Shown here one piece after another: positions 1 through 64,000 of a stretch of 64,000 nt of DNA. Positions within the stretch are counted from its first letter, which is position 1, and the number at the start of each line of letters is the position of its first letter. Location of the stretch: the NCBI GenBank assembly GCA_020724955.1, contig DYFY01000001.1, positions 2,046-66,045 on the forward strand, in the 5' to 3' direction. Source of the stretch: Candidatus Parvarchaeum sp. (lineage in GTDB: Archaea > Nanobdellota > Nanobdellia > Pacearchaeales > GW2011-AR1). The position numbers and the translations under genes were made by a program. Under the pieces are notes generated by a model. That model ran no database searches. It saw only the letters and a program-made list of their open reading frames with translations, and was not told the origin of the DNA.

Positions 1-631
1 AAAGCAAAAATATAATTAAAATGATTATAAGGTATTTTAACCAATTTCTTTGTCTTTTTAGAATATTTATTCCCTCTTTTCCTAACCTCCATCCAAATTT
101 GATGGCAAAGAATAAAGAAGTTAAAATTAGAACTCCTCCTAATTTTATTATCCAAAGATTAATTTCATTCAGCTTTGTAGCATTAGAATAAAAAATATTA
201 AATCCGACTATAGAAGCAACAAAAATAAGTATTGTGGTTATCAGATAATTTGCTCTACTACTATAATCATATTTATAATGTTCTCGCTTTTTTAACCAAT
301 AAATTAAATCTTCATATTTTGTTAAAAAATAGTTTTTAACTTTGCTATTAAAATCTTGTTTTTTATTATTTCTTTTGGAATGAGATTTATATATGTCCTT
401 TCTGGGTCTTTCTATAATTTCTTCTGGTTTTTCATTTTCATATTGTTTGACTGATGAAAATATGGAAGCATCTCTCCATCTTTCAATATTTCTTTTCTTA
501 TATTCTTCTAAACCAATACAATCGTGAGACTCTGGTAATAAATGATTATGACAATGAATTTGACCACAAAATTTACATTTATGGGGTAAGACTCCATCTA
601 TCTTCTTGCCACAATAACTACATTCTGTCAT
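1..631 (-). CDS. AN1-type zinc finger protein with C-terminal transmembrane segments. The 3' end runs off the window; the ATG is at 631-629.
   Basis: I translated the minus strand by hand: MTECSYCGKKIDGVLPHKCKFCGQIHCHNHLLPESHDC matches the AN1 pattern C-x2-C-x10-C-x2-C-x4-C-x2-H-x5-H-x-C. Hydrophobic stretches follow. I found no stop down to position 2. It is absent from the ORF track because it is open at the window edge. Confidence 0.6.
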   Translation of the reverse strand, partial: MTECSYCGKKIDGVLPHKCKFCGQIHCHNHLLPESHDCIGLEEYKKRNIERWRDASIFSSVKQYENEKPEEIIERPRKDIYKSHSKRNNKKQDFNSKVKNYFLTKYEDLIYWLKKREHYKYDYSSRANYLITTILIFVASIVGFNIFYSNATKLNEINLWIIKLGGVLILTSLFFAIKFGWRLGKEGINILKRQRNWLKYLIIILIIFLL

Positions 632-639
632 GAAAATAA

Positions 640-1700
640 GTAGATTAAATCAGTTTATTAAAATTGCTAAATTGATTAAACCTTACTCATCTTAATCAAA
701 TCCAGCCACTTATTAACCCCTAATTCTAATTGAGGTATAGCAACTTCCGCAGGTGTCTTTTTGCCTAAAGACATATGTTTTCTATTAAAATTATAGTTAA
801 TTTCTAGACCTTTCATTATTGCGTGAGCAGATTCTAAACAACCATGAAAACCCCTCATGACCTTTGTTCTTTCTCTAATTGTATTATGCAATCTTTCAAT
901 AGGATAATTAAACCCTCTTTCATCTGCTATCACAACATTATGAACTATCTTACTTTTAGTTCTAGAAGAGGCATGATAAGGAGATTGTAAACTGAAGACT
1001 TTTCTTAATACTCTTGGATAGCCTCTTAATCCATCTGTTGTAACAATCTCAACTTGTTCTCCAACTTTAAACTTTGCTCTTTTCATAACTTTAATTAAAT
1101 TCTCATTAGTCCTACTTCTCATATATTCACCTGTTACCATAAATTTAGTTTCTACATCAAAAGCATCAACAAACCAATTCTGTTCTTTACCTTTCTGATA
1201 TTTACTTTTTCTTCTATAATATTCCATTTCATCGCTTTGCATTTCTTTCCCGCATTTTATTGGAATATTATCAATTAAGTTGCTGACCATTGTAGCATAT
1301 TTTACAATCCACCTATAAACTGACATATGGCTTGAATTATGAGGATAAAAAGCTTGAAAATGCTCTTGCACCTTTCTTAATGAAACGCCTTTGTAATATA
1401 AATCAATTCCAGCAGTAATTTTGTTCTCATTATTCCTCATTCTATAAAAACCATCATCAATAACAAATCTGAAGTTGCATTCATTACATCTATATCTTTG
1501 TATCTTTCCCCTGTTCTGCGTTTTTCTTTTACCATCTTTTTTAATCTGATTAAAATTACATTTAGGACAGATTACATTTTTATACTTCTGCTGAATTATA
1601 TCTTTGGATTTCATTTTGGTTGGTAGCCGATTTGGAATCTAGAGGGCTTTACGCCCTCTTTATTTTTACTTAACTAATAACTAATTATATAAGTAAGTTA
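640..1700. mobile_element. IS6-family-like insertion sequence carrying a single transposase. Boundaries are approximate; terminal inverted repeats were not resolved.
   Basis: A transposase ORF lies between a gene start (631) and an unrelated small gene (1793). A 7-bp-stem hairpin (AGAGGGC tttac GCCCTCT) sits at 1631-1649 in the flank. Family assignment is inferred from the transposase motifs. Confidence 0.4.
676..1614 (-). CDS. DDE transposase, IS6-family-like, with an N-terminal zinc ribbon
   Basis: N-terminal CPKC...CNEC zinc finger. DDE-region motifs are VDAFDVETKF and EIVTTDGLRGY. The C-terminal block IERLHNTIRERTKVMRGFHGCLESAHAIMKGLEINYNFNRKHMSLGKKTPAE resembles the IS6 (IS26-type) transposase tail. 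Confidence 0.75.
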   Translation of the reverse strand: MKSKDIIQQKYKNVICPKCNFNQIKKDGKRKTQNRGKIQRYRCNECNFRFVIDDGFYRMRNNENKITAGIDLYYKGVSLRKVQEHFQAFYPHNSSHMSVYRWIVKYATMVSNLIDNIPIKCGKEMQSDEMEYYRRKSKYQKGKEQNWFVDAFDVETKFMVTGEYMRSRTNENLIKVMKRAKFKVGEQVEIVTTDGLRGYPRVLRKVFSLQSPYHASSRTKSKIVHNVVIADERGFNYPIERLHNTIRERTKVMRGFHGCLESAHAIMKGLEINYNFNRKHMSLGKKTPAEVAIPQLELGVNKWLDLIKMSKV

Positions 1701-1792
1701 AACTATATAAATGTTTCGTTAACTAATTAGTAACTACATAGTTAATACTTTAGAAAGTAAGTTTTATAAAGAGCAAACCTCTATATTTAGAT

Positions 1793-1936
1793 ATGGCAGA
1801 AATAAAAATAGAAGTTAAAGGTTATAAATGTGAAAGGTGTAACCATGAGTGGATACCAAGAAAAAAAGAATATCCTACTTTATGCCCAAATTGTAAATCT
1901 GCTTATTGGGATAAACCAGCCAGGAAGAAGAAATAA
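1793..1936 (+). CDS. Small C4 zinc-ribbon protein, 47 aa
   Basis: Hand translation gives MAEIKIEVKGYKCERCNHEWIPRKKEYPTLCPNCKSAYWDKPARKKK, with two CxxC pairs. It is below the ORF-track length cutoff. Confidence 0.45.
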   Translation: MAEIKIEVKGYKCERCNHEWIPRKKEYPTLCPNCKSAYWDKPARKKK

Positions 1937-1961
1937 TTTTTTTGAGTCCAATAACTCCCGC

Positions 1962-2798
1962 TTACGTTACAATGTACCCGCCTTTTATTTTGCTTAGAGG
2001 AGTGAAATCCTTCCAGGCCGAGTTAAACATATGCCCCAAAGACTGCGCAAAAAAATCACTTGAAAGCCATACAGCTACGTCGTAGTTAGGGTGGACCTGT
2101 TTGTCGTCCAGCAGCATGAACATAAGCTGTTTATCATCTATAACGGCGAATCTTCCCAAAGATTTATTGTTGACTGACCTCACTTCAGCTACTTTGGATA
2201 GCTGTTTGGCGACCTTGTAGTTGCTTTCATTTATAGGCGCTGCAATTCTTATGTTTATTCCTCTTTTCCTGGCTTTTTCCATTGAAGGCATAAGCGCCTC
2301 CATTTTTCTGCTTAGACCATCTGCTGTTGTCACAATCACTGCATTTTTTTCTGCGTTGTTAATCATCATATCAAGATGGTTATACATATTTTGCCTGCCC
2401 TTTATGCTTCCGGATAAATCGGAAGGCTCCACGAACTTAATTCCATTTACAAACAGGCTGTTAAGCTCCTCTAGAACCTCATCACCCTTGAGCTTCTCAA
2501 GTCTTTTTGCTTTTTCATGAGCATCAACAACAAGATTCTTTTTCACTCTTTCTATGACTTCTTCTGGTTTTAGGGCGATAAACTTGATGGGTTTTCCCAG
2601 TTTCATCACAATGAATCCTTTTTTTTCAAGACTTTCAAGAATGTCATAAGTCCTAGATCTTGGAACATCAGAGATATTGCTTAATTCTCCAGCAGTGGAA
2701 ACTCCTCTGGACAGCAAGGAGGTCCAGACCTTGACCTCGTATAGGTTTAAGTCAAATATTTTTCTCAGCCTGCTTAAAAACTCTTCATTAACTATCAT
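1962..2798 (-). CDS. trmB: TrmB-family transcriptional regulator (winged HTH plus TrmB C-terminal domain)
   Basis: N-terminal wHTH (LYEVKVWTSLLSRGVSTAGELSNISDVPRSRTYDILESLEKKGFI) and length are typical of TrmB sugar regulators. Confidence 0.7.
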   Translation of the reverse strand: MIVNEEFLSRLRKIFDLNLYEVKVWTSLLSRGVSTAGELSNISDVPRSRTYDILESLEKKGFIVMKLGKPIKFIALKPEEVIERVKKNLVVDAHEKAKRLEKLKGDEVLEELNSLFVNGIKFVEPSDLSGSIKGRQNMYNHLDMMINNAEKNAVIVTTADGLSRKMEALMPSMEKARKRGINIRIAAPINESNYKVAKQLSKVAEVRSVNNKSLGRFAVIDDKQLMFMLLDDKQVHPNYDVAVWLSSDFFAQSLGHMFNSAWKDFTPLSKIKGGYIVT

Positions 2799-2880
2799 CT
2801 TAATTTATAGCCTACCAAAGCCAGCTGAGTATTTAAATGTTTTTCCAGATTTGTTGCTACGGAATTACGAAACTTTCCGG

Positions 2881-5682
2881 TTAATTCAGCCTGCAGATTT
2901 TAATGCCAAACTCATGATTTTTGATTTTAAACTCGGCAAAACCATTTTTGTCGTCGGTAAATTCGATTTTTTTTGAGTTTGTTCTTTCTCTGATAAATTC
3001 AAGCTGATTTTTCAGCTTTTTTGCCATTTCAGAATCCGCATTTATATAAAGCTCTATCGGATTCTCTTTTTTAAGACCCATGTTTTTTCTTTCAGCCTGA
3101 ACTCTTCTGGCAATCTCTCTGGCAAAACCCTCTGCTTCGAGCTCGGGAGTTATTTTAGTGTCAAGCTCAACTTTTATTTCACTTGTTTTTTCTTTTTTCC
3201 AGACTATTTTTTTTATGTTAAGCTCATCAAGAATTATTTTTTCTAATTTGTTACTAAGCTTTATACCATAGACAGAGATTTTTAAAAGAGGTTGCCTAAC
3301 AGATATTCCATTTCTATCTCTTTCCTTCAGGGCTAAACTAACTAATTCTCTAGCCAAATCCATTTCTTTATTTAATTTATCATTTATTTTGTTGGTTTCA
3401 ACTTTAGGCCAGCTTTGTAGATGCACAGATCTTTTATACATTTTGAGATAGATAGACTCGGTCGAGAAAGGAAGAACAGGAGCAAGGACTCTACAAGTTT
3501 TCTCCAACACAATTTCTAACACTTTTTTAGCTTCACCAGCTTCATCACTATTAAATCTATCTCTGCTTCTTCTTAAATACCAAGTAGATAAGTCCTCTAT
3601 AAATTTTCTAATGTGTCTAGTAGCGTTCACGCTATCGTATTCATTAAGGGATTTTTCTACATCTCTATTTAGCTCGTTTAGTCTGGATATTATCCATTCA
3701 TCCAAGATATTTTTTGATCTAACAATTTTGGCAGATCTGATGTCTGAATTCATAGAGTAAAAGTTGCTTACATTGTAAAGAAGCAAGAGAACTTTCTTAT
3801 ATATCTCCTCCACACCTTTCTCAGAAAACCTCACATCTTCGGATTTCATAACTGGAGAATCCAGAAAATAAAATCTCAACGCATCCGCTCCAAATTTCTC
3901 AATCATTTTCATTGGATCCGGGAAATTACCTTTTGACTTGCTCATTTTTTCTCCATCTTCAGCTAAAATATTCCCAGTAGTTAAAACATTTAGAAAGGGA
4001 GGTTTTCCAAATACTAGTGAAGACACGACGAGGCTATAATAGAACCATGTTCTAGTTTGAGCTATATATTCTGAAACAAAATCTCCTGGAAAGTTATTCT
4101 CGAACCATTTCTTATTCTCCATTGGGTAATGAACCTGGGCAAAAGGCATAGATCCAGATTCAAACCAACAGTCCATAACTTCAGAAACTCTGCTCATAGA
4201 CTTTCCACATTTACACTTAAGTCTCACTTTATCCATCATATGTTTGTGTAAATCTAATTTAGGTGGAAGATTAATTGCTTCTTTCTTAAGTTCAGCCACA
4301 CTTCCAATAACTTTTATTTCTCCACAATCACATTTCCATATAGGGATTACAGAAGCCCAATACCTATTTCTAGAAATGTTCCAGTCAGGCGCACTTTCCA
4401 AATTTTTTCTAAATCTTCCTTCTTTAAGATAATGCGGAAACCAATTTATCTTTTCGTTATTCTTTAACAATAATTTTTTCATTTTTTGTATATCGATAAA
4501 CCAGGAGGGGAGCAAGGCATAGAATAAAGGAGTGTTACACCGATAACAGAAGGGATAAGAATGGAGATGCTTTTCTTTTTTGTACAATAGGTTTCTCGAC
4601 TCTAAATCTTCTATAACTTCTTTATCAACATCCTTAAACCATTTGCCTATCCATTTTCTAGGCCCCAAATTTAATTTTCCCTCTTTACCTATGTGTTCTA
4701 TCAGGGGAAGATCATATTTCTTAATCATTTCATAATCAAATTCCCCGTAAGCAGCCATATGTACTATTCCTGTTCCGTCTATAGTGCTAACGCCATCTCC
4801 TCCAGAGATTACATAATAGCCTCTCTTTTCTGTTGGAATATTATAAAGGGGTTCATATTCTGTATCTTCTAAATCAGAGCCTTTAAATTCAGACAATATT
4901 TTGTATTCCCCAGTTAGTTCATTTAATCTTTCTGTTGCAAGAATGTAGACTTCACCTTTGTTCTTGATTTTAACATATTTGGCACCGGGGTTTACTGCCA
5001 AAGCAGCATTTCCTACTAGAGTCCAAGGTGTAGTAGTCCAAGCTAGGAGGAACTCATCTTTGTTTTTAATTTTAAATTTAACAACGACACTTTCTTCTTT
5101 AATATTCTTGTAGCTGTTATCCATGGCAATCTCTGCATTTGCAAGAGGAGTTTCGCATCTAGGACAATAAAGCAGCACTTTTCGGCCTTCGTAAATTAAA
5201 CCCTTCTTCCATATTTCTTTAAATGCCCACCAAACAGACTCCATATATTTATTGTCCATTGTTTTGTAAGATTTATCGAATTCAACCCATCTACCAAGTC
5301 TTTCTATTGTGTTTTTCCATTCATTAGCATAGCCTAAAACCATTTTTCTGCAACTTTCACAGAATTTATCCACACCATAACGCTCTATATCTTTTTTAGA
5401 TTTAAACCCGAGTTTTTTTTCAGCTATATTTTCAACGGGAAGCCCATGACAATCCCATCCCCAAACTCTTTCAACTTTATACCCTTTCATTGTCCAGAAC
5501 CGGGGTATGGTGTCTTTTATTGTGCTAGCTAACAGATGTCCATAATGTGGCAATCCAGTGGCAAACGGAGGCCCGTCATAAAAAACAAAGCTTTTCTTTT
5601 TTCCAACTAAAGATTTCTGAAAAGTTTTATCTTTTTTCCAGAATTTCAAAACTTCAAGTTCTCTGGAGCTCACATCAACCAT
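2881..5682 (-). CDS. ileS: Isoleucyl-tRNA synthetase, eukaryote/archaea type
   Basis: HIGH-region motif GPPFATGLPHYGHLL and the KMSKS motif KMSKSKGN. 933 aa, class I long-editing architecture. Confidence 0.9.
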   Translation of the reverse strand: MVDVSSRELEVLKFWKKDKTFQKSLVGKKKSFVFYDGPPFATGLPHYGHLLASTIKDTIPRFWTMKGYKVERVWGWDCHGLPVENIAEKKLGFKSKKDIERYGVDKFCESCRKMVLGYANEWKNTIERLGRWVEFDKSYKTMDNKYMESVWWAFKEIWKKGLIYEGRKVLLYCPRCETPLANAEIAMDNSYKNIKEESVVVKFKIKNKDEFLLAWTTTPWTLVGNAALAVNPGAKYVKIKNKGEVYILATERLNELTGEYKILSEFKGSDLEDTEYEPLYNIPTEKRGYYVISGGDGVSTIDGTGIVHMAAYGEFDYEMIKKYDLPLIEHIGKEGKLNLGPRKWIGKWFKDVDKEVIEDLESRNLLYKKEKHLHSYPFCYRCNTPLFYALLPSWFIDIQKMKKLLLKNNEKINWFPHYLKEGRFRKNLESAPDWNISRNRYWASVIPIWKCDCGEIKVIGSVAELKKEAINLPPKLDLHKHMMDKVRLKCKCGKSMSRVSEVMDCWFESGSMPFAQVHYPMENKKWFENNFPGDFVSEYIAQTRTWFYYSLVVSSLVFGKPPFLNVLTTGNILAEDGEKMSKSKGNFPDPMKMIEKFGADALRFYFLDSPVMKSEDVRFSEKGVEEIYKKVLLLLYNVSNFYSMNSDIRSAKIVRSKNILDEWIISRLNELNRDVEKSLNEYDSVNATRHIRKFIEDLSTWYLRRSRDRFNSDEAGEAKKVLEIVLEKTCRVLAPVLPFSTESIYLKMYKRSVHLQSWPKVETNKINDKLNKEMDLARELVSLALKERDRNGISVRQPLLKISVYGIKLSNKLEKIILDELNIKKIVWKKEKTSEIKVELDTKITPELEAEGFAREIARRVQAERKNMGLKKENPIELYINADSEMAKKLKNQLEFIRERTNSKKIEFTDDKNGFAEFKIKNHEFGIKICRLN

Positions 5683-5712
5683 ACAAATATTCAGAACAAA
5701 GCCTTTTATATC

Positions 5713-5964
5713 TTACTTTTGCCATTTTTCATTGAAGCTTTTTTCTAAAGCAGTGAAGGACACCAGGATAATAAAGCTTGAGACAAGAGTTATCTCGGTT
5801 TTTCCTGAAATCCCTCCTATGAATCCCGCTATTAGTGAAGATACCGAGATAGCCTTAAACCAGAACCTTCCGTTAACCAGCTCGTCTCTGGAAAGCCATG
5901 AAATGTACAGACCGACTGGAACAGACAGGGAAAGCAGCAATAAAACAATTAGATTTTCTTTCAT
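5713..5964 (-). CDS. Small membrane protein
   Basis: 83-aa ORF with two hydrophobic helices, adjoining the next minus-strand gene. Confidence 0.35.
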   Translation of the reverse strand: MKENLIVLLLLSLSVPVGLYISWLSRDELVNGRFWFKAISVSSLIAGFIGGISGKTEITLVSSFIILVSFTALEKSFNEKWQK

Positions 5965-6737
5965 TTTCTGCTTTTCTTTTTACCTCTTTTTTCAGCCTTC
6001 TTTTTTTTGGAAAATACAATAAAAAGTATCAATCCTATAAACACAAAGACTGCTCCGATAACAAAGGTTGTTAAGAGGTAGGCGTGAATATTTGATGCAA
6101 GTCCGTCAATCAGGGAAGATATATTGCCTGGAATTGTGCCGATTCCGGATTCGGCAAGACCTTGCTTTATTGCCAGGAGAATATTGGCTTTTACGCCTTC
6201 AACTGCAATGAATCCTGCTCCGACCGATAAGGCAGATACACCTATAATTAACATTGATATTACAGGAACAATAAAGGAGATGGCAAGCGCTAAAACCATA
6301 GAGGCGATGCCAAACACCCAGGACAGCATTTTTACCAATTTTAGCTTGCTTTCAATTCCCAGACTTTCTATTTTTGCAACAATGTCTTTTTTTATTTCTT
6401 CCTTAACGAGCTCTTTAAATTCAGACTTTCCAGCTTCTTCAAGCTCAGAGCAGTTGATTTTTATTTTAATCTCCTCATCTTCATTTCCGAAAAAGACTCT
6501 GTCCGCGCTTTTGCATTTTTCCAGCAGGTTTCCTGCAATATTATTAAAATCAGTATCATTGAATTCTGCTTCCACAACATCTTCGACCGCTGCGTCGACA
6601 ACTTCTTCTACAAGCCCGTTGATGTTTTTTTCTTCAATGACTGATGATATTGAGCTGAGAGAAACAAAAGCCGCCAGACTGAAAGCTAGCAAAACTCCAA
6701 GGAAAATTGCTGTCAGGGTTTTGAAAATCCACTCCAT
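5961..6737 (-). CDS. Membrane protein with an acidic N-terminal region and Lys-rich C-terminus
   Basis: 258-aa ORF with several TM segments and a KKKKAEKRGKKKSRK tail. No recognisable catalytic motif. Confidence 0.5.
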   Translation of the reverse strand: MEWIFKTLTAIFLGVLLAFSLAAFVSLSSISSVIEEKNINGLVEEVVDAAVEDVVEAEFNDTDFNNIAGNLLEKCKSADRVFFGNEDEEIKIKINCSELEEAGKSEFKELVKEEIKKDIVAKIESLGIESKLKLVKMLSWVFGIASMVLALAISFIVPVISMLIIGVSALSVGAGFIAVEGVKANILLAIKQGLAESGIGTIPGNISSLIDGLASNIHAYLLTTFVIGAVFVFIGLILFIVFSKKKKAEKRGKKKSRK

Positions 6738-7007
6738 TTAATCCAGCTTGTCTATCTTTTTTGCAAGCTCAAAATCCTTTTCAGTAAGGCTGTTTTCAGA
6801 ATGGGTAAAAATTTTGAGTTTTACCTTATTATAGCTGATGATTATGTCCGGATGATGCCCTGCTTCTTCGGATATTTCACCGACTTTGTTGACAAAAATC
6901 AACGCCTCTTTGAAATTTGAGAACTCAAATACTTTGCATATTGAACTGTTTTCCAAGCTCCAATTTTTTAGATTTCCAAGCTCCAATGTAATTTTTTTCA
7001 GCTCCAT
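6738..7007 (-). CDS. Pterin-4a-carbinolamine dehydratase (PCD/DCoH)
   Basis: EEAGHHPDIIISY matches the PCD signature [E]-x3-H-H-P-x5-6-[YW]. About 90 aa, typical size. Confidence 0.7.
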   Translation of the reverse strand: MELKKITLELGNLKNWSLENSSICKVFEFSNFKEALIFVNKVGEISEEAGHHPDIIISYNKVKLKIFTHSENSLTEKDFELAKKIDKLD

Positions 7008-7694
7008 TTACTTTCCTATTATTTTTTTAAGCCTGAGAGCTTCTTTTTTTTCTTCTTCGGCGTGTTTCTTTATACTTTTAAGCTCTTTTTCCTTGGCCTT
7101 GAGCTGTCTTTTCAGCTCTTCAATCTGGTATTTCTCCTCTTTTATATTCCTTATTTTCTCTTTTTTCTTTTCTCTCTCAATGTATTTGAAAAGTTTTCTG
7201 GCAGGGAGCTTTAGCAAATTGAATATTATTGAAAGCCCGAGCACTATTATTATCAAAGAAACAAGCATCTCAAAGTTGCTCGGCAGTTTGGAATATACAA
7301 ATAAAATTATCGCAAAGGCAGACAAATTGATTGTCATGGGAGAGCTGATGTATTTTGCAAATCTTTCCGGCAGGATATGCTCAAAGTTGAACCTCAGCAG
7401 AATTGAGCCTATTAGAAGCAGAAAAACTGCGGCGAGGCTTTTGCTTTGATAATAAATGAAATTTACGGCTCCGGCATTGTCTATGCTATGTATATATCTC
7501 AAAAGACCCATGGAGACAAAAATCAAAACAAGTGAGTTGGTGAGGTATGTGTTCCATCCCGGGTTTTCGTCGCTGTATCTTCCGAAATAAAGAATAATCA
7601 GCAGTGTAGCGAATACAAGTGGAATTACGTTCCAAAGCACTTCAGGCTCAAAGGTCAGAGCCAGCAAGCTTAGAATAGTTTCATATAAAGCCAT
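7008..7694 (-). CDS. Membrane protein with a C-terminal coiled-coil/charged tail
   Basis: Four to five TM helices, then KKEKIRNIKEEKYQIEELKRQLKAKEKELK. Confidence 0.5.
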   Translation of the reverse strand: MALYETILSLLALTFEPEVLWNVIPLVFATLLIILYFGRYSDENPGWNTYLTNSLVLIFVSMGLLRYIHSIDNAGAVNFIYYQSKSLAAVFLLLIGSILLRFNFEHILPERFAKYISSPMTINLSAFAIILFVYSKLPSNFEMLVSLIIIVLGLSIIFNLLKLPARKLFKYIEREKKKEKIRNIKEEKYQIEELKRQLKAKEKELKSIKKHAEEEKKEALRLKKIIGK

Positions 7695-8009
7695 CTTAAT
7701 CGGTTAAGAAAGTGAATGTTTATACTTAAATGTTTTCAGGCATCTTATTTATGGATTCTTCTGTATCAAAATCAATTTTATGTTTCTATCTTTGCTCCGT
7801 TAGTTTCTCGTCAGCACTTCCAAACATAGGAAATTTACAATAGATAAAGTTAGTTGTTTTTGTCCCACTTAGCAACTTCTAACTAAACATTCGGGACTTA
7901 TCAACTTATTGGAGAAAACAGCAAACCACTATTTTAATTGAAAAAGAATAGGCAAAACATTAATTTTTACTGCAAAGATTTAAATATTTGTAGCTACAAT
8001 AGTAATACT

Positions 8010-8258
8010 ATGGTAATGGATACAATTCAGGTAAGGTTGGGTCCAGGTCTTGTAAAGAAAATAGATGAATTAGTTGGAACTGGAGTTTATTCTAGTCGGT
8101 CGGATGTATTGAGGGACGCTGTCAGAAGGCTTGTTTTAGATAAATTAGCGGGAGTAATTTCTGGAAAAGAAGATTCAATAAAACAAATAAAGAATATACG
8201 AAAGAATTTATCTAAAGAGAAGTTTGATTTGGATGAAATAAACTCGCTTGCAGATTAA
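8010..8258 (+). CDS. Ribbon-helix-helix (CopG-like) DNA-binding protein, possible antitoxin
   Basis: MVMDTIQVRLGPGLVKKIDELVGTGVYSSRSDVLRDAVRRLV fits the RHH fold pattern. The start is moved to the internal ATG at 8010; the ORF-track start is 7938. Confidence 0.55.
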   Translation: MVMDTIQVRLGPGLVKKIDELVGTGVYSSRSDVLRDAVRRLVLDKLAGVISGKEDSIKQIKNIRKNLSKEKFDLDEINSLAD

Positions 8259-8680
8259 ACTTCTTCCGGTTTTGAAACTTTCACATGTTTTTTGGCGAAA
8301 ATTATTAACTCTTCATCTCTTGTTATAAGATTTAAATTTAATCTCTTAGCGATTGCAATATGAATATAATCATAAAAACTTAGAGAATTATCCTCTTTCT
8401 CCCATTTTCTTGCAAGATCATAATCTTCTGGATATGTTTTGATAATTTTAACACATTCGGATTCTTTCAGAAAATCCTTAATCGGTTTAAATTTGTTTCT
8501 TGCCACAAAATAAATTTCTTTTAAGGCTATACTGGAAACTATTATTTTCTCATTGTTTTCCTCAACTTTCTCAATAAAATTCCTGGCAGATTTCCAGTAA
8601 GGCTTGTTCTTTTCTGGACCTGTTTCTTTTTTGAATAAATTAAGCCAAATACAAGTGTCTAAATAATAGTCAGTCTTCAT
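8255..8680 (-). CDS. PIN-domain protein (VapC-like ribonuclease)
   Basis: N-terminal YLDTCIWLNLF with the conserved Asp, and later acidic residues, in a 141-aa PIN-like layout. Confidence 0.7.
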   Translation of the reverse strand: MKTDYYLDTCIWLNLFKKETGPEKNKPYWKSARNFIEKVEENNEKIIVSSIALKEIYFVARNKFKPIKDFLKESECVKIIKTYPEDYDLARKWEKEDNSLSFYDYIHIAIAKRLNLNLITRDEELIIFAKKHVKVSKPEEV

Positions 8681-8773
8681 TTAGGTACAAGAAACCACAA
8701 TTTAATAAAACTAATCTTGTAGTTCAGACTCTCGGTTTTTCCAAAATAAATATTTAGCGATAGTAAAAAGTGA

Positions 8774-8857
8774 CGCCCGGACCAGGATTTGAACCTGGGA
8801 ATCCACGAGGGAAACGGGATTAGCAATCCCGCGCCGTAACCACTGGGCCATCCGGGC
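8774..8857 (-). tRNA. tRNA-Ser(GCT), class II with long variable arm
   Basis: Reverse complement is GCCCGGA..GGGAT-TGCTAAT-ATCCC..long variable arm..CCAGG-TTCAAAT-CCTGG-TCCGGGC-G. Anticodon GCU. CCA is not encoded. Confidence 0.85.
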
Positions 8858-8914
8858 ACAACTTATTAGGACAGAATTAGCTTTTAAATATTGCCCAGGC
8901 AAAACTCACGAAGT

Positions 8915-9298
8915 TTACTTTCTCTTCTTATTAGGAAACGCCCATTTTCCAAGACCAAAAGCATACATCACAATTAACGATACGAATATCAGCAAATCTC
9001 TTTCCAGTCCGGAGCCAATTCCTCTTTCCATTGAGCCGGGTATTTGAACTCCGAGCAGAGCCACTATTATTACTGCAAACAACGGATATATTATGTAAGG
9101 GAACCATAAGCCGATAATTAACAAGATTCCGAACACTACTTCCACTATCCCGACCAACATTCCAATTTCTCCGGGAAGCCCTAAAAGAGCCGGAGAGCTT
9201 CCTATTTTGGGATATCCATGCCAGACAAAAACAAGCCCAACCAGAACTCTAAGCAAAAATAATGAAATTCCTTTCACAGACTCTTTATTGCTCGGCAT
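8915..9298 (-). CDS. DoxX-family membrane protein
   Basis: LLRVLVGLVFVWHGYPKI and four TM helices are typical of DoxX. Confidence 0.65.
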   Translation of the reverse strand: MPSNKESVKGISLFLLRVLVGLVFVWHGYPKIGSSPALLGLPGEIGMLVGIVEVVFGILLIIGLWFPYIIYPLFAVIIVALLGVQIPGSMERGIGSGLERDLLIFVSLIVMYAFGLGKWAFPNKKRK

Positions 9299-9408
9299 GT
9301 AGCGGAGAGCTTTTCGGACTTTTTATATCTTTTTGTTTTTTAAATAAGAGCGCTTAAAATTGCACAAAAAAGCCAGTCTTACTGAATATGAAACAAAGAT
9401 GATCTTCT

Positions 9409-9651
9409 TTATTTTTCATATTTGTTTTCTTTCAGCTTTTTTTCAGCCCTTTCAATCATATTCTTCTTCAGACCTATGAACACACCGCCGTCCTTTCCGC
9501 CGACGTAAGTGTTTTCTCCTGATTTTATTATTTTGTTTAATTCAGGGAGCTCTATATCAATGTGAGTTACACTGGCATTTGATTTGCCTTTCAGGTGCAG
9601 ATAAACATCTGCTTTTCCGATTTTTATTTTTCCTTCTCCAGGTCCTGACAT
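9409..9651 (-). CDS. Hypothetical small protein
   Basis: 80-aa Gly/Lys-rich ORF with no recognisable motif. Confidence 0.35.
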   Translation of the reverse strand: MSGPGEGKIKIGKADVYLHLKGKSNASVTHIDIELPELNKIIKSGENTYVGGKDGGVFIGLKKNMIERAEKKLKENKYEK

Positions 9652-9703
9652 AAATTAAGCAGGACGCTAAAGTTTAAAAGTGCTTCTTTGCCATTAATAT
9701 TGC

Positions 9704-9779
9704 AGCGGGGTGGAGTAGCCTGGTTAACTCGCGAGGCCCATAACCTCGAGATCGCGGTGTTCAAATCCCGCCCCCGCTA
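9704..9779 (+). tRNA. tRNA-Met(CAT), initiator-like A1:U72
   Basis: Acceptor AGCGGGG/CCCCGCT. D stem GAGT/ACTC. Anticodon stem CGAGG/CCTCG with loop CCCATAA. T loop TTCAAAT. A1:U72 is characteristic of archaeal initiators. The T stem needs a bulged U, so the fold is slightly irregular. Confidence 0.75.
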
Positions 9780-9797
9780 TATGAAAAAAGGAGTGAG

Positions 9798-10466
9798 ATG
9801 TTGATTTTAGGCATAGACGACGCAGGACGCGGGCCTTTGATAGGGCCTATGGTTTTGGCAGGTGTTCTTGTTACGGCGGAGCAGGAAAAAAAACTGAGGT
9901 CTTTAGGGGTAAAAGACTCAAAGCTTGTTTTACATTCTTCAAGAATAAAAATAGCAAAGGAAATAGAAAAAATATCCAGGAGAGTTTATCTTGTGATTTC
10001 AACTCCGGAAGAAATAGATTTTTCAATAAGTTCTGGAATTAATTTAAACACTCTGGAAGCAAAAAAAACAGCGGAGATAATTAATTTTTTGAATTTAAAA
10101 AAGGAAAAAATAAAAGTCATAGTTGACTGCCCGTCTGTCAATACAGTTGCCTGGAAAAATAAGCTTCTTGAGTTTATATCCCACGCAGAAAATCTGATTG
10201 TTGTTTGCGAACACAAGGCGGATTTCAATCATCCTTCAGTATCGGCGGCGTCTATTCTTGCCAAAGTAAGGAGGGAAGAGGAAATTTCCAGATTAAAGGA
10301 AAAGTTTGGGGATTTCGGTTCAGGATATCCTTCCGACCCTTTGACGAAGAATTTTCTTAAAATGCGCGGAAATGCCCTGAAGAATTCCGGAATATTCAGA
10401 AAAACATGGGCTACCTGGAAAGATGTATTCCCGGATAAAAAACAGAAGAAGCTGTTTGACTTCTGA
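9798..10466 (+). CDS. rnhB: Ribonuclease HII
   Basis: LGIDDAGRGPLIGPMVLAGVLV, the RNase HII active-site motif GIDEAGRGP. 222 aa. Confidence 0.85.
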   Translation: MLILGIDDAGRGPLIGPMVLAGVLVTAEQEKKLRSLGVKDSKLVLHSSRIKIAKEIEKISRRVYLVISTPEEIDFSISSGINLNTLEAKKTAEIINFLNLKKEKIKVIVDCPSVNTVAWKNKLLEFISHAENLIVVCEHKADFNHPSVSAASILAKVRREEEISRLKEKFGDFGSGYPSDPLTKNFLKMRGNALKNSGIFRKTWATWKDVFPDKKQKKLFDF

Positions 10467-10757
10467 AAGTTTTTCTCTAATTTCAGTTGAGACTTATCTG
10501 AGCACAATGACATAGATTTTTTTGGTTTTAACAATTTTTTTATCCTTAAATTTTCCTGTAAAGTAAACTTTCCAATTTAACATAGTAAAAAAAGAGATTT
10601 TCCAATCATTTCTTGAGTTCTATATTAAAATTAAGATAATTATTAATTATGCGAACCTTGCTTTATACAGATTATATAGGGAGCGTTAAGTTATAAACTG
10701 GACTTAACATTTCCAAAACTTATATAAAACCTGTTTCTTTTTTCCAGTTGTTATAAA

Positions 10758-11831
10758 ATGCCGTTGCTTGATGATTTATCTGGGTTTCAATTTTGGAATA
10801 ACACTGGAAGGGATTATTTGGTAGCTTTGGCTGTTTTTGCAGGGTTGTTTGTCTTTTTTAAGATATTTGACAGATATCTGGTTGTTTTGTTCAAGAAAGC
10901 TGCCAGGAAGACGAAGTTTGGGTGGGATGATATTGTTTTTGATTTTTTCAGTGCAATACACTGGCAGTTTTATGCTTATATCTCATTTTATGCAGCTTCT
11001 GTTTATCTTGTGCTTCCAGAACTGCTTGACAGGGCTCTTTATTATCTGCTCATAATTTTCATAGCTTTTTATGCGGCTCAGGGGCTTTCAAGAGTAGTTG
11101 ACCATTTTACCAATAGGCAGATAGAAAAAAGGAAGCAGTCAGATAATTCATCCAACACTTCAATGATAAAAACTTTTGGCACTATTTTTAAAATAGCAAT
11201 CTACAGCGTTGGACTGCTTATGGTTTTAGCCAATTTAGGGATAGAAATAACTCCTCTTATAGCTTCTTTAGGGGTTGGCGGAATCGCAATAGCCATAGCC
11301 TTGCAGTCTGTTTTGTCAGACATGTTTGCAGCCTTTGCTATTTATTTTGACAAGCCTTTCAAGGAAGGGGATTTCATAATTATAGGAAATGATATGGGGA
11401 CTGTGAAGCACATTGGAATTAAAACTACCAGAATCCAGTCTCTTGGAGGGCAGGAGCTTGTAGTTTCAAATACAGAGCTGACAAATTCAAGAATTAATAA
11501 CTACAAGAGAATGCAGGAAAGAAGGATAGCTTTTTCTTTCGGAGTTGAATACAACACACCTTCAAAGAAATTGAAAAAAATAAATTCTATTGTAAAGAGA
11601 GCGGTTGAAACTACTAAAAACACAAGATTTGACAGGTCGCATTTTAAGGAGTTTGGAGATTCGAGCCTGAATTATGAAGTTGTTTATTATGTTAAAAGCG
11701 CGGATTATAATGTTTACATGGATGTTCAACAAGAGATACATTTCAAGATAAAAGAGGCGTTTGAAAAGGAAAAAATTGCATTTGCTTTTCCAACACAGAC
11801 TATCTATGTAGAGGGATTTAAGAAGAAGTAA
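10758..11831 (+). CDS. Mechanosensitive ion channel, MscS family
   Basis: TM helices followed by the MscS beta domain: DKPFKEGDFIIIGNDMGTVKHIGIKTTRIQSLGGQELVVSNTEL. Confidence 0.8.
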   Translation: MPLLDDLSGFQFWNNTGRDYLVALAVFAGLFVFFKIFDRYLVVLFKKAARKTKFGWDDIVFDFFSAIHWQFYAYISFYAASVYLVLPELLDRALYYLLIIFIAFYAAQGLSRVVDHFTNRQIEKRKQSDNSSNTSMIKTFGTIFKIAIYSVGLLMVLANLGIEITPLIASLGVGGIAIAIALQSVLSDMFAAFAIYFDKPFKEGDFIIIGNDMGTVKHIGIKTTRIQSLGGQELVVSNTELTNSRINNYKRMQERRIAFSFGVEYNTPSKKLKKINSIVKRAVETTKNTRFDRSHFKEFGDSSLNYEVVYYVKSADYNVYMDVQQEIHFKIKEAFEKEKIAFAFPTQTIYVEGFKKK

Positions 11832-11894
11832 GATAATTATGTGGGCACGAATTTACTAGATAAATATTTGTGCCCATATACTCGCATAAAATGT

Positions 11895-12893
11895 TTAATC
11901 AATTAAATTAAAATCTCTCAAGTTTTCTTCCAGACTCTTTATGAGAAAAGGAAAAATCAATGAATAATCTCCATTATTTCCTTTCCTAACTGCTTCAAGA
12001 TACTTTTGCCTTTGTTTATTATAAACGTTAATCCAGGGATAACCTTTTTTACCTAGAAGAAAATTCATAACAAGCCTTGATAATCTTCCGTTTCCATCTA
12101 CAAAGGGGTGTATTGTAACAAGCTCCATAGATGTAATAACCGCCAGTTCAAATTGATGATACTTGTTTTTGTTTTTTTTATACCTATACACTAAGTTTTT
12201 CACAAGCTGCGGTACTTTTTCAGCATCCGGGAATTTAACATCGCTCCCAAATATTCTTACATTTGTTTCTCGATATCTGCCTGCAAACCTGTCAGAAATA
12301 TTTTTTAGAATAAGCGAATGCAGACTTAATATAAATGCCTCAGTAAGTTCTCCTTTGTAAGATTTAACAAACTTTATTGCTTCTAGATGGTTTTTCGCTT
12401 CATGTATCTCTCTCAGAGTTTTTCCTTCAGGAGCAAGCCCTTCATTTATCACAAGGTTTGTTTCCTGCAACGAGAGGGAGCTTCCTTCTATCGCATTGCT
12501 GTTATATGTAAGTTCTGTAAAAAAAGCTTTCTCGAATTGCTCATATTCTTCTTTTCTCAAGTTTTTTATTTTTTTATTGTATGTTTTTTTCAGAATCTCT
12601 ACTTTTCTCACTTCTTCCTTTTTCAGGAAAGGATATTTTTTTTCTGATATGATTTCAATTTCAAAATTTTCCTTTAGTTCTTCAATTTTCTTTTTAGTAA
12701 TCTCGCCATAACCAAGAAATTTTGATTTTTTTGTCCACTTCCCGTTTTTCCTCTTATTGCTAATAAGATAATTGGCTTTTTTTCCATCCACATTCCTTAC
12801 TTCATGATAAACCATAATCTTATATATGGGCACATATTTATAAGTCTTTTGTCTGTGCCCATATAGTTGATAGATGGCTTCAGGAAGAAGCAA
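11895..12893 (-). CDS. Fic-family protein (AMPylation/phosphocholination fold) with an N-terminal Lys-rich extension
   Basis: Fic motif HPFVDGNGRLSRL. Upstream SNAIEGS matches the inhibitory SxxxEG helix. Confidence 0.8.
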   Translation of the reverse strand: MLLPEAIYQLYGHRQKTYKYVPIYKIMVYHEVRNVDGKKANYLISNKRKNGKWTKKSKFLGYGEITKKKIEELKENFEIEIISEKKYPFLKKEEVRKVEILKKTYNKKIKNLRKEEYEQFEKAFFTELTYNSNAIEGSSLSLQETNLVINEGLAPEGKTLREIHEAKNHLEAIKFVKSYKGELTEAFILSLHSLILKNISDRFAGRYRETNVRIFGSDVKFPDAEKVPQLVKNLVYRYKKNKNKYHQFELAVITSMELVTIHPFVDGNGRLSRLVMNFLLGKKGYPWINVYNKQRQKYLEAVRKGNNGDYSLIFPFLIKSLEENLRDFNLID

Positions 12894-12900
12894 TCGGTTT

Positions 12901-14424
12901 CTAAAGAATAATTGTGCTTTCTTTGTCAGGTCCTGTTGAGATCATAGCAACTTTTGCCTCTGTATATCCTTCAAAGTCTTCAATCGCTGTGTGAAATTGG
13001 GCTGGCAAGTCAGAGAAACTTTCTGCGCTTCTGATTTCATCCCCAAAACCTTTGTAATGTCTAAGAATCGGAACAGCGTTTCTTTGATCAGATACTCTTC
13101 TGCTAAATCTGTCACTTGCCTTACCTTCTCCGTAATTGTGTCCAAAACAAACTTCGAAGCTATTCACACCTACAACAGAATCTGGTTTTGTTAAAACTAC
13201 TTTTAGAGGCGCATTGATACCAATTGCATATCTTGCTGCAACAGCATCTGTCCAGCCAATTCTTCTTGGTCTTTGCGTTGTTGCCCCGTATTCATCGGCA
13301 GCTAAACGTATTCCGACTCCTTGTATAAATTCATTATCACTATTCATCAATTCAGCAATCTTGTCCATGTTGTTTCTTACATATAAGCGAGCTTGTTTTG
13401 TCAGTTTTGTGATCTCACTGATGTCTCCTCTTTCTCTCAATTGTTTTATTTCATTTAAATCGAAATTTCCGCTTAGGTAAGTATTTACTTCATAAAATAC
13501 GTCGTGGTCAACTCCTGCTGCGCAATACTCTTCTGATTCTTTTCCTCCAAGCTCTGTTACAAAAGGACCTCCTCCAACTCTAGTCATAAAAGGAAACTTG
13601 ACAATTCCTAAAACCAAATCAACAGCTTTGGCAGATAATCCAACTCCTCCTGCAGTTCCATTTATAGAGCTGTCAGAAGATGTAACGTAGGGTTTCACAC
13701 CATGCTCGATGCTCAGAAGAGTCCCTTGCGCCCCTTCCAATACTATTCTCTTTTTTTGCCTAATAAAATCGTGCATCAATGCCACAGTATCTGTCACAAA
13801 AGGTTCTAATTTTTGAGCGCAAGGATTTAATTCATCAATAATTTCATCAGTATTGATCTTTTGGCCTGGATATATCTCTCTCATTTTTTTGATTTTTGCG
13901 GCAAGAGTATCTCTATCAAATAGATCTCTGATGTCAATTCCTATTCTTGCTGTCTTGTCTGCATAAGCAGGTCCTATGCCTCTTCCTGTTGAGCCAATTC
14001 CTCCATCTCTCAGAGATTTATTTTTTTGTCTATCTGATTCAATATGCCATGGCATAATCACTCCAGCATCTTCGCTGATTCTTAGATTATTGTAGGTTCC
14101 TCCTACAGCCTCTAAATTGTCAAGCTCATGGCAAAGGGCAAAAGGATCAATTACCATTCCGCTCCCCAATACATTGGTTTTTCCTGCAGAGTCATATGTT
14201 ATTCCAGCAGGAAGCAAATGATAAATTCTTTCCTGTTCGTTAACGATTACTGTATGTCCGGCATTATTTCCTCCTGTGCCTCTTGCAATAACATCTGCCC
14301 ATTGAGAGGCAAGAAGATCTACAATTTTGCCCTTGCCTGTATCTCCATACTGCATACATACTACCGCCGCTATTTGCACTCCATCAACAAGTTTCTCCAA
14401 TCCACTTTTAACCATGTTTTTCAA
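12901..14424 (-). CDS. purA: Adenylosuccinate synthetase
   Basis: MQYGDTGKGKIVDLL (the QWGDEGKGK P-loop) and GGNNAGHTVIV. Long, eukaryote-like form at 507 aa. Confidence 0.85.
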   Translation of the reverse strand: MKNMVKSGLEKLVDGVQIAAVVCMQYGDTGKGKIVDLLASQWADVIARGTGGNNAGHTVIVNEQERIYHLLPAGITYDSAGKTNVLGSGMVIDPFALCHELDNLEAVGGTYNNLRISEDAGVIMPWHIESDRQKNKSLRDGGIGSTGRGIGPAYADKTARIGIDIRDLFDRDTLAAKIKKMREIYPGQKINTDEIIDELNPCAQKLEPFVTDTVALMHDFIRQKKRIVLEGAQGTLLSIEHGVKPYVTSSDSSINGTAGGVGLSAKAVDLVLGIVKFPFMTRVGGGPFVTELGGKESEEYCAAGVDHDVFYEVNTYLSGNFDLNEIKQLRERGDISEITKLTKQARLYVRNNMDKIAELMNSDNEFIQGVGIRLAADEYGATTQRPRRIGWTDAVAARYAIGINAPLKVVLTKPDSVVGVNSFEVCFGHNYGEGKASDRFSRRVSDQRNAVPILRHYKGFGDEIRSAESFSDLPAQFHTAIEDFEGYTEAKVAMISTGPDKESTIIL

Positions 14425-15886
14425 ATCTAATTTCTTTATTTCTAACTCCGTTCTGCAATTTTTTTATATCTCTACAATTCATGCTTGCAAAAGAATGTCT
14501 AAGAGCATCAATCATAGAAGGGAAACTATCGTGTATACTTCCTCTAAAAGGAATTATCGTGACAATTCCTTCTTCATGTCTTCCATAACCTCTAATTCTT
14601 TCATCTCCTCCAACATTAGCTTTTTTTGAACCCATGCCCCAATATTGTTTTACAGGAACGCCTCTTTCGTCATAAACAACCTCTCCAGGACATTCTTTGT
14701 GGCCTGCTAGCATTCCTCCTAACATAACAGCTCCAGCCCCTAGGCCAAGTGCTTTAAAGATATCTCCAGTTTCTTTTAAGCCTCCATCAGCTATGGCTAC
14801 TATTCCGCTTCCAATATCTTCTCTGTCAGCTTTTGCACATTCATATACAGCAGTTGCGTTTGCCCTTCCTATTCCAATGACTTTTGCGGTAGTGCAGATT
14901 GACCCGGAGCCCTGTCCGCATCTATAGGCGTCTACAAATCCCCTTTGAGCTAACGCTCTTGCAGCTTCAGCGGTCGAAATATTACCTCCAATTAGCAATT
15001 TGTCTGGATAATTTTTAGCTATATGCTCTAACATATCTATTGCAAGTTTAGTATAACCTTGCGAAGTATCAACAACTACTCCGTCAGCTCCAGCTTTAAA
15101 TCCTTCTTTAACTCTCTCGTAGGATTCCGGCCAGGTGCTAACTGCAAACAAAACTCTTAATCTTCCATTTTCGTCAATAGTAGAATCGGGAAAGTCAAAT
15201 CTTTTTTCTATGTCTCTTCTTGTTACAAGGTAAGCAAGGTTACCTTTTTCATCAACTATCGGCAGAGATTTTATTCTTTTTTCCCATAAAATTTCTTTTG
15301 CTTGTTCTAGAGTTATCCCGCTTTTGCCTGTAATTAATTTTTCCATATCAAGCATTCTGTCCCTAACAAGACAGTCCAGGCGTTCACCTGGAAAATAATC
15401 GTCTTCTCTCAGTAGTCCAACAAGTGTTCCATTACTCTTTCCGTTTTGTGTTACTGGGAATGTGTTGATAAGATTACCTCCTACTTTGTTGGCTTCTGCT
15501 ATTTCCAAAACGCGTGAAATTGTCATTTCTGGAGCAACTACTATTGGATTTTCTATGAAGCCAGCTTGGTATCTTTTCACTCTGCTTATATCTTCAACTT
15601 GTTTGGGTATGCTTGGTCTTCCTTCTGCGTCTTTATGGTTATAGTGAATGACTGCAATGCCTCCAAGTTGGGCCATTGCTATTGCCATTTCAGGACTTAC
15701 AACAGAATCCATTGGAGAAGCCATTATAGGGACAGCTAATTCAATTCCTTTTCCTAAACTCGTTCTTAAAGAAACATCTTGTTTAGTTATCGTAGAAAAT
15801 TGAGTACCAAGAAGATCAAAGCCATCGTAGGTGATTCCAATTCCTCTTACAAACAATTCTTCAGCGCTAAGTCCAGAGCGAACCAT
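14408..15886 (-). CDS. guaB: IMP dehydrogenase with CBS pair
   Basis: Catalytic loop GQGSGSICTT and internal CBS domains. The start is placed at the internal Met (MVRSG...) to leave room for a divergent promoter. The longest ORF starts at 15967, only 9 bp from the divergent SMC start. Confidence 0.8.
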   Translation of the reverse strand: MVRSGLSAEELFVRGIGITYDGFDLLGTQFSTITKQDVSLRTSLGKGIELAVPIMASPMDSVVSPEMAIAMAQLGGIAVIHYNHKDAEGRPSIPKQVEDISRVKRYQAGFIENPIVVAPEMTISRVLEIAEANKVGGNLINTFPVTQNGKSNGTLVGLLREDDYFPGERLDCLVRDRMLDMEKLITGKSGITLEQAKEILWEKRIKSLPIVDEKGNLAYLVTRRDIEKRFDFPDSTIDENGRLRVLFAVSTWPESYERVKEGFKAGADGVVVDTSQGYTKLAIDMLEHIAKNYPDKLLIGGNISTAEAARALAQRGFVDAYRCGQGSGSICTTAKVIGIGRANATAVYECAKADREDIGSGIVAIADGGLKETGDIFKALGLGAGAVMLGGMLAGHKECPGEVVYDERGVPVKQYWGMGSKKANVGGDERIRGYGRHEEGIVTIIPFRGSIHDSFPSMIDALRHSFASMNCRDIKKLQNGVRNKEIRFEKHG

Positions 15887-15976
15887 CAACAGTTTTGGAA
15901 ATCTTTGCTTAAAAATATTGTTGGGCTGAAAATTAGTATAATAAACTTTTATATATCCTTTTCTCAATATCTTTGA

Positions 15977-18952
15977 ATGACTTATATCAAGAAGCTGATT
16001 ATGCAGGGATTCAAGTCTTTTGCCCCCAAAACGGAGATTAACTTTGATAAAGGCATTAATGTCATAGTAGGTCCAAATGGTTCGGGAAAGTCCAACATAT
16101 CGGATGCTTTATGTTTTGTTCTGGGGCGTCTTTCTATAAAATCCATGCGTGCGGCAAAATCAAAGAATCTTCTTTTTATGGGTACAAAGATTCACAAGCC
16201 TGCCAGAGAAGCTTCTGTTGAGATTGTATTTGACAACTCTCAAGGAACTTTTAATCTTCCTGTGAACGAGGTTTCGCTGAAGCGCACTGTAAAGCACAAC
16301 GGGCAGGGAGTCTATAAGATAAATAATGAGGTTAAAACCCGCTCTGATGTGATAGAAACACTTGCCCAAGCCGGAATTGATCCACATGGATTCAATCTTG
16401 TGTTACAAGGGCAGATTCAGGCGATAGTAAAAATGCATCCTGAGGAAAGAAGAAAAATAGTTGAAGAAGTTGCTGGAATTTCAATTTATGAATCAAGAAA
16501 GGAAAAATCTCTGAAGGAACTTGAAAAAACGGAATTGCGGCTGAAAGAAATTTCAACTATCCTGAGGGAGAGGCGTTCGTTTTTAAGCAATCTGGAAAAG
16601 GAGCGTTCACAGGCTTTGAAATACAAAGAATTGGAAACTACGATAAAACGTTGCAAGGCTTCAATTCTTCATAAAAAAATAAATGACAAAGAGCGTGAGC
16701 TGAGTTCTGTTCAGAAGTCCATTTCTGAAAAGCTTGAGAAAAAAGAGAAGATAAAAAGCAGGATTCTTGAGTTGCAGAACAAAATAGACTCTTTTAATGA
16801 AAGTATTGCTAAAATAAACAAACATATACAGCGTTCAACAGGAGTGGAGCAGGAATCGTTGAGAAATCAGGTTTCAAATTTAAGGGCAGAGATAGAGGGG
16901 CTTAAAGTCAGAAGAGAAAATTATGAGAACAGAAGTGCGGAAATTCAGAGGAGAATTGCGGAAATGGAGAAGTCATTGCCTGGTTATGAAACCGAGATAA
17001 AGAGCCTGAGAAGGGAGACTCCCATTATCGCCCAAAAACAGGAAGAGCTCAGGAAGAAGAAAAAAGAATTGCAGGAGCTTGAAGAGGAAAAAAGAAAAAT
17101 TTATTCTTTGAAGACGGAGCTTTCTTCGGTGAAAGAGAGGATAAAAGACAAGGAAGCTGAAATTCAGAGGATAGGCAGGCAGTCTGATTTAGTTTTGAAA
17201 GAAATAGAGTCTTTGTCTTCTGAACTTGAACACGAGACTCTGGAAATGTGTTATAATGAGCTTGAGAAGCTCAAAAAAATCCTTAAGGAAAACAGGCAGA
17301 AGAGTGATGAAATGTCAAAAAAGGAAATTGAAGCCAATAAGCTGATTTCTTCGGCTCAGACTACAATTTCACACTCTGAAGAAATAAAATCAAAAATAAC
17401 TAAGCTGGATGTTTGTCCTTTGTGCCAGAACAAAATGACTGAACAGCATGTGTTTCATGTAACAAAAGAGTCTGATTCAAAAATATTTGCCGCTAAAAAA
17501 TCCATGAATGAGGCTGAGAAATCACTTGCGGAATTGGCGGAGAGCAGAAAGAGATTATTATCTGAGATTTCTTCATTGCAGCAGAAAATTTCGGCTTTAG
17601 AAAACCAGCATTCAAGCCATCAATTGATTGAACATAAAAAGTCTTATATGAAGAACCTTGTTGAGCATGAAAATTCTTTGAGAATGGAATTGTCTTCTCT
17701 TATTTCCAAAAGGGATTTTCTGCAGGCTCAGACTCTTGACACTTCCAGAATCGATGAAAAATATGCCGGCAAGATAATGGAAATAGAGGAGATCTCGGCC
17801 AGGACGTCGGAAGATCTGGACAAAACTTTAATGTATAAAGAGCGCGAGCTTGAGAAAATAAGGGAGGTTATCAAGTTGTCCAAGCGCGATTTGAATGAAA
17901 TGGAGCAGGAGATTTTTGATATACAAACGGATATTGAGGCTAAATCCTCTCTTTTGGAGCTGAAGGAGGCAGAGGACAAGGAGTTGTCGGAAAGGTTCAG
18001 GAAGCTTTTTGCTGAGAGGGATTCAGCCCAAGAGAAAATCCAGCAGTCAAGCCTTTCTCTTTCAGAGGCGCAGACCGAGCTTTATCAGATTGAAGACCAA
18101 ATAAATTACCTTAAGGTTGGAAACGCGAAACTAGGGGCTGAAAAGGAAGCTCTTGAAATGGAGATAAAAGAGTATTCAGGCGCTGAGATTATAAAGGGCT
18201 CGCTTGAGTTTTTACAAGAGAGGCTTAAAAAGTCGCAGGAGGCGATTCAAATAATAGGCTCAATCAATATGAGAGCGTTGGAAGTGTACGATGAAGTGAA
18301 ACAAGAGTATGACAAAGTTCAGGAAAAGGTGGAGACTCTTGAGAAGGAGAAGCTTCAGATAATGGGAATCATAGAGGAGATAGACAAAAAAAAGAAGCGC
18401 ACCTTTATGAAAACCTACAAAGGAATTAATGAACTTTTTAGCTCGAATTTTTCAAGGCTCTCATCTAAAGGAAGGGCTTTTCTCGAGATAGAGGATAATG
18501 AAAATATTTTTGAAGGAGGAGTAAATATAGTGGTTAAGCTGGCGAAAGGAAAGTATTTTGATGTGACTTCTCTTTCCGGAGGAGAGCAGACCCTCATAGC
18601 TATTTCTCTTCTTTTTGCGATTCAGGAATACAGACCTTATCATTTTTATATACTTGATGAGATAGATGCTGCGTTGGACAAGAGAAACTCGGAACGCCTT
18701 TCAGCTTTGCTCAGAAAATACATGACAAAGGGCCAGTATATTGTCATCACACATAACGACGCTTTGATAATGGATTCAAATATCCTTTATGGAGTTTCAA
18801 TGCATGACGGAATTTCCAAGGTTTTTGGCCTAAAGCTTGATGAAGAAGTGGCTGAGGCTCAGGGCACTCATGGCGCTCAAAGCCAGAGCAATTCTCTTCC
18901 TGAACAGACGCACGATTTGCATGACCAGACCGGAGAGAATAATCAGGTATAG
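15977..18952 (+). CDS. SMC-family ATPase with a Rad50-like CxxC zinc hook in place of a hinge
   Basis: N-terminal MTYIKKLIMQGFKSF...VIVGPNGSGKSNISDALCFVLG is the SMC head Walker A. C-terminal LSGGEQTLIAISLLFAIQEYRPYHFYILDEIDAALD is the SMC signature plus D-loop. The middle is continuous heptad-like sequence interrupted only by LDVCPLCQNKM, a CxxC. No ~150-aa hinge is present; the protein is 991 aa. Confidence 0.8.
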   Translation: MTYIKKLIMQGFKSFAPKTEINFDKGINVIVGPNGSGKSNISDALCFVLGRLSIKSMRAAKSKNLLFMGTKIHKPAREASVEIVFDNSQGTFNLPVNEVSLKRTVKHNGQGVYKINNEVKTRSDVIETLAQAGIDPHGFNLVLQGQIQAIVKMHPEERRKIVEEVAGISIYESRKEKSLKELEKTELRLKEISTILRERRSFLSNLEKERSQALKYKELETTIKRCKASILHKKINDKERELSSVQKSISEKLEKKEKIKSRILELQNKIDSFNESIAKINKHIQRSTGVEQESLRNQVSNLRAEIEGLKVRRENYENRSAEIQRRIAEMEKSLPGYETEIKSLRRETPIIAQKQEELRKKKKELQELEEEKRKIYSLKTELSSVKERIKDKEAEIQRIGRQSDLVLKEIESLSSELEHETLEMCYNELEKLKKILKENRQKSDEMSKKEIEANKLISSAQTTISHSEEIKSKITKLDVCPLCQNKMTEQHVFHVTKESDSKIFAAKKSMNEAEKSLAELAESRKRLLSEISSLQQKISALENQHSSHQLIEHKKSYMKNLVEHENSLRMELSSLISKRDFLQAQTLDTSRIDEKYAGKIMEIEEISARTSEDLDKTLMYKERELEKIREVIKLSKRDLNEMEQEIFDIQTDIEAKSSLLELKEAEDKELSERFRKLFAERDSAQEKIQQSSLSLSEAQTELYQIEDQINYLKVGNAKLGAEKEALEMEIKEYSGAEIIKGSLEFLQERLKKSQEAIQIIGSINMRALEVYDEVKQEYDKVQEKVETLEKEKLQIMGIIEEIDKKKKRTFMKTYKGINELFSSNFSRLSSKGRAFLEIEDNENIFEGGVNIVVKLAKGKYFDVTSLSGGEQTLIAISLLFAIQEYRPYHFYILDEIDAALDKRNSERLSALLRKYMTKGQYIVITHNDALIMDSNILYGVSMHDGISKVFGLKLDEEVAEAQGTHGAQSQSNSLPEQTHDLHDQTGENNQV

Positions 18953-19123
18953 TTTATCAGTTATGTTTTTGGCACAATGTTTATTTTGGCGCTCACACTA
19001 CTCATCATTATCTTCTTCGGATCAGGGAAATTTAAGAGTTTTTTTCCACTTAATAGTGCGCGTGCTTATACAATTAGTAACCTTTTAAAATGGGATTACA
19101 CTTGATAATAATAAGGGTAAAAA

Positions 19124-19381
19124 ATGGTGTGGCAGGATGTTGTTATTGCAATAGCAAATGTTCTTTTTGGATATTCTTTAGCTTTTCAAGTATATCATGG
19201 ATTTAAAGAGAAAAAGGGGTTTTTAACAATACAGGCATCTGCTCCAACAACATTAGGTTTGTATGCGTTGTCTTTTGCGTTTTTTACTCTTAATTTATAT
19301 TTATCTACATTAGTCTCATTTTTTAATGGGACAATGTGGCTTTTGCTGTTAATTCAAAGGTTAATCTACAAAAAAGCTTAG
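19124..19381 (+). CDS. Small membrane protein
   Basis: 85 aa with two to three TM helices. Confidence 0.3.
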   Translation: MVWQDVVIAIANVLFGYSLAFQVYHGFKEKKGFLTIQASAPTTLGLYALSFAFFTLNLYLSTLVSFFNGTMWLLLLIQRLIYKKA

Positions 19382-19512
19382 TTGCACACTATTATTCATT
19401 GTCTAAATTCCTATGCCTTCCACAAGTTGAATAAGAATTTTTCAGACAGAAATGCCAGTGAGATTCGGGGAACAACCAAAAATAAATAAAAAAATAAAAT
19501 TAAAAATTAAAT

Positions 19513-20739
19513 TTAGTAATAACTTTCCCCGATTTCTTCTTTTGTTTCAGGTTTTCTTGTCAGCAGCACTATAAGCACTATCAACAGCACAACGAAGATT
19601 ATTGCAAGAACGACTGTAAGCAATACAGCTGCATTTCCTGCGATGTTTCTTCCTTCCACATTTGCTGTGAAGACTGCACTGTCAATAATCTGCCCTTCAG
19701 ATTCAACATTTACTGTAAACTGATGAGTCCCTTCTTCAGAAGAGGAGACATCAAATCTTACAGACTGGCTTGAACCTGCAGGAACAACCACTACTGTGTC
19801 TGCGAGGTCAACATTCAAGGAACTGTCAGCGTTTACAACCAAGTTGTAAACTTTTATGCTGTTTCCTGTGTTAACTACAGTCATAGTGTATGTTTGTGTT
19901 TCTCCTGCTGCAAATGTCTTGCTTTCTTGAGATTTTACCACCTGGCTTCCTGCCTTAGAAACAAAGATTTTCTTTGTCGCCAGGCTGGATGTTTCGGAGT
20001 TGTAGGCTTCAAACTCTATTGTGTAGAGCCCTTCGGCTGCGTTCTCCGGTATTTTCAGGTAGATTCTTCTCTCAGCTGAGTCTTCAAAGTCAGGGTCTGA
20101 AGTGTCAACTACAGACAGGTCACCGAAGTAGACTGTTTTGCTTATCCCCAATGTAGGGATTCTTGCAATAACATAGTTGTCTTCAGCTTTGTGTCTTCCT
20201 CTGTTCTTGAGGATTACATCAATAGCTAGGTTTTCTCCTGCTTTGACTTCAGGCTCATTCTCTATTGAGAGAATCTCCAGCAAGTCATTTTCACTCTGGA
20301 CGACCAAGTCAATTGTCTGGGTAGCAAGAACTCCGCTTCTTCCTTCTACAGAAATTCTTAATGCAAACTTCTCATTGAAGTCTACATCAAAAGGCACTTG
20401 CATACTCAGTCTTCTGTTGTACGTGTGGCCGTTTCCAAGGACATCGAACTCTTCAGTTTCAACCACATATCCGCTTTTTCCAATAAGTTTTGCTTCAACA
20501 ATTACATCACTTACTGTATTGGCGAGATTTGAAGTAAAAACTACTTCGATATCCATGTTTTCTCCTGCTGTAACTGTAGGAATTCTGTTCTGTCCAGTTG
20601 CAGTGTATTGAGCATTTACACCTATTCTGTCTATAACAACAGACTGGGCGCTAACGCTCGCCGAGAAAACAAACACCAGTGCAAAAACTGCTACAAGTGA
20701 AACCAAAAATTTCATTGATTTCATTGTTTTCGTTTTCAT
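19513..20739 (-). CDS. Secreted, membrane-anchored cell-surface protein with beta-rich repeats
   Basis: N-terminal signal peptide (FLVSLVAVFALVFVFSASVSAQS), Thr/Val-rich beta repeats, and a C-terminal TM anchor (AVLLTVVLAIIFVVLLIVLIVLL) followed by an acidic tail. Confidence 0.55.
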   Translation of the reverse strand: MKTKTMKSMKFLVSLVAVFALVFVFSASVSAQSVVIDRIGVNAQYTATGQNRIPTVTAGENMDIEVVFTSNLANTVSDVIVEAKLIGKSGYVVETEEFDVLGNGHTYNRRLSMQVPFDVDFNEKFALRISVEGRSGVLATQTIDLVVQSENDLLEILSIENEPEVKAGENLAIDVILKNRGRHKAEDNYVIARIPTLGISKTVYFGDLSVVDTSDPDFEDSAERRIYLKIPENAAEGLYTIEFEAYNSETSSLATKKIFVSKAGSQVVKSQESKTFAAGETQTYTMTVVNTGNSIKVYNLVVNADSSLNVDLADTVVVVPAGSSQSVRFDVSSSEEGTHQFTVNVESEGQIIDSAVFTANVEGRNIAGNAAVLLTVVLAIIFVVLLIVLIVLLTRKPETKEEIGESYY

Positions 20740-20853
20740 TTTATTTAGTTAAAAAGACAACAAAAGCGGGCTTTATAAACTTTACGATGATAACAAAAAT
20801 AAGTAATTTGAAAGTAACAAAAGGTATAAATAGGTGTCTTTTGGTATACTGCA

Positions 20854-21096
20854 ATGGGAAAAGAAAATACTGTAACAACCATAAAACTGGAGAGAAAAAC
20901 TAAAGAGAGAATAGACAGGCTGAAAGTTTACAGAAGAGAGACATATGATGAAGTTTTGAACAATATTTTGAACATACTCAACATATGCAGAATCAATCCT
21001 GAACAGGCGCGTTTAAATCTTAGGAAGATAGACGCTTCAAGGAAGGAAAGAACTTCTTCTGAACTGCAAAAATCTAAAGTTTCTGGACAATCTTAA
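20854..21096 (+). CDS. Hypothetical small basic protein, possibly RHH-like
   Basis: 80-aa ORF. TIKLERKTKERIDRLKVYRRETYDEVLNNIL looks like a strand-helix-helix arrangement. Its 3' end overlaps nfo convergently. Confidence 0.3.
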   Translation: MGKENTVTTIKLERKTKERIDRLKVYRRETYDEVLNNILNILNICRINPEQARLNLRKIDASRKERTSSELQKSKVSGQS

Positions 21097-21841
21097 GCGC
21101 TTCGATGCAGTCATTCAGCATTGTCGGACTCTCATTGATTATCACAATATCTTTGCCTTTAGGCAGGTTGCTGAAAAGGTCAAGCCATTCTTTTTTTTCT
21201 GTTGTTTTGTGTCTCTTTTCCCCCTTTTCTCCGTATATAATTCCTGAAAAATGTACGTGCCATTTTTTTTGGGGAAAAAGCCTTCTGATTTTTCCGTAAT
21301 CAACTTCTTTTTCTCTTGCTAATATGTGGGCAAAGTCTATGCAGAAGTCGCAGCCTGTGTCTTTTACCAAAGAGGATATTTCTTCAGCACTCCCAAAGAC
21401 GTTGATTTTTCCCATTGTTTCTGGAGCCAGCTTTATTTTCCAGTTTTTTTTCTTAATCTCTGCCATTAGTTCATTAATTCCTTCTTTTATGTTATTGTAA
21501 GATTCTTCCCTGTTTTTTCCGTAATATCCAGGATGAAAAACCACTCTTTCGGCTCCGAGCCATTCTCCGACTTCACAGCAGCCAAGTATTCTGGATTTTG
21601 TGGCTTCTCTTTTTGACTTTTCAGAAGAATTTAAATTCACGTAATAGGGGGCGTGGATGCTCAGGCTGATTCCGAGCTCTTTTGCTTTTTTCCCAATCTT
21701 TTCGGCGTCTTCTTTATTTTTTATGTAAATTCCGTAAGTGAAAGCTATTTCGCATGCTTTGAACCCCAACGAGTTGTATTTTTCCAGAGTTTCAACAGCG
21801 GCTTTTACGCTTCCCAGCCCGGCAGGGCCTATTTTTACCTG
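21074..21841 (-). CDS. nfo: Endonuclease IV (AP endonuclease family 2, TIM barrel)
   Basis: HAPYYVNL, VFHPGYY, LAPETMGK, CIDFAHI and HVHFSG match the Endo IV metal-ligand blocks. Start is at the internal Met (MQVKIGPAG). Confidence 0.7.
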   Translation of the reverse strand, partial: QVKIGPAGLGSVKAAVETLEKYNSLGFKACEIAFTYGIYIKNKEDAEKIGKKAKELGISLSIHAPYYVNLNSSEKSKREATKSRILGCCEVGEWLGAERVVFHPGYYGKNREESYNNIKEGINELMAEIKKKNWKIKLAPETMGKINVFGSAEEISSLVKDTGCDFCIDFAHILAREKEVDYGKIRRLFPQKKWHVHFSGIIYGEKGEKRHKTTEKKEWLDLFSNLPKGKDIVIINESPTMLNDCIEALKIVQKL

Positions 21842-21887
21842 CATGAAAGAAAAAAACAAAGAGGCTTAATAAAACCTTTTCTGTAAT

Positions 21888-22070
21888 GAGTATCTCCGAT
21901 AGACAGGAAATGGGGGTAAAAATAATGAAATCTGATAACTTTAATCAAGTTAGGAATTCTTGTTAATTCATTAATTCTTGATTTTTAATACTAATTATCC
22001 AAAAAATAAACTATTTTGATACAAAATCTGAGTTTAATTCTTCAGTTAGAAAAACTCATCGGAGATACTC
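21888..22070. repeat. MITE-like element, copy A (~183 bp), with 13-bp perfect terminal inverted repeats
   Basis: The element starts GAGTATCTCCGAT and ends ATCGGAGATACTC. Its first ~75 bp are about 85% identical to 25888-25962, and it shares the downstream gagtttaattcttca block with that copy. Confidence 0.5.
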
Positions 22071-22133
22071 GTAATTTTACCTTGTTGTGTTTTATAGATG
22101 CAATTGCCTGACGATTGGCAAGCCCTATAATTT

Positions 22134-22580
22134 TTAAAGAAGGTTTTTTTCAACCTCATCAAGATTGTCTAAGATATATTCATGCAGTTTTCTTATGAAC
22201 AAATCCTGTATGTTTTCTTTCAGTATCCCGTGGCATTTAGAAATGTCCTTTTCAGGATGAGATAATACCCCTACTTCATAAAGGCAAGTCATGCTTGAGC
22301 CTTCAAACTCTCTCAACCTGATGTCCCCTTCTTTTGCCTGCAGAAGAACAACCTCTATCTCACAAAGATTTCCGGCTTCTTTTCCTTTTATTATATATTT
22401 CCATGACGCCTCGGGTTTTTCGCTGATGTAGCTTCCCTTTATGCATTTCTGCATTATGCTGTTATAACAATCCAAATCTTCACATGTTTTTCCTGCGCCG
22501 AAAAAGAAATATACTCCCAACGCGATGATTACAACAAGGGCTATGACGACAACAACCTCTTTTACCCTCTTTCCTCTCAT
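22134..22580 (-). CDS. Membrane-anchored hypothetical protein
   Basis: N-terminal TM (VVVIALVVIIALGVYFFF) followed by a Cys-containing soluble domain. Confidence 0.4.
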   Translation of the reverse strand: MRGKRVKEVVVVIALVVIIALGVYFFFGAGKTCEDLDCYNSIMQKCIKGSYISEKPEASWKYIIKGKEAGNLCEIEVVLLQAKEGDIRLREFEGSSMTCLYEVGVLSHPEKDISKCHGILKENIQDLFIRKLHEYILDNLDEVEKNLL

Positions 22581-22635
22581 AAACTAAGTAGAAATATCTT
22601 ATATTTAAATATATAGTCAAGTCAAATCCGGCATT

Positions 22636-23793
22636 TTAAAAACTTACGAGTTTGACCTTGGAATCTTTTACATATGCAAAGTTGTTTGCGCCTAAATATG
22701 AAACTCCTTTTTCATCGCAGGCTTTTATTAAGGATGATGTTGCGGGCCCGTCCACCAGAACTGCGCTTATTTTCTTTCTTGATCTTGCCAAAGCCCCTGA
22801 GGCAGTGCTTGAGGAAATTTTTTTTACTTCGTTGAGGCCTGCGTCCAGAAAAACAGCATTTCTGGTGCCTTTTATTTCATCATATTTTTTCTTAAGCTCT
22901 GACTTAGTGTCTCCGCTGAATTCCTCGACGTCTTCTTCAGCCTCTTCATAGGTTTTTGAATATCCGTCATTGGCTGAGCCGTTCCTTCTTAGAAATTCAC
23001 CTGCCGGAATTTTTTTTCTCAAACTCATGAGAATTTCTTTTCCTGTCAGTTCTTCAACCTCTTTTCCGTCGGGCGCAACTGCAACGTATGCGACTTTGGC
23101 GTTTTCAATTACGTTTTTTGCAATTAGCTTTCCTCCTCTATCTCCATCTACAAATAAAGTTATTTCTTTTTCGTTCCCAAGGACTGCAATCTCTTTTGGA
23201 AGCTTGGTTCCATTCATGCCTACCACGTTGTTTACCCTGTTTTTCAGCAGGTTGACCACATCGGCTCTGCCCTCAACTACTATTATTTCGTCTCCTGACA
23301 AATCCCCTGCAGGAAGCTTTTCTTCTCCATATTCCTGTATTTTTGAAACTCTTGACTCTTCTTTTAGAGTTCTTGAGATTCTGGAATCTCCCCCTCCTTC
23401 AAGACCCTCGAGCAGTTTTTTTGCCCTGTCAATAATGTAATCTCTTTTGCTTCCTCTTACATCTTCAATTTTTGTGACTTCTATTCTTGCTTCTGTTGGT
23501 CCGATTCTGTCAATTGTCTCAAGTGTTGCTGCAATTATAGTAGTCTCGGATTTGTCCAAGGCGCTTGGAAGCTTGATTTCTCCCACTGATTTTCCATCAA
23601 CAGTGTTTAATTCAACTTCAATTCTTCCTATTTTGCCTTCTTTTTGAAGCTCACGCATTTCCAAGTCACTGCCAAGAAGCCCTTCAGTCTGCCCAAAAAT
23701 AGCTCCTATGACATCAGGCTTTTCAACCGGCCCCTCAGACCTAAAAGTAGCATAAATCATGTATTTTACCGAAACAGGGCTTATTTTTGCCAT
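22636..23793 (-). CDS. dnaG: Archaeal DnaG-like primase (TOPRIM)
   Basis: N-terminal VIGAIFGQTEGLLGSDLEMRELQKEGKIGRI is typical of archaeal DnaG. TOPRIM block VVEGRADVVNLL...GMNGT...FVDGDRGG. Confidence 0.8.
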   Translation of the reverse strand: MAKISPVSVKYMIYATFRSEGPVEKPDVIGAIFGQTEGLLGSDLEMRELQKEGKIGRIEVELNTVDGKSVGEIKLPSALDKSETTIIAATLETIDRIGPTEARIEVTKIEDVRGSKRDYIIDRAKKLLEGLEGGGDSRISRTLKEESRVSKIQEYGEEKLPAGDLSGDEIIVVEGRADVVNLLKNRVNNVVGMNGTKLPKEIAVLGNEKEITLFVDGDRGGKLIAKNVIENAKVAYVAVAPDGKEVEELTGKEILMSLRKKIPAGEFLRRNGSANDGYSKTYEEAEEDVEEFSGDTKSELKKKYDEIKGTRNAVFLDAGLNEVKKISSSTASGALARSRKKISAVLVDGPATSSLIKACDEKGVSYLGANNFAYVKDSKVKLVSF

Positions 23794-24086
23794 TTTTACT
23801 ATTCACTTTATCAGAAAGAATTTTTCTTTTTCGCGCTCTTCAGACTTATAATCTCTTCTCGCTTTCCAGGGCTAACAACTCCCCGGGACGTGAATGTGAT
23901 TGTTATTATGAAGGTGAATTATGAAATAATTCTTTCCTTAGTGATGTTGTTATCAACATCCTCTCCTTTATAAAACTTTGGGCTTGTTTGGCTTTACCCG
24001 AATAGTTTTTGGAAAGTCTTGGTTTTCTGGCAGAAATTATAATTTTTCTTTTAACTCGCGGGAATAATCCACATACAAATAGTAGC

Positions 24087-24440
24087 CTAGTTATTTGAAG
24101 TATTTTGTATAGACTCTCTGAGCCTTTGCTGGCTAAATCTTATTCTTTCTTCAATTTTTTCGTCTGATAGCGAGCTTTCTGGAGAGAACTTTAATGCTAG
24201 GAGATAGTATTCAATGGCTGTTTCATGTAATTGTGGATATCCTATTTTTTCTGCCATTCTTGCCATTGTACAAGCTATGTTATTATGATCGGTTCTGCTT
24301 CTGGAGTTGGCAGGTATTGCTGTGTAATGTTCCAACGCTCTGAATGTTTGCCCGCCATAGAAAAATCTGTCTCCTACTAATCTGTTTAGTTCACGCAATT
24401 CAGCTAATGCGGTTTGGAATTCTAAGGTTCCTGATGTCAT
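24087..24440 (-). CDS. Hypothetical protein
   Basis: 117-aa ORF with no recognisable motif. Confidence 0.35.
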   Translation of the reverse strand: MTSGTLEFQTALAELRELNRLVGDRFFYGGQTFRALEHYTAIPANSRSRTDHNNIACTMARMAEKIGYPQLHETAIEYYLLALKFSPESSLSDEKIEERIRFSQQRLRESIQNTSNN

Positions 24441-24626
24441 AGAAAATTAACTTTCAGTTCACTTTTAAGTCTTTTGTTCGCCTTTTTGTCAAGATGGATA
24501 AACGCCCGGACCAGGCTCAAGAAAAAAGTTTCTCAGTTGGGACCTATGTACCAACTTTATGTTTATTCCATTGGTTTTTCTTGAATGTACTTTATGACTA
24601 TTCAGTGTTGCCTAACAAAGAGTATA

Positions 24627-25601
24627 CTACTCTATTAAGTCAACTTTTATTCCACGTTCATTTATTCTTCTTTGTTCTTCCAAAAATGACTTATAATTCG
24701 AATCAGATTCGCTTAATGTATTTATGAAACCATTAACTACATAATGGGGATCAATATATCTAAACTTCTTTCTTAAATCAAACTGAGGGTTATTTCTATT
24801 TTCAACTAATTTTAATCGAGGTCTTTCCAAAATAGATAACACCTTACTAACCTCATCAATTCCACCATCTCTAAGTTTTGCAATAAGGTGTTCATCTTTT
24901 TGATAAAAGTCTTCTGGATTAACAACTCCTTCAGATAAGCCTGCTTTCAAGGCTCTAGCAAGTAGTTCCCATCTAACAGTACACTCTGCTCCGCCCCAAT
25001 GCTCCTTCTGACATTTAGCGTAAGCATATGCAAATTTTTTAGCAGAATCTTTATTTCTAAATGCAATTTGTCCATTATGATTAACTAAATCGTCAATACA
25101 TTGTGTCACAATTTTCGGATCAGCCCAAGTATGGAACTCTCTTAATGAATAATCAATTCTATCAGCACATAAATAGGGGGCAGGTCTTTCTAGCAACCCA
25201 TATTGTTTGACATCAGTAACTTTATCAGAATCCAGACCATGTTTATGTAATATTTCAGGGATAGTTGAAAGAGATACCACTCGTTGTAAATTCTTATCTT
25301 GATGGTCTTCTTTCTCTCTGTCTCCCATAACCCAATCAACTAGATGTGAAAAAGCAGTATGCGAAACGTCATGAATTAACCCGGCAGCCTGTTCTTCAAC
25401 ATCTGCCCCTAACTTTCTAAGGACTAACATAACTCCCACAGAGTGTTCATATCTGCTAAATCCTGGATAAGGGTAGAATCTTTGCGGCATTCCAAATTGA
25501 TGTATTCCTTTTAGCCTTTGAATGGCTGGAGATTCTATTAATTCCGTTAAAACTGGCTCAGATATTTCTACAGGGCCATAAATGCGATCATCTATCTGCA
25601 T
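24627..25601 (-). CDS. HD-domain phosphohydrolase, dGTPase/SAMHD1-like
   Basis: N-terminal IDDRIYGPVEI...AIQRLKGIHQFG...YEHSVGV and HD motif IHDVSHTAFSH. Confidence 0.6.
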   Translation of the reverse strand: MQIDDRIYGPVEISEPVLTELIESPAIQRLKGIHQFGMPQRFYPYPGFSRYEHSVGVMLVLRKLGADVEEQAAGLIHDVSHTAFSHLVDWVMGDREKEDHQDKNLQRVVSLSTIPEILHKHGLDSDKVTDVKQYGLLERPAPYLCADRIDYSLREFHTWADPKIVTQCIDDLVNHNGQIAFRNKDSAKKFAYAYAKCQKEHWGGAECTVRWELLARALKAGLSEGVVNPEDFYQKDEHLIAKLRDGGIDEVSKVLSILERPRLKLVENRNNPQFDLRKKFRYIDPHYVVNGFINTLSESDSNYKSFLEEQRRINERGIKVDLIE

Positions 25602-25757
25602 AAATCTTTTCGTAATTAATCTTTTATAATGATTATTGTATTGTAAATTATCTCACTTAGCAAATTCTAATTGAGACATTCAAGATCTGTTGACTTACAG
25701 AAGAAATCGGTAAACTCCCCTTTTAATTAAATAGGTTTTTGTTCTCGGTGAAAAACA

Positions 25758-25840
25758 CGCCCGGACCAGGATTCGAACCTGGGAATCCGTGAGGAAACGG
25801 GTTCTCCAAACCCGCGCCGTAACCGCTGGGCCATCCGGGC
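25758..25840 (-). tRNA. tRNA-Ser(GGA), class II
   Basis: Reverse complement is GCCCGGA..GGGTT-TGGAGAA-AACCC..long variable arm..CCAGG-TTCGAAT-CCTGG-TCCGGGC-G. Anticodon GGA. Near-identical acceptor and T arms to tRNA-Ser(GCT). Confidence 0.85.
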
Positions 25841-25887
25841 ATAATTGATGGAAAGAAGGAATGCTTTTAAAGATTTTTAGCTTGGAA

Positions 25888-26070
25888 GTATCTCAGATAG
25901 ACAGGAAATAAAGGCAAAAATATGAAATCTGATAACTCTATCAAGATAGAAGTTTTTGTTAATAAGCTGATTGCTAATTTTGATGATAATTATCTAAGTC
26001 ATCTGTTGTTTGGAGAATGAAGTTAGAGTTTAATTCTTCAAATTATCCTATGAGCAAGCCATCTCAGATT
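25888..26070. repeat. MITE-like element, copy B, immediately 5' of tRNA-Ser(GGA)
   Basis: Shares agtatctcAgatagacaggaaat...atgaaatctgataact...ttgttaat and gagtttaattcttca with copy A. Termini carry the near-palindromic ATCTCAGAT motif. Confidence 0.45.
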
Positions 26071-26075
26071 TATTG

Positions 26076-26630
26076 TTAATTATTTATGACAGAGCTGATT
26101 TCAAGTTTCAGAAATTCATGCAAGGCATCCAGGCTTGCATTCCGAAGCCTGTTTTTCACTTCTTCTTTTGATTTGCAGTCCGAGATATTGATTTTTTGCT
26201 GAAAAAGAATTCTTCCAGTGTCTATGCCTTTGTCTATCAAATGGAATGTAAATCCGGAGATTTTCGCTTTTGAGTTGAAGGCTTCCTCATGCGGGAATGC
26301 TCCTGGGAAATCCGGCAAATACGAGAGATGGAGATTTATTAGTTTATTCTTGTATTGTTCAAGCAGTTCCTGAGAAACTATCAAACGATTGTATCCTGCC
26401 GCCATTATCAAATCCGGAGAGATTTTGTCCAGTTCGGATTTTATTGCCGAGTCATGAGCGATGCGGTTTATGAAAGATTGATGGGGAATCACTTTAAGCG
26501 GAATGTTTAAAGAGGCGCAGATGAATTTGATTTTGGCTGAAGGAATGTTTGAAATTACAAGGGCAAGGTTTTCAGTTCTCGCTATGGATTCTATGTATTC
26601 CGGCTCTGACGTCAGGAGAGCTAACTTCAT
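26076..26630 (-). CDS. Formyltransferase, PurN-like (GAR transformylase family)
   Basis: INLHLSYLPDFPG and GFTFHLIDKGIDTGRIL resemble the PurN catalytic blocks INIHPSLLP and GCTVHFV..D.GPII. 184 aa. The N-terminal glycine motif is degenerate. Confidence 0.55.
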   Translation of the reverse strand: MKLALLTSEPEYIESIARTENLALVISNIPSAKIKFICASLNIPLKVIPHQSFINRIAHDSAIKSELDKISPDLIMAAGYNRLIVSQELLEQYKNKLINLHLSYLPDFPGAFPHEEAFNSKAKISGFTFHLIDKGIDTGRILFQQKINISDCKSKEEVKNRLRNASLDALHEFLKLEISSVINN

Positions 26631-26680
26631 CTGGTATTGTATTCCAGCACGTTTATAAAATCTGTTCTTTCAAGTTTGGA

Positions 26681-27946
26681 ATGCTTGATGAGAATATTCA
26701 ATATATAGAAAGCCTGAAAAGGTTTGGGATTAGATCAGGGCTTGAGCCTATGAGTAAGCTTCTGGAGCTTTTAGGCAATCCACATAAAAAGTTTAAGAGT
26801 ATTCATGTAGCCGGAACAAATGGGAAAGGAAGCACCACTGCCATGATTTCTAGCATTATAAAAGAAGCAGGCTATAAAGTTGGAGCTTATTTCAGCCCTT
26901 ATCTTTTGAAGTTTAATGAACGGATAGAGATAAATGGGAATCCTATCTCTGATTACGATTTGGAAAGGTTGATTACTAAGGTTAGAAAACATCTGGAGAG
27001 TTCTGATATGGAGGTTACTTTTTTTGAATTTATTACTGCAGTTGCCTTTCTTTATTTCGTCGAACATAAAATAGACATAGCAGTGATTGAAGTTGGACTT
27101 GGAGGAAGGCTGGATGCTACAAATATCACAGATTCTTTAATTTCAGTAATAACCAACATAGGCTCTGACCATCAGCAGATATTAGGGAATACTAAAAGTA
27201 AGATTGCTATCGAGAAAGCAGGAATAATTAAGGAAAAACAGATTTGTATTAGCGCCGAAGAAGACCCAACTATAAAATTAATATTTTCTGAAATTTGCAA
27301 GATAAAAAATACAGAATTGCTTTTTGTTGATGATGTGACTGATTTTAAAATTTTAGAAAATAACTTAGAGCATCAGAAATTTTCGGCTCAGGGAATTTTT
27401 CAAGGAGAGTTTGAGCTCAAACTATTGGGAAATCATCAAGTTAGGAACGCTTTAACTGCATTAATAGTCTGCTCCAAGCTTAATGAGATTTGGAAGCCAA
27501 TACCTCAATCTTCTTGGAATATTGGATTGAAAAAAGCAATGATAAGAGGAAGGCTGGAAGTCATTTCTAAAAATCCTTTGATTATAGTTGATGGAGCCCA
27601 TAATCTTGAGGGGATTTTAGCTTTGAAGAGATTTATTTTAGGTTTAAGCAAGAGGAAGGTTTTGATTATGGGAGTCTCTAATGACAAGGATAGTTTTGAA
27701 ATGGTTAAGGAGCTTGCTCCTTTATTTGAGGTATTTGTTGCGACAGAAGGAAAATATAAACCAAAGCCTATTTTGGAATTGGTTGAAGAAGCTGAAAGAT
27801 TTTGTAATAATGTTTATTCTTTTAAAGAGCCTTTAGATGCTTTGAAGAAATCTCTTGAATTAGCCAGCAAAGATGAAATGATTTTAGCTACTGGCTCGCT
27901 GTACATGATTCCTGAAATTATTAAGTTTTTTGATAAAGCCGGATAG
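26681..27946 (+). CDS. folC: Folylpolyglutamate synthase / dihydrofolate synthase (Mur ligase family)
   Basis: HVAGTNGKGST P-loop. Start moved to the internal ATG at 26681 (MLDENIQYIESL); the track ORF start at 26549 would overlap the divergent purN-like gene. Confidence 0.8.
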   Translation: MLDENIQYIESLKRFGIRSGLEPMSKLLELLGNPHKKFKSIHVAGTNGKGSTTAMISSIIKEAGYKVGAYFSPYLLKFNERIEINGNPISDYDLERLITKVRKHLESSDMEVTFFEFITAVAFLYFVEHKIDIAVIEVGLGGRLDATNITDSLISVITNIGSDHQQILGNTKSKIAIEKAGIIKEKQICISAEEDPTIKLIFSEICKIKNTELLFVDDVTDFKILENNLEHQKFSAQGIFQGEFELKLLGNHQVRNALTALIVCSKLNEIWKPIPQSSWNIGLKKAMIRGRLEVISKNPLIIVDGAHNLEGILALKRFILGLSKRKVLIMGVSNDKDSFEMVKELAPLFEVFVATEGKYKPKPILELVEEAERFCNNVYSFKEPLDALKKSLELASKDEMILATGSLYMIPEIIKFFDKAG

Positions 27947-28031
27947 ACTTTATTTATTGAGCTAGAGATTTTAACAACGGGTTAGATGTGAGCTGCGTTG
28001 CCACAATTATTATAAGCCTTGCGTTTCTTGC

Positions 28032-29273
28032 TTGGAGATGGAAAGTTTGAAGAATTCCGACTTGGAGATTTATTCTTATATTTCTGCTGAATTGGAAAGG
28101 CAGAAAAATGTTTTGAACATGATTCCTTCTGAAAATTATGTTTCTTCAGCTGTTATGGAGGCTTGCGGTTCTGTGTTGATGAACAAGTATGCTGAAGGCT
28201 ATCCCTTTAAGAGATATTATCAGGGAAATAAAAATGTTGATGAAGTTGAAAAAACAGCCATTGAAAGGGCTAAAAAACTTTTTGGAGCTGAGCACGCCAA
28301 TGTCCAGCCTCTTTCTGGAAGCCCTGCCAATGCAGCGGTGTTTTTGGCTTTTTTAAATCCCGGTGATAAATTTATGGGTTTGGACTTGGCTTGCGGAGGA
28401 CATCTAACTCACGGAAGCCCTGTTAATTTTTCCGGAAAGATTTATCACAACATTCCTTACGGAGTTGACAAGGAAACCGGGTTGTTGAATATGGATGAGA
28501 TTAGGGAAATTGCATTAAAAGAAAAACCAAAAATGATTATTTCAGGGCTCACAGCTTATCCAAGAAAAATTGATTTCAGGAAATTTCAGGATATTGCAGA
28601 AGAAGTTGGAGCGATACATGTCGCTGACATTTCTCACGTTGCAGGGCTTGTTGCTTCAGGAGTTTATCCGAGTCCGCTGCCCTTTACAGATATTGTTGTC
28701 ACGACAACACATAAAACCCTGCGCGGACCAAGGGGAGGGCTGATTTTATGTAAGGAGAAGTATGCTAAGCAAATAGACAAGGCTGTTTTTCCAGGGATGC
28801 AGGGCGGCCCTCATGAGAATACAATTGCTGCGAAAGCAGTTGCATTTAAAGAAGCAGACTCTGAAGATTTTAAGAGGTATAGCCTGCAGGTTGTGAAGAA
28901 CGCCAAAACGCTTTCTGAAGCTTTGATGAACGAAGGAATAAAATTGGTAAGCGACGGAACTGACAATCATCTAATTCTTATTGATTTAACCTTTTATGGA
29001 GTCGGGCTCGGAAAAGAAATTGCTGAGGCTTTGGAGGAGGCGGGGATTTGTTTAAATGCCAATACAATTCCTTATGATCCTTCAACGCCTTTTAAGCCGT
29101 CAGGACTTCGCTTGGGAACTCCAATTCTGACAACGCGCGGGATGAAAGAAGAAGAGATGAAGCTTATTGGAAAGTGGATTGCGGATGTTATAAAAGAGCA
29201 TAAAAATCCTGAATTGCTTAAGGAAGTCAGGGATAGAGTCAAAGAACTTTGCGGGAAATTTAGGTTTTATTGA
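28032..29273 (+). CDS. glyA: Serine hydroxymethyltransferase
   Basis: Full-length SHMT pattern: LNMIPSENYVS, the PLP-Lys region TTTHKTLRGPRGG, 413 aa. Confidence 0.9.
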   Translation: MEMESLKNSDLEIYSYISAELERQKNVLNMIPSENYVSSAVMEACGSVLMNKYAEGYPFKRYYQGNKNVDEVEKTAIERAKKLFGAEHANVQPLSGSPANAAVFLAFLNPGDKFMGLDLACGGHLTHGSPVNFSGKIYHNIPYGVDKETGLLNMDEIREIALKEKPKMIISGLTAYPRKIDFRKFQDIAEEVGAIHVADISHVAGLVASGVYPSPLPFTDIVVTTTHKTLRGPRGGLILCKEKYAKQIDKAVFPGMQGGPHENTIAAKAVAFKEADSEDFKRYSLQVVKNAKTLSEALMNEGIKLVSDGTDNHLILIDLTFYGVGLGKEIAEALEEAGICLNANTIPYDPSTPFKPSGLRLGTPILTTRGMKEEEMKLIGKWIADVIKEHKNPELLKEVRDRVKELCGKFRFY

Positions 29274-29907
29274 CAGGGAATTTAAATTAGTTACCGCTAA
29301 AAACTGGAAAAAATGACTTTTTTTGCTTCTTTTTCATTAATAAGAAAATTGCGAATAGGTTTTTTATAGAGAAGAGAAAAGAAACAGAAAACTTAATAAT
29401 GTTATTAAACGACAATTCCATTCAGATGGTCTGTCAAGTCTCTCATATCGTTTGGCTTTCCTTGCAACCCTTCTCCTTTCTTTTCTCCATAATACATTCT
29501 ATCCATTTCTACGAAGAAGTCGTTTACCCTTCGCGCAGTTTCTTGATAATTATCTAATCCTTTTCTTTTATCTTCCCAAAGGACTCCAATCATTTGGCTT
29601 TATCCCATAATACTCTTGATCAGCTGAACCTATCAAAGACGCTCCTATACAAAATACTAAACCACTTGCTAAACCACTTAAAGTGTATATTATTATTGGT
29701 CTTTCTAAGGTCCTTCCACTGTAAGAAGAAGTGGGCTTCGCCTGTTGTTTTTCATATCGTTCAGGAGAGCCGGAATTACAACAAATGATAGCAGAGCCGC
29801 CAGATACTAACATTCCAAGACCTCCCATAAGTAATAAAAGAAAACCTAATCCACTTTTGTTTCTTATAGCTTCAGCCCTATCTGGCGAAATTTTGCTCTC
29901 AAGCATT

Positions 29908-30306
29908 TTATCTCATCCTCCCAATTTCATTTAAATAAAGAGCTAATTGTTTCATTGCCTTCGGTTTGCCTTCTAACTCTGAATAATATTTGTTGTCCAT
30001 ATTGAAATAGAACTGATTCAAAAACTGAATAATTCGCTTATAATTATCAACTCCCCTTTTCTGGATAAATTTGTAATATGCCTGTACATATTTAGCAAGC
30101 GTTTCCGTTAATTCTCTTACGTCTTCATCTTTTATATTGTGTGTTTCTCTAAGAAAATTCTCCATATCTTCTAATTCTTTGTTTATTGTTTGTTCAGTTG
30201 TTTGTTTCTTCTTTTCAGAACGTTCTAAAATTCCATGTTCCACTAAACCCTTATGGAACTTTTCTATTCCTTCTAACATTTCCTGATTGAATCCGCAATA
30301 GGGCAT
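29908..30306 (-). CDS. Hypothetical protein
   Basis: 132-aa helical ORF with no motif. Confidence 0.35.
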   Translation of the reverse strand: MPYCGFNQEMLEGIEKFHKGLVEHGILERSEKKKQTTEQTINKELEDMENFLRETHNIKDEDVRELTETLAKYVQAYYKFIQKRGVDNYKRIIQFLNQFYFNMDNKYYSELEGKPKAMKQLALYLNEIGRMR

Positions 30307-30414
30307 TTTTCGTTTCTTCTTAATTTCTTGTAAGAAAAGAATTTATATTATTTATCTCCCCTGTACAGAAGGTATAATAGAAAAGGTTTTATAGTGTTTA
30401 TTTTTCTATTTTAT

Positions 30415-31161
30415 ATGGCTAATAATGAGATGTTTAATTTATTGAAGATTGGATTAACAGAGGGAGAAGCGAAAGTATATTTAGCTCTAAGCGAGTTAGG
30501 AAGCTCGACAGTTGGACCTATAGTAAAAAAATCAAAAGTTGCTTACTCAAATATCTATGATATTTTAAACCGCTTAATAGAAAAGGGAATTGTGAGCTTT
30601 ATCATAAAGAACAAAACTAAATATTTTCAGGCAGCATCTCCTTCCAACCTTATTCAGTATCTTGATAAAAAGCAAGAAGAAATAATCCAAGAAAAAGAAG
30701 CATTAGAAAAGATTCTTCCGGAATTGGAAAAGTTGCAGGAGGCAAAATCTAAACAAGAAGCAGAAGTTTTTGTAGGAAAAAAAGGATTAAGAACCGCTTA
30801 CGAAAAATTGGTTCATAACATATCAAAAGATGATGAAGTACTATTTTTTTATATTCATAATGAAAGATATGCAGATGAGTCTAATTTATTTTATAATAGT
30901 ATTATAGAGCTCAATAAAAAAGCAAAAAATAGAGGAATTTGTAACAAAGAGTATAAAACTTCTTGGTTTGCTAAGAAACCAAATTATCTAACGATGAAAT
31001 TTACAGATTCTCCTCTTCCAGGAAATATTGATATTGTCAGAGATAAGGTATTGTTTACTTGTTGGGGAGAGAGTATCTTTTCGGTATTAATTCATTCCAA
31101 ATCTCTTGCAGAAAGTTTGAGAAATTATTTTAACGAAATGTGGAAAATCGCTAAAAAATAG
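30415..31161 (+). CDS. TrmB-family transcriptional regulator (second copy)
   Basis: N-terminal wHTH GLTEGEAKVYLALSELGSSTVGPIVKKSKVAYSNIYDILNRLIEKGIV. Start ambiguous among 30394, 30415 and 30430. Confidence 0.6.
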   Translation: MANNEMFNLLKIGLTEGEAKVYLALSELGSSTVGPIVKKSKVAYSNIYDILNRLIEKGIVSFIIKNKTKYFQAASPSNLIQYLDKKQEEIIQEKEALEKILPELEKLQEAKSKQEAEVFVGKKGLRTAYEKLVHNISKDDEVLFFYIHNERYADESNLFYNSIIELNKKAKNRGICNKEYKTSWFAKKPNYLTMKFTDSPLPGNIDIVRDKVLFTCWGESIFSVLIHSKSLAESLRNYFNEMWKIAKK

Positions 31162-31248
31162 ATATCTGTTCAAAAAGAAACAGTATAAGAGAACTATTTG
31201 GAAAATTTAAAACTAAAAAGACTGTTATTCAAAAAGAAGATAATTTAG

Positions 31249-32355
31249 CTAATGCTGAGTTTGTGAAGTTAGTTGATTATTTACATGTTTCTCAATTTCT
31301 TTTATCAAGTCAACATATCCATTTATCATATTAAATTTTTCTGCATCCTTGAATCTTAATATTTCCAGCTTTCCGTCTTCTGCTTTTAAGCCCTCAAGTT
31401 TTGGCATGGGAGCTATATATACAAATGTTTCGTAATTGCAACCTGCTTGTTTTGAGTAGTGAGTCCATTTTTTGAATAGCTTATGCCCTTCTAACTCTAT
31501 TCCTAACTCTTCTTTTATCTCTCTTTTCAATGCTTGTTCAGGAGTTTCGTTGTCTTCAACATGTCCGCCAAAAAAATGATACTCTTCCCCCCATTTACTA
31601 ATTCCTTTTCTGTTTTGCAAGAGTATGTTCCCATTGGAGTCATAGAAAAGAATGTTTGCTGCCTGTAGCGTTTTTAGCTTTTCTGTTTCTTCATCAAAAA
31701 TCCCTTTAATCTCCTGAAAAACTTCTTCAGGAGAGCGCTCGCCGTTTATTATGAATATTTTTTCTCCTTTTTGTTTCTGAATTTCTGCAGCTTTCAGGTA
31801 GTTTTCTCTCAGCTTACTGATAAAGTCCAAGTGAGCTTCGAACTTGTGCTCTTTTCCCCTAATTTCTATTGAATCTTTTTTCATCCGCTCCATCGCTTTT
31901 TCAGGAGAAATATCTATTATGAAAGTAATTTCTGGGATCGGCAGATCGTTCTGTTTTTTTATCAGGTTTTCCATTGGAATTCCCTGAGCTGATTGATAAG
32001 CTATTGTGGAGAATTTATATCTGTCTGTTACCACGAAATGACCTTTTTCTAAGTTTGGCAGGATAAGCTCTTCGACCTGTTTTCTTCTGTCGTTTATAAA
32101 GAGCTCTGCAAGTTTGTCCGCCTGAGAAAGAGGATCGGAATCCTGTGTCAATATTGCTCTGATATTTGTATCCTTATAGGGATTTCTTGTCAGGACTATG
32201 TGGTGATGTTTGTCCTTTTCGAAAATATATTGGACAAGTTTTTTTATCTGCGTGCTTTTCCCGCAGCCGTCTATGCCTTCAAATGCTATGAAGATTCCAG
32301 TTCGGAAAGGTTTATTATTTGATGATAATGTCATGTTCTCCTCTTTTAGTATCAA
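31249..32355 (-). CDS. tmk: Thymidylate kinase fused to a C-terminal NUDIX hydrolase domain
   Basis: Tmk P-loop FIAFEGIDGCGKSTQ, then VLTRNP and DRYKFSTIAYQ. C-terminal Nudix box GGHVEDNETPEQALKREIKEELGIE. Confidence 0.7.
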   Translation of the reverse strand: MILKEENMTLSSNNKPFRTGIFIAFEGIDGCGKSTQIKKLVQYIFEKDKHHHIVLTRNPYKDTNIRAILTQDSDPLSQADKLAELFINDRRKQVEELILPNLEKGHFVVTDRYKFSTIAYQSAQGIPMENLIKKQNDLPIPEITFIIDISPEKAMERMKKDSIEIRGKEHKFEAHLDFISKLRENYLKAAEIQKQKGEKIFIINGERSPEEVFQEIKGIFDEETEKLKTLQAANILFYDSNGNILLQNRKGISKWGEEYHFFGGHVEDNETPEQALKREIKEELGIELEGHKLFKKWTHYSKQAGCNYETFVYIAPMPKLEGLKAEDGKLEILRFKDAEKFNMINGYVDLIKEIEKHVNNQLTSQTQH

Positions 32356-33658
32356 ATCTGTCGGGCTCTAAGTCAAAGTTTACCGGAATGCTCAATTCTT
32401 TTTCTATATACTCTCCAATTTTCTTTGCAATTCTTCTTAGTGTTGGATGGACAAATCTTGTGGATCTTAATTCAGCTACATAAATCATTGAAGGCAAATC
32501 CCCCACTACGAAGTTTGAAGTATTGTAACCCATTGGGATATAGTATTGTTTGATCTCGGGCTGAATATTCAATTCTTTTAGTTTTGCTTCCAAAATTCTT
32601 AGAAACTCTCTGGCTTCTCTTTTGGTGTTTTCTGAGAGATTGTCTAAATACCATTCATTGAAACCTATTTGAGTAGTTAATAATGGCATTCTTTGGTCAA
32701 TTCCTCTGTGTCTTTGAATGTCTCTAAACGAGCCAAAATCTAGCTTAAATTTGGAAGATATTCTTCCAATATGACTGAGAAATTTCGGGAGTTCTGTTTT
32801 TGCCGGGCGCTGTTGCAGCAACTCAAGATATTCTTTTAATAGGTTTTTGTTGATATCTGAGTTTATCTGAAAATCTGGACATTTTGGATCATGGTAGAAA
32901 TAATTTTTTGCAATAAGTTCTTGGTAATTTTCAGTATCGGAGTATCTTTTTTTTGTAAATGAGCTGGGGTGCGCTTCTATAACTGCGTCTTCTATTGCTT
33001 CTGCAATATTTCTTACTTCTTTTAGCGGATGATGCCTAAGAAAAAGCAATTTATCGGCAACTTGTCTTAAGTTTGAATGCCAGGCTAGTTTTGTAGATGC
33101 TCCGGCAGGAAGAAACCCTCTGGCGATGTCAAATGCTCTTGCGTTAATTGCTTTTTCGTATATGTTGTCTTTTTCTCCCTCTGGCTTTGGGTTTTGTTCT
33201 TTTAAGTAGACTTTTATAGGCTCTAGGATTTTTAGATAGAATTTTCTTTGGGATTCTAAAATTTCATTCCCTTTTTGAGAGCCCAATGGGTTGATAAATG
33301 GCTGATTTGAGAAGTCAATGTACCTTGTAGATGCCTCTTGTCCGCTGTATAGCTTATTGTCCTGAATTGCTTTTGCGGCAAGCATGGAGACTCCCTCTAT
33401 AAAAATTGTTGTGCTTCCGCAGTCTCCAATAGACTTATGCCCATATCCTACGTAAAATTTTTCCATAAAATTGGCGGAGCCTTTTTCTTCAAGAACTTCC
33501 AGGTGATTCTTAAGCCCTCCAAGTGACCTTGAATGAAGCGCTTGTAGCATCGCTTCTGATTCGCTGGTGATTGTTGCACCGGTGTCTAACACATAGACTT
33601 CTCCTCCTCCAGAAATTTTTCTATGCACATGCCTTAGAGATTTTGTTCCTGAGATCAT
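32315..33658 (-). CDS. thyX: ThyX-like flavin-dependent thymidylate synthase family protein, long 447-aa form
   Basis: SFRDIQRHRGIDQRM carries the ThyX RHR core. The RHR lies about 300 residues in, and the Ser of the canonical RHR-x7-S is not evident, so this is divergent or duplicated-fold. Confidence 0.55.
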   Translation of the reverse strand: MISGTKSLRHVHRKISGGGEVYVLDTGATITSESEAMLQALHSRSLGGLKNHLEVLEEKGSANFMEKFYVGYGHKSIGDCGSTTIFIEGVSMLAAKAIQDNKLYSGQEASTRYIDFSNQPFINPLGSQKGNEILESQRKFYLKILEPIKVYLKEQNPKPEGEKDNIYEKAINARAFDIARGFLPAGASTKLAWHSNLRQVADKLLFLRHHPLKEVRNIAEAIEDAVIEAHPSSFTKKRYSDTENYQELIAKNYFYHDPKCPDFQINSDINKNLLKEYLELLQQRPAKTELPKFLSHIGRISSKFKLDFGSFRDIQRHRGIDQRMPLLTTQIGFNEWYLDNLSENTKREAREFLRILEAKLKELNIQPEIKQYYIPMGYNTSNFVVGDLPSMIYVAELRSTRFVHPTLRRIAKKIGEYIEKELSIPVNFDLEPDRFDTKRGEHDIIIK

Positions 33659-34155
33659 TTTAATTCTAATTTTGATTTTAACATATCCTTTATTTTCGGT
33701 TCTGGTTTCCAGTAGTTAGGGCCCTTTGTGACTTTTCCTCTTTCGTCATAAATTGGTTTTCCATCCGCTCCCATCTTGCTGAAATTACTCTGCATTATTA
33801 TCTTCAGAACTTCCTCTAGATCTATGCCATATTTTAGAGCTTCGCTTCTTACATATACTACTATATCTCCAAAAACGTCTGAGATTGCTGTTAATATTTC
33901 CAGCTTTTCCTCTTCACTCATCTCTGAGTTTTTTATATTTTCATATTTTTTTATTATCTCATCCATCTCCTGTATCTCTTCTGTTAAAATTTTCTTGAAA
34001 TTTTTTAATCTATCAACTCCTAAGTCAGTGGGTTTATCATTTATGGGAAGACCATATAATTTATTCATTTCAATTATGGAATCTTTAAACTCTTTATTCA
34101 TTGTTTTTTTATAAACTGAGTTTATATAAAGATTATTGTCTTTATACTTGTTCAA
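33655..34155 (-). CDS. MazG-like all-alpha NTP pyrophosphohydrolase, possible dUTPase/dCTPase role
   Basis: LTEEIQEMDEI (EExxE/D) and ISDVFGDIVVYV (D-x2-Y) resemble MazG metal-binding helices. 166 aa. Confidence 0.45.
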   Translation of the reverse strand: MNKYKDNNLYINSVYKKTMNKEFKDSIIEMNKLYGLPINDKPTDLGVDRLKNFKKILTEEIQEMDEIIKKYENIKNSEMSEEEKLEILTAISDVFGDIVVYVRSEALKYGIDLEEVLKIIMQSNFSKMGADGKPIYDERGKVTKGPNYWKPEPKIKDMLKSKLELK

Positions 34156-35092
34156 TGAAGCTGAATGGTACGAACAGATTCTTTTGGTAGGCTCTTTCGC
34201 ATCTCAAAGTCATTAGTTTGGTATCAGGAGTCCTAAATTCTTCTTCTTTCATTCTTGCTATGTCGTTTATGTTTAACCAAACTATTTCAGAAGTTTCATC
34301 TTTTACATTATCTGGAACTTCTTTTATTTTTTCATCTATCAAGGACGCCGAAGCTATATTGACGGCAAAAGGAGCCTTCTGATTTGGATACATTCCGACA
34401 TAATTTACAGCTATTCCTACTAATCCAAGAGGATGAGATATCATTTTTCCACCGCTTTCTTGCAGCCTTTCTCTTGAAATTCCAGCTTCAATAGTCTCCC
34501 CCTCTTCAATTTTCCCTCCGAAAAAGCTTAATAAATTATTATATCTTTGACATCTCATAAATGCATACTCAACGTTTCCACTTCTTTCGTATCTTAGAAT
34601 CTCGCTTCCGACTAAGAAATCTGTTCTTCCCCATTGTCCAGGAATTTGAGCTGTCCTGTATCCGCTGGGAACTTCAGTAACCTGAATGAAATCTAGGGGC
34701 ACTATATGCCTACTAAATATTTTAGAGATTAGCGTATAAACATCAGGAGTCCTAAATTCTTCTTTTCTCGCCAGAGCTTCTGCTGGACTTATCTGTATTA
34801 TGTTTCTCCGGGATGGAAAACTTGTTATGACTCCTGTAGAACCTATATTAACTACATTTTTCCCTGAAGGGGTTTTATGATGGGTTATTCGTGTTATGTG
34901 GTATGGTTCTATCTCTATTCCATTTTCTTCTCTAACTCTTTGTTGAAGACCTTCTTGATACCCCTTTTCCCAAGGAATGTGTCCTCCCAAAAGAGAAAGT
35001 TTTCCATCTGCTTCTTTTAATGTTATAAGCCCATTTTGATATGGAACTATGGTACATACACTTGTTGAAATCGTCGATGTATCTGAACTCAT
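34142..35092 (-). CDS. Tandem NUDIX-domain hydrolase
   Basis: Two Nudix-box-like segments, LLGGHIPWEKGYQEGLQQRVREENGIE and FFGGKIEEGETIEAGISRERLQESGGK. Each half ends with an EEFRTPD motif. Confidence 0.55.
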   Translation of the reverse strand: MSSDTSTISTSVCTIVPYQNGLITLKEADGKLSLLGGHIPWEKGYQEGLQQRVREENGIEIEPYHITRITHHKTPSGKNVVNIGSTGVITSFPSRRNIIQISPAEALARKEEFRTPDVYTLISKIFSRHIVPLDFIQVTEVPSGYRTAQIPGQWGRTDFLVGSEILRYERSGNVEYAFMRCQRYNNLLSFFGGKIEEGETIEAGISRERLQESGGKMISHPLGLVGIAVNYVGMYPNQKAPFAVNIASASLIDEKIKEVPDNVKDETSEIVWLNINDIARMKEEEFRTPDTKLMTLRCERAYQKNLFVPFSFIEQV

Positions 35093-35135
35093 TATAATTC
35101 AGCTAGAAACTAGTTTAAAAGGGTTTTCTTTGAAT

Positions 35136-35444
35136 TCAATCTTTCATCTCAATTTTAATCTGGACGCTTCTTGGGATTTTAAGCATCATTATAGGATGGA
35201 GAATTCTATCTTCTGCCGGTAGGTCGATTATCCTTTTATGGACTCGCATTTCAAATCTGTCAAAAGTGGCTGTTCCGTCTCCACAGGGGGATTTTCTTGT
35301 TGTAACTTTCATGCGTCTTGTTGGAAGAGGTATTGGCCCGCGCATAGCTACTCCTGCCCTGCCGGAAATTTCTCTAATCATCTCTATTATTGCATTCAAT
35401 GCAGAGATGTCAACACTGCTAAGCTTGATTCTTACCTTTCCCAT
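35136..35444 (-). CDS. rps10: Ribosomal protein uS10 (S10p/S20e)
   Basis: KVRIKLSSVDISALNAIIEMIREISGRAGVAMRGPIPLPTRRMKVTTRKSP...MRVHKRIIDL matches uS10 throughout. Confidence 0.85.
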   Translation of the reverse strand: MGKVRIKLSSVDISALNAIIEMIREISGRAGVAMRGPIPLPTRRMKVTTRKSPCGDGTATFDRFEMRVHKRIIDLPAEDRILHPIMMLKIPRSVQIKIEMKD

Positions 35445-35498
35445 AGGGTTGATAGAAAAAGGCGGTTTTTAAATGTTTTTGGCTTTTTTTTGATTTTA

Positions 35499-35590
35499 GG
35501 CGAGCCCTGCTCGCCGCGTGAACAGGGCTCTTCCATCACAGCCAAGTGTGATGAACATTATTTATGTATTTGGAGCGCAAACTGATTTTT
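35499..35590 (+). other. GC-rich structured element upstream of rps10 (two hairpins plus a GUGAUGA...CUGA pair), candidate small RNA
   Basis: Hairpin GAGCCCTG/CAGGGCTC at 35502-35530. Hairpin ATCACA/TGTGAT at 35535-35552. C-box-like GTGATGA at 35548-35554 and CTGA at 35582-35585. Strand is arbitrary. Confidence 0.25.
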
Positions 35591-35601
35591 TAAATGTTGT
35601 T

Positions 35602-36012
35602 TTAACAGCTTCGTGTTGGAGTGTTACATTGGTTTAGACAATCTTTAAATTCACAATTTAGGGCTGGATCGCGAATTCTGAAAGTGCCATCCGGACAATG
35701 TTTTACGTCTGTGCCGCAGTCTTTTTGATTTGATTCTGAGCAGGAAAATATACAGCTTGAGTCAAGCCTGGCCACGTAATACCACTCTCCTTTTTTGCAA
35801 GGATATTCACTTTCTTCTAATTTGTGTCTTGCTTTGCAGCAGGCTGTTTGCTCTTCTGCTGATAAGGATCCGCATGCTATCTCGTCGGTTGCACCCTCTG
35901 TGTATTTTTTATCTTCATTTTGATTATTGTTTAAAGGCAGATATGTGTAGATTAACAAAGTTATCATACCTAGAATTAAAATGATAAAAACAACTATAAT
36001 AATTTTGCCCAT
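35602..36012 (-). CDS. Membrane-anchored cysteine-rich small protein
   Basis: N-terminal TM, then about 15 Cys in 100 residues (ACGS...TACCKARH...PCKKGEWYY...CIFSCSES...DCGTDVKHCPDG...NCEFKDCLNQCNTPTRSC). Confidence 0.45.
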   Translation of the reverse strand: MGKIIIVVFIILILGMITLLIYTYLPLNNNQNEDKKYTEGATDEIACGSLSAEEQTACCKARHKLEESEYPCKKGEWYYVARLDSSCIFSCSESNQKDCGTDVKHCPDGTFRIRDPALNCEFKDCLNQCNTPTRSC

Positions 36013-36111
36013 TCAAAATTTAAATTATTGAATTATATAACTTTTTGGAATCTGAAAAAGACAAGGTATTTAAAATTGTTTTTCCAATATTTTTTTGGGA
36101 GAAGAGGTGAA

Positions 36112-37815
36112 ATGGAGTTGATTTTACAGCTAGGGCTTGTGGTTGGGATTGCGGCAGTTTTGACTTTGCTGGCTAAACTTATCAAACAGCCTCCTCTGAT
36201 TGCTTTTCTTGTTACAGGGATTATTGCAGGACCTTTATTTCTCGGAATTTTAGAAACAGGTGAAATATTTGAATCATTTTCACACATTGCAGTTGCTTTT
36301 TTGCTGTTTATTGTTGGCATAAGCCTTGATTTCAGGATTCTGAAAAATTTTGCCAAAGTTTCTCTGGTTGTTGGAATTGGACAAATTATTATCACCGGGA
36401 TTTTGGGATTTTTTATCGGAGCTTGGCTTGGCTTTAGCTTAATACACAGCGTTTATATCGCTGCTGCTCTGGCTTTTTCTTCAACATTTATTGTTGTAAA
36501 GCTGATAAGCGACAAAAGGGAGCTTGAGAGCCTGCATGGAAAAATAGCTCTTGGAATTTTAATTGTCCAGGATTTTATAGCTGCATTGATTTTGACCATT
36601 GTTCCTGTGTTAAGCCTTCAGGAGTTTGGCAGCGCGTTGATTTTAAGCCAGCTGGCTAAAGTCGCTTTATTGATTTTTGTTGTATTTTTATTTTCGTATT
36701 TTGTTATTCATGGGATTTTTTCAATTGCCTCCAGAAATGAAGACGTGCTCTTTTTGTTTGGGATTGGATGGGCTCTGCTGATTTCTTTATTATTTAAGTA
36801 CCTTGGATTTTCCTTGGAAATTGGAGCTTTGGTGGCTGGAATGTCTTTAGCTTCTTCTAAATACAGCCTGATGATTAGCAGCAAAACCAAGGGATTAAGG
36901 GACTTCTTTGTTTTGTTATTCTTTGTTTTTTTTGGCAGTTTTTTGGCCGGACCTTTTGATGCAAAATTGATAATTTCAGCCGCTGTATTTTCTGCTTTGG
37001 TTCTGGCGGGAAATCCGCTGATAATAATGGCCTTGATGAAAGGGCTTGGATATAAAAAACGCGTGAATTTCCTGACAGGGATTTCTCTTGCTCAGATAAG
37101 TGAATTTTCTTTAGTGCTGATATTGCTTGGTTTTACGGCAGGATTGGTAAGCCAGCAGGTGCTTTCTTTGATTATTCTAGTTGCATTGATTACTTTTGCA
37201 CTAAGCAGTTATGGAATTTTCTATTCCCATTCTCTTTACAGAATTTTATCTCCTGTTCTCGGAATTTTCGATTCTTCCGGGCCTGAAAGAAGAATACATA
37301 AGGACAGGGAGTATCACACAATTTTGTTTGGGTATAACAGGATAGGGTACAACCTTCTGGAAGCCCTGGACAAAAGCAAAAAAGATTATCTTGTTGTCGA
37401 TTATAATCCTGATACAATCAACAAATTGCAGAAAGAAGGAGTTCCATGCATTTATGGGGATGCCCAAGACCACGAATTTCTGAAAGAGCTTAACCTAAAG
37501 GAAAAGAAAATGGTTATTTCCACAATTCCTGATCTGGACATTAATCTTGTTATTTTAAGGCAGGTTGATCTAAGGAATACTGCTTTTATTGCAACAGCTC
37601 ATTTCATTGAGGATGCGAAGAAACTTTATGATTCTGGGGCGGATTATGTGATAATGCCTCATTTTCTTGGGGGCGAACAGGCAGGACATATGTTAGTGAA
37701 AGCGGAGTTTGACAAGAAAAAAATAGCTCCTATCGGAGACAGACACTTAAAGGATTTGGCAAAAAGGACTAAGGCGGGACACAGGCATCCAACTTCGGAT
37801 TATCATGGAGATTGA
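36112..37815 (+). CDS. CPA2-family cation:proton antiporter (KefB-like) with a C-terminal RCK/TrkA-N domain
   Basis: Ten or more TM helices. C-terminal ILFGYNRIGYNLLEALDKSKKDYLVVDYNPD is the RCK Rossmann GxGxxG region. Start at the internal ATG 36112 (MELILQ). Confidence 0.75.
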   Translation: MELILQLGLVVGIAAVLTLLAKLIKQPPLIAFLVTGIIAGPLFLGILETGEIFESFSHIAVAFLLFIVGISLDFRILKNFAKVSLVVGIGQIIITGILGFFIGAWLGFSLIHSVYIAAALAFSSTFIVVKLISDKRELESLHGKIALGILIVQDFIAALILTIVPVLSLQEFGSALILSQLAKVALLIFVVFLFSYFVIHGIFSIASRNEDVLFLFGIGWALLISLLFKYLGFSLEIGALVAGMSLASSKYSLMISSKTKGLRDFFVLLFFVFFGSFLAGPFDAKLIISAAVFSALVLAGNPLIIMALMKGLGYKKRVNFLTGISLAQISEFSLVLILLGFTAGLVSQQVLSLIILVALITFALSSYGIFYSHSLYRILSPVLGIFDSSGPERRIHKDREYHTILFGYNRIGYNLLEALDKSKKDYLVVDYNPDTINKLQKEGVPCIYGDAQDHEFLKELNLKEKKMVISTIPDLDINLVILRQVDLRNTAFIATAHFIEDAKKLYDSGADYVIMPHFLGGEQAGHMLVKAEFDKKKIAPIGDRHLKDLAKRTKAGHRHPTSDYHGD

Positions 37816-38457
37816 TTATTCTTCCTCTTCCTCTTCGGATCTAAAAGGAGTCGCTATCAAATCGAGTATTCTGAGTATTATTTCAAGAATTATTATAAAC
37901 ACCAAGAAATAGAATATGTTTGTTACCAGAGCAGGAACCTGTGCCAAGTTTGTAATTACCCTTTCCAGAGAAAAGAATCCCGGGGAGAGTATAAAAATTG
38001 CCAATACTGTAAATGGAAACATTTTTGCTAAATCTTTTGATAAATCTTCCTCGTAATATGCCAAAATCCTTATTGCTGCAACTATTGCAGCAGAAACTAT
38101 TATAACCTGATTTATCCCTAGTTCTTCGGATAGAATAAGAATTATTAAAGCCAGCACAGCGAACCAGAAAAATATCAGGAATGGAAGGATGATTATATAC
38201 TGCAGAAAATAAAGTATTACTCCAAAAAGCTTGCTGAAGATGGGGTGATTGCTTGTATTGTATTTTGCAAGGTTTAATTCTATGAGATTCTTTTTTGAGA
38301 GGTAGCGGTAAAACTTCCAGGTGAATATTGAATATATTGCTATCAGGATTGAAAAAACCAGAAGGCTCACAATGGGGGAATATTGACTTGGTATCGCTGA
38401 TTGAAGATTGTTATACCCATCTAAAAACACCCCCTTTGTAAAGTCAACCAAACTCAT
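37816..38457 (-). CDS. Membrane protein with a poly-Glu C-terminus
   Basis: Five TM helices; ends RSEEEEEE. Confidence 0.45.
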   Translation of the reverse strand: MSLVDFTKGVFLDGYNNLQSAIPSQYSPIVSLLVFSILIAIYSIFTWKFYRYLSKKNLIELNLAKYNTSNHPIFSKLFGVILYFLQYIIILPFLIFFWFAVLALIILILSEELGINQVIIVSAAIVAAIRILAYYEEDLSKDLAKMFPFTVLAIFILSPGFFSLERVITNLAQVPALVTNIFYFLVFIIILEIILRILDLIATPFRSEEEEEE

Positions 38458-38521
38458 TTTTTTAGGTGGTTTTTAAAGTTTATAAAGTTAATTTTAAATA
38501 TGGTTCTGTGCTTTTAGAGTT

Positions 38522-39808
38522 ATGATAGATATTAGGCTTATAAGAGAAAGCCCTGATAAGGTCAAAGAGAATATTAAGAAGAGGTTCCAGCACAGCAAGT
38601 TGCGATTGGTTGATAAGATTTTTGAACTTGATTCTGAATGGAGAAAAATAAAAACTGAGGTTGACAGATTGAGGTTCGAGAGAAACAAAATTTCAAAGGA
38701 AATTTCAAACACCAAAAAATCCGGAGGGAGCGCGGCAGTTTTGCTTAAGAAAGCAAAAGAAATTCCGAAGAAAATAGAAGAACTTGAAGATAAGGGGAAA
38801 AGCCTGGAGATGGAGATAAACGATATGTTGCTGCAAATTCCCAACATACTTCATAAATCTGTGCCAATTGGAAAAGGCCCGGAAGATAATGTTGTCAGGG
38901 ATATAATTGGCAGGCCTGCCAAAAACAGCTTTGATGTAAAAAATCATGCCGAGCTTGGAGAGAATCTTAAAATTTTGGATTTTGATGCCTCTGTTGAATT
39001 GTCAGGAAAGGGATTTTATGTTATGAAAGGAGATCTTGCGTTGCTAAATCAGGCATTGATAAACTATTCGAGGGATTTTATGGTTTCAAAAGGTTATGAG
39101 TATATAGAGCCTCCTCTGATGATAAAAGAAAATATCCTTAAAGGAGTTTATTCCAAAAGCGAGATTGAGCAGATGTCTTACAAAATAGAAGGTGAGGATT
39201 TGTATCTGATTGCCACTTCTGAGCATCCTGTGATTGGAATGTTTATTGGCAAGACGTTAAATCACAAGGAGCTTCCTGTTAAACTTACTGCTTATAGTAT
39301 GTGTTTCAGAAAGGAAATAGGAAGTCATGGGATTGATGAAAAAGGCCTTTTCAGAACTCATCAGTTTAATAAACAGGAAATGGTTGTAATTTGCAGGCCT
39401 GAGGATTCCTACAAATATTATGATGAGCTTTTGAAGCTTTCAAAAGAGTTGTTCAAGAAGCTTGGAATCCCAATAAGAGAGCTTGAATCGTGTTCTGGAG
39501 ATTTGGCTGATTTAAAGGCAAAGGGGGCTGATCTGGAGGCTTGGAGTCCGAGACAAAAAAAATATTTTGAAATAACCTCAGTGACAAACATGGAGGAAGC
39601 ACAGGCCAGAAGACTAAATATAAAATTTTTTGATGAAATGGGAGAAAGGAGATTTGTGCATACTTTGAATAATACAGCTATTGCGACTTCAAGAGCTTTG
39701 GTTGCGATTATGGAAAATTATCAGCAAAAGAACGGAAGCATAAAAATACCGAATGCTCTTGTGCCATATATGAATGGGAAGAAATTTATCGGCGGGAAGA
39801 AGAATTAA
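38522..39808 (+). CDS. serS: Seryl-tRNA synthetase
   Basis: N-terminal coiled-coil arm (MIDIRLIRESPDKVKENIKKRFQ) and class II catalytic core (FRKEIGSHG..., TSRALVAIMENYQ). Confidence 0.9.
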   Translation: MIDIRLIRESPDKVKENIKKRFQHSKLRLVDKIFELDSEWRKIKTEVDRLRFERNKISKEISNTKKSGGSAAVLLKKAKEIPKKIEELEDKGKSLEMEINDMLLQIPNILHKSVPIGKGPEDNVVRDIIGRPAKNSFDVKNHAELGENLKILDFDASVELSGKGFYVMKGDLALLNQALINYSRDFMVSKGYEYIEPPLMIKENILKGVYSKSEIEQMSYKIEGEDLYLIATSEHPVIGMFIGKTLNHKELPVKLTAYSMCFRKEIGSHGIDEKGLFRTHQFNKQEMVVICRPEDSYKYYDELLKLSKELFKKLGIPIRELESCSGDLADLKAKGADLEAWSPRQKKYFEITSVTNMEEAQARRLNIKFFDEMGERRFVHTLNNTAIATSRALVAIMENYQQKNGSIKIPNALVPYMNGKKFIGGKKN

Positions 39809-39883
39809 TATGGCTATAGAAAACCATAGTGGATTTCAAGAAAGAGAAGTTTTGCAGTTTGCAAGATAGTTAAAATTTCTTAA

Positions 39884-40492
39884 TTATTGCTTCAGCAAAA
39901 TTCCGCCATCACTTTCCCTCCAATCTGTGTGGGTTCCGTCTTCAGAATAAGGCTGCAATTTTGTTGTGTATTCTTTAATTAGATACGCTAATGGTCCTCT
40001 ATGAACTGTAATCTGCCCAGTTGGCGTGATTCTTTCAATCTCTTTTGCAGCTGTTCTAAAATATTTGTCAATAATTTCATCCAAATCAGAATCATCTATT
40101 AAAATAGATCTACATCCACCAATTATTACAGGGTCAAAAACACCATAACTTGTGACAATTGCAGATTCATCTGGATGTTTGTTCCAAAAATTATAAGCGT
40201 CACGTTCAAGAAAGACTCTTTGCCCCTGAGAATTCATTTCTCCTATTTTATCTACCAACTCTTGTCTTGGCTTGGGTTCAACAACAACCAATTCTTTACA
40301 TCCTGCTTTGAAAAAAAGAGGTAAATACCAACCAGTTCCAGAGCCCAAATCAATTATCTTTTGTCCTCTAAATTTTGAAGCTACATCTGGGCGACATAAG
40401 TCAGATTTTATTCTATCATAACTAATTCTATACATAACGCGGCTAGCAGTTCTTAATTTATCTACTTCAGACTCTGTTAAAGTTGTAATCAT
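39884..40492 (-). CDS. SAM-dependent methyltransferase (class I)
   Basis: Motif I IIDLGSGTGWY and motif II ELVVVEP. Confidence 0.55.
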   Translation of the reverse strand: MITTLTESEVDKLRTASRVMYRISYDRIKSDLCRPDVASKFRGQKIIDLGSGTGWYLPLFFKAGCKELVVVEPKPRQELVDKIGEMNSQGQRVFLERDAYNFWNKHPDESAIVTSYGVFDPVIIGGCRSILIDDSDLDEIIDKYFRTAAKEIERITPTGQITVHRGPLAYLIKEYTTKLQPYSEDGTHTDWRESDGGILLKQ

Positions 40493-40762
40493 ATTACCAC
40501 TATTTAGAGACTATTATTTAAAGATTTCTATTATTTTTGTCATGATACTTTTTGACTAATGGTTATTCGTATTTGACGCCGATTTTTTACTTTGGATTTT
40601 AGTACAATTTTTCGTGGCGAAACTAAGCAAAGATTCAATTTTTGGGAGTTTAACAGCGACTAAGAATTTTATGTAAATGTGAATGTCCCAGAGATATGGA
40701 AATTAACAATCAATGAACGAGTCTTAGCCTTTTTCTTTTTCCAAAAAGTATAAAAGTGTTGA

Positions 40763-41380
40763 TTGCACCGGATTTCTATGCAATATAAAAAAGGAAGTGA
40801 GTTTAGAAAGCCTGAGTATGAAATTGATAAAATATTTCTTGATAGGTGGAGTCCGCGTGCAATGAGCGGAGAGGACTTGGATGACGATGAATTAATGAGT
40901 TTGTTTGAAGCAGCGAGATGGGCTCCTTCTTCCAGCAATGAACAGCCATGGAGATTCATTTATGCCAAGCGGGGCAGCGAACAATGGGAAAGGTTTTTTA
41001 ATCTTCTCATAGAATTTAATCAGATTTGGTGCAGAAATGCTTCGGTTCTATGCTGTCTGGTTTCTAAAAAGACATTTACCAAAGAAGGGAATGAAAACAG
41101 AAATTTTATGTCGGATGCTGGGGCGGCGTGGGAAAATCTTGCTCTGCAGGGAAGTTTAAAAGGATTGGTTGTTCATGGAATGGCTGGTTTCGATGTAGAG
41201 CGCACAAGGGCTGAGCTTGAGATACCTGAAGATTATGAAGTGGTACACATTTTTGCTATTGGAAAGCCCGGGAGCTTGGATATGATTCCTGAAAGAATGA
41301 GAAAATCTGAAATTCCAAGCGAGAGGAAACCTCTAGACGAAATTGTTTTTGAAGGAAAATTTAAAAAAAATAAAAATTGA
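40763..41380 (+). CDS. Nitroreductase-family flavoprotein
   Basis: RWSPRAMSGEDL...EAARWAPSSSNEQPWRF is the nitroreductase N-terminal signature. Confidence 0.7.
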   Translation: MHRISMQYKKGSEFRKPEYEIDKIFLDRWSPRAMSGEDLDDDELMSLFEAARWAPSSSNEQPWRFIYAKRGSEQWERFFNLLIEFNQIWCRNASVLCCLVSKKTFTKEGNENRNFMSDAGAAWENLALQGSLKGLVVHGMAGFDVERTRAELEIPEDYEVVHIFAIGKPGSLDMIPERMRKSEIPSERKPLDEIVFEGKFKKNKN

Positions 41381-41384
41381 GAAT

Positions 41385-41762
41385 TTACTTCTTCGTGCTT
41401 TTTCCTGTCATGCTTTTTTTGCCGTGCATTCCCCAGACCAGATAGTTGGATGCCAGAGCAAGATGTACAAGCAGTTGAGCGATGTTTTCCAAATATGCTG
41501 TAAATGCAGCAACCACTAATATCACAATAGGAGGCCATACCGTATATTTGAGATTCCAATTAGCTAGTATAGCTAGACCAAATGCAATTTCCACTAAGAG
41601 CAAAAGCCATGCAAAAAACACAGGTGCAGGAAAACCAAATCCTGCGAGCATTCCAGGTATGTCTCCCTGAAGGATTCCAAGCATAACTCCAAGCTTGTAC
41701 AATCCAGGAATAAGCATCACCAAACCCAGCAATATCCTGTTTATTAAATATAGATGCTTCAT
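41385..41762 (-). CDS. DoxX-like membrane protein
   Basis: Four TM helices with a DoxX-like pattern (RILLGLVMLIPGLYKL). Confidence 0.5.
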   Translation of the reverse strand: MKHLYLINRILLGLVMLIPGLYKLGVMLGILQGDIPGMLAGFGFPAPVFFAWLLLLVEIAFGLAILANWNLKYTVWPPIVILVVAAFTAYLENIAQLLVHLALASNYLVWGMHGKKSMTGKSTKK

Positions 41763-41855
41763 TTTTATCCTCCTTTCAATCTTTTACAAATAAGAATTTC
41801 ATAGCTTATAAACCTTCAGATAAATCATAAATAAAATAAAAAAATAAGTCTGAAG

Positions 41856-42083
41856 CTATCTGACCTTTTCAACTATAGCCAGCAACACTCCTAGAAGTGT
41901 TAGCACCACCACAATCCATCCGGCTATTGCGGTTACAAAATCGGGAATAAACCACACCGGCAGTGTTCCGCTAATCATCCCGAAACCAACAGCCAAAGAA
42001 ACAAGAATGCCTGCTATCCACACCACTAAGTTCAATAGAGCATTCATCCCGTTTCCGCCGGAAGAACTTCTTCTTCTTGCCAT
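41856..42083 (-). CDS. Small membrane protein
   Basis: 75 aa, two TM helices. Confidence 0.35.
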   Translation of the reverse strand: MARRRSSSGGNGMNALLNLVVWIAGILVSLAVGFGMISGTLPVWFIPDFVTAIAGWIVVVLTLLGVLLAIVEKVR

Positions 42084-42202
42084 TTAACACCTCCTTTTAA
42101 CCTTTGTTAAAATACAAATATAACAATTCTTTTTGTTATTTAAAGGTTTGGGCTTTTGCATTATTGCTATAGAAATAAATATGGCTTCTATTTGGAATAG
42201 TT

Positions 42203-42517
42203 ATGGATAAAAATATCGCCTGTGTTGTTCTTGTAACAATATTAATTTTGCTTGTGCCATTGACATTAACATTAATCAATCCTAACGCCTCAATTTACGG
42301 AGGCGAAGGAGGAGGTTGGGATTGGATGCCGGGAGACTTTATTGTTATGGGAGCTCTATTGCTAATTACCGGTTTGGCAATTAATTTTGTAATTAAAAAA
42401 TTCAACAAGATGCCTTATATGGTTATCTTAGTGGCAGCAATTGTAATTGTGTTCTTGCTGGTTTGGATTGAATTGGCCGTTGACGCTGTATCAATGGCTC
42501 TGGACTACCTGTTGTAG
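42203..42517 (+). CDS. Small membrane protein
   Basis: 104 aa, three TM helices. Confidence 0.35.
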   Translation: MDKNIACVVLVTILILLVPLTLTLINPNASIYGGEGGGWDWMPGDFIVMGALLLITGLAINFVIKKFNKMPYMVILVAAIVIVFLLVWIELAVDAVSMALDYLL

Positions 42518-42527
42518 AGAAATAAAA

Positions 42528-42929
42528 TTAATATCTATGATAATAATATCCGTCATGATATTTTGGATAATAATATCCTCTGTAATCATAAGAAGAGCGA
42601 TAATAGCTGTCTGAATAATAAGGGTCTATGTAATGCACTCTTGGATAATTATATGTGTAATGAGGGTAAGAAGGCCCGTAACTCCAGTAATTGTAGACTC
42701 TGTTGTACGAGGGATAGTGCCTATAATAATCTTCTGAAGAATAATAATAAGTTGTTTTGGAGGGGGAGTCCTTTTTTATTTCTGTTGTTTTTCCGTAAGG
42801 AGTGTAGGTTGTTGTTTTCGAGTAGCTGTCTGTGTAGCCGTAATGGTACGCTGACGCAACCGGTGTTACTAAGAGAGCCAGCAGAGCAATCAATGAAATT
42901 CCAAGCGTGAAAAAAAGCTTTTTATTCAT
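42528..42929 (-). CDS. Secreted tyrosine-rich low-complexity protein
   Basis: Signal peptide, then roughly 30% Tyr (YYYSSEDYYRHYPSYNRVYNYWSYGPSYPHYTYNYPRVHYIDPYYSDSYYRSSYDYRGYYYPKYHDGYYYHRY). Confidence 0.5.
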   Translation of the reverse strand: MNKKLFFTLGISLIALLALLVTPVASAYHYGYTDSYSKTTTYTPYGKTTEIKKDSPSKTTYYYSSEDYYRHYPSYNRVYNYWSYGPSYPHYTYNYPRVHYIDPYYSDSYYRSSYDYRGYYYPKYHDGYYYHRY

Positions 42930-43104
42930 GATTTTCCGACGACGTTCTGATTTATAAACATTTCGGGGGTTGTCTTTTTGTAGTTACGTCCAATGCGGCC
43001 AAGAACAATAAAGAATAAAAATGTTTGCGCTGAATTTTCTAAATTATAAGCTGGACTTAACATGGAAAAAAGATTTAAAAACTGACATTGCAACATTTAG
43101 ATAA

Positions 43105-43248
43105 GCCTCAATAGTATAGTGGTTAGTACATCGCCCTGTCGCGAGGCAAGGGAGCCAAGGTTTCCTTGACCATCAATTTTCCTTTAAAATAGGAGTTCGG
43201 TGACCTCGTAGAACGGCGGAGACCCGGGTTCGATTCCCGGTTGGGGCG
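43105..43248 (+). tRNA. tRNA-Asp(GTC) with a 72-nt intron after anticodon-loop position 37
   Basis: Exon 1: GCCTCAA-TA-GTAT-AGTGGTTA-GTAC-A-TCGCC-CTGTCG. Intron at 43142-43213. Exon 2: C-GGCGG-AGAC-CCGGG-TTCGATT-CCCGG-TTGGGGC-G. All stems pair. Confidence 0.75.
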
Positions 43249-43335
43249 TCTTGTTTTTGGGTATATTATAAGTCGCAAATTCCGAACTCTCTTTATAAAG
43301 GATAAATATTAATAGAAGAAGAGTTTGTTATTTCT

Positions 43336-43743
43336 ATGAATAAACATTTAAAAAATTGTGGGAAAAATGTTGTAAAAAGTGCGATTGATTGTTCTCAACT
43401 AATAGGCAGACAAGACGCATTAGGTGCAACATCTTGTCTTATGAGTTTGAAAGAAACAGCAGATTCTTGTATAAAGGCAATAAAAGAGAATCCTCAAATG
43501 GGAGTTCAGAAAAGAGATTTTCAGATTAAAAATAGACCAATTCCAGTCTATCCAAGATACAGATATCGAGAAAGACTTGATGAAGACTTGCCAGAAATTA
43601 CCACTAGATCAAAATCGATCAAGATAAATTTAGTTTGTCAGCAATGTCACAATCAACAAAGCAGGTTCATCAAGACTGGAGAAGAAACTACGATAGTCTG
43701 TCAATTTTGTGGGTGCGTAAGCAACTTTTCTATTAAAAACTGA
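43336..43743 (+). CDS. Hypothetical protein with a C-terminal C4 zinc ribbon
   Basis: CQQCHNQ...CQFCGC at the C-terminus. Immediately upstream of the HEPN protein in the same orientation. Confidence 0.5.
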   Translation: MNKHLKNCGKNVVKSAIDCSQLIGRQDALGATSCLMSLKETADSCIKAIKENPQMGVQKRDFQIKNRPIPVYPRYRYRERLDEDLPEITTRSKSIKINLVCQQCHNQQSRFIKTGEETTIVCQFCGCVSNFSIKN

Positions 43744-43772
43744 ATCTTGTAAATGTCAATAAATAAAAACCA

Positions 43773-45617
43773 TTGAATTATTGGTTTTATATGACAAGAG
43801 AGAAGATAAATCAAATAATGGATGCGGAGTATGAAAGAATGTATCCTTTTGAGATAGAAAGAGAACTCTTGCCCCTCTTTAAATTAGCTGAAGAAAATAA
43901 GGATGAGGTAACCAAACAAGAAATTTTATGGGAGATAGATTTGCTTAATCGAACTATGGGGCATGTAGTCGTTTATCAAGGAAAAGAGGTCGCAGAAGTT
44001 AGTAACAAATGGGGACTTTTATTAGAAACTGGTGAATTTAAAGCAATATCAAACGCACCCTTTTGTGAATGGAAAAGAGAAGCCATTGATTATTACAAGG
44101 AAAGATATGGTCAAACAAAAAGCAGTTTGGCAAAAGCAAGATATGCCTTTGCAGTTATGGTATTTTCTTCTGGAACTGAAAGGCTAGAATGGATGAGTAA
44201 ATCTGTAGATAACTGGCTAAAAACAGCTAAAGACTATATAACCAAGAAAGTATACAACAAAGAATATTATGAACTCCCACCATTTGCTTATGAATTTGCA
44301 TTGAAGTTGAGCCTGTCTTTTGGAAACAAGGATTTGGCTAAAAAAGTTTTAGAATCATTACATACAAATATAATATCTATCTTAAGTTTTGGAGAGAAAA
44401 GATGGTATCTAGAATTCTTTGAAGTAGAATCAAAATATATTCACTCATTAGATAATGTTGATGAAATAAAAAAAGAAAGTGTGGAGAAGATAAAAGAGAT
44501 CATTAAACAGTTAGAGTCTGAATTTGAAAAAAGTGAGGATAAACAGAAAAGCAATCATTTCATAAGACATCATCTTCGCATTTTATTGAACTATAAAACA
44601 GAAAATGATTATGACTTAAATCAAAGGATTGCTGAGTCTTATATTACAGAGGCAGAAGCGAGAGAAGAAGCACTTGTTAAATCTTCTTTTTATAACGATG
44701 CGGTTAAAAAGTATAAAGAAATGCAAGGGAAATATTCTGACAAAAAACAAGAAATTGAAAAAAGACTTGAAGAATTAATTCTTAAAATGAAGGAAATCAA
44801 CTCTAAAATAACTTATAAAACAATTCAAACAGAGATTACAGTAACTAATAAACAAATTGAAGAATATTTGAATCATTTAAGAGGTAGAAAAAAAGATTTG
44901 TTAATTGCATTTCTAGAGGATAATTCTTTGTTCCCCAAGTATGATCAAACCATAAAGATGACTGAAGACCAGAAGAAGCAACATCCACTTCAGTTTATTG
45001 TGCCCATTGCAGTTTATAGCGGAGAAGACCCAATTATGAAAATGACAAATGATACCGATATATTTGACCATAAAGTTAGAAGAAATATTTTGTTAGGATT
45101 AAAAATAGGAGAGATTATGTGCAAGATGATATTTGAATTGTTAAAGAAAGAGCCAGAGGTAGACATCTTAAAGGCTACTGAAAGTTTGATTAGTCAAGAT
45201 GAAATAAAGAACATTAAACCTACGTTGAGCACTGGCTTTAACCATGTCTTTGGAGAGAAAAAAGATTTTGTTGCAGGATTACACATTCTAACACCTTATA
45301 TCGAAGAAGTAATACGAATGATAATAAAAAAAGCTGGAAAAGTTGAGATTGTCTTGGAACAACATAAAACCAAATTTTTCAGGGGCATCGAACTTGGGGG
45401 ATTATTGTCTGATAAAAATGTTGAAGAACTTATAGGTTTGGATTTTCAAAAATCATTAAAGGTCATGTTCATAGATAATGACCAGTCAAATATAAGAAAT
45501 GAATTATTGCATGGAAGATTATCTTCAGATAGAATTAATGAATCTCTCGCTTTGTTTGTGTCCTATTGCTTACTAAAATTGATAAACATCCTCAGGGATA
45601 CCAATAAGAAGCAATAA
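43773..45617 (+). CDS. Large hypothetical protein with a C-terminal HEPN-like domain (Rx4H motif, DUF4145/Abi-like)
   Basis: Near the C-terminus, [10 protein letters not shown] contains R-x4-H in the RNxxxHG form common to HEPN/Abi RNase domains. The N-terminal ~450 aa is helical with no motif I recognise. Confidence 0.5.
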
Positions 45618-45624
45618 TAAGGGA

Positions 45625-46391
45625 GTGTATAGGGCATACAAAAGTATAAACTTTATATATGTGCTCTATTGTAACTATATTATGTTAGACATAAAAACTT
45701 TGGAAGGGTGGCTTTGGGAAGCTGCTTGTAAGATTCGAGGAGAAGTTGATGCCGCAAAATACAAAGATTATATTCTCCCTTTGATTTTCTTAAAAAGATT
45801 ATCTGATTTTTATGAAGACGACATTCAAAAGCTAACTGAAGAATATGGGGATAAAAAACGTCTGAAGAGTTGGTTGAAGAAGACCATAGTTTAGTCTGGT
45901 TTTATCTGCCAAAAGAATCAAGGTGGTCAAATATTATAAAACAGACTACAAAACTTGGAGAGATTCTTACTGATGCTGTTCGTTCTGTTGCAAAGACAAA
46001 TCCAAAACTTCAGGGAGTTATCGATTTTGTAGATTTTAATGCAACTGCTTCAGGTCAAAGAATTGTGGGCGATGATAAACTAAAATTACTAATTGATATT
46101 TTAAACAAACATAGACTTGGCTTGAGAGATGTTGAGCCAGATATTTTAGGTAGAGCTTATGAATATTTATTAAGAAAATTTGCAGAAGGCTCGGGACAAA
46201 GTGCAGGAGAATTCTATACTCCTAGAGAGGTTGCTGTTTTGATGGCGATGGTTGTTGAGCCAAAAGAAGGAGAAGAGGTTTACGATCCATGTTTGGGTTC
46301 TGGTGGTTTGTTAATAAAATGTCATTTAAGATTCAAAGAAAACTATGGAAACAACACAAAAATTAAACCTTTGAAATTCTATGGGCAATAA
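45625..46391 (+). pseudogene. hsdM: Type I restriction-modification HsdM methyltransferase, frameshifted and 3'-truncated
   Basis: Two overlapping ORFs in different frames (45625-45894 and 45870-46391). They carry the HsdM N-domain ([17 protein letters not shown]) and the motif region DILGRAYEYLLRKFAEGSGQSAGEFYTPREV...DPCLGSGGLL. Translation stops right after FYGQ, before the catalytic motif. Confidence 0.7.
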
Positions 46392-46427
46392 TTTTTGCAA
46401 GCAAGTTACTTAAGGGAGCCGTAATTA

Positions 46428-46760
46428 AATGTCAAGATTATGAAGATATAAAAAAATATGTTAAGAAAGGAGATTTTGTTTATTTAGATCCTTGTTACGA
46501 TCCTATTAAAAAAACTAGTTTCGCTAATTACACTCCGAAAAGATTCTCACATGTTGATAATATCAGACTATCTAATTTTATAGATGAGCTAAGAAAAAAA
46601 GAATCTAAAGTTATGCTCAGCAATAATTTAACTATAAATGTTAAGAGATTATATCCATTAAAAGAATATTACAGAACTAAGGTAGAAGGTTCTAGAAGCA
46701 TAAGTGGACTGAGTTATGGAAGAGGAAAGATCCCAGAATTGCTGGTTACAAATTATTAGC
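46428..46760 (+). pseudogene. Dam-like (D12 class) N6-adenine DNA methyltransferase, C-terminal remnant without start
   Basis: Hand translation gives ...GDFVYLDPCYDPIKK...FSHVDNIRLSNFIDELRKKESKVMLSNN...RSISGLSYGRGKIPELLVTNY*. This matches the Dam motif IV region (DPPY degenerated to DPCY) and the Dam C-terminus. No start codon; upstream stops. Confidence 0.55.
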
Positions 46761-46887
46761 TATTGAAATCAAACCGAAAATTAGTTAAACTTCCTCGTCT
46801 TCAACTCATCAAATGCTCTTACAAAAGAGAGGAAAAACAAAGAGAACATAAGCGCGGGATGACTAATTTGAGGAAGGATTCTATTAT

Positions 46888-48351
46888 CTATTTTTTTCTG
46901 AATGAAACTGCCAGAGATGCCAAAATTGGAATTATTACAACTGCCCAACCGATTGAGAGGGCCCACGCGGGATAGCCTTCGTAGGGATTTGCTATGTCTG
47001 TAATTAATTGATTGATTAGAAGAATAATCAGCGCGAGAGGTATTATGTATTTTATTGAAACATTCCACCATTTTCCAACTTTTGCTCCGCCTGAGCTGTT
47101 AAGAAACAATCTCATTTTTTCTGCCCCATATACCCATCCAACAGCTATTGAAGTGAAAAGACCTACAAGGATTATGACATAGTTTGTTACAAAATGGTCA
47201 ACTATATCTAAGATGTACAGCCCTGCTCCTGTTGTGAAAATAATTCCGAGAACGAATGCGGTTGAGCAGGTTAATAGCGCTATTTTTTTGCTATTTGGGT
47301 TCTTTTGCCTGTCTGCAATGACTGCGTTGACTCCTTCGATTAAGGAAAAGGCGCTGTCTATTCCAAGCGTCAGAAGCATTAGGAAAAATAGTGCCGCAAA
47401 GAACCATGCGAAAGGCATTAGGGAAAGCGCTTCTGGAAACACGACAAATGCAAGGCCAGGACCAGAAGTTATTGCATCTTCGATTGGAACATTGTTTGCG
47501 AAAGCCATGTAACCAATTATTGAGAATACCACGAATCCTGCCAGGAGGCCGATCGCCGCATCGGAAATAGAGGTTATGTAGGCGTTTCCGACAGCCCTGT
47601 CTTTCTTTTTATTGTAACTTGCGTAGGCAATCATGACTCCAAAGCCGACGCTGAGCGAGAAAAATATCTGAGATGTTGCAGCCATCCATAATTCAAGACT
47701 CAGCAAAGCAGAAAAATCAGGATTAAGATAGGCTATAATTCCTTCTAAAGAACCTGGAAGAGTTATTCCTCTTATGAGCAGGATGAAGAGAAGAATAACC
47801 GGAAGAGGCATTGTTATCACTACCACTTTTCCGACGCTTTTCACTCCTTTCCAGACTATAAAGTAAATGGCTATCCAGACAGCAAGCAGGGCTGTTAAAA
47901 CAGGCCATTGTATCCCTCCAAGTATGTTCACACTTTCAGTAAGTCCTAGAACATCGGTGAAGAAATATGATTTTGAATTTCCTGCCCAAGGAAGCCTTGG
48001 GTTGAATGACTTTAGAAAGAACAGAAGAGACCACGCGAGAACAACAGCGTAATAAATTACGACAATAAATGAGGCAAATATTGCGGCTATTCCTACTCCT
48101 GAGAGTTTTTTATTAATTGCTCTGAAGGATTCCACTGCTCCTTTCTGCATTTTTTGACCTATTGCAAATTCAAGAATCAAAAGGGGAATTCCAATAATGA
48201 ACAACGCCAGTATGTAAGGGATTAAAAAAGCTCCTCCTCCGAATTTGTGAGTCAGATAGGGAAAGCGCCAGACATTTCCCAGGCCAACTGCGCTCCCAAT
48301 CGCTGCAAATATGAAGATTGTTCTGGAGGCCCAGCGCGCTCTGTCAGCCAT
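46888..48351 (-). CDS. Sodium-dependent transporter, SNF/NSS family
   Basis: GNVWRFPY signature and 12 TM helices. Confidence 0.85.
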   Translation of the reverse strand: MADRARWASRTIFIFAAIGSAVGLGNVWRFPYLTHKFGGGAFLIPYILALFIIGIPLLILEFAIGQKMQKGAVESFRAINKKLSGVGIAAIFASFIVVIYYAVVLAWSLLFFLKSFNPRLPWAGNSKSYFFTDVLGLTESVNILGGIQWPVLTALLAVWIAIYFIVWKGVKSVGKVVVITMPLPVILLFILLIRGITLPGSLEGIIAYLNPDFSALLSLELWMAATSQIFFSLSVGFGVMIAYASYNKKKDRAVGNAYITSISDAAIGLLAGFVVFSIIGYMAFANNVPIEDAITSGPGLAFVVFPEALSLMPFAWFFAALFFLMLLTLGIDSAFSLIEGVNAVIADRQKNPNSKKIALLTCSTAFVLGIIFTTGAGLYILDIVDHFVTNYVIILVGLFTSIAVGWVYGAEKMRLFLNSSGGAKVGKWWNVSIKYIIPLALIILLINQLITDIANPYEGYPAWALSIGWAVVIIPILASLAVSFRKK

Positions 48352-48455
48352 TTTTTTATTAAGATAAAAGATTATATAAATTTGTTTGTTGCTTTATTGC
48401 TGAGGGCGAATTCTGATGACACATTTTATAAATCAGGTTTTCTGGGTTTTGCATT

Positions 48456-48526
48456 GGGCCCATGGTTCAGTGGCAGAACGTCCGGCTGGCAGTCGGGAGG
48501 CGTGAGTTCGATTCTCGCTGGGTCCA
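48456..48526 (+). tRNA. tRNA-Ala(GGC)
   Basis: Acceptor GGGCCCA/TGGGTCC gives the G3:U70 Ala identity pair and A73. Anticodon loop CTGGCAG. T arm GTGAG-TTCGATT-CTCGC. Confidence 0.8.
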
Positions 48527-48544
48527 TTACTGCTTTGATAAACT

Positions 48545-49105
48545 CTAATATTCAATTCCTTTTCTGGCTATGAAACCTGCGTCGTAGGGATGTTTGTGTT
48601 TTTTTATTTCTGTAACTAAATCAGCCTTTTCAAAAATTCTTGGGTATGGGACATGCGAGCCTGTCAGGATTAGTTCTTTATTTTTTGGCTTGTTTTCTAT
48701 CAGATTTATGATTTCCTCTTCTGTTAAAAGTCCAAGCTGGACTGCATAAAGTATTTCATCTGCAATTATTATGTCGTAATTTGTGTTTTTTAACGATGCC
48801 TTAACATAGTCAAGAGCTTCTTTTGCTGCCTTGATTTGATTTTCGGTTGGCTTTTTTATGACCCAGCCGTCTGTGCCGAAGCGCTTATATGAAAAATTTT
48901 GAAATTTTGAAAGAGATTTTATCTCTCCTGGAATCTGTTCTTCCAAAGAATCGGCTCCATTTTTCATAAACTGAACCAGATGGACAGAGTAGCCGTTTCC
49001 GCAGGCTCTTAGCGCGGTGCCAAAAGAGCTTGTGCTTTTTCCCTTTCCGTTTCCCCAAAAAACCTGCACAAATCCGAGACCTGCTTTTTTTAGCTCTTTC
49101 ATCAC
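48545..49105 (-). CDS. cobA: Cob(I)alamin adenosyltransferase (CobA/CobO/BtuR family)
   Basis: VFWGNGKGKSTSSFGTALRACGNGYSVHLVQFMK matches the BtuR/CobA P-loop region. 186 aa. Confidence 0.75.
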   Translation of the reverse strand: MMKELKKAGLGFVQVFWGNGKGKSTSSFGTALRACGNGYSVHLVQFMKNGADSLEEQIPGEIKSLSKFQNFSYKRFGTDGWVIKKPTENQIKAAKEALDYVKASLKNTNYDIIIADEILYAVQLGLLTEEEIINLIENKPKNKELILTGSHVPYPRIFEKADLVTEIKKHKHPYDAGFIARKGIEY

Positions 49106-49168
49106 TTTTCCTATTTGGAAAGGTATTTATTGATTGTTGTTGTTTGTTATAAAACTTTTGCGTTAAAA

Positions 49169-49456
49169 ATGAAAGAAAAAGAGGCTATTAGCAAGCTTAA
49201 GGGAGAAGGTTTCAGGGATGTTTATGTCTGGGAGGATTCAGCCGGAGCTTATTATCCTCCGCATTCGCACGAGGCTGTGAGCGGAATTGTTTTATCCGGA
49301 GAGATTAAGATAACTGCTTCCGGAAAAAGCAGAGTTTTTGGAAAGGGAGAAAGATTTGATGTAAAATCTGGAGAAGTTCATAGCGCTAAAGTTGGAAAGT
49401 GCGGATGTAAATATATTGTCGCCGAAAACAAAGAAAAAAATAAAGAAATAAAATAA
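49169..49456 (+). CDS. Cupin-domain protein
   Basis: YYPPHSHEAVSGIVLSGEIKI...GEVHSA has the two-His cupin motif pattern. Start at the internal ATG 49169. Confidence 0.5.
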   Translation: MKEKEAISKLKGEGFRDVYVWEDSAGAYYPPHSHEAVSGIVLSGEIKITASGKSRVFGKGERFDVKSGEVHSAKVGKCGCKYIVAENKEKNKEIK

Positions 49457-49460
49457 AAAA

Positions 49461-50201
49461 TTAAAGCTTTGAATCAATAACTTGTTTGAAATTGACAAAT
49501 GGCTGTGCTCCACTAATGGAAACTGCCGCTCCTGATTTTCCTAGGTCTTTTTTGGCAACTACAAAAAACCCAGGGGTGCCTTGAATTCCGAGAGAGCTTC
49601 CTTCCTGCAAGTCAGAACTTACCTTTGAAGCATATTTTCCTGAATCAAGACAGCTGTTGAATTTTGCAGTGTCAAGCCCAAGCTGTGAAGCATATGATTT
49701 ATATGTTGCAGAGCCCCCTGCAACTCCAAGCTCAAAGAGCATATCGTGCATTTCAACGAACTTTCCCTGCTCTCCTGCGCATTCTGCAGCTTCAGCTGCT
49801 TTTTGGGCGTTAGGATGTATGCTGTTTAATGGGAAGTGTCTGTATATGACAGCAACTTCTTCATCTGAATAAGAGCTTTTTATTCCTGCTATTGCGTCAG
49901 TATATGCTCTCGCACAAAATGGACATTCAAAGTCGGAATACTCTATTACAAAAACATTTGAACTCGGGCTCCCTTTCAAAAAGTGGTCTTCGCTTTCAAT
50001 GTCAACTTTTGCACTTGCAGTTGGCGCAGGCAAATTATTCGCTCCCTGATTAGCCACCGCGTTTCCTGTAACATCTTTTCCTGGAAGAACAAAGAATATT
50101 GCTCCCAAAACAAGAACGCCAATTAAGGCAAACGTGGAGTATTTCCATAAACTGTCTTTTCTTATTGTTATTGTATCGTTTTTTTGTTTTTCTTCACTCA
50201 T
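49461..50201 (-). CDS. DsbA-like thiol:disulfide oxidoreductase, membrane-anchored
   Basis: N-terminal TM. Thioredoxin-fold CxxC active site in FVIEYSDFECPFCARAY. Confidence 0.7.
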   Translation of the reverse strand: MSEEKQKNDTITIRKDSLWKYSTFALIGVLVLGAIFFVLPGKDVTGNAVANQGANNLPAPTASAKVDIESEDHFLKGSPSSNVFVIEYSDFECPFCARAYTDAIAGIKSSYSDEEVAVIYRHFPLNSIHPNAQKAAEAAECAGEQGKFVEMHDMLFELGVAGGSATYKSYASQLGLDTAKFNSCLDSGKYASKVSSDLQEGSSLGIQGTPGFFVVAKKDLGKSGAAVSISGAQPFVNFKQVIDSKL

Positions 50202-50214
50202 TTTAACCCTCCTT

Positions 50215-50763
50215 TCATCTGTTTTTAAGTTTGATTTGGCAAGATTTGCACACTAATAAACCTTTTGATGTCTTTTGAACAGCAAATGCCAGAATTATTA
50301 TCGCTAACAGGGAAATTTCAAGCCCTCCAAAAGGCATTGCAGATATAAATCCTGCCCCTATTCCCAAGACTGCCAAGACTCCGATTCCGCACGCTGCACA
50401 CGATGGAGTTGCGATTCCCAGGAAAATTCCCAGAGCTGTCAGAGTTCTGCTGGATTTGGACTTTGCTCTTGATGAAATTTTGAATGCGGTTAAAGAAAGC
50501 AGTATTCCAAGCAGGAAACTTATAATGATTAAAGAGGCAAAACCAGAGGATTTTATTGTGCTGTGAAATCCAAGAGTCATGCTGTAGAAAAGATTTGCTG
50601 TCTGAAAAAATCCCTTTTCCTGAAGGAAAGCTGAAAGAGCTCTAAAATTTTTTATTAGGACGTTAAGCATAAAAAAAGCGATGGCGATGGCGAAAACCGA
50701 GACAACGTATTTTGGCTTTGAATAGACGGTCTTCCAGACAAAAAAATAATTTTTCAGCTTCAT
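50215..50763 (-). CDS. Polytopic membrane protein with a TM-embedded CxxC; candidate redox partner of the DsbA-like protein
   Basis: Five TM helices. GIATPSCAACGIGVLAV has CAAC inside a helix, and there is a C-terminal CKSC. Adjacent to and co-oriented with the dsbA-like gene. Confidence 0.4.
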   Translation of the reverse strand: MKLKNYFFVWKTVYSKPKYVVSVFAIAIAFFMLNVLIKNFRALSAFLQEKGFFQTANLFYSMTLGFHSTIKSSGFASLIIISFLLGILLSLTAFKISSRAKSKSSRTLTALGIFLGIATPSCAACGIGVLAVLGIGAGFISAMPFGGLEISLLAIIILAFAVQKTSKGLLVCKSCQIKLKNR

Positions 50764-50966
50764 TTCCTCATTCCTTTTATTATAAGCAATATCGCAATTA
50801 AAACATAGATTGCCAGTATAAAAGGGTTGTGAAAGATTATTATTCCAAGCAGGGAGTCAAAGGTAAGGTAATTTCTGCCGGAGTCTAAAGGTATTTTTAT
50901 GAAATAAGAAACCGCAAGAAAAACCGCGAAGCCAATTCCAGAATAAAAAATAACTTGTTTTTTCAT
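50760..50966 (-). CDS. Small membrane protein
   Basis: 68 aa, two TM helices; overlaps the next gene's start by 4 nt. Confidence 0.3.
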   Translation of the reverse strand: MKKQVIFYSGIGFAVFLAVSYFIKIPLDSGRNYLTFDSLLGIIIFHNPFILAIYVLIAILLIIKGMRK

Positions 50967-51007
50967 AATTCTGTAAAGTTTATATAGATATAAAACCTTT
51001 TCCCAAC

Positions 51008-51955
51008 ATGAACGCTTTTGGTGTTGTCATGCTAATGGTTTTCCTTGTTGTAGTCGGGGGGCTTGGTTATTTTTTTTACCAAAATCTTCCCGGAGAGCCT
51101 GTTGATTTAGTTGTGGATGAACCTTCAGCGACGTTGCAGGACAAGGTTTCTTATTCTACAAGCTCCCAGTTTTACAAAAACATGAGATTTCCGGATAACA
51201 CAATAAGCTACGCTATTGAGGAGATTTGCGGAAACAAAAAAAGGGAGCAGTTTCAGGAAGCATTAAGGATTCTAAAGGAAGAGACAGTGCTTGAATTTTA
51301 TGAAGATTCTGTTGAGCCGGAGATAATTGTTACCTGCTCTGACCTCATGCCTGAGCCGGAAAACAAAGGATATTTTATCGCGGGAGAAGGCGGACCATCT
51401 GAAATAATAAACACCTCTTTATATGCAGTGATATTGCAGGGCAAAATTTCTCTTTTTAGGGAGGAAAAATGTGAAAAACCCAATATAGCTCTGCATGAGA
51501 TGCTGCACGTTCTTGGATTTGATCATAATGACAATCCTGACAGCATTCTTTTTCCCACTCTTGATTGCGAACAGCAGATTGACAGATATTTGATTGATGA
51601 CATCAACAACCTTTATTCTGTGACGGGAAAACCTGATTTAAAAATTTCAGAGATAAAAGCCACTAAATCAGGAGCTTATCTGAATTTTGAGATAAAGGTG
51701 GTTAATCAGGGGCTTAAAAATGCCGAATCTGTGGAGCTGGCAGTTTATGCTGACGGGGAGCTTGTGATTCACAACAGCGGGAAAAAGTTCTTTGACCTTG
51801 GGAACATAGCAGTAGGCTCTACAAAAATATTGAACGTTGAAAACCTGAAAATCGGGCGTGGAGCTGAGGAAATCGGATTTACAGCCGACCCGAACAATAA
51901 TGTGGATGAGCTGTTTGAAAATAATAATGAAGTTGAGCTTGTTCTTGGGGAGTAG
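51008..51955 (+). CDS. Membrane-anchored metzincin-type zinc metalloprotease with a C-terminal beta domain
   Basis: N-terminal TM. HEMLHVLGFDH matches HExxHxxGxxH. Confidence 0.65.
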   Translation: MNAFGVVMLMVFLVVVGGLGYFFYQNLPGEPVDLVVDEPSATLQDKVSYSTSSQFYKNMRFPDNTISYAIEEICGNKKREQFQEALRILKEETVLEFYEDSVEPEIIVTCSDLMPEPENKGYFIAGEGGPSEIINTSLYAVILQGKISLFREEKCEKPNIALHEMLHVLGFDHNDNPDSILFPTLDCEQQIDRYLIDDINNLYSVTGKPDLKISEIKATKSGAYLNFEIKVVNQGLKNAESVELAVYADGELVIHNSGKKFFDLGNIAVGSTKILNVENLKIGRGAEEIGFTADPNNNVDELFENNNEVELVLGE

Positions 51956-51999
51956 TTCAGTGCAATAATGTTTATAATGCTTTTAGTCTGGAAAGAAAA

Positions 52000-53028
52000 A
52001 TGGAAGGGTCTGTTAAACACTTGGAGTCTTTGATTAAAGAGTTTGAAAGTATGTACGTCGCGGTCGTTGGAGATCCTATTCTAGATAAGGTTGTTGATGG
52101 AAAAGTCAGAGGGCATATTCCTGCTCATAGAGACATACAGGATTTAAGTGTGGACTTTAAAAGTGAGAGGTATTTCCCTGGTGGAGCAGCTAATACTGCC
52201 AAAGGTGTTTTTTACTTAGGAGCCAGGCCTACTCTTTATGGGCCAGTTGGGAGTGGTTTTAATGGGGAAGAGTTAAGACGCAAAATGCATGGGATTGGTA
52301 AATTTGATTATGTTTTGTTTGGTCCTGGAAGAGAAACCATTATGAAAGAAACAATAAGAAGTCAGGGAAATCCTGTTGTTCGGCTTAGTCATGGAGATGT
52401 TAGTGATAGTTTGCCGAGACCTTATGGCTTGTCCAGAGAGCAAGCAAGGTCTATTGTAGAATCTATTAGCAGATCTGAAAGTGATTTGCATGTGTTAATG
52501 TTTTCTGATTACGACAAAGGAACTCTTGATGAATATTTGAGCGAAAACTTGATTAAATTGGCCAGAAATAGAGGAGCTTTTGTTTCGGCTTCTCCTAAGC
52601 CAGAGAATCTACGTTTGTTTGCAGGGACAGATCTTATTGTTTTAAACAGAGAAGAATCTGAGAGATTTTGCACAATGATGGGTTATGGCCCTCTTAGTTT
52701 TGCCGACAGAGCTAAACTGATCAGAGATGAATTTAATGTTGAAAATGTAGTTATTACGCTTGGAGAAGAGGGTATGTTGGCTTACAATGGCAGAAATCAT
52801 ATTATTCCCTCTTTTGTGAAAGAAGCGGTAGATACAACCGGCGCGGGAGATATGGCCTTCGCAGCTTTATCTCTTGCTCTTGCGAGAGGCGCCGATATTA
52901 AGGTTGCTTGTCATCTGGCTAATTGCTATGCTGGATTGGCTTGCGAAAAGCCGGACACTTACGTGCCTGGAAGAAATGAGTTGATTGAAAGGGTTAAGGG
53001 CGAGATTGACCAATTAGTGGCCCGATGA
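52000..53028 (+). CDS. PfkB-family carbohydrate/nucleoside kinase
   Basis: C-terminal DTTGAGDMAFAAL is the PfkB signature 2 (DTxGAGD). Also N-terminal GGAANTA. Confidence 0.75.
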   Translation: MEGSVKHLESLIKEFESMYVAVVGDPILDKVVDGKVRGHIPAHRDIQDLSVDFKSERYFPGGAANTAKGVFYLGARPTLYGPVGSGFNGEELRRKMHGIGKFDYVLFGPGRETIMKETIRSQGNPVVRLSHGDVSDSLPRPYGLSREQARSIVESISRSESDLHVLMFSDYDKGTLDEYLSENLIKLARNRGAFVSASPKPENLRLFAGTDLIVLNREESERFCTMMGYGPLSFADRAKLIRDEFNVENVVITLGEEGMLAYNGRNHIIPSFVKEAVDTTGAGDMAFAALSLALARGADIKVACHLANCYAGLACEKPDTYVPGRNELIERVKGEIDQLVAR

Positions 53029-53036
53029 ATTTGTTA

Positions 53037-53199
53037 TCCCCTCGCCAAGAGTCGAACTTGGGTAACCCGGGTTCTGCTTTTTCTACTTTTCCTGCGAAAA
53101 GATTCTGAAAGCGTTTCATTCTTGTCCATTAAATCTTATGGAATGTCCACGCCTGACTTTTGTCTACAGCCGGATGCTCTGCCGTTGAGCTACGAGGGG
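53037..53199 (-). tRNA. tRNA-Tyr(GTA) with a ~90-nt intron in the anticodon loop
   Basis: Reverse complement: CCCCTCG-TA-GCTC-AACGGCA-GAGC-A-TCCGG-CTGTAG, intron (plus-strand 53073-53162), then C-CCGGG-TTAC-CCAAG-TTCGACT-CTTGG-CGAGGGG-A. C1:G72 is the archaeal/eukaryal Tyr identity pair. Confidence 0.75.
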
Positions 53200-53295
53200 C
53201 TGGTTATTTCTAGTTTAAGGGCTTTTAAAATATTTGGTTTGCTTCTTTGAAAATTAAACAAAGGTTTAAAAGCAAAGTTTCAGAATGATTGCTCC

Positions 53296-53922
53296 ATGAC
53301 AAATTTTTCAGACGGAGAAGAAAATAGCTTTGGGAGCAATCCAGAAGAGGACCCTATTTTTCTTGCAGAAAAAAGATATAAGGGTGTTGCTGATTCAGTC
53401 GCTTCTCTGGGAAAATACTTTTTAGGGGATTCTGAAGAGATTGGATTTTTTAGACGTTATCTGGATAAATCTGCTGAAGTTATGAGCAGAGAACTTTCTT
53501 CAGAACAGCCAGCTCTTGTTCACTTTGTTGAGCAGTCCAGAAGAACAATTCCCAGAAATGTTGAAATAATTGCAGAGATATGCCACTCAGTTATAGATGT
53601 TAATTTTGATAAGCTTGTTGATGAGAGAGTTAAGAATTCTGATTTTCTCCACTATGCTTCTCCTGAGATATATGGGTCTCACTTGGACTCTTTTAGAAGA
53701 GCGAAAATATCTGGTTTGTTGTCAACTTGTTTTAGAAATGGGGTTGAAGTCCTGGACTGCCTAAATGATACTCTCTATGCTTTTTCTGTGGCTTTAAAAT
53801 CTTCTCAAGAGCCGTATCCAGCAGGGGTTAAAGCCTTAGAAGCTTATGTTGCTGAGGCAAGAGATTTTCTCAGTGAGGCTATGACGGATTTGAGGAAAAA
53901 TCTAATGATTGCCAGAATTTAA
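53296..53922 (+). CDS. Hypothetical protein
   Basis: 208-aa helical ORF with no motif. Confidence 0.4.
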   Translation: MTNFSDGEENSFGSNPEEDPIFLAEKRYKGVADSVASLGKYFLGDSEEIGFFRRYLDKSAEVMSRELSSEQPALVHFVEQSRRTIPRNVEIIAEICHSVIDVNFDKLVDERVKNSDFLHYASPEIYGSHLDSFRRAKISGLLSTCFRNGVEVLDCLNDTLYAFSVALKSSQEPYPAGVKALEAYVAEARDFLSEAMTDLRKNLMIARI

Positions 53923-55301
53923 TCTGCTTCTCTCGCCGAGGTCTCCGCTGCAAAATATGCTTTGTTTGATGTAACTTTCAGGGTTTTTCCGTCTTTTTCA
54001 TAGATAGCTGTTGCCTGCGGGATTTCAAAACGCCCCACTATTTTTATTTTTGAATATATTATGTATGTGAATGAGCGCTCTTCTCCTGCATTAAGGGAGT
54101 TGATGTTCCAGAAAATTCTTCTGGTGTTTGCGTCAACTTTGTCGGGCTTGACAGGGAATTTTTCGTAGACTTTTGCTATTGCCGGGACTTTATCTATCAG
54201 CTGGATTTTGTCCACGTGGCGCTTCGCTTTTACATTTATCCTTACTCTAAGAGCCAGTTCATTGCCTTTGGTTTTTACGAAAGAAATTTTCTTTGTCACG
54301 ACAAGTGAAGTTTCAAGGAATATTTTTACAGATAAAACCAGGAGAACTACAAGAACAGCCAGAATAAAAGGAAATGTATAGTTGGTTTTCTCGATTACGA
54401 TAAGGGACTCATTCGGCTTCAGCTCTTTGCTCCATCTATATTCGGCAAAAAATCCGCTTTTTGCAGAATAATCAGGCTTTAAATTATATGTTGTAAAAAG
54501 CCTTGTCAGGATATCTTTCTTTTTTTCAATCTCAGCGGTTATTTCAGTATTTCCAACATTTGTTTTTTTGAGTGTTGTTTCTCTGACTAAAAACCCAGAG
54601 GAATCCTCTGAAACAGCAAGCCCTTCCTTTTCCAGATAATTGAAGCCTGTTTTTTTCTCTGCGCTTTTACCAGAATATGAAATCAGAATATCAGCTTCAT
54701 AATTTCCTGCCACAAGTTTTTTTGATTTTTCAGGATTTATCCCGGCTTTTATTGTAAGCATTTCCTTTTGCGCAAGATTTATTTCATCCTCTAGCTCGAA
54801 AAAAGGAGATTCTATTTTGACAGACAAATCTTCAAGAGCTATTTTCTCCAGGTTTATGATTTTTATTTCTGCTTCACTATCTCCAGGGTTTATGTCCTTG
54901 ATATTTATATCCAAGAGGTCGGCAAGTTCAATTATTTTGACCTGGATTTTTCCTTCTGTCCCTTTGTTTTTCTGGCTGTATATTTCATAAGAGATGAGAA
55001 ACTCTCCTCGGGTTTTTTTCAGAGTTTCATCTGAAAATACTCCTTCAACATCAATTTTTTTTGTTTCACCTGAATTAATTGTGAATTTATTTGGAGAGAA
55101 GCTAATCCCTGCAAAACTGAATATCTCAAACTCGTCTGTGTCTCCTGTGTTTTTTATTGAGAAGCTGTATTTTATCGGATTGTTGAGCTCCGCTATCACC
55201 ACTGAATTTATCTCTTCTGATTTTATATCAAGAGCCTGCGCCATGCCTGCGGGCAAAAAAATGAAAGAGCATAAAAGCAGCAAAATCAAGATTTTTTCCA
55301 T
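53919..55301 (-). CDS. Secreted, membrane-anchored surface protein
   Basis: Signal peptide MEKILILLLLCSFIFLPAGMAQA, a beta-rich body, and a C-terminal TM (FPFILAVLVVLLVLSVKIF) followed by a ~150-aa cytoplasmic tail. Confidence 0.5.
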   Translation of the reverse strand: MEKILILLLLCSFIFLPAGMAQALDIKSEEINSVVIAELNNPIKYSFSIKNTGDTDEFEIFSFAGISFSPNKFTINSGETKKIDVEGVFSDETLKKTRGEFLISYEIYSQKNKGTEGKIQVKIIELADLLDINIKDINPGDSEAEIKIINLEKIALEDLSVKIESPFFELEDEINLAQKEMLTIKAGINPEKSKKLVAGNYEADILISYSGKSAEKKTGFNYLEKEGLAVSEDSSGFLVRETTLKKTNVGNTEITAEIEKKKDILTRLFTTYNLKPDYSAKSGFFAEYRWSKELKPNESLIVIEKTNYTFPFILAVLVVLLVLSVKIFLETSLVVTKKISFVKTKGNELALRVRINVKAKRHVDKIQLIDKVPAIAKVYEKFPVKPDKVDANTRRIFWNINSLNAGEERSFTYIIYSKIKIVGRFEIPQATAIYEKDGKTLKVTSNKAYFAAETSAREAD

Positions 55302-55342
55302 GGCAGTTTCACATGGAATTTCTATATAAATATTGTGATGTT

Positions 55343-55858
55343 CTATGAGGGTCTTTTTTTTCCTACGAGCTCAAAATAAGCTTTCATTTCGTCTGTGAAT
55401 TTTTGAGTGATTTCTCTTACTAAGTCTTGTTTTTCTTCAATTCTTTGGGGGATTATGTATTTCTGATACAGCTCTTTAAAGAACTTATGAATTGGATTAG
55501 GCTCCCATTTGTTGGACCAGTCTTTTTCAAGGATGCCTTTCACAGTTATGCTTAACTCCGAAAATTTATTTGACTCTTTTTTCTGCCCGTCTATTTCTAT
55601 CTCAACTTCCTTCATTCCAAGCAGTTTCCAGGCAATTTCCAAGGTTATACGGAAATAATCTGATATTTTTACAGATGCGTTCCATTTTATTTCTATGTCT
55701 TTTGCTCCGCCGGCCTGTATTTTTTCAGAATAGAGTTTTTCCGTGACGTCGAATTCGTTTTCTCTCAGCCAGTCGTATGCAAAGATATATGCATCTTCTA
55801 GTTTTGCTATCCCTTTGTAAAAAATCTTCTCCTTCAATACGTTGTCTTTTTCCACCAT
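55343..55858 (-). CDS. Hypothetical protein
   Basis: 171-aa ORF with no motif. Confidence 0.4.
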   Translation of the reverse strand: MVEKDNVLKEKIFYKGIAKLEDAYIFAYDWLRENEFDVTEKLYSEKIQAGGAKDIEIKWNASVKISDYFRITLEIAWKLLGMKEVEIEIDGQKKESNKFSELSITVKGILEKDWSNKWEPNPIHKFFKELYQKYIIPQRIEEKQDLVREITQKFTDEMKAYFELVGKKRPS

Positions 55859-55905
55859 CTTTAACTCAGATATTTAAGAAGAGTTCTATTTAAAGGTTTT
55901 CAGAT

Positions 55906-56441
55906 TCAATACAGTTCATCGTAGCAGTCATGGCAGAGCCATCGCCCCTCAAACTTCATTAGGTCTGAAAGAGCTCCGCATTCCTCACATAGCCCATCGG
56001 ACAGCGAATCTTCCTCTGTTTTTGCCAGTTTCCTGAGTTTTTCGGCTTCTTCTCTTATGTCTGCAAGGTCTCCAAGCTGGTTGTACAGCAACGGGTCAAC
56101 CCTCAAAATATCTTTTAATGTAATCATTCCAACTAATTCATTCCTTGACAGGACGGGAAGCCTTCTGAATCCGTATTGCCTCATTTTCTGCAAAGCCTGA
56201 CTTATGTCTGCGGAAGGTTTAACCACTGCAACTTTTTTTGTGGCTATGTCTGTCACCTTCAGGTCTTTTAAGTCTTGGCTTGACTTCTTGATTATCGCCC
56301 AAAGGATGTCTCTTGCAGTTATTATTCCATAAAGCTTTTTTTCTTGGCTACTAAGACGCTGTTTACCCTTTCTTTTACCATTTCTTTTGCGCATTTATGC
56401 AGATTTGTGTCTGGAGTAACAGAAACAAAATTTCTTGTCAT
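55906..56441 (-). CDS. CBS-pair protein with a C-terminal C4 zinc ribbon, interrupted by a frameshift at an A7/T7 homopolymer
   Basis: Downstream part (track ORF 55906-56394) carries CBS 2 and CEECG...CHDCYDELY. The upstream reading frame, translated by hand (MTRNFVSVTPDTNLHKCAKEMVKERVNSVLVAKKK), is CBS 1. It ends one base out of phase at the T7 run at 56336-56342. Confidence 0.55.
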
Positions 56442-56579
56442 TATGTCTCCGACAGCTACTCTTCTTGCCACGCTTAGAAAACTAAGTTTTTCTATATAAG
56501 GATTTATGTTCTTTAAGCCTCTTTTTATATGGTGCTGGAATGTAAAAATGTTTAAAAGAGTGGTTCTTGCAGAAATAGA

Positions 56580-58187
56580 ATGAGCGACAAACAGCCTGTT
56601 TATATTCTTCCTGAGGGTGTTTCCAGAACTGTCGGCAGAGACGCGCAGAGAAATAATATTCTGGCAGCCAGAGTGATTGCGGAAGTTGTTAAAACGACTC
56701 TTGGACCAAAAGGCATGGACAAAATGCTTGTTGATTCAGCAGGGAATATTGTGGTCACAAATGACGGAGTCACCATACTCAATGAGATGGAAATAGAGCA
56801 TCCTGCCGCAAAGTTAATTGCAGATATAGCCAAAACCCAGGAAGAAGAAGTCGGTGATGGAACTACAACTGTAGCTATGCTGGCAGGCCAGCTTCTTGAA
56901 AACGCTGAGAAGCTTTTGGACAGAAGGATACATCCCAGCGTGATAGTCCGGGGATACGGACTTGCTTCGGAAAAAGCATTAGCTATTCTCAAAGAGATAT
57001 CGTTTCAGGTTGAAGACAGGCGGGTGCTGAAGCAGATTGCGATGACTGCCATGACCGGAAAGGGCGCAGAGGGAAACAGGGAAAGATTTGCCGAGTTGAT
57101 TGTCAGCGCAGTTGACAGAATTGCTGACAAGAGAGCTGTCAATTTGGAAGACATAAAGATACAGAAAATTAAAGGAGAGAGTTTTGAAAACAGCGAGCTG
57201 GTTGATGGAGTTGTTTTTGAAAAAGAAATTGCTCATGATGGAATGCCGAGAAAGATAGAAGGAGCAAGAATAGCTTTGATTGATTTTGCTCTTGAGCTGA
57301 AAAGTCCGGAAGCTGAGACGAAAATATCAATATCCAGCCCAGAACAGCTTCAAGGTTTTATAGAGTCCGAGGAAAAGAACCTTAAAGCTCTCACAGATAA
57401 AATTATCTCTTCCGGAGCAAATGTTGTTTTCTGCCAGAAAGGGATTGATGATGTGGCTCAGTATTATCTTGCCAAGTCGGGGATTTTGGCATGCAGAAGG
57501 GTATCAAAATCAGATATGATTAAGATAGCAAGAGCCACTTCCGGGAAGATAGTTTCTAATGCGGCAGAATTGGATGCAGGAAGTTTTGGAACTGCTAAAA
57601 TAGTTGAAGAGATCAGGAGGGGCGATGACGGAATGATGTACATAAGAGGCTGTGAAAATCCGAAAGTTGTAACTCTTCTTATCAGGGGAAGCACCGAGCA
57701 TGTTTTGGATGAAGTTGAGCGTGCTATTAAAGACGGCCTTGGTGACGTTTCCGCTGCTTTGAGAGATGGAAGAGTTGTTTCTGGAGGAGGAGCTGTTGAA
57801 ATTGAGCTTGCCAAAAGGCTGAGAGAGTTCTCAAGAACTTTATCCGGCAGAGAGCAGCTTGCTGTGGAAGAATTTGCAAATTCCTTAGAGTGCATTCCTG
57901 AAGCTCTTGCTGAAAATGCCGGGCTTGACCCGATAAATGTGCTTACTGAACTAAAGAAGAGACATGAGTCTGGAATGGCAAGGGAAGGGCTGAACTTGTT
58001 TAATGACCAGATAGAAGACTGTTTTTCGGCAGGAATTGTTGAGCCGATGAAAGTGAAGAAACAGGCGATAATTTCTGCGACAGAAGTTGCAACAATGCTT
58101 TTGAGAATTGATGATGTTTTGATTTCTTCTGGAGCTGGAACCGGAAAACAGCTACAGAACCGGAATCCATATGAAGGAATGGATTGA
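56580..58187 (+). CDS. ths: Thermosome subunit (group II chaperonin)
   Basis: N-terminal RNNILAARVIAEVVKTTLGPKGMDKMLVDSAGNIVVTNDGVTIL and the ATP-binding block VGDGTTTVAMLAGQLL. 535 aa. Confidence 0.9.
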   Translation: MSDKQPVYILPEGVSRTVGRDAQRNNILAARVIAEVVKTTLGPKGMDKMLVDSAGNIVVTNDGVTILNEMEIEHPAAKLIADIAKTQEEEVGDGTTTVAMLAGQLLENAEKLLDRRIHPSVIVRGYGLASEKALAILKEISFQVEDRRVLKQIAMTAMTGKGAEGNRERFAELIVSAVDRIADKRAVNLEDIKIQKIKGESFENSELVDGVVFEKEIAHDGMPRKIEGARIALIDFALELKSPEAETKISISSPEQLQGFIESEEKNLKALTDKIISSGANVVFCQKGIDDVAQYYLAKSGILACRRVSKSDMIKIARATSGKIVSNAAELDAGSFGTAKIVEEIRRGDDGMMYIRGCENPKVVTLLIRGSTEHVLDEVERAIKDGLGDVSAALRDGRVVSGGGAVEIELAKRLREFSRTLSGREQLAVEEFANSLECIPEALAENAGLDPINVLTELKKRHESGMAREGLNLFNDQIEDCFSAGIVEPMKVKKQAIISATEVATMLLRIDDVLISSGAGTGKQLQNRNPYEGMD

Positions 58188-58240
58188 CTAGATTAAATAC
58201 TGAACGAAAGATTTAAATATATGCATGTATGCATATATAC

Positions 58241-58453
58241 ATGACAAAAGTGATTTCCATATCTGATGAAGCTTATATGGCCCTGAAAAAGCTTAAAGCA
58301 GAAAAATCTTTTTCAGAAGTTATAATTGAGATAGTAAGCGAGAAAGCCAGAAAAGGCATAATGGATTTTGCAGGAACTCTTTCCAATAAGGAAGGAGCGG
58401 AAATGAAAAAGGCAATTTATTCTGAGAGAAAGCTTAAATCTAGGAGGTTTTAG
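58241..58453 (+). CDS. vapB: VapB-type antitoxin (archaeal 'putative antitoxin' family)
   Basis: MTKVISISDEAYMALKKLKAEKSFSEVIIEI matches the common archaeal VapB N-terminus. Its stop abuts the vapC start. Confidence 0.65.
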   Translation: MTKVISISDEAYMALKKLKAEKSFSEVIIEIVSEKARKGIMDFAGTLSNKEGAEMKKAIYSERKLKSRRF

Positions 58454-58834
58454 ATGATCATAGATTCAGATGTATTAATAAATTTTCTTAGAAATGAGCC
58501 ATCGGCTTTGAGGGCGATAGAGTCATTAAATGAGAACAACGAAAAATTGATTACTACTTCAATTAATTCTTTTGAGTTGTTGAAAGGAGTTTCCAGATTT
58601 TCAAAAGTTAAGCAAGAGCAGGTTAGGAGCTTTCTAACAAACTTTGTAGTTTTAGATTTTGATTTTAAATCTTCTGAAAAAGCTGCAGAAATTTTTAACT
58701 TTCTGAAAGAGGCAGGAAACCCTTTAGATATTGCTGATATTATGATTGCTTCAATAGCAATAACCAACAATCAGCCGTTGCTTACCCAGAATAAAAAACA
58801 TTTTGAGAGAATTAATGAATTAAAGTTTGCTTAA
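58454..58834 (+). CDS. vapC: VapC PIN-domain toxin
   Basis: MIIDSDVLINFL (Asp5) and DIADIMIASIAITNNQPLLTQNKKHF, a typical PIN acidic quartet arrangement. Confidence 0.75.
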   Translation: MIIDSDVLINFLRNEPSALRAIESLNENNEKLITTSINSFELLKGVSRFSKVKQEQVRSFLTNFVVLDFDFKSSEKAAEIFNFLKEAGNPLDIADIMIASIAITNNQPLLTQNKKHFERINELKFA

Positions 58835-58849
58835 CCTTATGAACTTATA

Positions 58850-58920
58850 TGCGATGACGGGGAATCGAACCCCGGTCTGAACGTTGGCAACGTCCTGTTC
58901 TGCCATTAAACTACCATCGC
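58850..58920 (-). tRNA. tRNA-Gly(GCC)
   Basis: Reverse complement: GCGATGG-TA-GTTT-AATGGCA-GAAC-A-GGACG-TTGCCAA-CGTTC-AGAC-CGGGG-TTCGATT-CCCCG-TCATCGC-A. Confidence 0.85.
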
Positions 58921-59199
58921 TTATTGGGAACTAAGTTTTCCCCTAAGGCCTATCCTTTAAACTGAGTCTAGCAACCCTGGAGATATTTGAAAATAAAAGA
59001 AGGAGTTATTTAAAATAATCGGTTTCATAGCTTTTGGTATAGATGAGGAAGTAAGGCTAATAAACTCTAGGCAACAAAAAACCAAACTTGAATATTTCAA
59101 ATAATTAATACGTATTAACACGTGAAGGTATTAGATTATCACAGATTTAATGGTTTAATTGCAGTTACTAAAACTTATCAAAGATGCTTTTCATATCCT

Positions 59200-59694
59200 T
59201 TAATATCCCTTTTCTGCAAGACTTTTTAGATGTTCGGGAGATATTTCTCTTACTTGTCTTATTCCAGAGGTCAGGCTCGGAAAGGTTAATGAATAATAGA
59301 TTGTTCTACCTGATGTTAAGGCCTCTTCTAACCCTGTTCTGGCTTCTATTTCAAAACCAAATTGTCTTCTTCTTAAATCAAATGTTTTTCCTCTGCTTAA
59401 TACTCTGTCTCCTTCTGCATATCTCAAGACAAGAGAGGCTATTTCGCTTTTGTCTCCTTTTTGTTGGGTATAAAGCCCTATTCCTAATCCCTTATTACGG
59501 CTAAGCAGTCTTTCCAAAAAACTTCCTTGTTCTACTTGTATAAGAATCGGAACTTCCCAAGGAGGTTGGTATTTTGTTTGCCATCTGCACATAGTATCTA
59601 CAAGGTTAGAAACCAAAGGAGTTATTGAAACGTCGACTCTATCAGTTCCTTCGTATTCTCTTATTACTGAGGGTCTTGGGATTATTTTTCTCAT
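59200..59694 (-). CDS. Hypothetical protein
   Basis: 164-aa ORF with no motif. Confidence 0.4.
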   Translation of the reverse strand: MRKIIPRPSVIREYEGTDRVDVSITPLVSNLVDTMCRWQTKYQPPWEVPILIQVEQGSFLERLLSRNKGLGIGLYTQQKGDKSEIASLVLRYAEGDRVLSRGKTFDLRRRQFGFEIEARTGLEEALTSGRTIYYSLTFPSLTSGIRQVREISPEHLKSLAEKGY

Positions 59695-59899
59695 CTAATT
59701 CTTACTCAAATGCCTTAAACAGATTGTTTTTATACTTTTTTGTTCTTGGTGCTGTATAATGAACGGGTGATAAAACTATAATTACCGACGACAATTAATT
59801 TTTAACTTTACATAACTTTTTTTGCATTTTTAGAAAATTTTTTCTTTTCAGGGATTATTCCTGCTGAAGTTATATAACCGCTTATTCTATCACCTCTTG

Positions 59900-60172
59900 C
59901 TAAAAGATAGCCGAAGTGCTCTCCTTTTGAGAGATTAAAATGTAATCTGTCCCGCTTTTTGTTTCTCTTATTATCTGAAGGTAAGCTATTCCAAAATCCA
60001 AACCTCTTTCAGATGAAAACCTGATAGCTTTATTAAAATCCAACCATCCTATTGGTTTAGGACACGAAACTCTTATTCCTGTTATAACCTCATCTTTTGA
60101 ATCTCTTCCCTTTTCTTCTGCCTGTTTAGAGATTTGTTCTACAACATTTTCCAATAAATCTTCTTGGGGCAT
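59900..60172 (-). CDS. Hypothetical small protein
   Basis: 90-aa ORF. Confidence 0.3.
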   Translation of the reverse strand: MPQEDLLENVVEQISKQAEEKGRDSKDEVITGIRVSCPKPIGWLDFNKAIRFSSERGLDFGIAYLQIIRETKSGTDYILISQKESTSAIF

Positions 60173-60243
60173 GGCCTTTTTCTGAATTTGTGTGTTTAAA
60201 AGTTTTGCGAAGTTTTTTAAACCATTTTTGCTGTTTTGTTAAG

Positions 60244-60314
60244 GGCCCGTTAGGCTAATGGTAGACCGGCTCGTTTACACCGAGCATGCGGAAGTTCGAT
60301 TCTTCCACGGGCCA
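60244..60314 (+). tRNA. tRNA-Val(TAC)
   Basis: GGCCCGT-TA-GGCT-AATGGTA-GACC-G-GCTCG-TTTACAC-CGAGC-ATGC-GGAAG-TTCGATT-CTTCC-ACGGGCC-A. The D stem has one mismatch. Confidence 0.8.
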
Positions 60315-60749
60315 TTGAAGATGAGCTTAGAGTTGTTGAAAAAAAGGATTGAAGAGAATTTCCCCGAAGATGTTGGAAGAAAGATATGCAGAGAAATAGA
60401 TGAAACTTATTCTGAAAATCTTCTAAAGCTTAATGGAAGTCCATTTTCTCCAGCGTTGGCAGAGAATAAAACTTACAGAACTATAAGTGAGAAATATCCT
60501 CTTCCTGAAATCTCTTCTTCTGAAAAAAGTGCCAGAAGAGCGCCTGAAAGATTACTAAGACACATGATTTACAGGTCAATTTCTTTTTGGCCATTTTAAA
60601 ACAAATCACTACACGACCTAAAATACCCGCAACGATTACATCTGAGTTTGCAGGAAAATTCATGCATTTTGAATCCGCAGACTTCGCAGATTTTGTAATT
60701 GTCTCCCTCTTTCTGATTGTCTATGAATTGCGACTTTAGGATTTTCATT

Positions 60750-61304
60750 TTATATAAAATCAGATATTTTATGTTTTAATTCAAGATAAAGAAGCCAGAC
60801 TACTAAGAGAATGCCGTCCAGAACAGCAGGCGCCAGACTCTGTATTGAATAAGGAAGATAGCCAAATAGATTTATTCCGTAATCTGTGAGAGAGAAGGGA
60901 TAAAGAAAATAAGCCATTTCTCCGAAGAACGCATCAAGAAAAATATGAGCGAAAATTCCTAGGAAAAGCATGAGGAAAATCGTGCTTAATTTCAATTTGT
61001 GTTTTCCTATGTTGCAGAGTCTTGCTTTTGCGTTGATTGGTTTTGTTATTAGAAAAAGCGCCAGGAAAATTATCGGAAAAAACAGAGAGTGCGTGAATGT
61101 TTTATGAATGTCCCAATTATAAGTTCCGGAGAGATTGAGGAAGATAGAAATTATTATATCAATGTCCGGCAGAACTCCGCCTAGTCCGGCGATTAGAGCA
61201 TAATGCAATGGGAAATTTTTTCTTTTTTTCTTGTTTAGAAAGAAGTCTCTGAATATAGAAACTGCCAACATCGGAATAAGTATATGTGCTACTGCCTGCG
61301 GCAT
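60750..61304 (-). CDS. Membrane-bound metal-dependent hydrolase, YdjM/DUF457 family
   Basis: Begins MPQAVAHILIP... with His-containing TM segments (HYALIAGLGGVLPDIDII, DIHKTFTHS), as in YdjM-like proteins. Confidence 0.6.
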   Translation of the reverse strand: MPQAVAHILIPMLAVSIFRDFFLNKKKRKNFPLHYALIAGLGGVLPDIDIIISIFLNLSGTYNWDIHKTFTHSLFFPIIFLALFLITKPINAKARLCNIGKHKLKLSTIFLMLFLGIFAHIFLDAFFGEMAYFLYPFSLTDYGINLFGYLPYSIQSLAPAVLDGILLVVWLLYLELKHKISDFI

Positions 61305-61350
61305 TTTTCACCTATTTTTGATATATGAGGGAAGGAGTTTATAACTTTAA

Positions 61351-62256
61351 CTAAACATGAATCCCTAGTCTTTCTAAGAAAGGAGCTGTTTGGGTGTTTG
61401 GGTTTAACCCTAACTTGGAAGCACATTTTAAGGTTGCTAATCCAATTGCATGCCACACTGCCCCTAGTTTTGCAGGAGCAGTATGAAATTCTTCCGTAAG
61501 GCTGGCATGTTTATATCCTTCAAGGAGAGCATTTACCAAACTTTGAGGATTATTTTCGAACTGCATATAATCTGAAGGCATGTTTATTTTTGCATAAGTT
61601 CTTCCTAGTTCTTGGATTGAGTGTCCATCATCTCCTACAAATCTAAATAAACCTATATTCTGGTCTCTTAGTCTTTTGTAAAGGTCTTCGGCCCTTGTAT
61701 TTGCATGAGGATAACTTCCGAAAACACTCCATTCTGCTTCTCCGCTAAAAACTTGTACTCCATGAAAGTTTCGAATTAGTTCGGGTCTTTTCTCAAACAA
61801 TTTTCCAGCACCTTTGACATGATAAGGTGCAGCTATTATTCCAATAGCACCATATTCTCTTATTTCTAAAGCTGTCTTCATTAAAGGCTCTCCGTGTTTT
61901 ATCGTCTGCTCTGGCGAGTGCCCTATTGCTAAAACATCGCATCCTTCAAGAGTTGTTACTTCCTGTCCATGTATTGCTAGAACATCCAACTCTGGAACAT
62001 AGATTCCGTTGCCTGTGTTTATGGTATCACATCTTAAATTCCTAACAAACATGTCCCATCTTGGATCTCTTTCTTTTGGAGAATCATATCTTAAAACTCC
62101 GAAAATTCCTCCTGGTCCAAGTCTTTTTTCTGCAACTTGAACTGCCCGATTTGCAGTTCTTTTTGAGATATGGCTTGATGTTCTTAAATGATTATCAAGA
62201 CTGGCTCCTACAATTCTTGACTGCCTTTGAGCGACCATTCCGCTTATGTCAACCAT
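61351..62256 (-). CDS. Hypothetical metal-dependent hydrolase, PHP-like (weak)
   Basis: His/Asp-rich blocks (DNHLRTSSH, IHGQE, IGHSPE, AAPYH, GDDGHS) hint at a PHP-type phosphoesterase. No confident family assignment. Confidence 0.4.
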   Translation of the reverse strand: MVDISGMVAQRQSRIVGASLDNHLRTSSHISKRTANRAVQVAEKRLGPGGIFGVLRYDSPKERDPRWDMFVRNLRCDTINTGNGIYVPELDVLAIHGQEVTTLEGCDVLAIGHSPEQTIKHGEPLMKTALEIREYGAIGIIAAPYHVKGAGKLFEKRPELIRNFHGVQVFSGEAEWSVFGSYPHANTRAEDLYKRLRDQNIGLFRFVGDDGHSIQELGRTYAKINMPSDYMQFENNPQSLVNALLEGYKHASLTEEFHTAPAKLGAVWHAIGLATLKCASKLGLNPNTQTAPFLERLGIHV

Positions 62257-62292
62257 ATAATTACCGACGATTAAAAGCTTTTAAGCTTTTTG

Positions 62293-62838
62293 CTAATATC
62301 CGACTAATCCCCTTAAAATATAGCCTACGAAGAAGGCTATTACTGCTGCTAAAGCTCCAATTACGAAAGTTTCCATGGATGTCTTAAAATAATGTTTTCC
62401 GACAACTTTTCCCCTTATCCCTCCTACTATTATGAAAGCGAAGGCAGTAAGTATTGCCGAAATGGTTAATTTTGCGCTTGGAGATATTGGAGTGAAAATC
62501 GCCAATACGAATGAGAAAAGCGGGATAAAACCTATGGCTACGAAGGAGATAAATGTCATCAGACCAGTTTTCACCGGATGTTTTGTCTGTCTCCTGTAAA
62601 ACTTAGAGTCTTTGTGATTTAGATGCAGTTCTGCCTGAGATTTCATTGAAAGATAATTAGACAGGGCCATTGAAAATCCGTCAGCAAACAGGTTTGCGAA
62701 GCCGAGTATCAAAATAATTGAGGCGCTCAATGATGCTCCGAGAGAGCCGGCAACAATTGCAAAAGTTGTAACCGCGCCGTCAATTCCTCCATATACAAAT
62801 TCAGGAAGATATTTGTGGCTGAAACCCTCTTTCTCCAT
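62293..62838 (-). CDS. VIT1/CCC1-family iron/manganese transporter
   Basis: EFVYGGIDGAVTTFAIVAGS matches the VIT-family N-terminal signature. Five TM helices. Confidence 0.7.
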   Translation of the reverse strand: MEKEGFSHKYLPEFVYGGIDGAVTTFAIVAGSLGASLSASIILILGFANLFADGFSMALSNYLSMKSQAELHLNHKDSKFYRRQTKHPVKTGLMTFISFVAIGFIPLFSFVLAIFTPISPSAKLTISAILTAFAFIIVGGIRGKVVGKHYFKTSMETFVIGALAAVIAFFVGYILRGLVGY

Positions 62839-63047
62839 TACAATATATGCTTGAGGATTTTATAAATATAGGCAGGGAATTGTTAAATCTTCGGTGTCTG
62901 AATGGCTAAAAAAAGCTACTTTTTGGATTTGGCTAATTTTATTAAATCCAGCCGTCTTACTTCTAAATATATTTATTTACTAATAATTACTCGCAATAAA
63001 ACTTTACTTATATATACTTTTTAATACTTATAATTACTGCTAAACCA

Positions 63048-63251
63048 ATGGGAATAGAACAGATAAAGATTATCCTTTCTAAAGGTGAGAGTCAGGAAGT
63101 AGAGTTGAAAGAAACTTTTCATAGCAATCAAGATATTAGTAAAATTATATGTGGGTTATCAAACACTCTTGGAGGAGTTCTCTTATTAGGCGTTTCCAAT
63201 GAAGGAAAAGTATTAGGCATTAAAGAAAATTTATTATTAAGAACCAGATAG
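63048..63251 (+). pseudogene. Fragment of an AlbA_2/Schlafen-type putative DNA-binding (AAA-4) domain protein
   Basis: ESQEVELKETFHSNQDISKIICGLSNTLGGVLLLGVSNEGKVLGIKE matches the N-terminal box of AlbA_2 proteins, which are normally over 400 aa. This ORF stops after 67 aa. Confidence 0.45.
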
Positions 63252-63354
63252 ATCCAGCTCACTTCTATCCACTAAAGTAGATAGATTTAAGAGATAAAGT
63301 TAACAATGCGCCATAGGCAGTTAGCTTTATATATGATTAAAAACTGGTTTTGAT

Positions 63355-63999
63355 ATGGAAGGGCAGAACAACAAACCTCATAAAACCGATTTAGGCGGAC
63401 AGCTTTCTTCTCCCGATAGATACATACCTCCTGAACAAATGCCTATTGCAAGCGAAGCGATGAAAGAGGCTGAGAAAACAAAGAAAGAGCTTGATGAATT
63501 CAAGAAGAAGCTTGTTAAAAAATTTCCTTTTGCCATGGCTTTAAGCGTTTTGCCTGTAAATTCCTACAAGATATTTGAAGATGATGAGGGGTTTCTTCCT
63601 GAAGAGATTGAGAAAAAACCGACGCACTTGATTTTTATAATTCCTGAAGACCATTTTAAAGATATTCCAAAAAAGATAAAGCCTGAAGTTATAAAGCTGG
63701 TAGGCGAGAGCAAGCAGAATCTTTGGGTGCATATTAAAACCCCAGTGGATGTCTGGAATTACGGGCTTGACAGCAAACCTGAATTTCTTGACGCCATTGG
63801 AGGGAGTTTCCCTTTGCATGACAATGGATTTCTTGGAGCATTGAGAGTGGCAGTCATACATAAAACTCTTGTGCTGAGAAAGTTTGAAAAGTATGTTGCC
63901 AGCTATGTTGTGGGAGGCAGTTTAGTCAGAGGAACTGCCGAAAAAACGAGCGATGTTGATACTTTTGTGATTATTGATGACACTGATGTAAAAAGAATG
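63355..63999 (+). CDS. Nucleotidyltransferase-fold protein (Pol-beta superfamily) with an N-terminal extension; 3' end beyond the window
   Basis: Hand translation from ATG 63355: MEGQNNKPHKTDLGG...VVGGSLVRGTAEKTSDVDTFVIIDD. The closing GS-x9-13-DxD is the minimal NTase motif. No stop before the window end. Confidence 0.5.
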   Translation, partial: MEGQNNKPHKTDLGGQLSSPDRYIPPEQMPIASEAMKEAEKTKKELDEFKKKLVKKFPFAMALSVLPVNSYKIFEDDEGFLPEEIEKKPTHLIFIIPEDHFKDIPKKIKPEVIKLVGESKQNLWVHIKTPVDVWNYGLDSKPEFLDAIGGSFPLHDNGFLGALRVAVIHKTLVLRKFEKYVASYVVGGSLVRGTAEKTSDVDTFVIIDDTDVKRM

Positions 64000-64000
64000 C

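Follow-up and report, generated by a model that had tools for sequence, protein, structure and literature searches.

The gene at coordinates 15977..18952 (+ strand) of the 64-kb stretch of DNA analyzed here (the window) raises the question of whether a protein with SMC-like heads and a Rad50-like apex should be regarded as an SMC, as a Rad50, or as something else; reviews define SMC by its hinge and Rad50 by its zinc hook (e.g. PMC10586767). The gene is complete, with an ATG start and an intact reading frame of 991 codons plus a stop. The start is supported by more than 100 orthologues that align from residue 1, and public assemblies hold a protein (P0001) identical to the 991-aa product, referred to here as hook-SMC. 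An initial annotation made from the letters of the sequence had described it as a hybrid of SMC head and zinc hook that might stand in for either canonical SMC or Rad50.

The reading frame and the SMC-like head motifs quoted in that annotation are confirmed, and every motif could be located. The N-terminal lobe of the SMC ABC-ATPase head (residues 1–154; 15977..16438, +), which matches SMC_N and AAA_23, contains the FKSF motif (residues 12–15), Walker A GPNGSGKS (residues 32–39, DNA 16070–16093) and the Q-loop LQGQ (residues 143–146, DNA 16403–16414). The C-terminal lobe (residues 829–953; 18461..18835, +), assigned from its motifs and phmmer, is the most highly conserved part of the protein (0.87) and carries the signature LSGGE (residues 866–870, DNA 18572–18586), the Walker B/D-loop FYILDEIDAALD (residues 890–901, DNA 18644–18679) and the H-loop ITH (residues 924–926) as part of IVITH (residues 922–926, DNA 18740–18754). 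The ATPase motif set (Walker A, Q-loop, signature, Walker B, D-loop, H-loop) is complete and is split between the two termini; as shown by homology, each chain is predicted to fold back so that its two terminal lobes come together as a single ABC-ATPase head. Beyond the head lies an acidic/polar tail of low complexity (residues 954–991; 18836..18949, +) with a conservation of 0.13 and a pLDDT of ~30, which is missing in most orthologues (954–956 aa in length).

By sequence comparison the heads are of the SMC type, closer to SMC than to Rad50, RecN or the ASRPs. Pfam SMC_N matches at 1.8e-50, and the best phmmer match in the PDB is the Pyrococcus SMC head 5xei, with an E-value of 4.4e-100 over residues 1–309. 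SMC heads span 4e-100 to 1e-45, whereas Rad50 heads are found at ~1e-14 and none is better than 7e-15; identity to canonical SMC heads (Smc-ScpAB; Pyrococcus SMC 5XEI/4I99; TIGR02169) reaches ~45%. With the NCBIfam models hook-SMC scores 535.7 bits against the SMC model TIGR02169, compared to 111 for the Rad50 model PRK03918, 116.5 for ASRP and 51 for RecN. It misses the equivalog cutoffs of TIGR02169 (729.4) and of TIGR02168 (567.35, with a score of 525.9 bits), a shortfall that corresponds to the absent hinge; the Rad50 equivalog cutoffs of 700–1087 are also missed, the 111 bits being the best of any Rad50 model. The comparison of head models and the head phylogeny that the initial annotation had proposed both group the protein with SMC, not Rad50.

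The heads are joined by two coiled-coil arms whose helices, at ~320–340 residues each, are of near-canonical SMC length. The ascending arm (residues 155–476; 16439..17404, +) has predicted helix breaks at residues 341–354 and 416–421, and the descending arm (residues 489–828; 17441..18460, +) at residues 605–616 and 732–742 (joint); both arms are assigned from AF2 DSSP and collinearity. Apart from these short breaks AF2 predicts continuous helices, without a globular domain in the middle. The full-length model is of moderate quality (pLDDT 70.6, pTM 0.30) with low confidence in the C-terminal head lobe, and antiparallel packing of the arms is modelled confidently for residues 418–549 only. Alignment with a hinge-bearing SMC (P0179) shows that both arms are collinear, with residues 1–480 of hook-SMC aligned to 1–483 and residues 500–953 to 719–1163, and that the hinge and its flanks, ~235 residues, are swapped for ~20. 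The neck (residues 161–215) is conserved as strongly as the head, and the distal arms are poorly conserved (0.33–0.46). That there is no hinge, as the initial annotation held, is also the outcome of profile searches: Pfam SMC_hinge (PF06470) was not found in hook-SMC and occurs in 0/120 of its best 120 homologues, and a custom HMM built from 40 hinge-bearing relatives gives no match to hook-SMC, whereas 94 relatives score 60–328 bits.

At the apex (residues 477–495; 17405..17461, +), with the sequence LDVCPLCQNKMTEQHVFHV, hook-SMC contains the only CxxC of a protein with five cysteines in total. The initial annotation had recognized this CPLC within LDVCPLCQNKM (residues 477–487), correctly as to the motif and one base off as to its position, which is DNA 17414–17425 and not 17415–17426; C480 and C483 are the putative zinc ligands. 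The CxxC proves to be conserved in orthologues to a degree that chance would not produce, with C-P-x-C invariant in 114/114 close homologues and in all 152 hook-type sequences (120/120 near and 32/32 distant). It is present in every full-length (~945–1023 aa), collinear representative of the 50% clusters, down to 38% identity, and with a conservation of 0.77 the hook forms an island amid the distal arms.

The hook is recognizably that of Rad50 by several measures. PF04423 (Rad50_zn_hook) is the best Pfam match in 25/25 segments from the family, with a best E-value of 7.7e-7, and one member (P0010) carries a precomputed PF04423 assignment; the match holds at the family level, the score of hook-SMC itself (19.5 bits) being below the gathering threshold of 24.3. 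A PDB profile search places human and Pyrococcus Rad50 hooks at the top (5gox at 0.0021, 1l8d at 0.019, and 6zff), and the spacing is identical between hook-SMC and the Rad50 hook (CPLCQNKMTEQH and CPVCGRELTDEH, respectively), the archaeal hooks sharing the pattern CP[LV]C-x3-[LM]-T-x-[EQ]-H. AF2 models the hook segment with a pLDDT of 95.6 as a helix, a beta-bridged loop and a second helix, and when this model was compared by Foldseek to 350,542 PDB chains, 1L8D ranked first, 5GOX fourth and 6ZFF seventh; the E-values (4e-3) are weak, which is normal for a helical hairpin. In both proteins an antiparallel coiled coil carries the CPxC at its tip, and hook-SMC differs in that the hook sits on SMC heads and arms, with no Mre11 nearby and with Q484, H494 and V495 as additions of the near subfamily. 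The apex of hook-SMC is, by sequence profile and predicted fold, a Rad50-type hook, and the hybrid nature suggested in the initial annotation is borne out, with heads that are SMC by phmmer, NCBIfam and tree.

Hook and hinge are mutually exclusive among the relatives: 152 sequences have a hook, 94 have a hinge, and none has both. In a neighbour-joining tree of ~400 head columns (not a maximum likelihood tree) the hook-type sequences and a set of short forms constitute one clade with a bootstrap value of 99/100, nested among hinge-bearing SMCs labelled Woesearchaeota. Of the best 150 representatives, those that bear a hinge all lie outside the hook clade. Intact hook-SMC genes are present in at least 74 GTDB species representatives of Pacearchaeota/Nanoarchaeota, and the short descendants, at ~800 aa, exist without any apex motif. 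This distribution suggests that hinge was very probably replaced by hook once in evolution.

The chromosomal setting is in accord with the tree. An RNase HII gene (9798..10466, +; identified by Pfam) serves as an upstream context marker in the window, and RNase HII is found just upstream of smc at hinge loci (L078–L080), hook loci (the window and L001) and short-form loci (L086–L088) alike. Because this RNase HII-linked locus is common to the hinge-bearing relatives, and because hook-SMC is nested in their phylogeny, the evidence points to hook-SMC as the SMC orthologue of its lineage and not as a substitute for Rad50, the second of the two roles that the initial annotation had entertained. 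The immediate neighbors are those it had listed, namely guaB/IMPDH (14408–15967, −), beyond which lies adenylosuccinate synthetase (12901–14424, −), and its tiny membrane protein, a hydrophobic 85-aa ORF (19124–19381) with no family match.

We propose that the gene very likely encodes the SMC of canonical type, the condensin ATPase of prokaryotes, in a Pacearchaeota-like DPANN archaeon whose lineage has exchanged the ~200-residue hinge for a CPxC hook. Its two helices of ~320–340 residues would form an antiparallel arm of canonical SMC length, as collinearity and the AF2 secondary structure suggest. In the crystal structure 1L8D of the Rad50 hook the zinc is reported to be held by four cysteines, two from each of two chains. 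By analogy, one Zn2+ would join two hook-SMC chains at the tips of their arms, in a tetrahedral site to which each chain contributes C480 and C483; we infer this bridge from the likeness in sequence and fold to hooks of known structure and from the finding that no more than two ligands per chain are conserved throughout. ATP-driven engagement and disengagement of the heads, presumably bridged by a kleisin, would then entrap DNA or extrude loops and so serve chromosome organization and segregation. The hinge is credited with DNA-binding and DNA-entry roles; if the hook contributes only constitutive dimerization, these DNA-binding and gate roles would be dispensable in the hook-SMC lineage.

The putative kleisin was sought at the smc loci. 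Neither ScpA, ScpB nor any other kleisin or kite gene was found in the 64-kb window or within ~10 kb of smc at the five related loci examined, and the composition of the holocomplex is therefore a matter of inference only. Matching to a DPWDIDI-like expression for archaeal ScpA gave 0 matches in the window and 88 loci, which is weak evidence. A kleisin-sized 285-aa ORF downstream of one hinge-type smc (L082) was considered and turned out to be a secreted repeat protein.

A bolder version of the proposal, which we consider improbable, is that Pacearchaeota-type DPANN possess no long-armed SMC-superfamily ATPase other than hook-SMC, a hinge SMC being absent and Rad50 perhaps as well. The hook would have been captured from archaeal Rad50 by recombination, and a single protein would serve both chromosome folding and the tethering of DNA ends or sisters. 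If so, the ~800-aa descendants without an apex would indicate that the SMC motor works without an arm-tip dimerization module.

Hook-SMC could alternatively be a neo-functionalized SMC paralogue, such as a repair or tethering factor, acting alongside a hinge-bearing SMC-ScpAB encoded elsewhere in the genome. The absence of an adjacent kleisin gene would be in keeping with this, and one MAG has a pair of hook-SMC genes with 61% identity to each other, so extra copies are conceivable. However, hook-SMC fills the RNase HII-linked slot that is occupied by the hinge SMC in the sister lineage, and in the tree its clade is nested in, and substitutes for, the hinge SMCs of that lineage, with none of the best 150 representatives in the clade bearing a hinge. 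Near-complete contigs of 0.4–0.9 Mb contain one occurrence each among the best 120 matches, and head and neck are under constraint as strong as in canonical SMC. We regard a paralogue as unlikely.

About equally unlikely is the possibility that the apex is an intramolecular C2H2-type zinc knuckle, in which the CPxC together with H491 and H494 would cap each arm hairpin, and dimerization would occur elsewhere, through an arm–arm rod, the heads or a kleisin. In the near subfamily the histidine at +11 from the first cysteine (H491) is invariant and that at +14 (H494) is present in 117/120, and small zinc fingers, among them zf-Di19, are matched weakly; moreover, the ~800-aa descendants without an apex motif suggest that an apical dimerizer may not be essential. 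However, among the distant representatives the +14 histidine is present in only 12/32 and the +11 histidine in 27/32, the other 5/32 having Y, E or A there, whereas both cysteines are invariant, which leaves only two universal ligands per chain. The Pyrococcus Rad50 hook also has the +11 histidine at the same spacing from its first cysteine, and the best matches in both sequence and fold are to intermolecular Rad50 hooks. A Zn2+ bridge between two chains is the preferred reading of the apex.

Membership of the ASRPs, a group of archaeal SMC-superfamily ATPases with an apical zinc hook that includes Sulfolobus ClsN/coalescin and Halobacterium Sph1/Sph2 (NF045487; PMC9389158), is very improbable. 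These proteins are archaeal, SMC-related and mostly zinc-hooked, and NF045487 does match hook-SMC in part, but with 116.5 bits where the cutoff is 300 and over residues 18–304 only, in a model of 593 positions compared to 991 aa. ASRPs are shorter and form a clade separate from SMC, whereas hook-SMC lies within canonical SMC; score, length and placement argue against this assignment.

That hook-SMC is a double-strand-break repair ATPase of the Rad50/SbcC type with an unusually SMC-like head is less probable still. It has the apical CPxC hook of Rad50, its length of ~900–1000 aa resembles that of archaeal Rad50, and the Rad50 NCBIfam models do align to it end to end, albeit weakly. However, SMC models outscore those for Rad50 about fivefold (536 to 111 bits), PDB heads match at 1e-100 for SMC and 1e-14 for Rad50, both arms match SMC arms residue for residue, and hook-SMC is nested within the hinge-bearing SMCs. 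Archaeal Mre11/SbcD is usually co-encoded with HerA and NurA. The initial annotation saw no mre11, herA or nurA adjacent to the gene, and indeed neither these nor Rad50, ScpA or ScpB are present among the window ORFs of at least 150 aa (searched with Pfam, and with NCBIfam for those unassigned). Rad50, Mre11, HerA, NurA, ScpA and ScpB are likewise absent near smc at hook (L001, L002), hinge (L078–L083) and short-form (L086–L088) loci, and from the 10 kb past the upstream end of the window (L085); beyond its other end the look-up returned a contig of 2.9 kb only. Scores, arm collinearity and tree effectively refute a Rad50 orthologue. The metagenomic origin of the contig and the non-conserved C-terminal tail might raise the suspicion of an artefact, from assembly or annotation, or of a pseudogene in decay with its hinge deleted, but this is refuted by a frame intact across 991 codons, by the recurrence of the architecture in more than 150 distinct sequences and in 74 GTDB species from independent studies, and by the strong conservation of motifs, neck and hook.

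The SMC orthologue proposed here shares with canonical SMC its ATPase motifs, conserved neck and joint, collinear arms and, with the sister lineage, the RNase HII-linked slot; it differs in having a ~20-residue CPxC hook for the hinge and in lacking a kleisin or kite partner at the loci examined. The same design has been constructed in the laboratory. B. subtilis Smc(Zh), in which the hinge is exchanged for the Pyrococcus Rad50 hook, is reported to show near-normal arm association and, on nutrient-rich medium, to let cells grow normally (Burmann et al. 2017, PMC5344682); its junctions are at equivalent positions in the arms, ~480 and ~690–720 of canonical SMC. A second study reports that hook and hinge can replace each other in the Rad50 protein (Tatebe et al. 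2020, PMC6969161). Unlike these laboratory constructs hook-SMC is natural, clade-wide and of an age that has allowed divergence to 38% identity, and it is the natural counterpart of a chimera previously only engineered. In the openly accessible literature we found no published description of a natural zinc-hook SMC in DPANN, Pacearchaeota or archaea. The ‘hinge-less’ SMC clade of marine Actinobacteria is bacterial and explicitly without a CXXC hook (Sussfeld et al. 2025, PMC12153180), and is closer to the ~800-aa apex-less variants of Pacearchaeota than to hook-SMC.

That a hinge has been swapped for a hook in nature speaks for a simple view of what the hinge is essential for, namely keeping two arms together. 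Hinge, hook and apex-less forms, in this order, provide a natural three-step series at one type of locus with which to test which SMC functions need an apex, and hook-SMC offers structural and single-molecule studies a ready minimal SMC tuned by evolution. There is also a consequence for annotation: HMM cutoffs based on the hinge overlook hook-SMCs as SMC equivalogs, and databases label hook-SMC ‘chromosome segregation protein SMC’.

The open reading frame at window positions 15977-18952 (+) is intact over 991 codons, as the initial annotation had it, and its product, which begins MTYIKKLIMQGFKSF, has every motif of an SMC/ABC-ATPase: Walker A (GPNGSGKS, residues 32-39), Q-loop (LQGQ, 143-146), signature (LSGGE, 866-870), Walker B/D-loop (FYILDEIDAALD, 890-901) and H-loop (ITH, 924-926). 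A Pfam scan matches SMC_N over residues 3-947 (1.8e-50) and gives no SMC_hinge domain. The top matches among PDB sequences are prokaryotic SMC heads (Pyrococcus 5xei, 4.4e-100; B. subtilis 5xg3, 2.5e-75) followed by eukaryotic SMC1-4, with Rad50 heads at only ~1e-14 and SMC5 at 1e-7. The heads had been judged SMC-like from the sequence alone, and the NCBIfam models agree, with SMC_prok_A (TIGR02169) at 536 bits and SMC_prok_B at 526, versus 116 bits for ASRP (the archaea-specific SMC-related proteins), 111 bits for the best Rad50 model and 51 bits for RecN. Neither SMC score reaches its equivalog cutoff (729 and 567, respectively), since nothing in the protein matches the middle of the model. 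The 38-residue C-terminal tail (18836-18949) is rich in Q, E, H and S and is unconserved; most orthologues do not have it and stop at about residue 954.

The absence of a central hinge, also proposed initially, is borne out both by Pfam and by a full-length AlphaFold2 model (54 orthologues as input, pLDDT 70.6), in which no globular middle domain is seen. The model is helical over residues 155-476 and 489-828 with short interruptions at 341-354, 416-421, 587-588, 605-616 and 732-742, and SMC, condensin and Smc5/6 chains lead its Foldseek matches. In pairwise HMMER alignments with ten hinge-bearing relatives, residues 1-483 of canonical SMC align collinearly with 1-480 of the protein, and ~719-1163 with 500-953. 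Both arms are therefore of SMC type and nearly complete in length, and ~20 residues stand where canonical SMC has ~235 (the hinge and its immediate flanks). The protein, referred to here as hook-SMC, has an SMC head whose catalytic motifs are intact and SMC arms of near-canonical length. Two strongly conserved islands (0.84) lie in the otherwise variable arms, at residues 301-315 (16877-16921) and 601-615 (17777-17821); the second overlaps the predicted coiled-coil interruption at 605-616, and the first is ~25 residues ahead of that at 341-354. These islands may correspond to an elbow or to a site for partner binding.

What replaces the hinge is Rad50-like in sequence and in predicted fold. 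Hook-SMC has five cysteines, and its sole CxxC, C480-P-L-C483, lies within LDVCPLCQNKM; the initial annotation identified this motif correctly but placed it at 17415-17426, one base away from its position at 17414-17425 (+). When a profile of segment 450-530 from 25 family members was compared with all PDB sequences, the human RAD50 hook 5gox led (E 0.0021), the Pyrococcus furiosus Rad50 hook was also at the top (1l8d, 0.019; 6zff), and the hook-SMC and Rad50 hooks were aligned in identical register (CPLCQNKMTEQH versus CPVCGRELTDEH). Rad50_zn_hook (PF04423) is the best Pfam family in all 25 segments scanned singly (best E 7.7e-7); the match of the query itself (9e-4, 19.5 bits) is slightly below the gathering score of 24.3 bits, and one orthologue, P0010, has a precomputed match. 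AlphaFold2, given 28 diverse sequences, models residues 418-549 with very high confidence (pLDDT 95.6, pTM 0.78) as two helices joined by a 14-residue loop in which a beta-bridge brackets CPLC. Among 350,542 PDB chains the first-ranked Foldseek match of this model is 1L8D ('Rad50 coiled-coil Zn hook'), and 5GOX ranks fourth and 6ZFF seventh, at weak E-values (4e-3) such as helical hairpins are expected to give.

Relatives of hook-SMC in the protein database number in the thousands. The best 120 are 55-100% identical to it and 946-1082 aa long, or ~1480-1575 aa with inteins; a hinge domain was found in none of these, and where a name is given it is 'chromosome segregation SMC family protein', the sources being Pacearchaeota or Nanoarchaeota MAGs. 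The CxxC is a conserved feature of the orthologues: across 114 of these sequences C480, P481, C483, H491 and V495 are invariant, and H494 is present in 111. An exhaustive cluster search over 1.84 billion representatives, with hinges called by our own hinge HMM, divided the family cleanly into 152 sequences with a hook and 94 with a hinge, no sequence having both: a CPxC at the centre and no hinge-HMM match are seen in every collinear representative of ~945-1023 aa, to as low as 38% identity, and those of ~1050-1200 aa match the hinge HMM at 60-328 bits without a CPxC. Head, neck and hook are under strong purifying selection, the neck (161-215) being as conserved as the heads (0.84) and the hook (0.77) forming an island amid the least conserved stretch of the arms (0.33-0.46). 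In an intramolecular C2H2 knuckle the two cysteines would be joined by histidines of the same chain; in the deeper hook-SMCs the two cysteines and the proline alone are invariant (His+11 is present in 27/32 and His+14 in 12/32), and with two ligands universal in each chain, a four-cysteine site between chains, as in Rad50, is a better fit than such a knuckle.

A scan of GTDB with a narrow version of the hook motif (one genome per species, 185,579 species) returned 75 loci, 74 of them in MAGs labelled Pacearchaeota, Nanoarchaeota or 'Woesearchaeota', and each of these has a hook-SMC gene that is intact unless the contig ends inside it. Near-complete genomes bearing the gene are represented by contigs CAZNJU010000001.1 (760 kb), CAYJQB010000001.1 (660 kb), JAIFVX010000001.1 (575 kb), JBAZYG010000001.1 (487 kb) and an ENA contig of 886 kb. 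The lone non-archaeal match, on a Bacilli MAG contig (CALVVV010000046.1; L077:8654-8719), is weak (~20 residues, 59% identity, E 7e-4) and probably unrelated. One MAG (CAYZSY01) contains two full-length genes that are 61% identical (L027:8654-11641 and L050:1101-3989), which points to a mixed bin or else to true paralogues. Several orthologues (P0015, P0030, P0099, P0103, P0118, P0119 and P0130; loci L012, L015, L024, L031, L039, L043 and L061) carry a LAGLIDADG intein of ~520 residues (PF14528, PF14890), for a total of ~1450-1575 aa, and the alignment break at about query residues 28-38 puts it in or beside the Walker A loop.

In a neighbour-joining tree of ~400 head columns from 80 full-length representatives, all hook-SMCs together with four apex-less forms of ~800 aa comprise a single clade (bootstrap 99/100). 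This clade is nested among hinge-bearing SMCs, in keeping with the SMC head originally proposed, and its closest named hinge-bearing sequences are from Woesearchaeota. The simplest history is that the hinge was replaced by a hook once, in situ, at the base of a Pacearchaeota-like clade, and that hook and distal arm were lost later in some descendants. The motif CP[LV]C-x3-[LM]-T-x-[EQ]-H is common to the hooks of hook-SMC and archaeal Rad50, which suggests that the former may have been captured from an archaeal Rad50. The apex-less SMCs, found in some Pacearchaeota (P0138/P0274, P0141, P0143 and P0146), are ~780-804 aa long with neither hinge nor CxxC, and each of the two arms is shorter by ~75 residues. 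These forms are scattered within the hook clade, which suggests that the hook was lost repeatedly as a secondary event (hinge to hook to nothing). Natural mini-SMCs of 810-850 aa (P0218, P0225, P0226, P0229, P0233, P0236, P0245, P0255 and P0256) keep the hinge (hinge HMM 150-238 bits, at about residues 300-560) on arms of about half the normal length.

Hook-SMC descends from canonical SMC and would probably work like it; it is without the defining hinge and under the NCBIfam equivalog cutoffs. It shares the defining hook of Rad50 but not its type of head, and genes for Mre11, Rad50, ScpA and ScpB were not found within the window or near the related smc loci examined. Membership among the mostly hook-bearing ASRP, such as ClsN, was rejected (116 versus 300 bits, and a separate clade). 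Hinge-less SMCs of marine Actinobacteria, reported in 2025 as new biology (PMC12153180), are explicitly without CXXC, whereas hook-SMC has CPxC. Full-text literature searches brought up no account of a zinc hook in a natural SMC, subscription-only literature being outside their scope.

We propose that one Zn2+ would be held between two chains by C480 and C483 of each, giving a constitutive dimer; that ATP-dependent head engagement, as in Smc-ScpAB, would lead to DNA entrapment or extrusion; and that the conserved neck and cap would be where a kleisin binds. This proposal has experimental precedent in engineered swaps. Burmann et al. (PMC5344682) report that B. subtilis SMC with its hinge swapped for the P. 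furiosus Rad50 hook has near-normal arm association and supports normal growth on nutrient-rich medium, and Tatebe et al. (PMC6969161) describe hook and hinge as interchangeable in Rad50. That hook has naturally taken the place of hinge throughout a clade would be of real interest to SMC specialists, an interest tempered because the engineered equivalent has already proved such a protein workable.

Gene order agrees with the nesting in the tree, since RNase HII lies a short way upstream of smc at hinge, hook and apex-less loci: in the Woesearchaeota hinge locus (L078-L080), in the order RNase HII, MscS, SMC at a hook locus (L001), and likewise at the apex-less locus (L086-L088; smc at L086:6279-8693). 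In the window, RNase HII (9798-10466) and MscS (10758-11831) are followed by an insertion of Fic, purA and guaB on the minus strand (11895-15967) and then SMC; in the 886-kb relative (L001 8166-12868) smc comes straight after RNase HII and MscS. As initially annotated, guaB is the upstream neighbour and a small hydrophobic ORF (85 aa) lies downstream; guaB and purA, also upstream, are on the opposite strand. Downstream genes for an Ig-like surface protein and an AP-endonuclease are common to the window, L001, L002 (a further related locus) and L086, and a DUF7557 gene to the first three but not L086. Elsewhere in the window are a DDE/Mutator-like transposase ORF (676-1614, -) and a 173-aa ORF (45870-46391, +), perhaps left over from a restriction-modification system, that corresponds to just the N-terminal portion of the type I methyltransferase HsdM. 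A compact dTMP-metabolism cluster (31249-32355 and 32315-33658, -) contains a 368-aa thymidylate kinase-NUDIX fusion adjoining a second NUDIX protein and a long, 447-aa ThyX.

What the first reader, a model, noticed from the sequence alone, without database searches (positions are those of the whole stretch)
31249..35092. Thymidylate/dNTP-sanitising gene block: long ThyX-like protein, Tmk::NUDIX fusion, MazG-like pyrophosphatase and tandem-NUDIX protein in one orientation
Four consecutive minus-strand genes. A 447-aa ThyX-family protein has its RHR motif placed ~300 residues in and no obvious Ser of the RHR-x7-S motif. Thymidylate kinase is fused in-frame to a Nudix domain. A MazG-type all-alpha NTP pyrophosphatase overlaps ThyX by 4 nt. 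A two-Nudix-box protein has an internally duplicated EEFRTPD motif.

Together they resemble the dUTP to dUMP to dTMP to dTDP route plus nucleotide housecleaning, as found in phage nucleotide-metabolism or modification modules. The Tmk::Nudix fusion and the oversized ThyX are unusual. The block could equally make or police a modified pyrimidine nucleotide.
Basis: partly seen in the sequence, partly recalled or inferred. Interest (0 to 1): 0.6.

Follow-up and report, generated by a model that had tools for sequence, protein, structure and literature searches.

The report
Archaeal thymidylate operon with tandem ThyX
This is an ordinary chromosomal gene block for making the DNA building block thymidylate in a tiny (DPANN-type) archaeon, notable because the usual enzymes (ThyA, DHFR, dUTPase) have been swapped in place for a duplicated "two-in-one" ThyX enzyme and a MazG-type pyrophosphatase.

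Summary
The block is not a phage or base-modification module. It sits in a conserved chromosomal slot (SerRS, Na+/H+ exchanger, rpS10, [block], SHMT, FolC/formyltransferase) of Pacearchaeota-like DPANN archaea.

In the closest relatives this slot holds ThyA + trimeric dUTPase + DHFR::Tmk(::Nudix). Here it holds a tandem Nudix protein, a MazG-like protein, a 447-aa ThyX and Tmk::Nudix without DHFR. That is an in-situ non-orthologous displacement.

The "oversized" ThyX belongs to a very large family (>4,500 database hits, 57-70% identical in Patescibacteria and Zixibacteria) annotated as FAD-dependent thymidylate synthase. It is a tandem ThyX with the catalytic motif split. The N-half keeps E108/S110/R112/Y113 and R198 but has DNK instead of RHR. 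The C-half keeps R316-H317-R318 and R398 but has no Ser/Arg/Tyr. This matches the known three-subunit ThyX active site and implies two composite sites per dimer (inferred).

The MazG-like gene and canonical dUTPase are mutually exclusive across related loci. The Tmk::Nudix fusion and the 316-aa tandem Nudix family (23 clusters in 1.84 billion) are rare, and their substrates are unknown. Modest interest.

The parts
35136..35444 (-). Ribosomal protein S10 gene: the conserved upstream anchor of the 'thymidylate island' (context, not part of the pathway)
   Evidence: Pfam Ribosomal_S10 81.9 bits. S10 immediately precedes the thymidylate genes in L008-L010, L012, L014, L015, L017, L018, L020-L025 and L088.
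34142..35092 (-). 316-aa tandem Nudix protein ('Nudix2'): degenerate N-terminal Nudix-like domain plus a C-terminal domain with a near-canonical Nudix box; both domains end in EEFRTPD
   Evidence: Pfam NUDIX 41 bits for residues 183-283 only; N-half E = 0.039. AF2 pLDDT 91.1 with two repeated beta/alpha Nudix patterns. Foldseek top hits are the two-domain NudC/NUDT12 and the single-domain MutT1/Ap4A hydrolases. The family has only 23 clusters in 1.84e9 representatives. It always lies directly after S10 and before ThyA in L014, L015 and L018.
34448..34519 (-). C-terminal Nudix box of Nudix2 (GGKIEEGETIEAGISRERLQESGG)
   Evidence: Family-invariant G192, G193, R207, E208, E212. The window copy has Q211 where most members have E. 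Coordinates.
34916..34987 (-). Degenerate N-terminal Nudix-box remnant of Nudix2 (GGHIPWEKGYQEGLQQRVREENGI)
   Evidence: RE and EE positions are not conserved across the family. Coordinates.
33655..34101 (-). 148-aa MazG-like all-alpha NTP pyrophosphohydrolase; its stop overlaps the ThyX start by 4 nt (ATGA)
   Evidence: PHROG 671 77.8 bits. PDB 3nl9 E = 4.5e-7 / 1.3e-7. Invariant E42, E45, D75, D79 and a C-terminal KGPNYWKPEPK motif. Lies between S10 and ThyA or ThyX in L022-L025 and L030, and is mutually exclusive with dUTPase in these loci.
32315..33658 (-). 447-aa tandem (pseudo-dimeric) ThyX, a flavin-dependent thymidylate synthase
   Evidence: Pfam Thy1 78.1 bits, 2 stretches. More than 4,500 homologues, 57-70% identical. 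AF2 pLDDT 89.3, pTM 0.89, with a duplicated secondary-structure pattern. The top 50 Foldseek PDB hits are all ThyX/PolB.
32945..33658 (-). ThyX N-half (residues 1-238): keeps the dUMP-side residues (H74, S76, E108, S110, R112, Y113, R180, N196, R198) but has D100-N101-K102 in place of RHR
   Evidence: Alignment to T. maritima ThyX (sequence verified). Invariance in 62 sequences.
33320..33337 (-). E108-A-S110-T-R112-Y113: the Ser/Arg/Tyr catalytic segment (= Tm E86, S88, R90, Y91)
32318..32944 (-). ThyX C-half (residues 239-447): keeps RHR and the R174 equivalent (R398), and lacks the Ser/Arg/Tyr, R147 and R165 equivalents
   Evidence: hhalign C-half vs TmThyX. Invariant R316, R318, R398.
32705..32713 (-). 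R316-H317-R318: the only RHR motif
31249..32334 (-). 361-aa Tmk::Nudix fusion (dTMP kinase residues ~18-209; MutT-like Nudix domain ~217-361); overlaps ThyX by 20 nt
   Evidence: TIGR00041 130.9 bits, above the 83.25 cutoff; Pfam NUDIX 57.6 bits. The closest relatives P0122/P0123 are DHFR::Tmk::Nudix, 65% identical.
31498..31569 (-). Canonical Nudix box of the Tmk-fused domain (GGHVEDNETPEQALKREIKEELGI)
   Evidence: matches GX5EX7REUXEEXGU by reading.
28032..29273 (+). SHMT (glyA), which regenerates the CH2-THF used by ThyX; conserved downstream neighbour
   Evidence: Pfam SHMT in the identical contig. Syntenic in L009, L010, L012 and L018.
26549..27946 (+). FolC-like Mur-ligase (folylpolyglutamate synthase-like), part of the folate context
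   Evidence: Pfam Mur_ligase_M/C, FOL3_C (weak). Syntenic in L009.

Best explanation
The block is the chromosomal thymidylate module of a Pacearchaeota-like DPANN archaeon, in a 'ThyX version'.

MazG-like, ThyX and Tmk::Nudix form a tightly coupled operon with 4-nt and 20-nt overlaps. The proposed roles are as follows.
- The MazG-like pyrophosphatase most likely converts dUTP (or dCTP) to the monophosphate, taking the place of the trimeric dUTPase found at the same position in relatives.
- The 447-aa tandem ThyX methylates dUMP to dTMP with CH2-THF, which the neighbouring SHMT regenerates. It does not oxidise folate, which explains why the DHFR domain fused to Tmk in sister genomes is absent here.
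- Tmk phosphorylates dTMP to dTDP.
- Its fused MutT-like Nudix domain and the upstream tandem Nudix protein are nucleotide-diphosphate-X hydrolases of unknown substrate. They are probably pyrimidine dNTP or damaged-dNTP house-cleaners.

The tandem ThyX is a pseudo-heterodimer. The C-half supplies the 'subunit A' residues of the canonical three-subunit active site (RHR and the R174 equivalent, for FAD and dUMP). The N-half supplies the 'subunit C' residues (E86, S88, R90, Y91 equivalents) and the 'subunit B' residues (R165 equivalent). A dimer of the fusion would therefore mimic the ThyX tetramer with two complete active sites instead of four.

Shown: gene and domain identities, synteny, the displacement, and the motif partition.

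Inferred: substrates of the MazG-like and Nudix proteins, the oligomeric state, and the number of active sites.
For: Domains.

Synteny and displacement:
- The window has S10 > Nudix2 > MazG-like > ThyX > Tmk::Nudix ... SHMT > FolC.
- L012, L009 and L010 have S10 > ThyA > dUTPase > DHFR::Tmk(::Nudix) ... SHMT.
- L018 has S10 > Nudix2 > ThyA > dUTPase > DHFR::SHMT > Tmk.
- L024 has S10 > MazG-like > ThyX(451 aa) > Tmk.

Mutual exclusion: dUTPase occurs in 4 island loci (L009, L010, L012, L018) and MazG-like in 10 (the window, L020-L025, L030, L088), 6 of which have a thymidylate synthase adjacent. They never occur together.

Nucleotide-metabolism context of the long ThyX: it lies in an NrdD-NrdG-dUTPase-dCMP deaminase-ThyX-Tmk cluster (L005) and next to a MazG-like gene plus dCMP deaminase in a Paceibacterota genome (L007).

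ThyX fold: AF2 pLDDT 89.3; all top Foldseek PDB hits are ThyX.

Motif partition. It is also seen in two other tandem ThyX classes of 556 and 574/612 aa.

Subunit roles from the literature: RHR and Arg199(Mtb)/Arg174(Hp) come from subunit A; Ser/Arg/Tyr come from subunit C; Arg190(Mtb)/Arg165(Hp) comes from subunit B (PMC6514825). There are four sites, each at the interface of three monomers (PMC11940539).

No ThyA, dUTPase, dCMP deaminase or DHFR in the 64-kb window, and none in about 10 kb beyond one end by Pfam labels.
Against: - No biochemical data exist for any of the four proteins.
- TIGR02170 (thyX equivalog) scores 45 bits, below the 87.9 cutoff.
- The sequence profile of the long ThyX finds no solved ThyX, and the hhalign statistics for half-to-ThyX and half-to-half alignments are weak (E = 0.005-0.12). 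The residue mapping therefore rests on motif anchors plus fold.
- About 70 of 80 MazG-like homologues (bacterial, GC 0.5-0.67) have no thymidylate genes nearby, so the family is not dedicated to dUMP supply.
- Nudix2 always follows S10, so its link could be to S10 rather than to thymidylate synthesis.
- Only 64 kb (+10 kb) of the genome was searched, so a dUTPase or ThyA elsewhere cannot be excluded.
Confidence: 0.75

Rival explanations
1. The block makes or polices a modified pyrimidine nucleotide. The ThyX-like protein would methylate or hydroxymethylate something other than dUMP (as PolB does with UMP), and the MazG and Nudix proteins would exclude the canonical dNTP, as in phage hypermodification or Z-genome clusters.
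For: - ThyX homologues with other substrates exist (PolB structures appear among the Foldseek hits).
- The long ThyX is below the TIGR02170 equivalog cutoff.
- MazG/Nudix plus nucleotide kinase combinations occur in phage modules. The MazG-like protein matches PHROG 671 and tandem ThyX occurs in jumbo Vibrio phages.
Against: - The same chromosomal slot in sister archaea carries canonical ThyA + dUTPase + DHFR, so the blocks appear functionally equivalent.
- SHMT and FolC are adjacent.
- The long ThyX is embedded in an RNR-dUTPase-dCMP deaminase-Tmk cluster in L005.
- The family is abundant in cellular genomes.
- Catalytic Ser/Arg/Tyr and RHR are all conserved.
- No phage genes flank the block and GC is uniform.
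Confidence: 0.05
2. The accessory hydrolases (MazG-like, Nudix2, and the Nudix domain on Tmk) are generic house-cleaning enzymes. They are co-located with the thymidylate genes only because both sit next to rpS10, and dUMP comes from an unlinked dUTPase or dCMP deaminase.
For: - Most MazG-like homologues are in unrelated bacterial contexts.
- Nudix2 is invariably adjacent to S10.
- L018 has Nudix2 together with a canonical dUTPase.
- P0123 has Tmk::Nudix together with a dUTPase, so these Nudix proteins are not dUTPase substitutes.
Against: - The MazG-like stop/ThyX start overlap (ATGA) implies co-translation.
- MazG-like lies directly next to ThyA or ThyX in 5 other archaeal loci and never co-occurs with dUTPase there.
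- A different MazG-like gene lies beside the long ThyX and dCMP deaminase in a Paceibacterota genome.
Confidence: 0.3
3. The block is a recently acquired mobile or viral cassette rather than native chromosome.
For: - The ThyX is 57-61% identical to bacterial (Patescibacteria, Zixibacteria) proteins, which suggests lateral transfer at some time.
- ThyA/ThyX replacement by lateral transfer is well documented (PMC2826268).
Against: - No integrase or phage genes lie next to the block.
- Tmk::Nudix (65% identical to P0123) and Nudix2 are vertically shared with sister archaea in the same slot.
- An S10 > MazG-like > ThyX > Tmk arrangement exists in another archaeal contig (L024).
- GC is 0.32-0.37, like the rest of the window.
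Confidence: 0.05

Closest known systems
Flavin-dependent thymidylate synthase ThyX (Pfam PF02511; T. maritima TM0449, M. tuberculosis ThyX)
   Same: Same fold: Foldseek probability 1.0 and target-normalised TM-score (TMt) 0.5-0.6. All key catalytic and ligand residues are present somewhere in the polypeptide. Same pathway context with SHMT and Tmk.
   Different: Two ThyX domains in one chain. The RHR-x7-S motif is split between the halves. Only 13-19% identity to solved ThyX structures. Below the TIGR02170 cutoff. Predicted dimer with two sites rather than a homotetramer with four. No solved structure of this form was found.
'Duplicated ThyX' of Chloroflexi noted by Valas and Bourne 2009 (PMC3224940)
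   Same: [quoted passage not shown]
   Different: I could not confirm that the Chloroflexi proteins belong to this exact 447-aa family (no sequence in hand). The complementary partition of motifs is not mentioned there.
ThyA + DHFR + trimeric dUTPase modules, including the DHFR::Tmk fusions of Pacearchaeota (L009, L010, L012, L018)
   Same: Same chromosomal slot, same flanking genes and the same pathway output (dTDP).
   Different: Non-homologous thymidylate synthase and dUMP supplier. The DHFR domain is missing, as expected for a ThyX-based cycle.
All-alpha NTP pyrophosphohydrolases: MazG, integron iMazG (2q73/2q5z), PDB 3nl9, dimeric dUTPases, DCTPP1
   Same: EExxE ... DxxxD acidic motifs and a helical fold family. 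The best solved relative is 3nl9 (uncharacterised).
   Different: Below the Pfam MazG cutoff. Carries a family-specific invariant C-terminal KGPNYWKPEPK segment. Substrate unknown.
NudC / NUDT12 two-domain Nudix enzymes
   Same: Architecture of a non-catalytic Nudix-like N-domain followed by a catalytic Nudix domain (Foldseek E about 3e-8 over about 310 columns).
   Different: No zinc-binding Cys cluster (only 3 isolated Cys). No SQPWPFPxS NADH-pyrophosphatase motif. Different domain orientation (rmsd 16-18 A). 12-15% identity.

Membership tests
ThyX / FDTS (PF02511, TIGR02170) | Thy1 domain above the Pfam gathering score | tested here: met
   78.1 bits against a 24.8 cutoff, two stretches.
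ThyX / FDTS (PF02511, TIGR02170) | Contiguous RHR-x7-S signature in one domain | tested here: not met
   The N-half has DNK-x7-S110. The C-half has RHR-x7-L326. The motif is complete only across the two halves.
ThyX / FDTS (PF02511, TIGR02170) | NCBIfam equivalog score | tested here: not met
   45 bits against a cutoff of 87.9.
ThyX / FDTS (PF02511, TIGR02170) | ThyX three-dimensional fold | tested here: met
   AF2 pLDDT 89.3. The top 50 Foldseek PDB hits are all ThyX or PolB, probability 1.0.
ThyX / FDTS (PF02511, TIGR02170) | FAD-dependent dUMP to dTMP activity; homotetramer with four sites | not testable with these tools
ThyX / FDTS (PF02511, TIGR02170) | Genomic anticorrelation with ThyA/DHFR | tested here: inconclusive
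   No ThyA or DHFR in the 64-kb window, and sister loci with ThyA carry DHFR. The whole genome was not available.
dTMP kinase (TIGR00041) | Equivalog score, P-loop and DRY motif | tested here: met
   130.9 bits against 83.25. GIDGCGKST and DRY are present.
Nudix hydrolase | Nudix box GX5EX7REUXEEXGU | tested here: met
   The Tmk-fused domain has GGHVEDNETPEQALKREIKEELGI. The Nudix2 C-domain is close, with the RE and the second E invariant in the family, but the window copy has QE for EE. The Nudix2 N-domain does not meet it.
MutT 8-oxo-dGTPase (TIGR00586) | Equivalog score | tested here: not met
   49.1 bits (Tmk::Nudix) and 23.8 bits (Nudix2) against a cutoff of 97.9.
MazG (PF03819) | Pfam gathering score | tested here: not met
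   17.6-18.7 bits against 22. Related at superfamily level: PHROG 671 77.8 bits and 3nl9 E = 1e-7.
Trimeric dUTPase (PF00692) | Presence in the locus | tested here: not met
   No tblastn hit in the window with two archaeal dUTPase probes. It is present at the equivalent position in L009, L010, L012 and L018.
NudC / NADH pyrophosphatase | Zn-binding Cys4 and the SQPWPFPxS motif | tested here: not met
   Nudix2 has only Cys13, Cys181 and Cys298, and no such motif.
Prophage / mobile nucleotide-modification module | Phage or integrase genes flanking, atypical composition | tested here: not met
   Flanks are rpS10, SerRS, a Na+/H+ exchanger, SHMT and FolC. GC is uniform.

The most novel reading that the evidence does not exclude
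Tandem ThyX proteins are obligate pseudo-heterodimers. Duplication was followed by complementary loss, leaving the FAD/RHR/R174 role only in the C-half and the dUMP/Ser-Arg-Tyr role only in the N-half. This gives a half-of-sites thymidylate synthase, (N-C)2, with two active sites.

The partition is shared by at least two very divergent tandem classes: the 447/556-aa class and the near-canonical 574/612-aa class. It is therefore either ancient or convergent.

In addition, the MazG-like family with the KGPNYWKPEPK tail would be a previously unrecognised non-orthologous substitute for dUTPase in DPANN archaea, and the 316-aa tandem Nudix family a new thymidylate-linked enzyme.
Probability: 0.45. 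Interest if true: 0.55.

Novelty: new variant of a known kind. Interest (0 to 1): 0.4.

Why it matters
ThyX is an antibacterial drug target and a textbook case of non-orthologous displacement.

This locus shows the displacement frozen in place. The same chromosomal slot holds ThyA/DHFR/dUTPase in sister genomes and ThyX/MazG-like here, and the DHFR domain is lost from the Tmk fusion exactly as ThyX chemistry predicts.

The very abundant but structurally and biochemically uncharacterised tandem ThyX family is the thymidylate synthase annotated in many Patescibacteria, Zixibacteria and DPANN genomes. It appears to have a split active-site design that makes clear, cheap predictions: one FAD per chain, two sites per dimer, and non-equivalent halves.

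The accessory MazG-like and Nudix proteins are candidates for the missing dUMP-supply and dNTP-sanitising steps in organisms with minimal genomes. None of this is categorically new biology.

Tried and rejected
- Phage or modification-module idea. PHROG hits are generic. tblastn against 50,697 phage genomes gave only 6 distant hits (about 33% identical; jumbo Vibrio phages and one Tunturiibacter phage). BFVD gave two tandem-length viral ThyX hits. The context is chromosomal. Rejected.
- Sequence search of the 447-aa protein and of its 62-sequence profile against PDB gave no ThyX hit, only a spurious FKBP3 hit. Only fold comparison links it to solved ThyX.
- hhalign N-half vs C-half was not significant (E = 0.12). 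Internal duplication rests on the two Pfam stretches, the repeated secondary-structure pattern and the motif alignment, not on half-to-half similarity.
- Word-index search for Nudix2 homologues found only the protein itself. The exhaustive HMMER search found 23 clusters.
- The search for related loci with the Nudix2 alignment failed because there was no conserved 7-mer.
- tblastn for ThyA, dUTPase, dCMP deaminase and DHFR in the window found nothing. The NrdD probe in that call was mistranslated and is uninformative.
- Extending one window end by 10 kb added nothing relevant. The other look-up returned only a 2.9-kb contig.
- Literature searches for tandem/duplicated ThyX, ThyX in DPANN, and Tmk-Nudix fusions found only the one-sentence remark in PMC3224940.
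- The sigma-70 promoter/terminator scan is not applicable to archaea. TATA-like AT-rich boxes about 25-30 nt upstream of S10, Nudix2 and the MazG-like gene were seen by eye, but they are weak evidence in a 36% GC genome.

Full report
**What is there**

Four co-directional minus-strand ORFs occupy 31249-35092, exactly as described.
- The 368-aa ORF (361 aa from the ATG that gene callers use) is a bona fide dTMP kinase fused to a Nudix domain. TIGR00041 scores 130.9 bits against a cutoff of 83.25, and Pfam Thymidylate_kin scores 121.7 bits. The Nudix domain scores 57.6 bits and carries a textbook Nudix box.
- The 447-aa ORF matches Pfam Thy1 (78.1 bits) in two stretches.
- The 148/166-aa ORF is an all-alpha NTP pyrophosphohydrolase of the MazG superfamily. 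It is below the Pfam MazG cutoff. It scores 77.8 bits to PHROG 671 and E = 4.5e-7 to the uncharacterised PDB entry 3nl9.
- The 316-aa ORF has one Pfam NUDIX hit, in its C-half.
- The MazG-like stop and the ThyX start overlap in ATGA. ThyX and Tmk overlap by 20 nt.
- tRNA genes with introns (Rfam hits of 144 and 163 nt), an archaeal-type S10, and best relatives named Pacearchaeota/Nanoarchaeota place the window in a DPANN archaeon.

**The 'oversized' ThyX**

It is not an oddity of this genome. The search returned >4,500 significant hits. The top 120 are all about 445-490 aa and 57-70% identical, and they come from Patescibacteria/Paceibacterota, Zixibacteria and unnamed metagenome contigs. Where named, they are called 'FAD-dependent thymidylate synthase'.

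A ColabFold model built from 62 sequences is confident (pLDDT 89.3, pTM 0.89). It shows the same beta-alpha-beta / long-helix pair / beta-alpha-alpha pattern twice. All 50 best Foldseek matches in the PDB are single-domain ThyX or its relative PolB (probability 1.0, target-normalised TM-score (TMt) 0.5-0.6, 13-19% identity). By sequence alone, neither the protein nor its family profile reaches any solved ThyX. The tandem form therefore has no experimental structure in the copy searched.

**Split active-site motif**

I verified the T. maritima ThyX sequence against 1kq4/1o26 and aligned each half to it.

| Tm ThyX residue | N-half | C-half |
|---|---|---|
| R78-H79-R80 | D100-N101-K102 | R316-H317-R318 |
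| E86, S88, R90, Y91 | E108, S110, R112, Y113 | absent |
| R147 | R180 | Q371 |
| N163, R165 | N196, R198 | absent |
| R174 | R208 (variable; M/T/S/K in Zixibacteria) | R398 |

E108, S110, R112, R180, R198, R316, R318 and R398 are invariant in 62 sequences. Y113 and H317 are at least 90% conserved.

The statistical support of these half-alignments is weak (hhalign E = 0.005-0.02). N-half versus C-half is not significant (E = 0.12). The mapping therefore rests on motif anchors plus the fold.

It fits the published anatomy of the ThyX site well.
- Each of the four sites lies at the interface of three monomers (PMC11940539).
- RHR and Arg199(Mtb)/Arg174(Hp) come from subunit A.
- Ser105/Arg107/Tyr108 (Mtb) come from subunit C.
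- Arg190(Mtb)/Arg165(Hp) comes from subunit B (PMC6514825).

So the C-half retains exactly the 'A' set and the N-half the 'B' and 'C' sets. I infer that a dimer of the fusion reproduces the tetramer with two complete sites.

The same RHR-only-in-C and SxRY-only-in-N partition appears in two other tandem forms that I met in related loci.
- A 556-aa form is colinear with this one (E = 1e-13).
- A 574/612-aa form has both halves matching T. maritima ThyX full-length (E = 2e-18 and 4e-25).

The only literature mention I found is a remark that Chloroflexi ThyX 'contains a domain duplication ... has not been characterized' (PMC3224940). A large ThyX phylogeny filtered sequences on RHRX7S, a filter that may have removed such proteins (PMC2826268).

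**Context decides the function**

The identical contig shows this order: SerRS, a 213-aa protein, Na+/H+ exchanger, a 136-aa protein, S10, Nudix2, MazG-like, ThyX, Tmk::Nudix, then TrmB regulator, SHMT, FolC-like ligase and formyltransferase.

The S10-adjacent slot in relatives holds the following.

| Locus | Genes after S10 |
|---|---|
| Window | Nudix2 > MazG-like > ThyX(447) > Tmk::Nudix ... SHMT > FolC |
| L012 (its DHFR::Tmk::Nudix is 65% identical over the Tmk and Nudix parts) | ThyA > dUTPase > DHFR::Tmk::Nudix > SHMT |
| L009, L010 | same with DHFR::Tmk |
| L018 | Nudix2 > ThyA > dUTPase > DHFR::SHMT > Tmk |
| L014, L015 | Nudix2 > ThyA |
| L023, L030 | MazG-like > ThyA (L030 contig starts within MazG-like; S10 not seen) |
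| L022 | MazG-like > ThyX(556) > Tmk |
| L025 | MazG-like > ThyX(574) > Tmk |
| L024 | MazG-like > ThyX(451) > Tmk |
| L008 | a 206-aa Nudix > ThyX(612) > Tmk |

This is an S10-adjacent 'thymidylate island' whose thymidylate synthase and dUMP supplier are interchangeable parts. The window is the version in which ThyA, dUTPase and the DHFR domain have been replaced. That is the expected correlate of ThyX chemistry (THF, not DHF, is the product) and of the known ThyA/ThyX displacement by lateral transfer (PMC2826268).

Elsewhere the same long ThyX sits in NrdD-NrdG-dUTPase-(kinase::dCMP deaminase)-ThyX-Tmk (L005). It also sits beside a different MazG-like gene and a dCMP deaminase in a Paceibacterota genome (L007).

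Within the window there is no ThyA, dUTPase, dCMP deaminase or DHFR.

**MazG-like protein**

Across the island loci, dUTPase (4 loci) and MazG-like (10 loci, 6 with a thymidylate synthase adjacent) never co-occur and occupy the same position. Here the MazG-like gene is translationally coupled to ThyX.

That supports, but does not prove, a role as the dUTP (or dCTP) pyrophosphatase that feeds dUMP to ThyX. Two points argue for caution.
- The family is highly conserved (48-65% identity; invariant E42, E45, D75, D79 and a KGPNYWKPEPK tail).
- Most members are in high-GC bacterial contigs with unrelated neighbours.

**Nudix proteins**

The Tmk::Nudix fusion is rare. Only 4 of the top 120 Tmk relatives carry both domains. 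It predates the displacement, since P0122 and P0123 are DHFR::Tmk::Nudix. Because those genomes also have a dUTPase, the fused Nudix domain is not simply a dUTPase substitute. It is MutT-like but far below every NCBIfam equivalog cutoff.

Nudix2 has no detectable relative by word-index search and only 23 cluster representatives by exhaustive HMMER over 1.84 billion proteins.
- The family alignment shows a conserved catalytic box in the C-domain (G192, G193, R207, E208, E212), a degenerate N-domain, and FRTPD at the end of both domains. Half-to-half similarity gives E = 3e-4.
- Its model (pLDDT 91.1) is two Nudix folds.
- The best two-domain structural analogues are NudC/NUDT12, but the zinc cluster and the NADH-pyrophosphatase motif are absent.
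- It always follows S10 and precedes the thymidylate synthase.

The substrates of both Nudix proteins remain unknown. Pyrimidine or damaged dNTP house-cleaning is my best guess, at low confidence.

**Verdict**

The pathway reading is supported. The phage or modified-base reading and the 'unusual ThyX' claim are not.

What is worth keeping:
- the in-situ ThyA/DHFR/dUTPase to ThyX/MazG-like swap;
- the complementary split of the ThyX active-site residues between the two halves of an abundant, uncharacterised tandem family;
- two rare Nudix architectures tied to thymidylate genes.

Interest is moderate (0.4). I file the block as a new variant of a known kind.

Noticed in passing
P0126-P0155 (DHFR::Tmk, ~320-490 aa), P0136 and P0171 (DHFR + dUTPase + Tmk, 597 and 523 aa), L018 8485-10188 (DHFR::SHMT, 567 aa): Pacearchaeota-type archaea show an unusual variety of multi-enzyme fusions among thymidylate-cycle enzymes: DHFR::Tmk, proteins combining DHFR, dUTPase and Tmk domains, DHFR::SHMT and DHFR::Tmk::Nudix.
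   Followed up: partly
L022 5475-7145 (-), L025 5447-7171 (-), L008 6054-7892 (-): Two further tandem ThyX classes (556 aa; 574/612 aa) sit next to S10/MazG-like/Tmk in related archaea. Both have SxRY only in the N-half and RHR only in the C-half. Both halves of the 574/612-aa class still match T. maritima ThyX strongly.
   Followed up: partly
L020-L099 (80 metagenome loci): The MazG-like family is 48-65% identical between low-GC DPANN archaea and high-GC (0.5-0.67) bacterial contigs, with an invariant C-terminal KGPNYWKPEPK motif. Its only solved relative (3nl9) is uncharacterised.
   Followed up: partly
Vibrio phages vB_VmeM-Yong (MK308674-7) and BONAISHI (MH595538); BFVD A0A6B7EUB9; Microcystis phage LMM01 A0A7D4: Jumbo phages encode full-length tandem ThyX homologues (about 33% identity, 93-96% coverage). 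Four of them are annotated only as 'hypothetical protein'.
   Followed up: no
L005 1-3116: The anaerobic ribonucleotide reductase NrdD in the archaeal contig GCA_964534185.1 carries an intein (Pfam Intein_splicing between two NRDD segments).
   Followed up: no
window 43105-43248 (+) and 53037-53199 (-): Two tRNA matches are 144 and 163 nt long (Rfam) and were not called by ARAGORN. They are presumably intron-containing archaeal tRNA genes.
   Followed up: no
window 29908-30306 (-) and 29405-29593 (-): The 132-aa ORF and the nearby 62-aa ORF are paralogous (38% identity over the C-terminal part). They have no family assignment and lie between the TrmB regulator and SHMT.
   Followed up: no
window 30394-31161 (+): A TrmB-family transcriptional regulator lies convergent to the Tmk::Nudix 3' end. 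Whether it regulates the thymidylate operon is unknown. It is not present at this position in L009, L010 or L012.
   Followed up: no
L022 3914-4948 (+): A thioredoxin-reductase-like pyridine nucleotide-disulphide oxidoreductase sits between S10 and the MazG-like gene, next to a tandem ThyX. It is a possible flavin/NADPH-linked partner.
   Followed up: no

Follow-up and report, generated by a model that had tools for sequence, protein, structure and literature searches.

The locus described here occupies positions 43105-46760 of the 64-kb stretch of archaeal DNA that was analysed, hereafter the window. It opens with an intron-containing tRNA-Asp(GUC) gene and continues, in a single orientation, through four elements that an earlier note had placed directly 3′ of this tRNA: a small zinc-ribbon protein, a large HEPN protein, a split hsdM gene and a fragment of a Dam-like methylase (Table 1). 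All four were found in that layout, and the tRNA is as described. It scores 51.5 bits against the Rfam tRNA model and carries an insertion of ~75 nt 3′ of the anticodon; ARAGORN calls it as tRNA-Asp(gtc) in intron mode and makes no call in default mode. A TATA-like box (TTTATAAA, about 43292-43299) lies in the leader that follows, and the sequence TTTATAAAGGATAAATATTAATAGAAGA is identical across the leaders of the window and of the independent loci L035 and L036/L038, despite a different upstream tRNA in each. The TATA-like box probably marks an archaeal promoter; a scan for bacterial sigma-70 promoters and terminators, which is unsuited to an archaeon, returned chance-level results. GC content is 30-34% within the islet versus 37-41% in its flanks. 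The DNA comes from a low-GC archaeon, probably a Woesearchaeota-like member of DPANN.

The large protein had been given as 614 aa, and the corresponding ORF (43773-45617, plus strand) is indeed present with a TTG start at 43773. However, because the database copy of this protein is 608 aa long, translation most likely begins at the ATG at 43791. Neither the 135-aa nor the 608-aa ORF is a chance one, because both have homologues and show dN/dS values of 0.25 and 0.09, respectively, against their copies at L035 (dS ~0.9 for the larger gene). The two-gene cassette is intact and under purifying selection.

Table 1. Features of the islet in window coordinates.
Feature	Position	Strand	Remarks
tRNA-Asp(GUC) with intron	43105-43248	+	left border of islet
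Conserved leader with TATA-like box	43249-43335	+	upstream of 135-aa gene
135-aa Cys-rich protein, C-terminal CxxC...CxxC zinc ribbon	43336-43743	+	ends CQQC...CQFC
608-aa DUF4209 / PDC-S39 protein	43791-45617	+	Pfam PF13910, PADLOC; predicted N-terminal alpha-helical repeat and C-terminal HEPN
HEPN domain, aa 455-608	45153-45614	+	E505-x3-R509, N567-x-R569-N-x3-H574-G575
hsdM pseudogene, 5′ piece (HsdM_N)	45625/45682-45894	+	HsdM_N E=9.3e-15; PADLOC MTase_I
hsdM pseudogene, 3′ piece	45855-46391	+	ORF listed from 45870; N6_Mtase; ends ...KFYGQ, stop
Start-less C-terminal third of D12-class (Dam-like) N6-adenine methyltransferase	46394-46759	+	abuts hsdM stop

The large protein is a DUF4209 HEPN protein

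The 608-aa protein belongs to the DUF4209/C6orf70 HEPN family and is equivalent to the PADLOC candidate PDC-S39. As a whole it scores 34.8 bits against Pfam PF13910 (DUF4209), and its C-terminal domain taken alone scores 37.9 bits, where the gathering score is 22.3 bits. It also matches both PDC-S39 models: PDLC05012 (E=8e-35, aa 101-417 against model positions 94-402 of 615) and PDLC05011 (E=1.8e-21, aa 494-609 against model positions 470-583 of 595). The earlier note had recognised a C-terminal HEPN domain from an R-x4-H motif, NIRNELLHG, which lies at 45489-45515 and holds R569 and H574. This recognition is borne out, while its assignment to a DUF4145- or Abi-type RNase is not, the Pfam family being DUF4209 rather than DUF4145 or Abi_2. 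Homologues of the protein number 57, with a patchy distribution, and all but one partial sequence carry PF13910. Across 39 homologues, at identities down to 27%, both the NxRNxxxHG motif, including its Arg and His, and an upstream E-x3-R motif are invariant. The latter, E505/R509 within PYIEEVIR, fits the Ex3[KR] motif whose acidic residue is a second conserved feature of the HEPN superfamily (Anantharaman et al., 2013, PMC3710099).

Structure prediction agrees with this assignment. The AlphaFold model of the 608-aa protein has a pLDDT of 91.1, and the model of the isolated C-terminal domain finds almost exclusively solved HEPN structures as structural matches, HEPN/MNT and SO_3166/SO_3165 among them. 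The N-terminal 454 aa are modelled as an all-helical repeat. This part had been described as helical and without a recognisable match; the former holds in the model, but the latter does not, since the PDC-S39 model covers it with its own N-terminal portion. No P-loop or ABC match was found in it, with Pfam even at E<=10. Using the family profile, a PDB sequence search returned no relative, and neither a viral structure library nor phage genomes gave a significant match.

DUF4209/PDC-S39 is an already catalogued family of which the window protein is a new archaeal member. DUF4209/C6orf70 was classed as a catalytically active HEPN family that "occurs in R-M related operons", with a distribution given as 'Bacteria > Eukaryotes' (Anantharaman et al., 2013, PMC3710099). 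The Pfam match, the Rx4H and E-x3-R motifs, the HEPN fold and the R-M related operons all agree with this ERMARD-type family. Unlike in that survey, the clade of the window protein sits in DPANN archaeal metagenome assemblies, and most of this clade has a translationally coupled upstream partner, a feature undescribed for the family. The 145 PDC systems, presented as untested candidates, were delimited by their position inside BREX, DISARM or type I R-M systems (Payne et al., bioRxiv 10.1101/2024.01.29.577857). For PDC-S39, PADLOC reports a bacterial copy in P. aeruginosa PAO1 (PMC11878078), and Klebsiella has an IncF copy. The window protein resembles PDC-S39 in matching both models, in being a single polypeptide of ~600 aa and in its association with type I R-M. 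The definition of PDC-S39, however, comprises one gene only, while in the window an ORFan zinc-ribbon gene accompanies it and the adjacent R-M genes have decayed.

The zinc-ribbon protein and the variable upstream position

The 135-aa protein gave nothing above threshold against Pfam, NCBIfam or PADLOC; the matches of its ribbon, to TFIIB and aIF2-beta, are weak and sub-threshold, and profile searches returned neither an MNT/nucleotidyltransferase nor an antitoxin-family match. A word-indexed search yielded four close homologues (70-76% identity), and its profile, run with HMMER against 1.84 billion representatives, recovered only the protein's own cluster. As far as sequence comparison goes, it is an ORFan known from three or four contigs. 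It co-occurs with the HEPN gene in only three distinct contigs, and at L036/L038 a truncated copy of it stands without a HEPN gene. The pairing is confined to a tiny clade rather than general in the family, and within this clade the 135-aa protein may serve as a lineage-specific regulator, antitoxin or adaptor of the HEPN protein.

Elsewhere in the family the upstream position is filled differently. In most archaeal DUF4209 relatives it is taken by a translationally coupled protein of ~300 aa with its own Rx4H motif, in some relatives by a pair of 128 and 94 aa, and on Klebsiella, Aeromonas and Natrinema plasmids the DUF4209 family member occurs as a single gene. The ~300-aa partner shows no match to the 135-aa protein by hhalign, no Pfam match, and a probability of only 0.6% when aligned by hhalign to the DUF4209 C-terminus; it is the invariant E...R-x4-H pattern that marks it as a putative HEPN protein. 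The suggestion that the zinc-ribbon and HEPN genes form an uncharacterised module holds for their defence- and mobile-element-associated context, but the HEPN family is one already described and the pairing is limited to a few contigs.

Decay of the restriction-modification genes and recurrence of the tRNA junction

Downstream of the cassette, the earlier description of an hsdM gene split over two frames and stopped right after FYGQ agrees with the ORFs and with the HsdM_N and N6_Mtase matches. The split is a -1 frameshift at an A6 run (45853-45858), and restoring an A7 run in silico makes the 5′ piece read straight into the 3′ piece. Both L001 and L002, which are independent assemblies, show the same split; as it lies in a homopolymer it could be an assembly artefact, but the truncation is independent of it. 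The gene retains only positions 3-83 of the 311 of N6_Mtase and is cut after FYGQ, without catalytic motif IV and everything beyond. Neither hsdS nor hsdR is present, and the locus holds no functional type I R-M system. The adjoining remnant, reported as a start-less Dam C-terminal fragment, likewise proved to be one: it has no start codon, reads FVYLDPCY...LVTNY before its stop, with DPPY degraded to DPCY, and matches PF02086 (MethyltransfD12) over positions 154-240 of 253 (E=8e-13). No relatives of it were found among the other loci compared.

The intact counterpart of this arrangement is found in a relative with 85% identity, on the sister contig JGI 3300075153, where the genes for the same 135-aa and 608-aa proteins are followed by intact hsdM (506 aa), hsdS (398 aa), a 107-aa gene and hsdR (964 aa). 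In this closest relative the pair heads a complete type I R-M operon, which is a defence or mobile rather than a housekeeping context. At L035, the pair stands alone and is followed directly by a convergent unrelated gene. More broadly, type I, type III or IIG R-M genes lie within 10 kb of the homologue at 16 loci, and tyrosine recombinases accompany it at 10. Distant relatives sit within type I, type III and Eco57I-like R-M loci, with the DUF4209 gene placed between hsd genes in three cases (L009, L010 and L020). The flanks of homologues are non-syntenic and variable, with many R-M genes and integrases as well as GmrSD and Schlafen-like genes. When the homologues were examined, HEPN similarity, a conserved motif and a context other than housekeeping synteny were all found, the earlier note having allowed for the reverse of each.

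Homology between the window and the independent loci L035 and L036 starts within the 3′ exon/T-arm of the tRNA-Asp, from 43210/43226. The leader and the 135-aa gene follow tRNA-Asp in the window, tRNA-Glu at L036/L038, and tRNA-Arg plus a 23-nt tRNA 3′-end fragment at L035, so that a junction at a tRNA 3′ end recurs in independent genomes, as is characteristic of tRNA-targeting elements. The proposed comparison of the tRNA-Asp 3′ flank revealed a border on the left, although no distal direct repeat: the 3′ end of tRNA-Asp does not recur in the window at up to 3 mismatches, and direct repeats across 42900-47100 are limited to short ones at chance level. By tblastn, no integrase homologue is present in the 64-kb window. 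The nearest homologues of the flanking SNF transporter share only 67% identity with it and lie on non-syntenic contigs, and so offer no empty site for comparison. The window contains a real decayed defence islet, and the sister R-M operon, the recurring tRNA junction and the recombinases near relatives support the view that it was formerly a defence or mobile island beside a tRNA.

A HEPN cassette that has probably outlived its restriction-modification system

Region 43105-46760 is probably what is left of a mobile defence islet beside a tRNA gene, in which the HEPN cassette survives a wrecked R-M system and acts as a predicted RNase defence. In its original form, the zinc-ribbon and DUF4209 HEPN cassette would have headed an hsdM-hsdS-x-hsdR operon, as in the 85%-identical relative. 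The R-M part was then probably destroyed in two ways, through the -1 frameshift in the A-run of hsdM and through a deletion that fused hsdM, just past FYGQ, to a Dam-like methylase gene of which the final third is left. The C-terminal HEPN domain, with R569 and H574, is predicted to be a metal-independent endoribonuclease, which the N-terminal helical repeats may restrain, or which they may couple to the sensing of infection. Once triggered, it would cleave cellular or viral RNA and thereby abort the infection. Linked to R-M in this way, it would form a second defence line comparable in logic to PrrC with EcoprrI.

The likeness to PrrC lies in a HEPN-type RNase gene co-transcribed with or placed among hsdM/S/R of the EcoprrI type Ic R-M system, and in the proposed use of a latent RNase as a second defence line when restriction fails. 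PrrC, however, has an N-terminal ABC-ATPase, as is characteristic of PrrC/RloC, whereas the window protein lacks a P-loop and has a helical-repeat N-terminus instead; apart from common membership of the HEPN superfamily the two are unrelated in sequence, and the window protein is not a PrrC homologue. HEC-08, a validated embedded defence gene in which a DUF3644 HEPN is fused to zinc-ribbon-like domains and whose defence needed the His of Rx4-6H, similarly combines HEPN and zinc ribbon in a defence-embedded setting, but there the HEPN is of another family and N-terminal, and the ribbons are part of the same polypeptide, while in the window the HEPN is C-terminal and the ribbon is a separate ORFan.

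That the pair outlives the R-M genes could also be explained if the 135-aa and 608-aa proteins formed a toxin-antitoxin (addiction) pair stabilising the island or a former mobile element, rather than an antiviral system. The pair persists where R-M is absent (L035) or decayed (window), a small gene precedes a large HEPN gene behind one conserved leader, and small cognate partners are a familiar feature of HEPN toxins, with HEPN/MNT and SO_3166/SO_3165 recurring here as structural matches. We nevertheless regard this explanation as unlikely: the 135-aa protein has no MNT/nucleotidyltransferase fold, in which it differs from the HEPN-MNT pair, and no antitoxin-family match, other family members have quite different upstream partners or none, and PADLOC models PDC-S39 as a single gene. 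Addiction and abortive infection are in any case compatible with each other. The converse dependence, in which the HEPN protein would be only an accessory subunit, masked and activated by HsdMSR as PrrC is (PMC3710099), and a functionless relic in the window, draws on the co-oriented position of the nearest relative's HEPN gene directly upstream of hsdMSR and on the three loci where the gene lies between hsd genes. We hold it to be very unlikely, given that the ORF is intact and constrained relative to the copy at L035, itself without adjacent R-M, and that the family accompanies R-M systems of types I, III and IIG and is also solitary on plasmids, which speaks against specific protein-protein reliance on a single type of R-M.

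In eukaryotes, members of DUF4209 are cellular proteins that have been conserved (PMC3710099), and a helical-repeat scaffold such as that of the N-terminus is generic, so the large protein might instead be a housekeeping RNA-processing or RNA-binding factor, as predicted for eukaryotic C6orf70/ERMARD, with the R-M debris beside it coincidental. With only 57 patchily distributed homologues, non-syntenic flanks full of defence genes and integrases, a GC content below that of its surroundings and a left junction that recurs with different tRNAs, this is highly improbable.

The probable survival of a HEPN cassette beyond its R-M system does not overturn current understanding, HEPN genes within R-M operons having been a recognised theme since 2013. 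The cassette is followed by an intact type I R-M system in the sister contig, accompanied by a wrecked one in the window, alone at L035 and reduced to a stump at L036/L038, which provides a natural before-and-after set, each member lying against a tRNA gene. Taken together, these states speak for selection on the DUF4209 HEPN gene itself, beyond any role as an accessory of R-M. The locus also adds DPANN archaea, about whose defence repertoires little is known, to the range of candidate PDC-S39. We further put forward, as a tentative idea that is possible but less than likely, that the DPANN DUF4209/PDC-S39 HEPN, rather than acting as a single-gene system, is the fixed component of a two-part RNase module whose upstream partner can be exchanged. 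The partner would determine what triggers the module or help to build a hetero-HEPN active site, and the module would be autonomous, moving between tRNA genes and outliving its R-M. A candidate for such a hetero-HEPN arrangement is the ~300-aa partner, a second, unannotated Rx4H family whose genes show translational coupling with DUF4209 at most of the archaeal loci.

A DUF4209 HEPN protein beside decayed restriction-modification genes

The islet (43105-46760) consists of an intron-containing tRNA-Asp, a 135-aa zinc-ribbon gene, a large HEPN gene, pieces of hsdM and a Dam-like remnant, and each element described in the earlier note is recovered by ORF listing, translation, Pfam, Rfam and ARAGORN. 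Its G+C content is 30-34%, against 37-41% in the flanks. By default, ARAGORN calls six tRNAs in the window, with the tRNA-Asp not among them, and further intron-containing tRNAs of this genome may also escape default scans. The tyrosine-rich ORF just upstream also occurs in two independent assemblies carrying this locus (L001, L002).

Coordinates of features in the window and at related loci
Feature	Position	Strand	Details
Tyrosine-rich ORF	42528-42929	-	133 aa; low complexity; hydrophobic N-terminal segment; no assigned family
tRNA-Asp(GUC)	43105-43248		Intron; Rfam 51.5 bits; ARAGORN in intron mode
135-aa ORF	43336-43743		Ends CQQC...CQFC; ORF listing
614-aa ORF	43773-45617		NIRNELLHG at 45489-45515, C-terminus; ORF listing
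Helical N-terminal region	43791-45152		Within 608-aa form
hsdM A6 run	45853-45858		Frameshift site
Start-less frame	46394-46759		FVYLDPCY...LVTNY*; translation
Four-gene housekeeping block	53919-57000; L003:18250-21811		Mutually inverted
~300-aa partner	L003:9037-9990		Directly upstream of DUF4209 gene
tRNA-Arg(UCG) region	L035:5369-5560		Partial duplicate of tRNA 5' end at 5369-5385
Cassette stumps	L036:9737-10285; L038:893-1441		Zinc-ribbon gene cut to 94 aa
DUF4209 gene, Klebsiella pneumoniae IncF plasmid	L042, NZ_CP132652.1:185140-186927		595 aa; stands alone

An identical database copy of the large protein has 608 aa, making ATG 43791 the likely start. Residues 510-599 match DUF4209 (PF13910) at 34.8 bits (Pfam cut-off 22.3), where DUF4145 or Abi_2 had been proposed. 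Two PADLOC models of the phage-defence candidate PDC-S39 match residues 101-417 (E=8e-35) and 494-609 (E=1.8e-21), so that the N-terminal ~450 aa, earlier thought to match nothing, does have relatives; strongly conserved within it are PFCEW (aa 90-94), Y101, R105, W205, Y308 and KARY (aa 115-118), R117 and Y118 of the last being invariant. There are 57 homologues in the protein database, the named ones from Nanoarchaeota, Aenigmarchaeota, Micrarchaeota, Woesearchaeota and Pacearchaeota assemblies. Across 39 aligned homologues (identity down to 27%), N567, R569, H574 and G575 are invariant, as are H498, P502, E505 and R509, and these residues make up the Rx4H and E-x3-R motifs given as the two hallmarks of HEPN RNases (PMC3710099). 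Modelled in isolation, residues 455-608 reach a pLDDT of 91.8, and the best structural matches are nearly all solved HEPN domains, in the order 2jpu, AF0298, Csm6, AbiA, SO_3166, the HEPN/MNT toxin and sacsin, then LsoA, RnlA, AbiV and MtlR. Profile, motif conservation and fold therefore agree in confirming the C-terminal HEPN domain that had been called from its motif.

This protein is thus a new archaeal member of a catalogued candidate defence family, lying in a decayed R-M islet. In 2013 DUF4209/C6orf70 was placed among the catalytically active HEPN families, with the remark that it "occurs in R-M related operons" and the phyletic entry "Bacteria > Eukaryotes" (Anantharaman et al., PMC3710099). 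The 145 PDC systems, all candidates by their authors' own account, derive from "guilt-by-embedding" in BREX, DISARM and type I R-M; the same study validated HEC-08, in which a DUF3644 HEPN accompanies zinc-ribbon-like domains and the His of Rx4-6H is required (bioRxiv 10.1101/2024.01.29.577857).

The damage to the adjacent methylase genes is likewise as described earlier. Pfam assigns HsdM_N and N6_Mtase to two hsdM pieces in different frames, the second ending directly after ...KFYGQ, with just positions 3-83 of 311 of the catalytic N6_Mtase model left, and the start-less frame matches positions 154-240 of 253 of MethyltransfD12 (E=8e-13). A7 at the frameshift site would give one continuous frame; the identical split occurs in two independent assemblies, and phase variation or a sequencing error within the homopolymer may also account for it.

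Upstream partners and genomic neighbourhoods

The 135-aa ORF is a real gene, as indicated by its dN/dS (0.25 at dS 0.74, against locus L035); both ends are conserved, namely the N-terminal 55 aa with four invariant Cys and the C-terminal ribbon. Its four homologues (70-76% identity) all fall within the closest DUF4209 clade, and among 1.84 billion representative proteins a profile search recovers only the protein's own cluster. In most other loci, a ~300-aa partner (L003, L004, L006-L009, L013-L016, L019, L021, L022, L027, L028) is encoded immediately upstream, its gene running 8-41 nt into the DUF4209 gene. This protein has no Pfam match and invariant E233, I279, R280-x4-H285 and N314, a pattern that resembles another HEPN-type Rx4H protein; by hhalign it is not significantly related to either the DUF4209 HEPN domain or the 135-aa protein. 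Other upstream genes are a 128- and 94-aa pair, helicase genes or a 192-aa gene that is weakly HEPN-like (sub-threshold Pfam matches). The zinc-ribbon and HEPN pair suggested earlier as a module does recur in close relatives, and the varied partners elsewhere mark it as a narrow lineage variant.

The closest relative, the sister contig JGI 3300075153 (85% identity), carries the 135- and 608-aa genes at the head of a longer series in the order hsdM (506 aa), hsdS (398 aa), a gene for 107 aa and hsdR (964 aa), an arrangement of which the window islet is evidently a truncated form. We surveyed 34 further loci by ORF calling, clustering and Pfam searches of family representatives. The neighbours include type III-like R-M with N6_N4 Mod and Res (L003, L011, L016, L017, L021), type I R-M, often with the DUF4209 gene between hsd genes (L008, L009, L010, L020, L033, L034), an Eco57I-type methylase with PLD-SNF2 helicase and Schlafen/AlbA_2 (L004, L022), and GmrSD with PD-(D/E)XK genes (L011); in ten loci a tyrosine recombinase lies within 10 kb. 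This recurrence bears out the defence or mobile setting.

Association with tRNA genes and probable progressive loss

At L035 (85% identity), the pair occurs alone, with a convergent unrelated gene beginning 3 nt past the DUF4209 stop. Upstream stand tRNA-Arg(UCG), beside which part of its 5' end is duplicated, then ~45 nt downstream a 23-nt copy of a tRNA T-arm/acceptor 3' end (GGGTTCAATTCCTCGTGGGGGCG), which looks like an att-site scar, and then the leader shared with the window (TTTATAAAGGATAAATATTAATAGAAGA identical). In L036 and L038, the leader follows an intron-containing tRNA-Glu(CUC) (intron 103 nt; called by ARAGORN in intron mode only), and the shortened zinc-ribbon gene, with no DUF4209 gene after it, is a further-decayed stump of the cassette. 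Homology of the window to L035 and L036/L038 starts inside the tRNA 3' exon (43210/43226). That one cassette adjoins three different tRNA genes is consistent with integration targeted to tRNAs and with progressive deletion thereafter. Because the window contains neither an integrase nor a distal att-like repeat, the right border is only inferred, between 46760 and 46888, the end of a convergent SNF transporter gene.

Another DUF4209 island, in the Woesearchaeota assembly L003, combines type III R-M with the ~300-aa partner beside two intron-containing tRNAs. The four-gene block common to both genomes lies ~6 kb from that island and ~8 kb from the window islet, and the two may share one defence-island hot spot.

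Possible function and alternative explanations

The HEPN domain is predicted to cleave RNA independently of metal by means of R569 and H574. By analogy with PrrC, which belongs to the EcoprrI locus, the protein could be an effector of abortive infection or of a second line of defence, with the helical-repeat N-terminus regulating or sensing and the small upstream protein perhaps modulating it. PrrC has an ABC ATPase, whereas the window protein has none, and membership of PrrC is therefore rejected. The pair was also considered as a pure addiction (TA) module. Both genes of the pair are under purifying selection. That the HEPN protein is a relic dependent on its R-M system, or a housekeeping RNA factor, is disfavoured because the dN/dS of its gene is 0.09 in R-M-less contexts, R-M partners vary, and the distribution is patchy and non-syntenic. 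The HEPN identity, the R-M/mobile context and the destroyed R-M genes support a former defence or mobile island, as first read. A more speculative proposal, which we regard as rather unlikely, is that DUF4209 in DPANN archaea combines with exchangeable partners in a two-component and perhaps hetero-HEPN module, which outlives its own R-M system.

No match to the DUF4209 protein was found in phage records. Genes for ~600-aa "DUF4209 domain-containing protein" occur on bacterial and haloarchaeal plasmids, matching the window protein's C-terminal domain only. In Klebsiella the plasmid is conjugative, and the gene has umuDC on one side and an IS110 transposase on the other, with antirestriction, ssb and psiB genes nearby; these surroundings suggest that it serves when the plasmid enters a cell rather than as R-M backup. 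An Aeromonas gene adjoins a methyltransferase and helicase pair, and a Natrinema gene lies near a restriction endonuclease.
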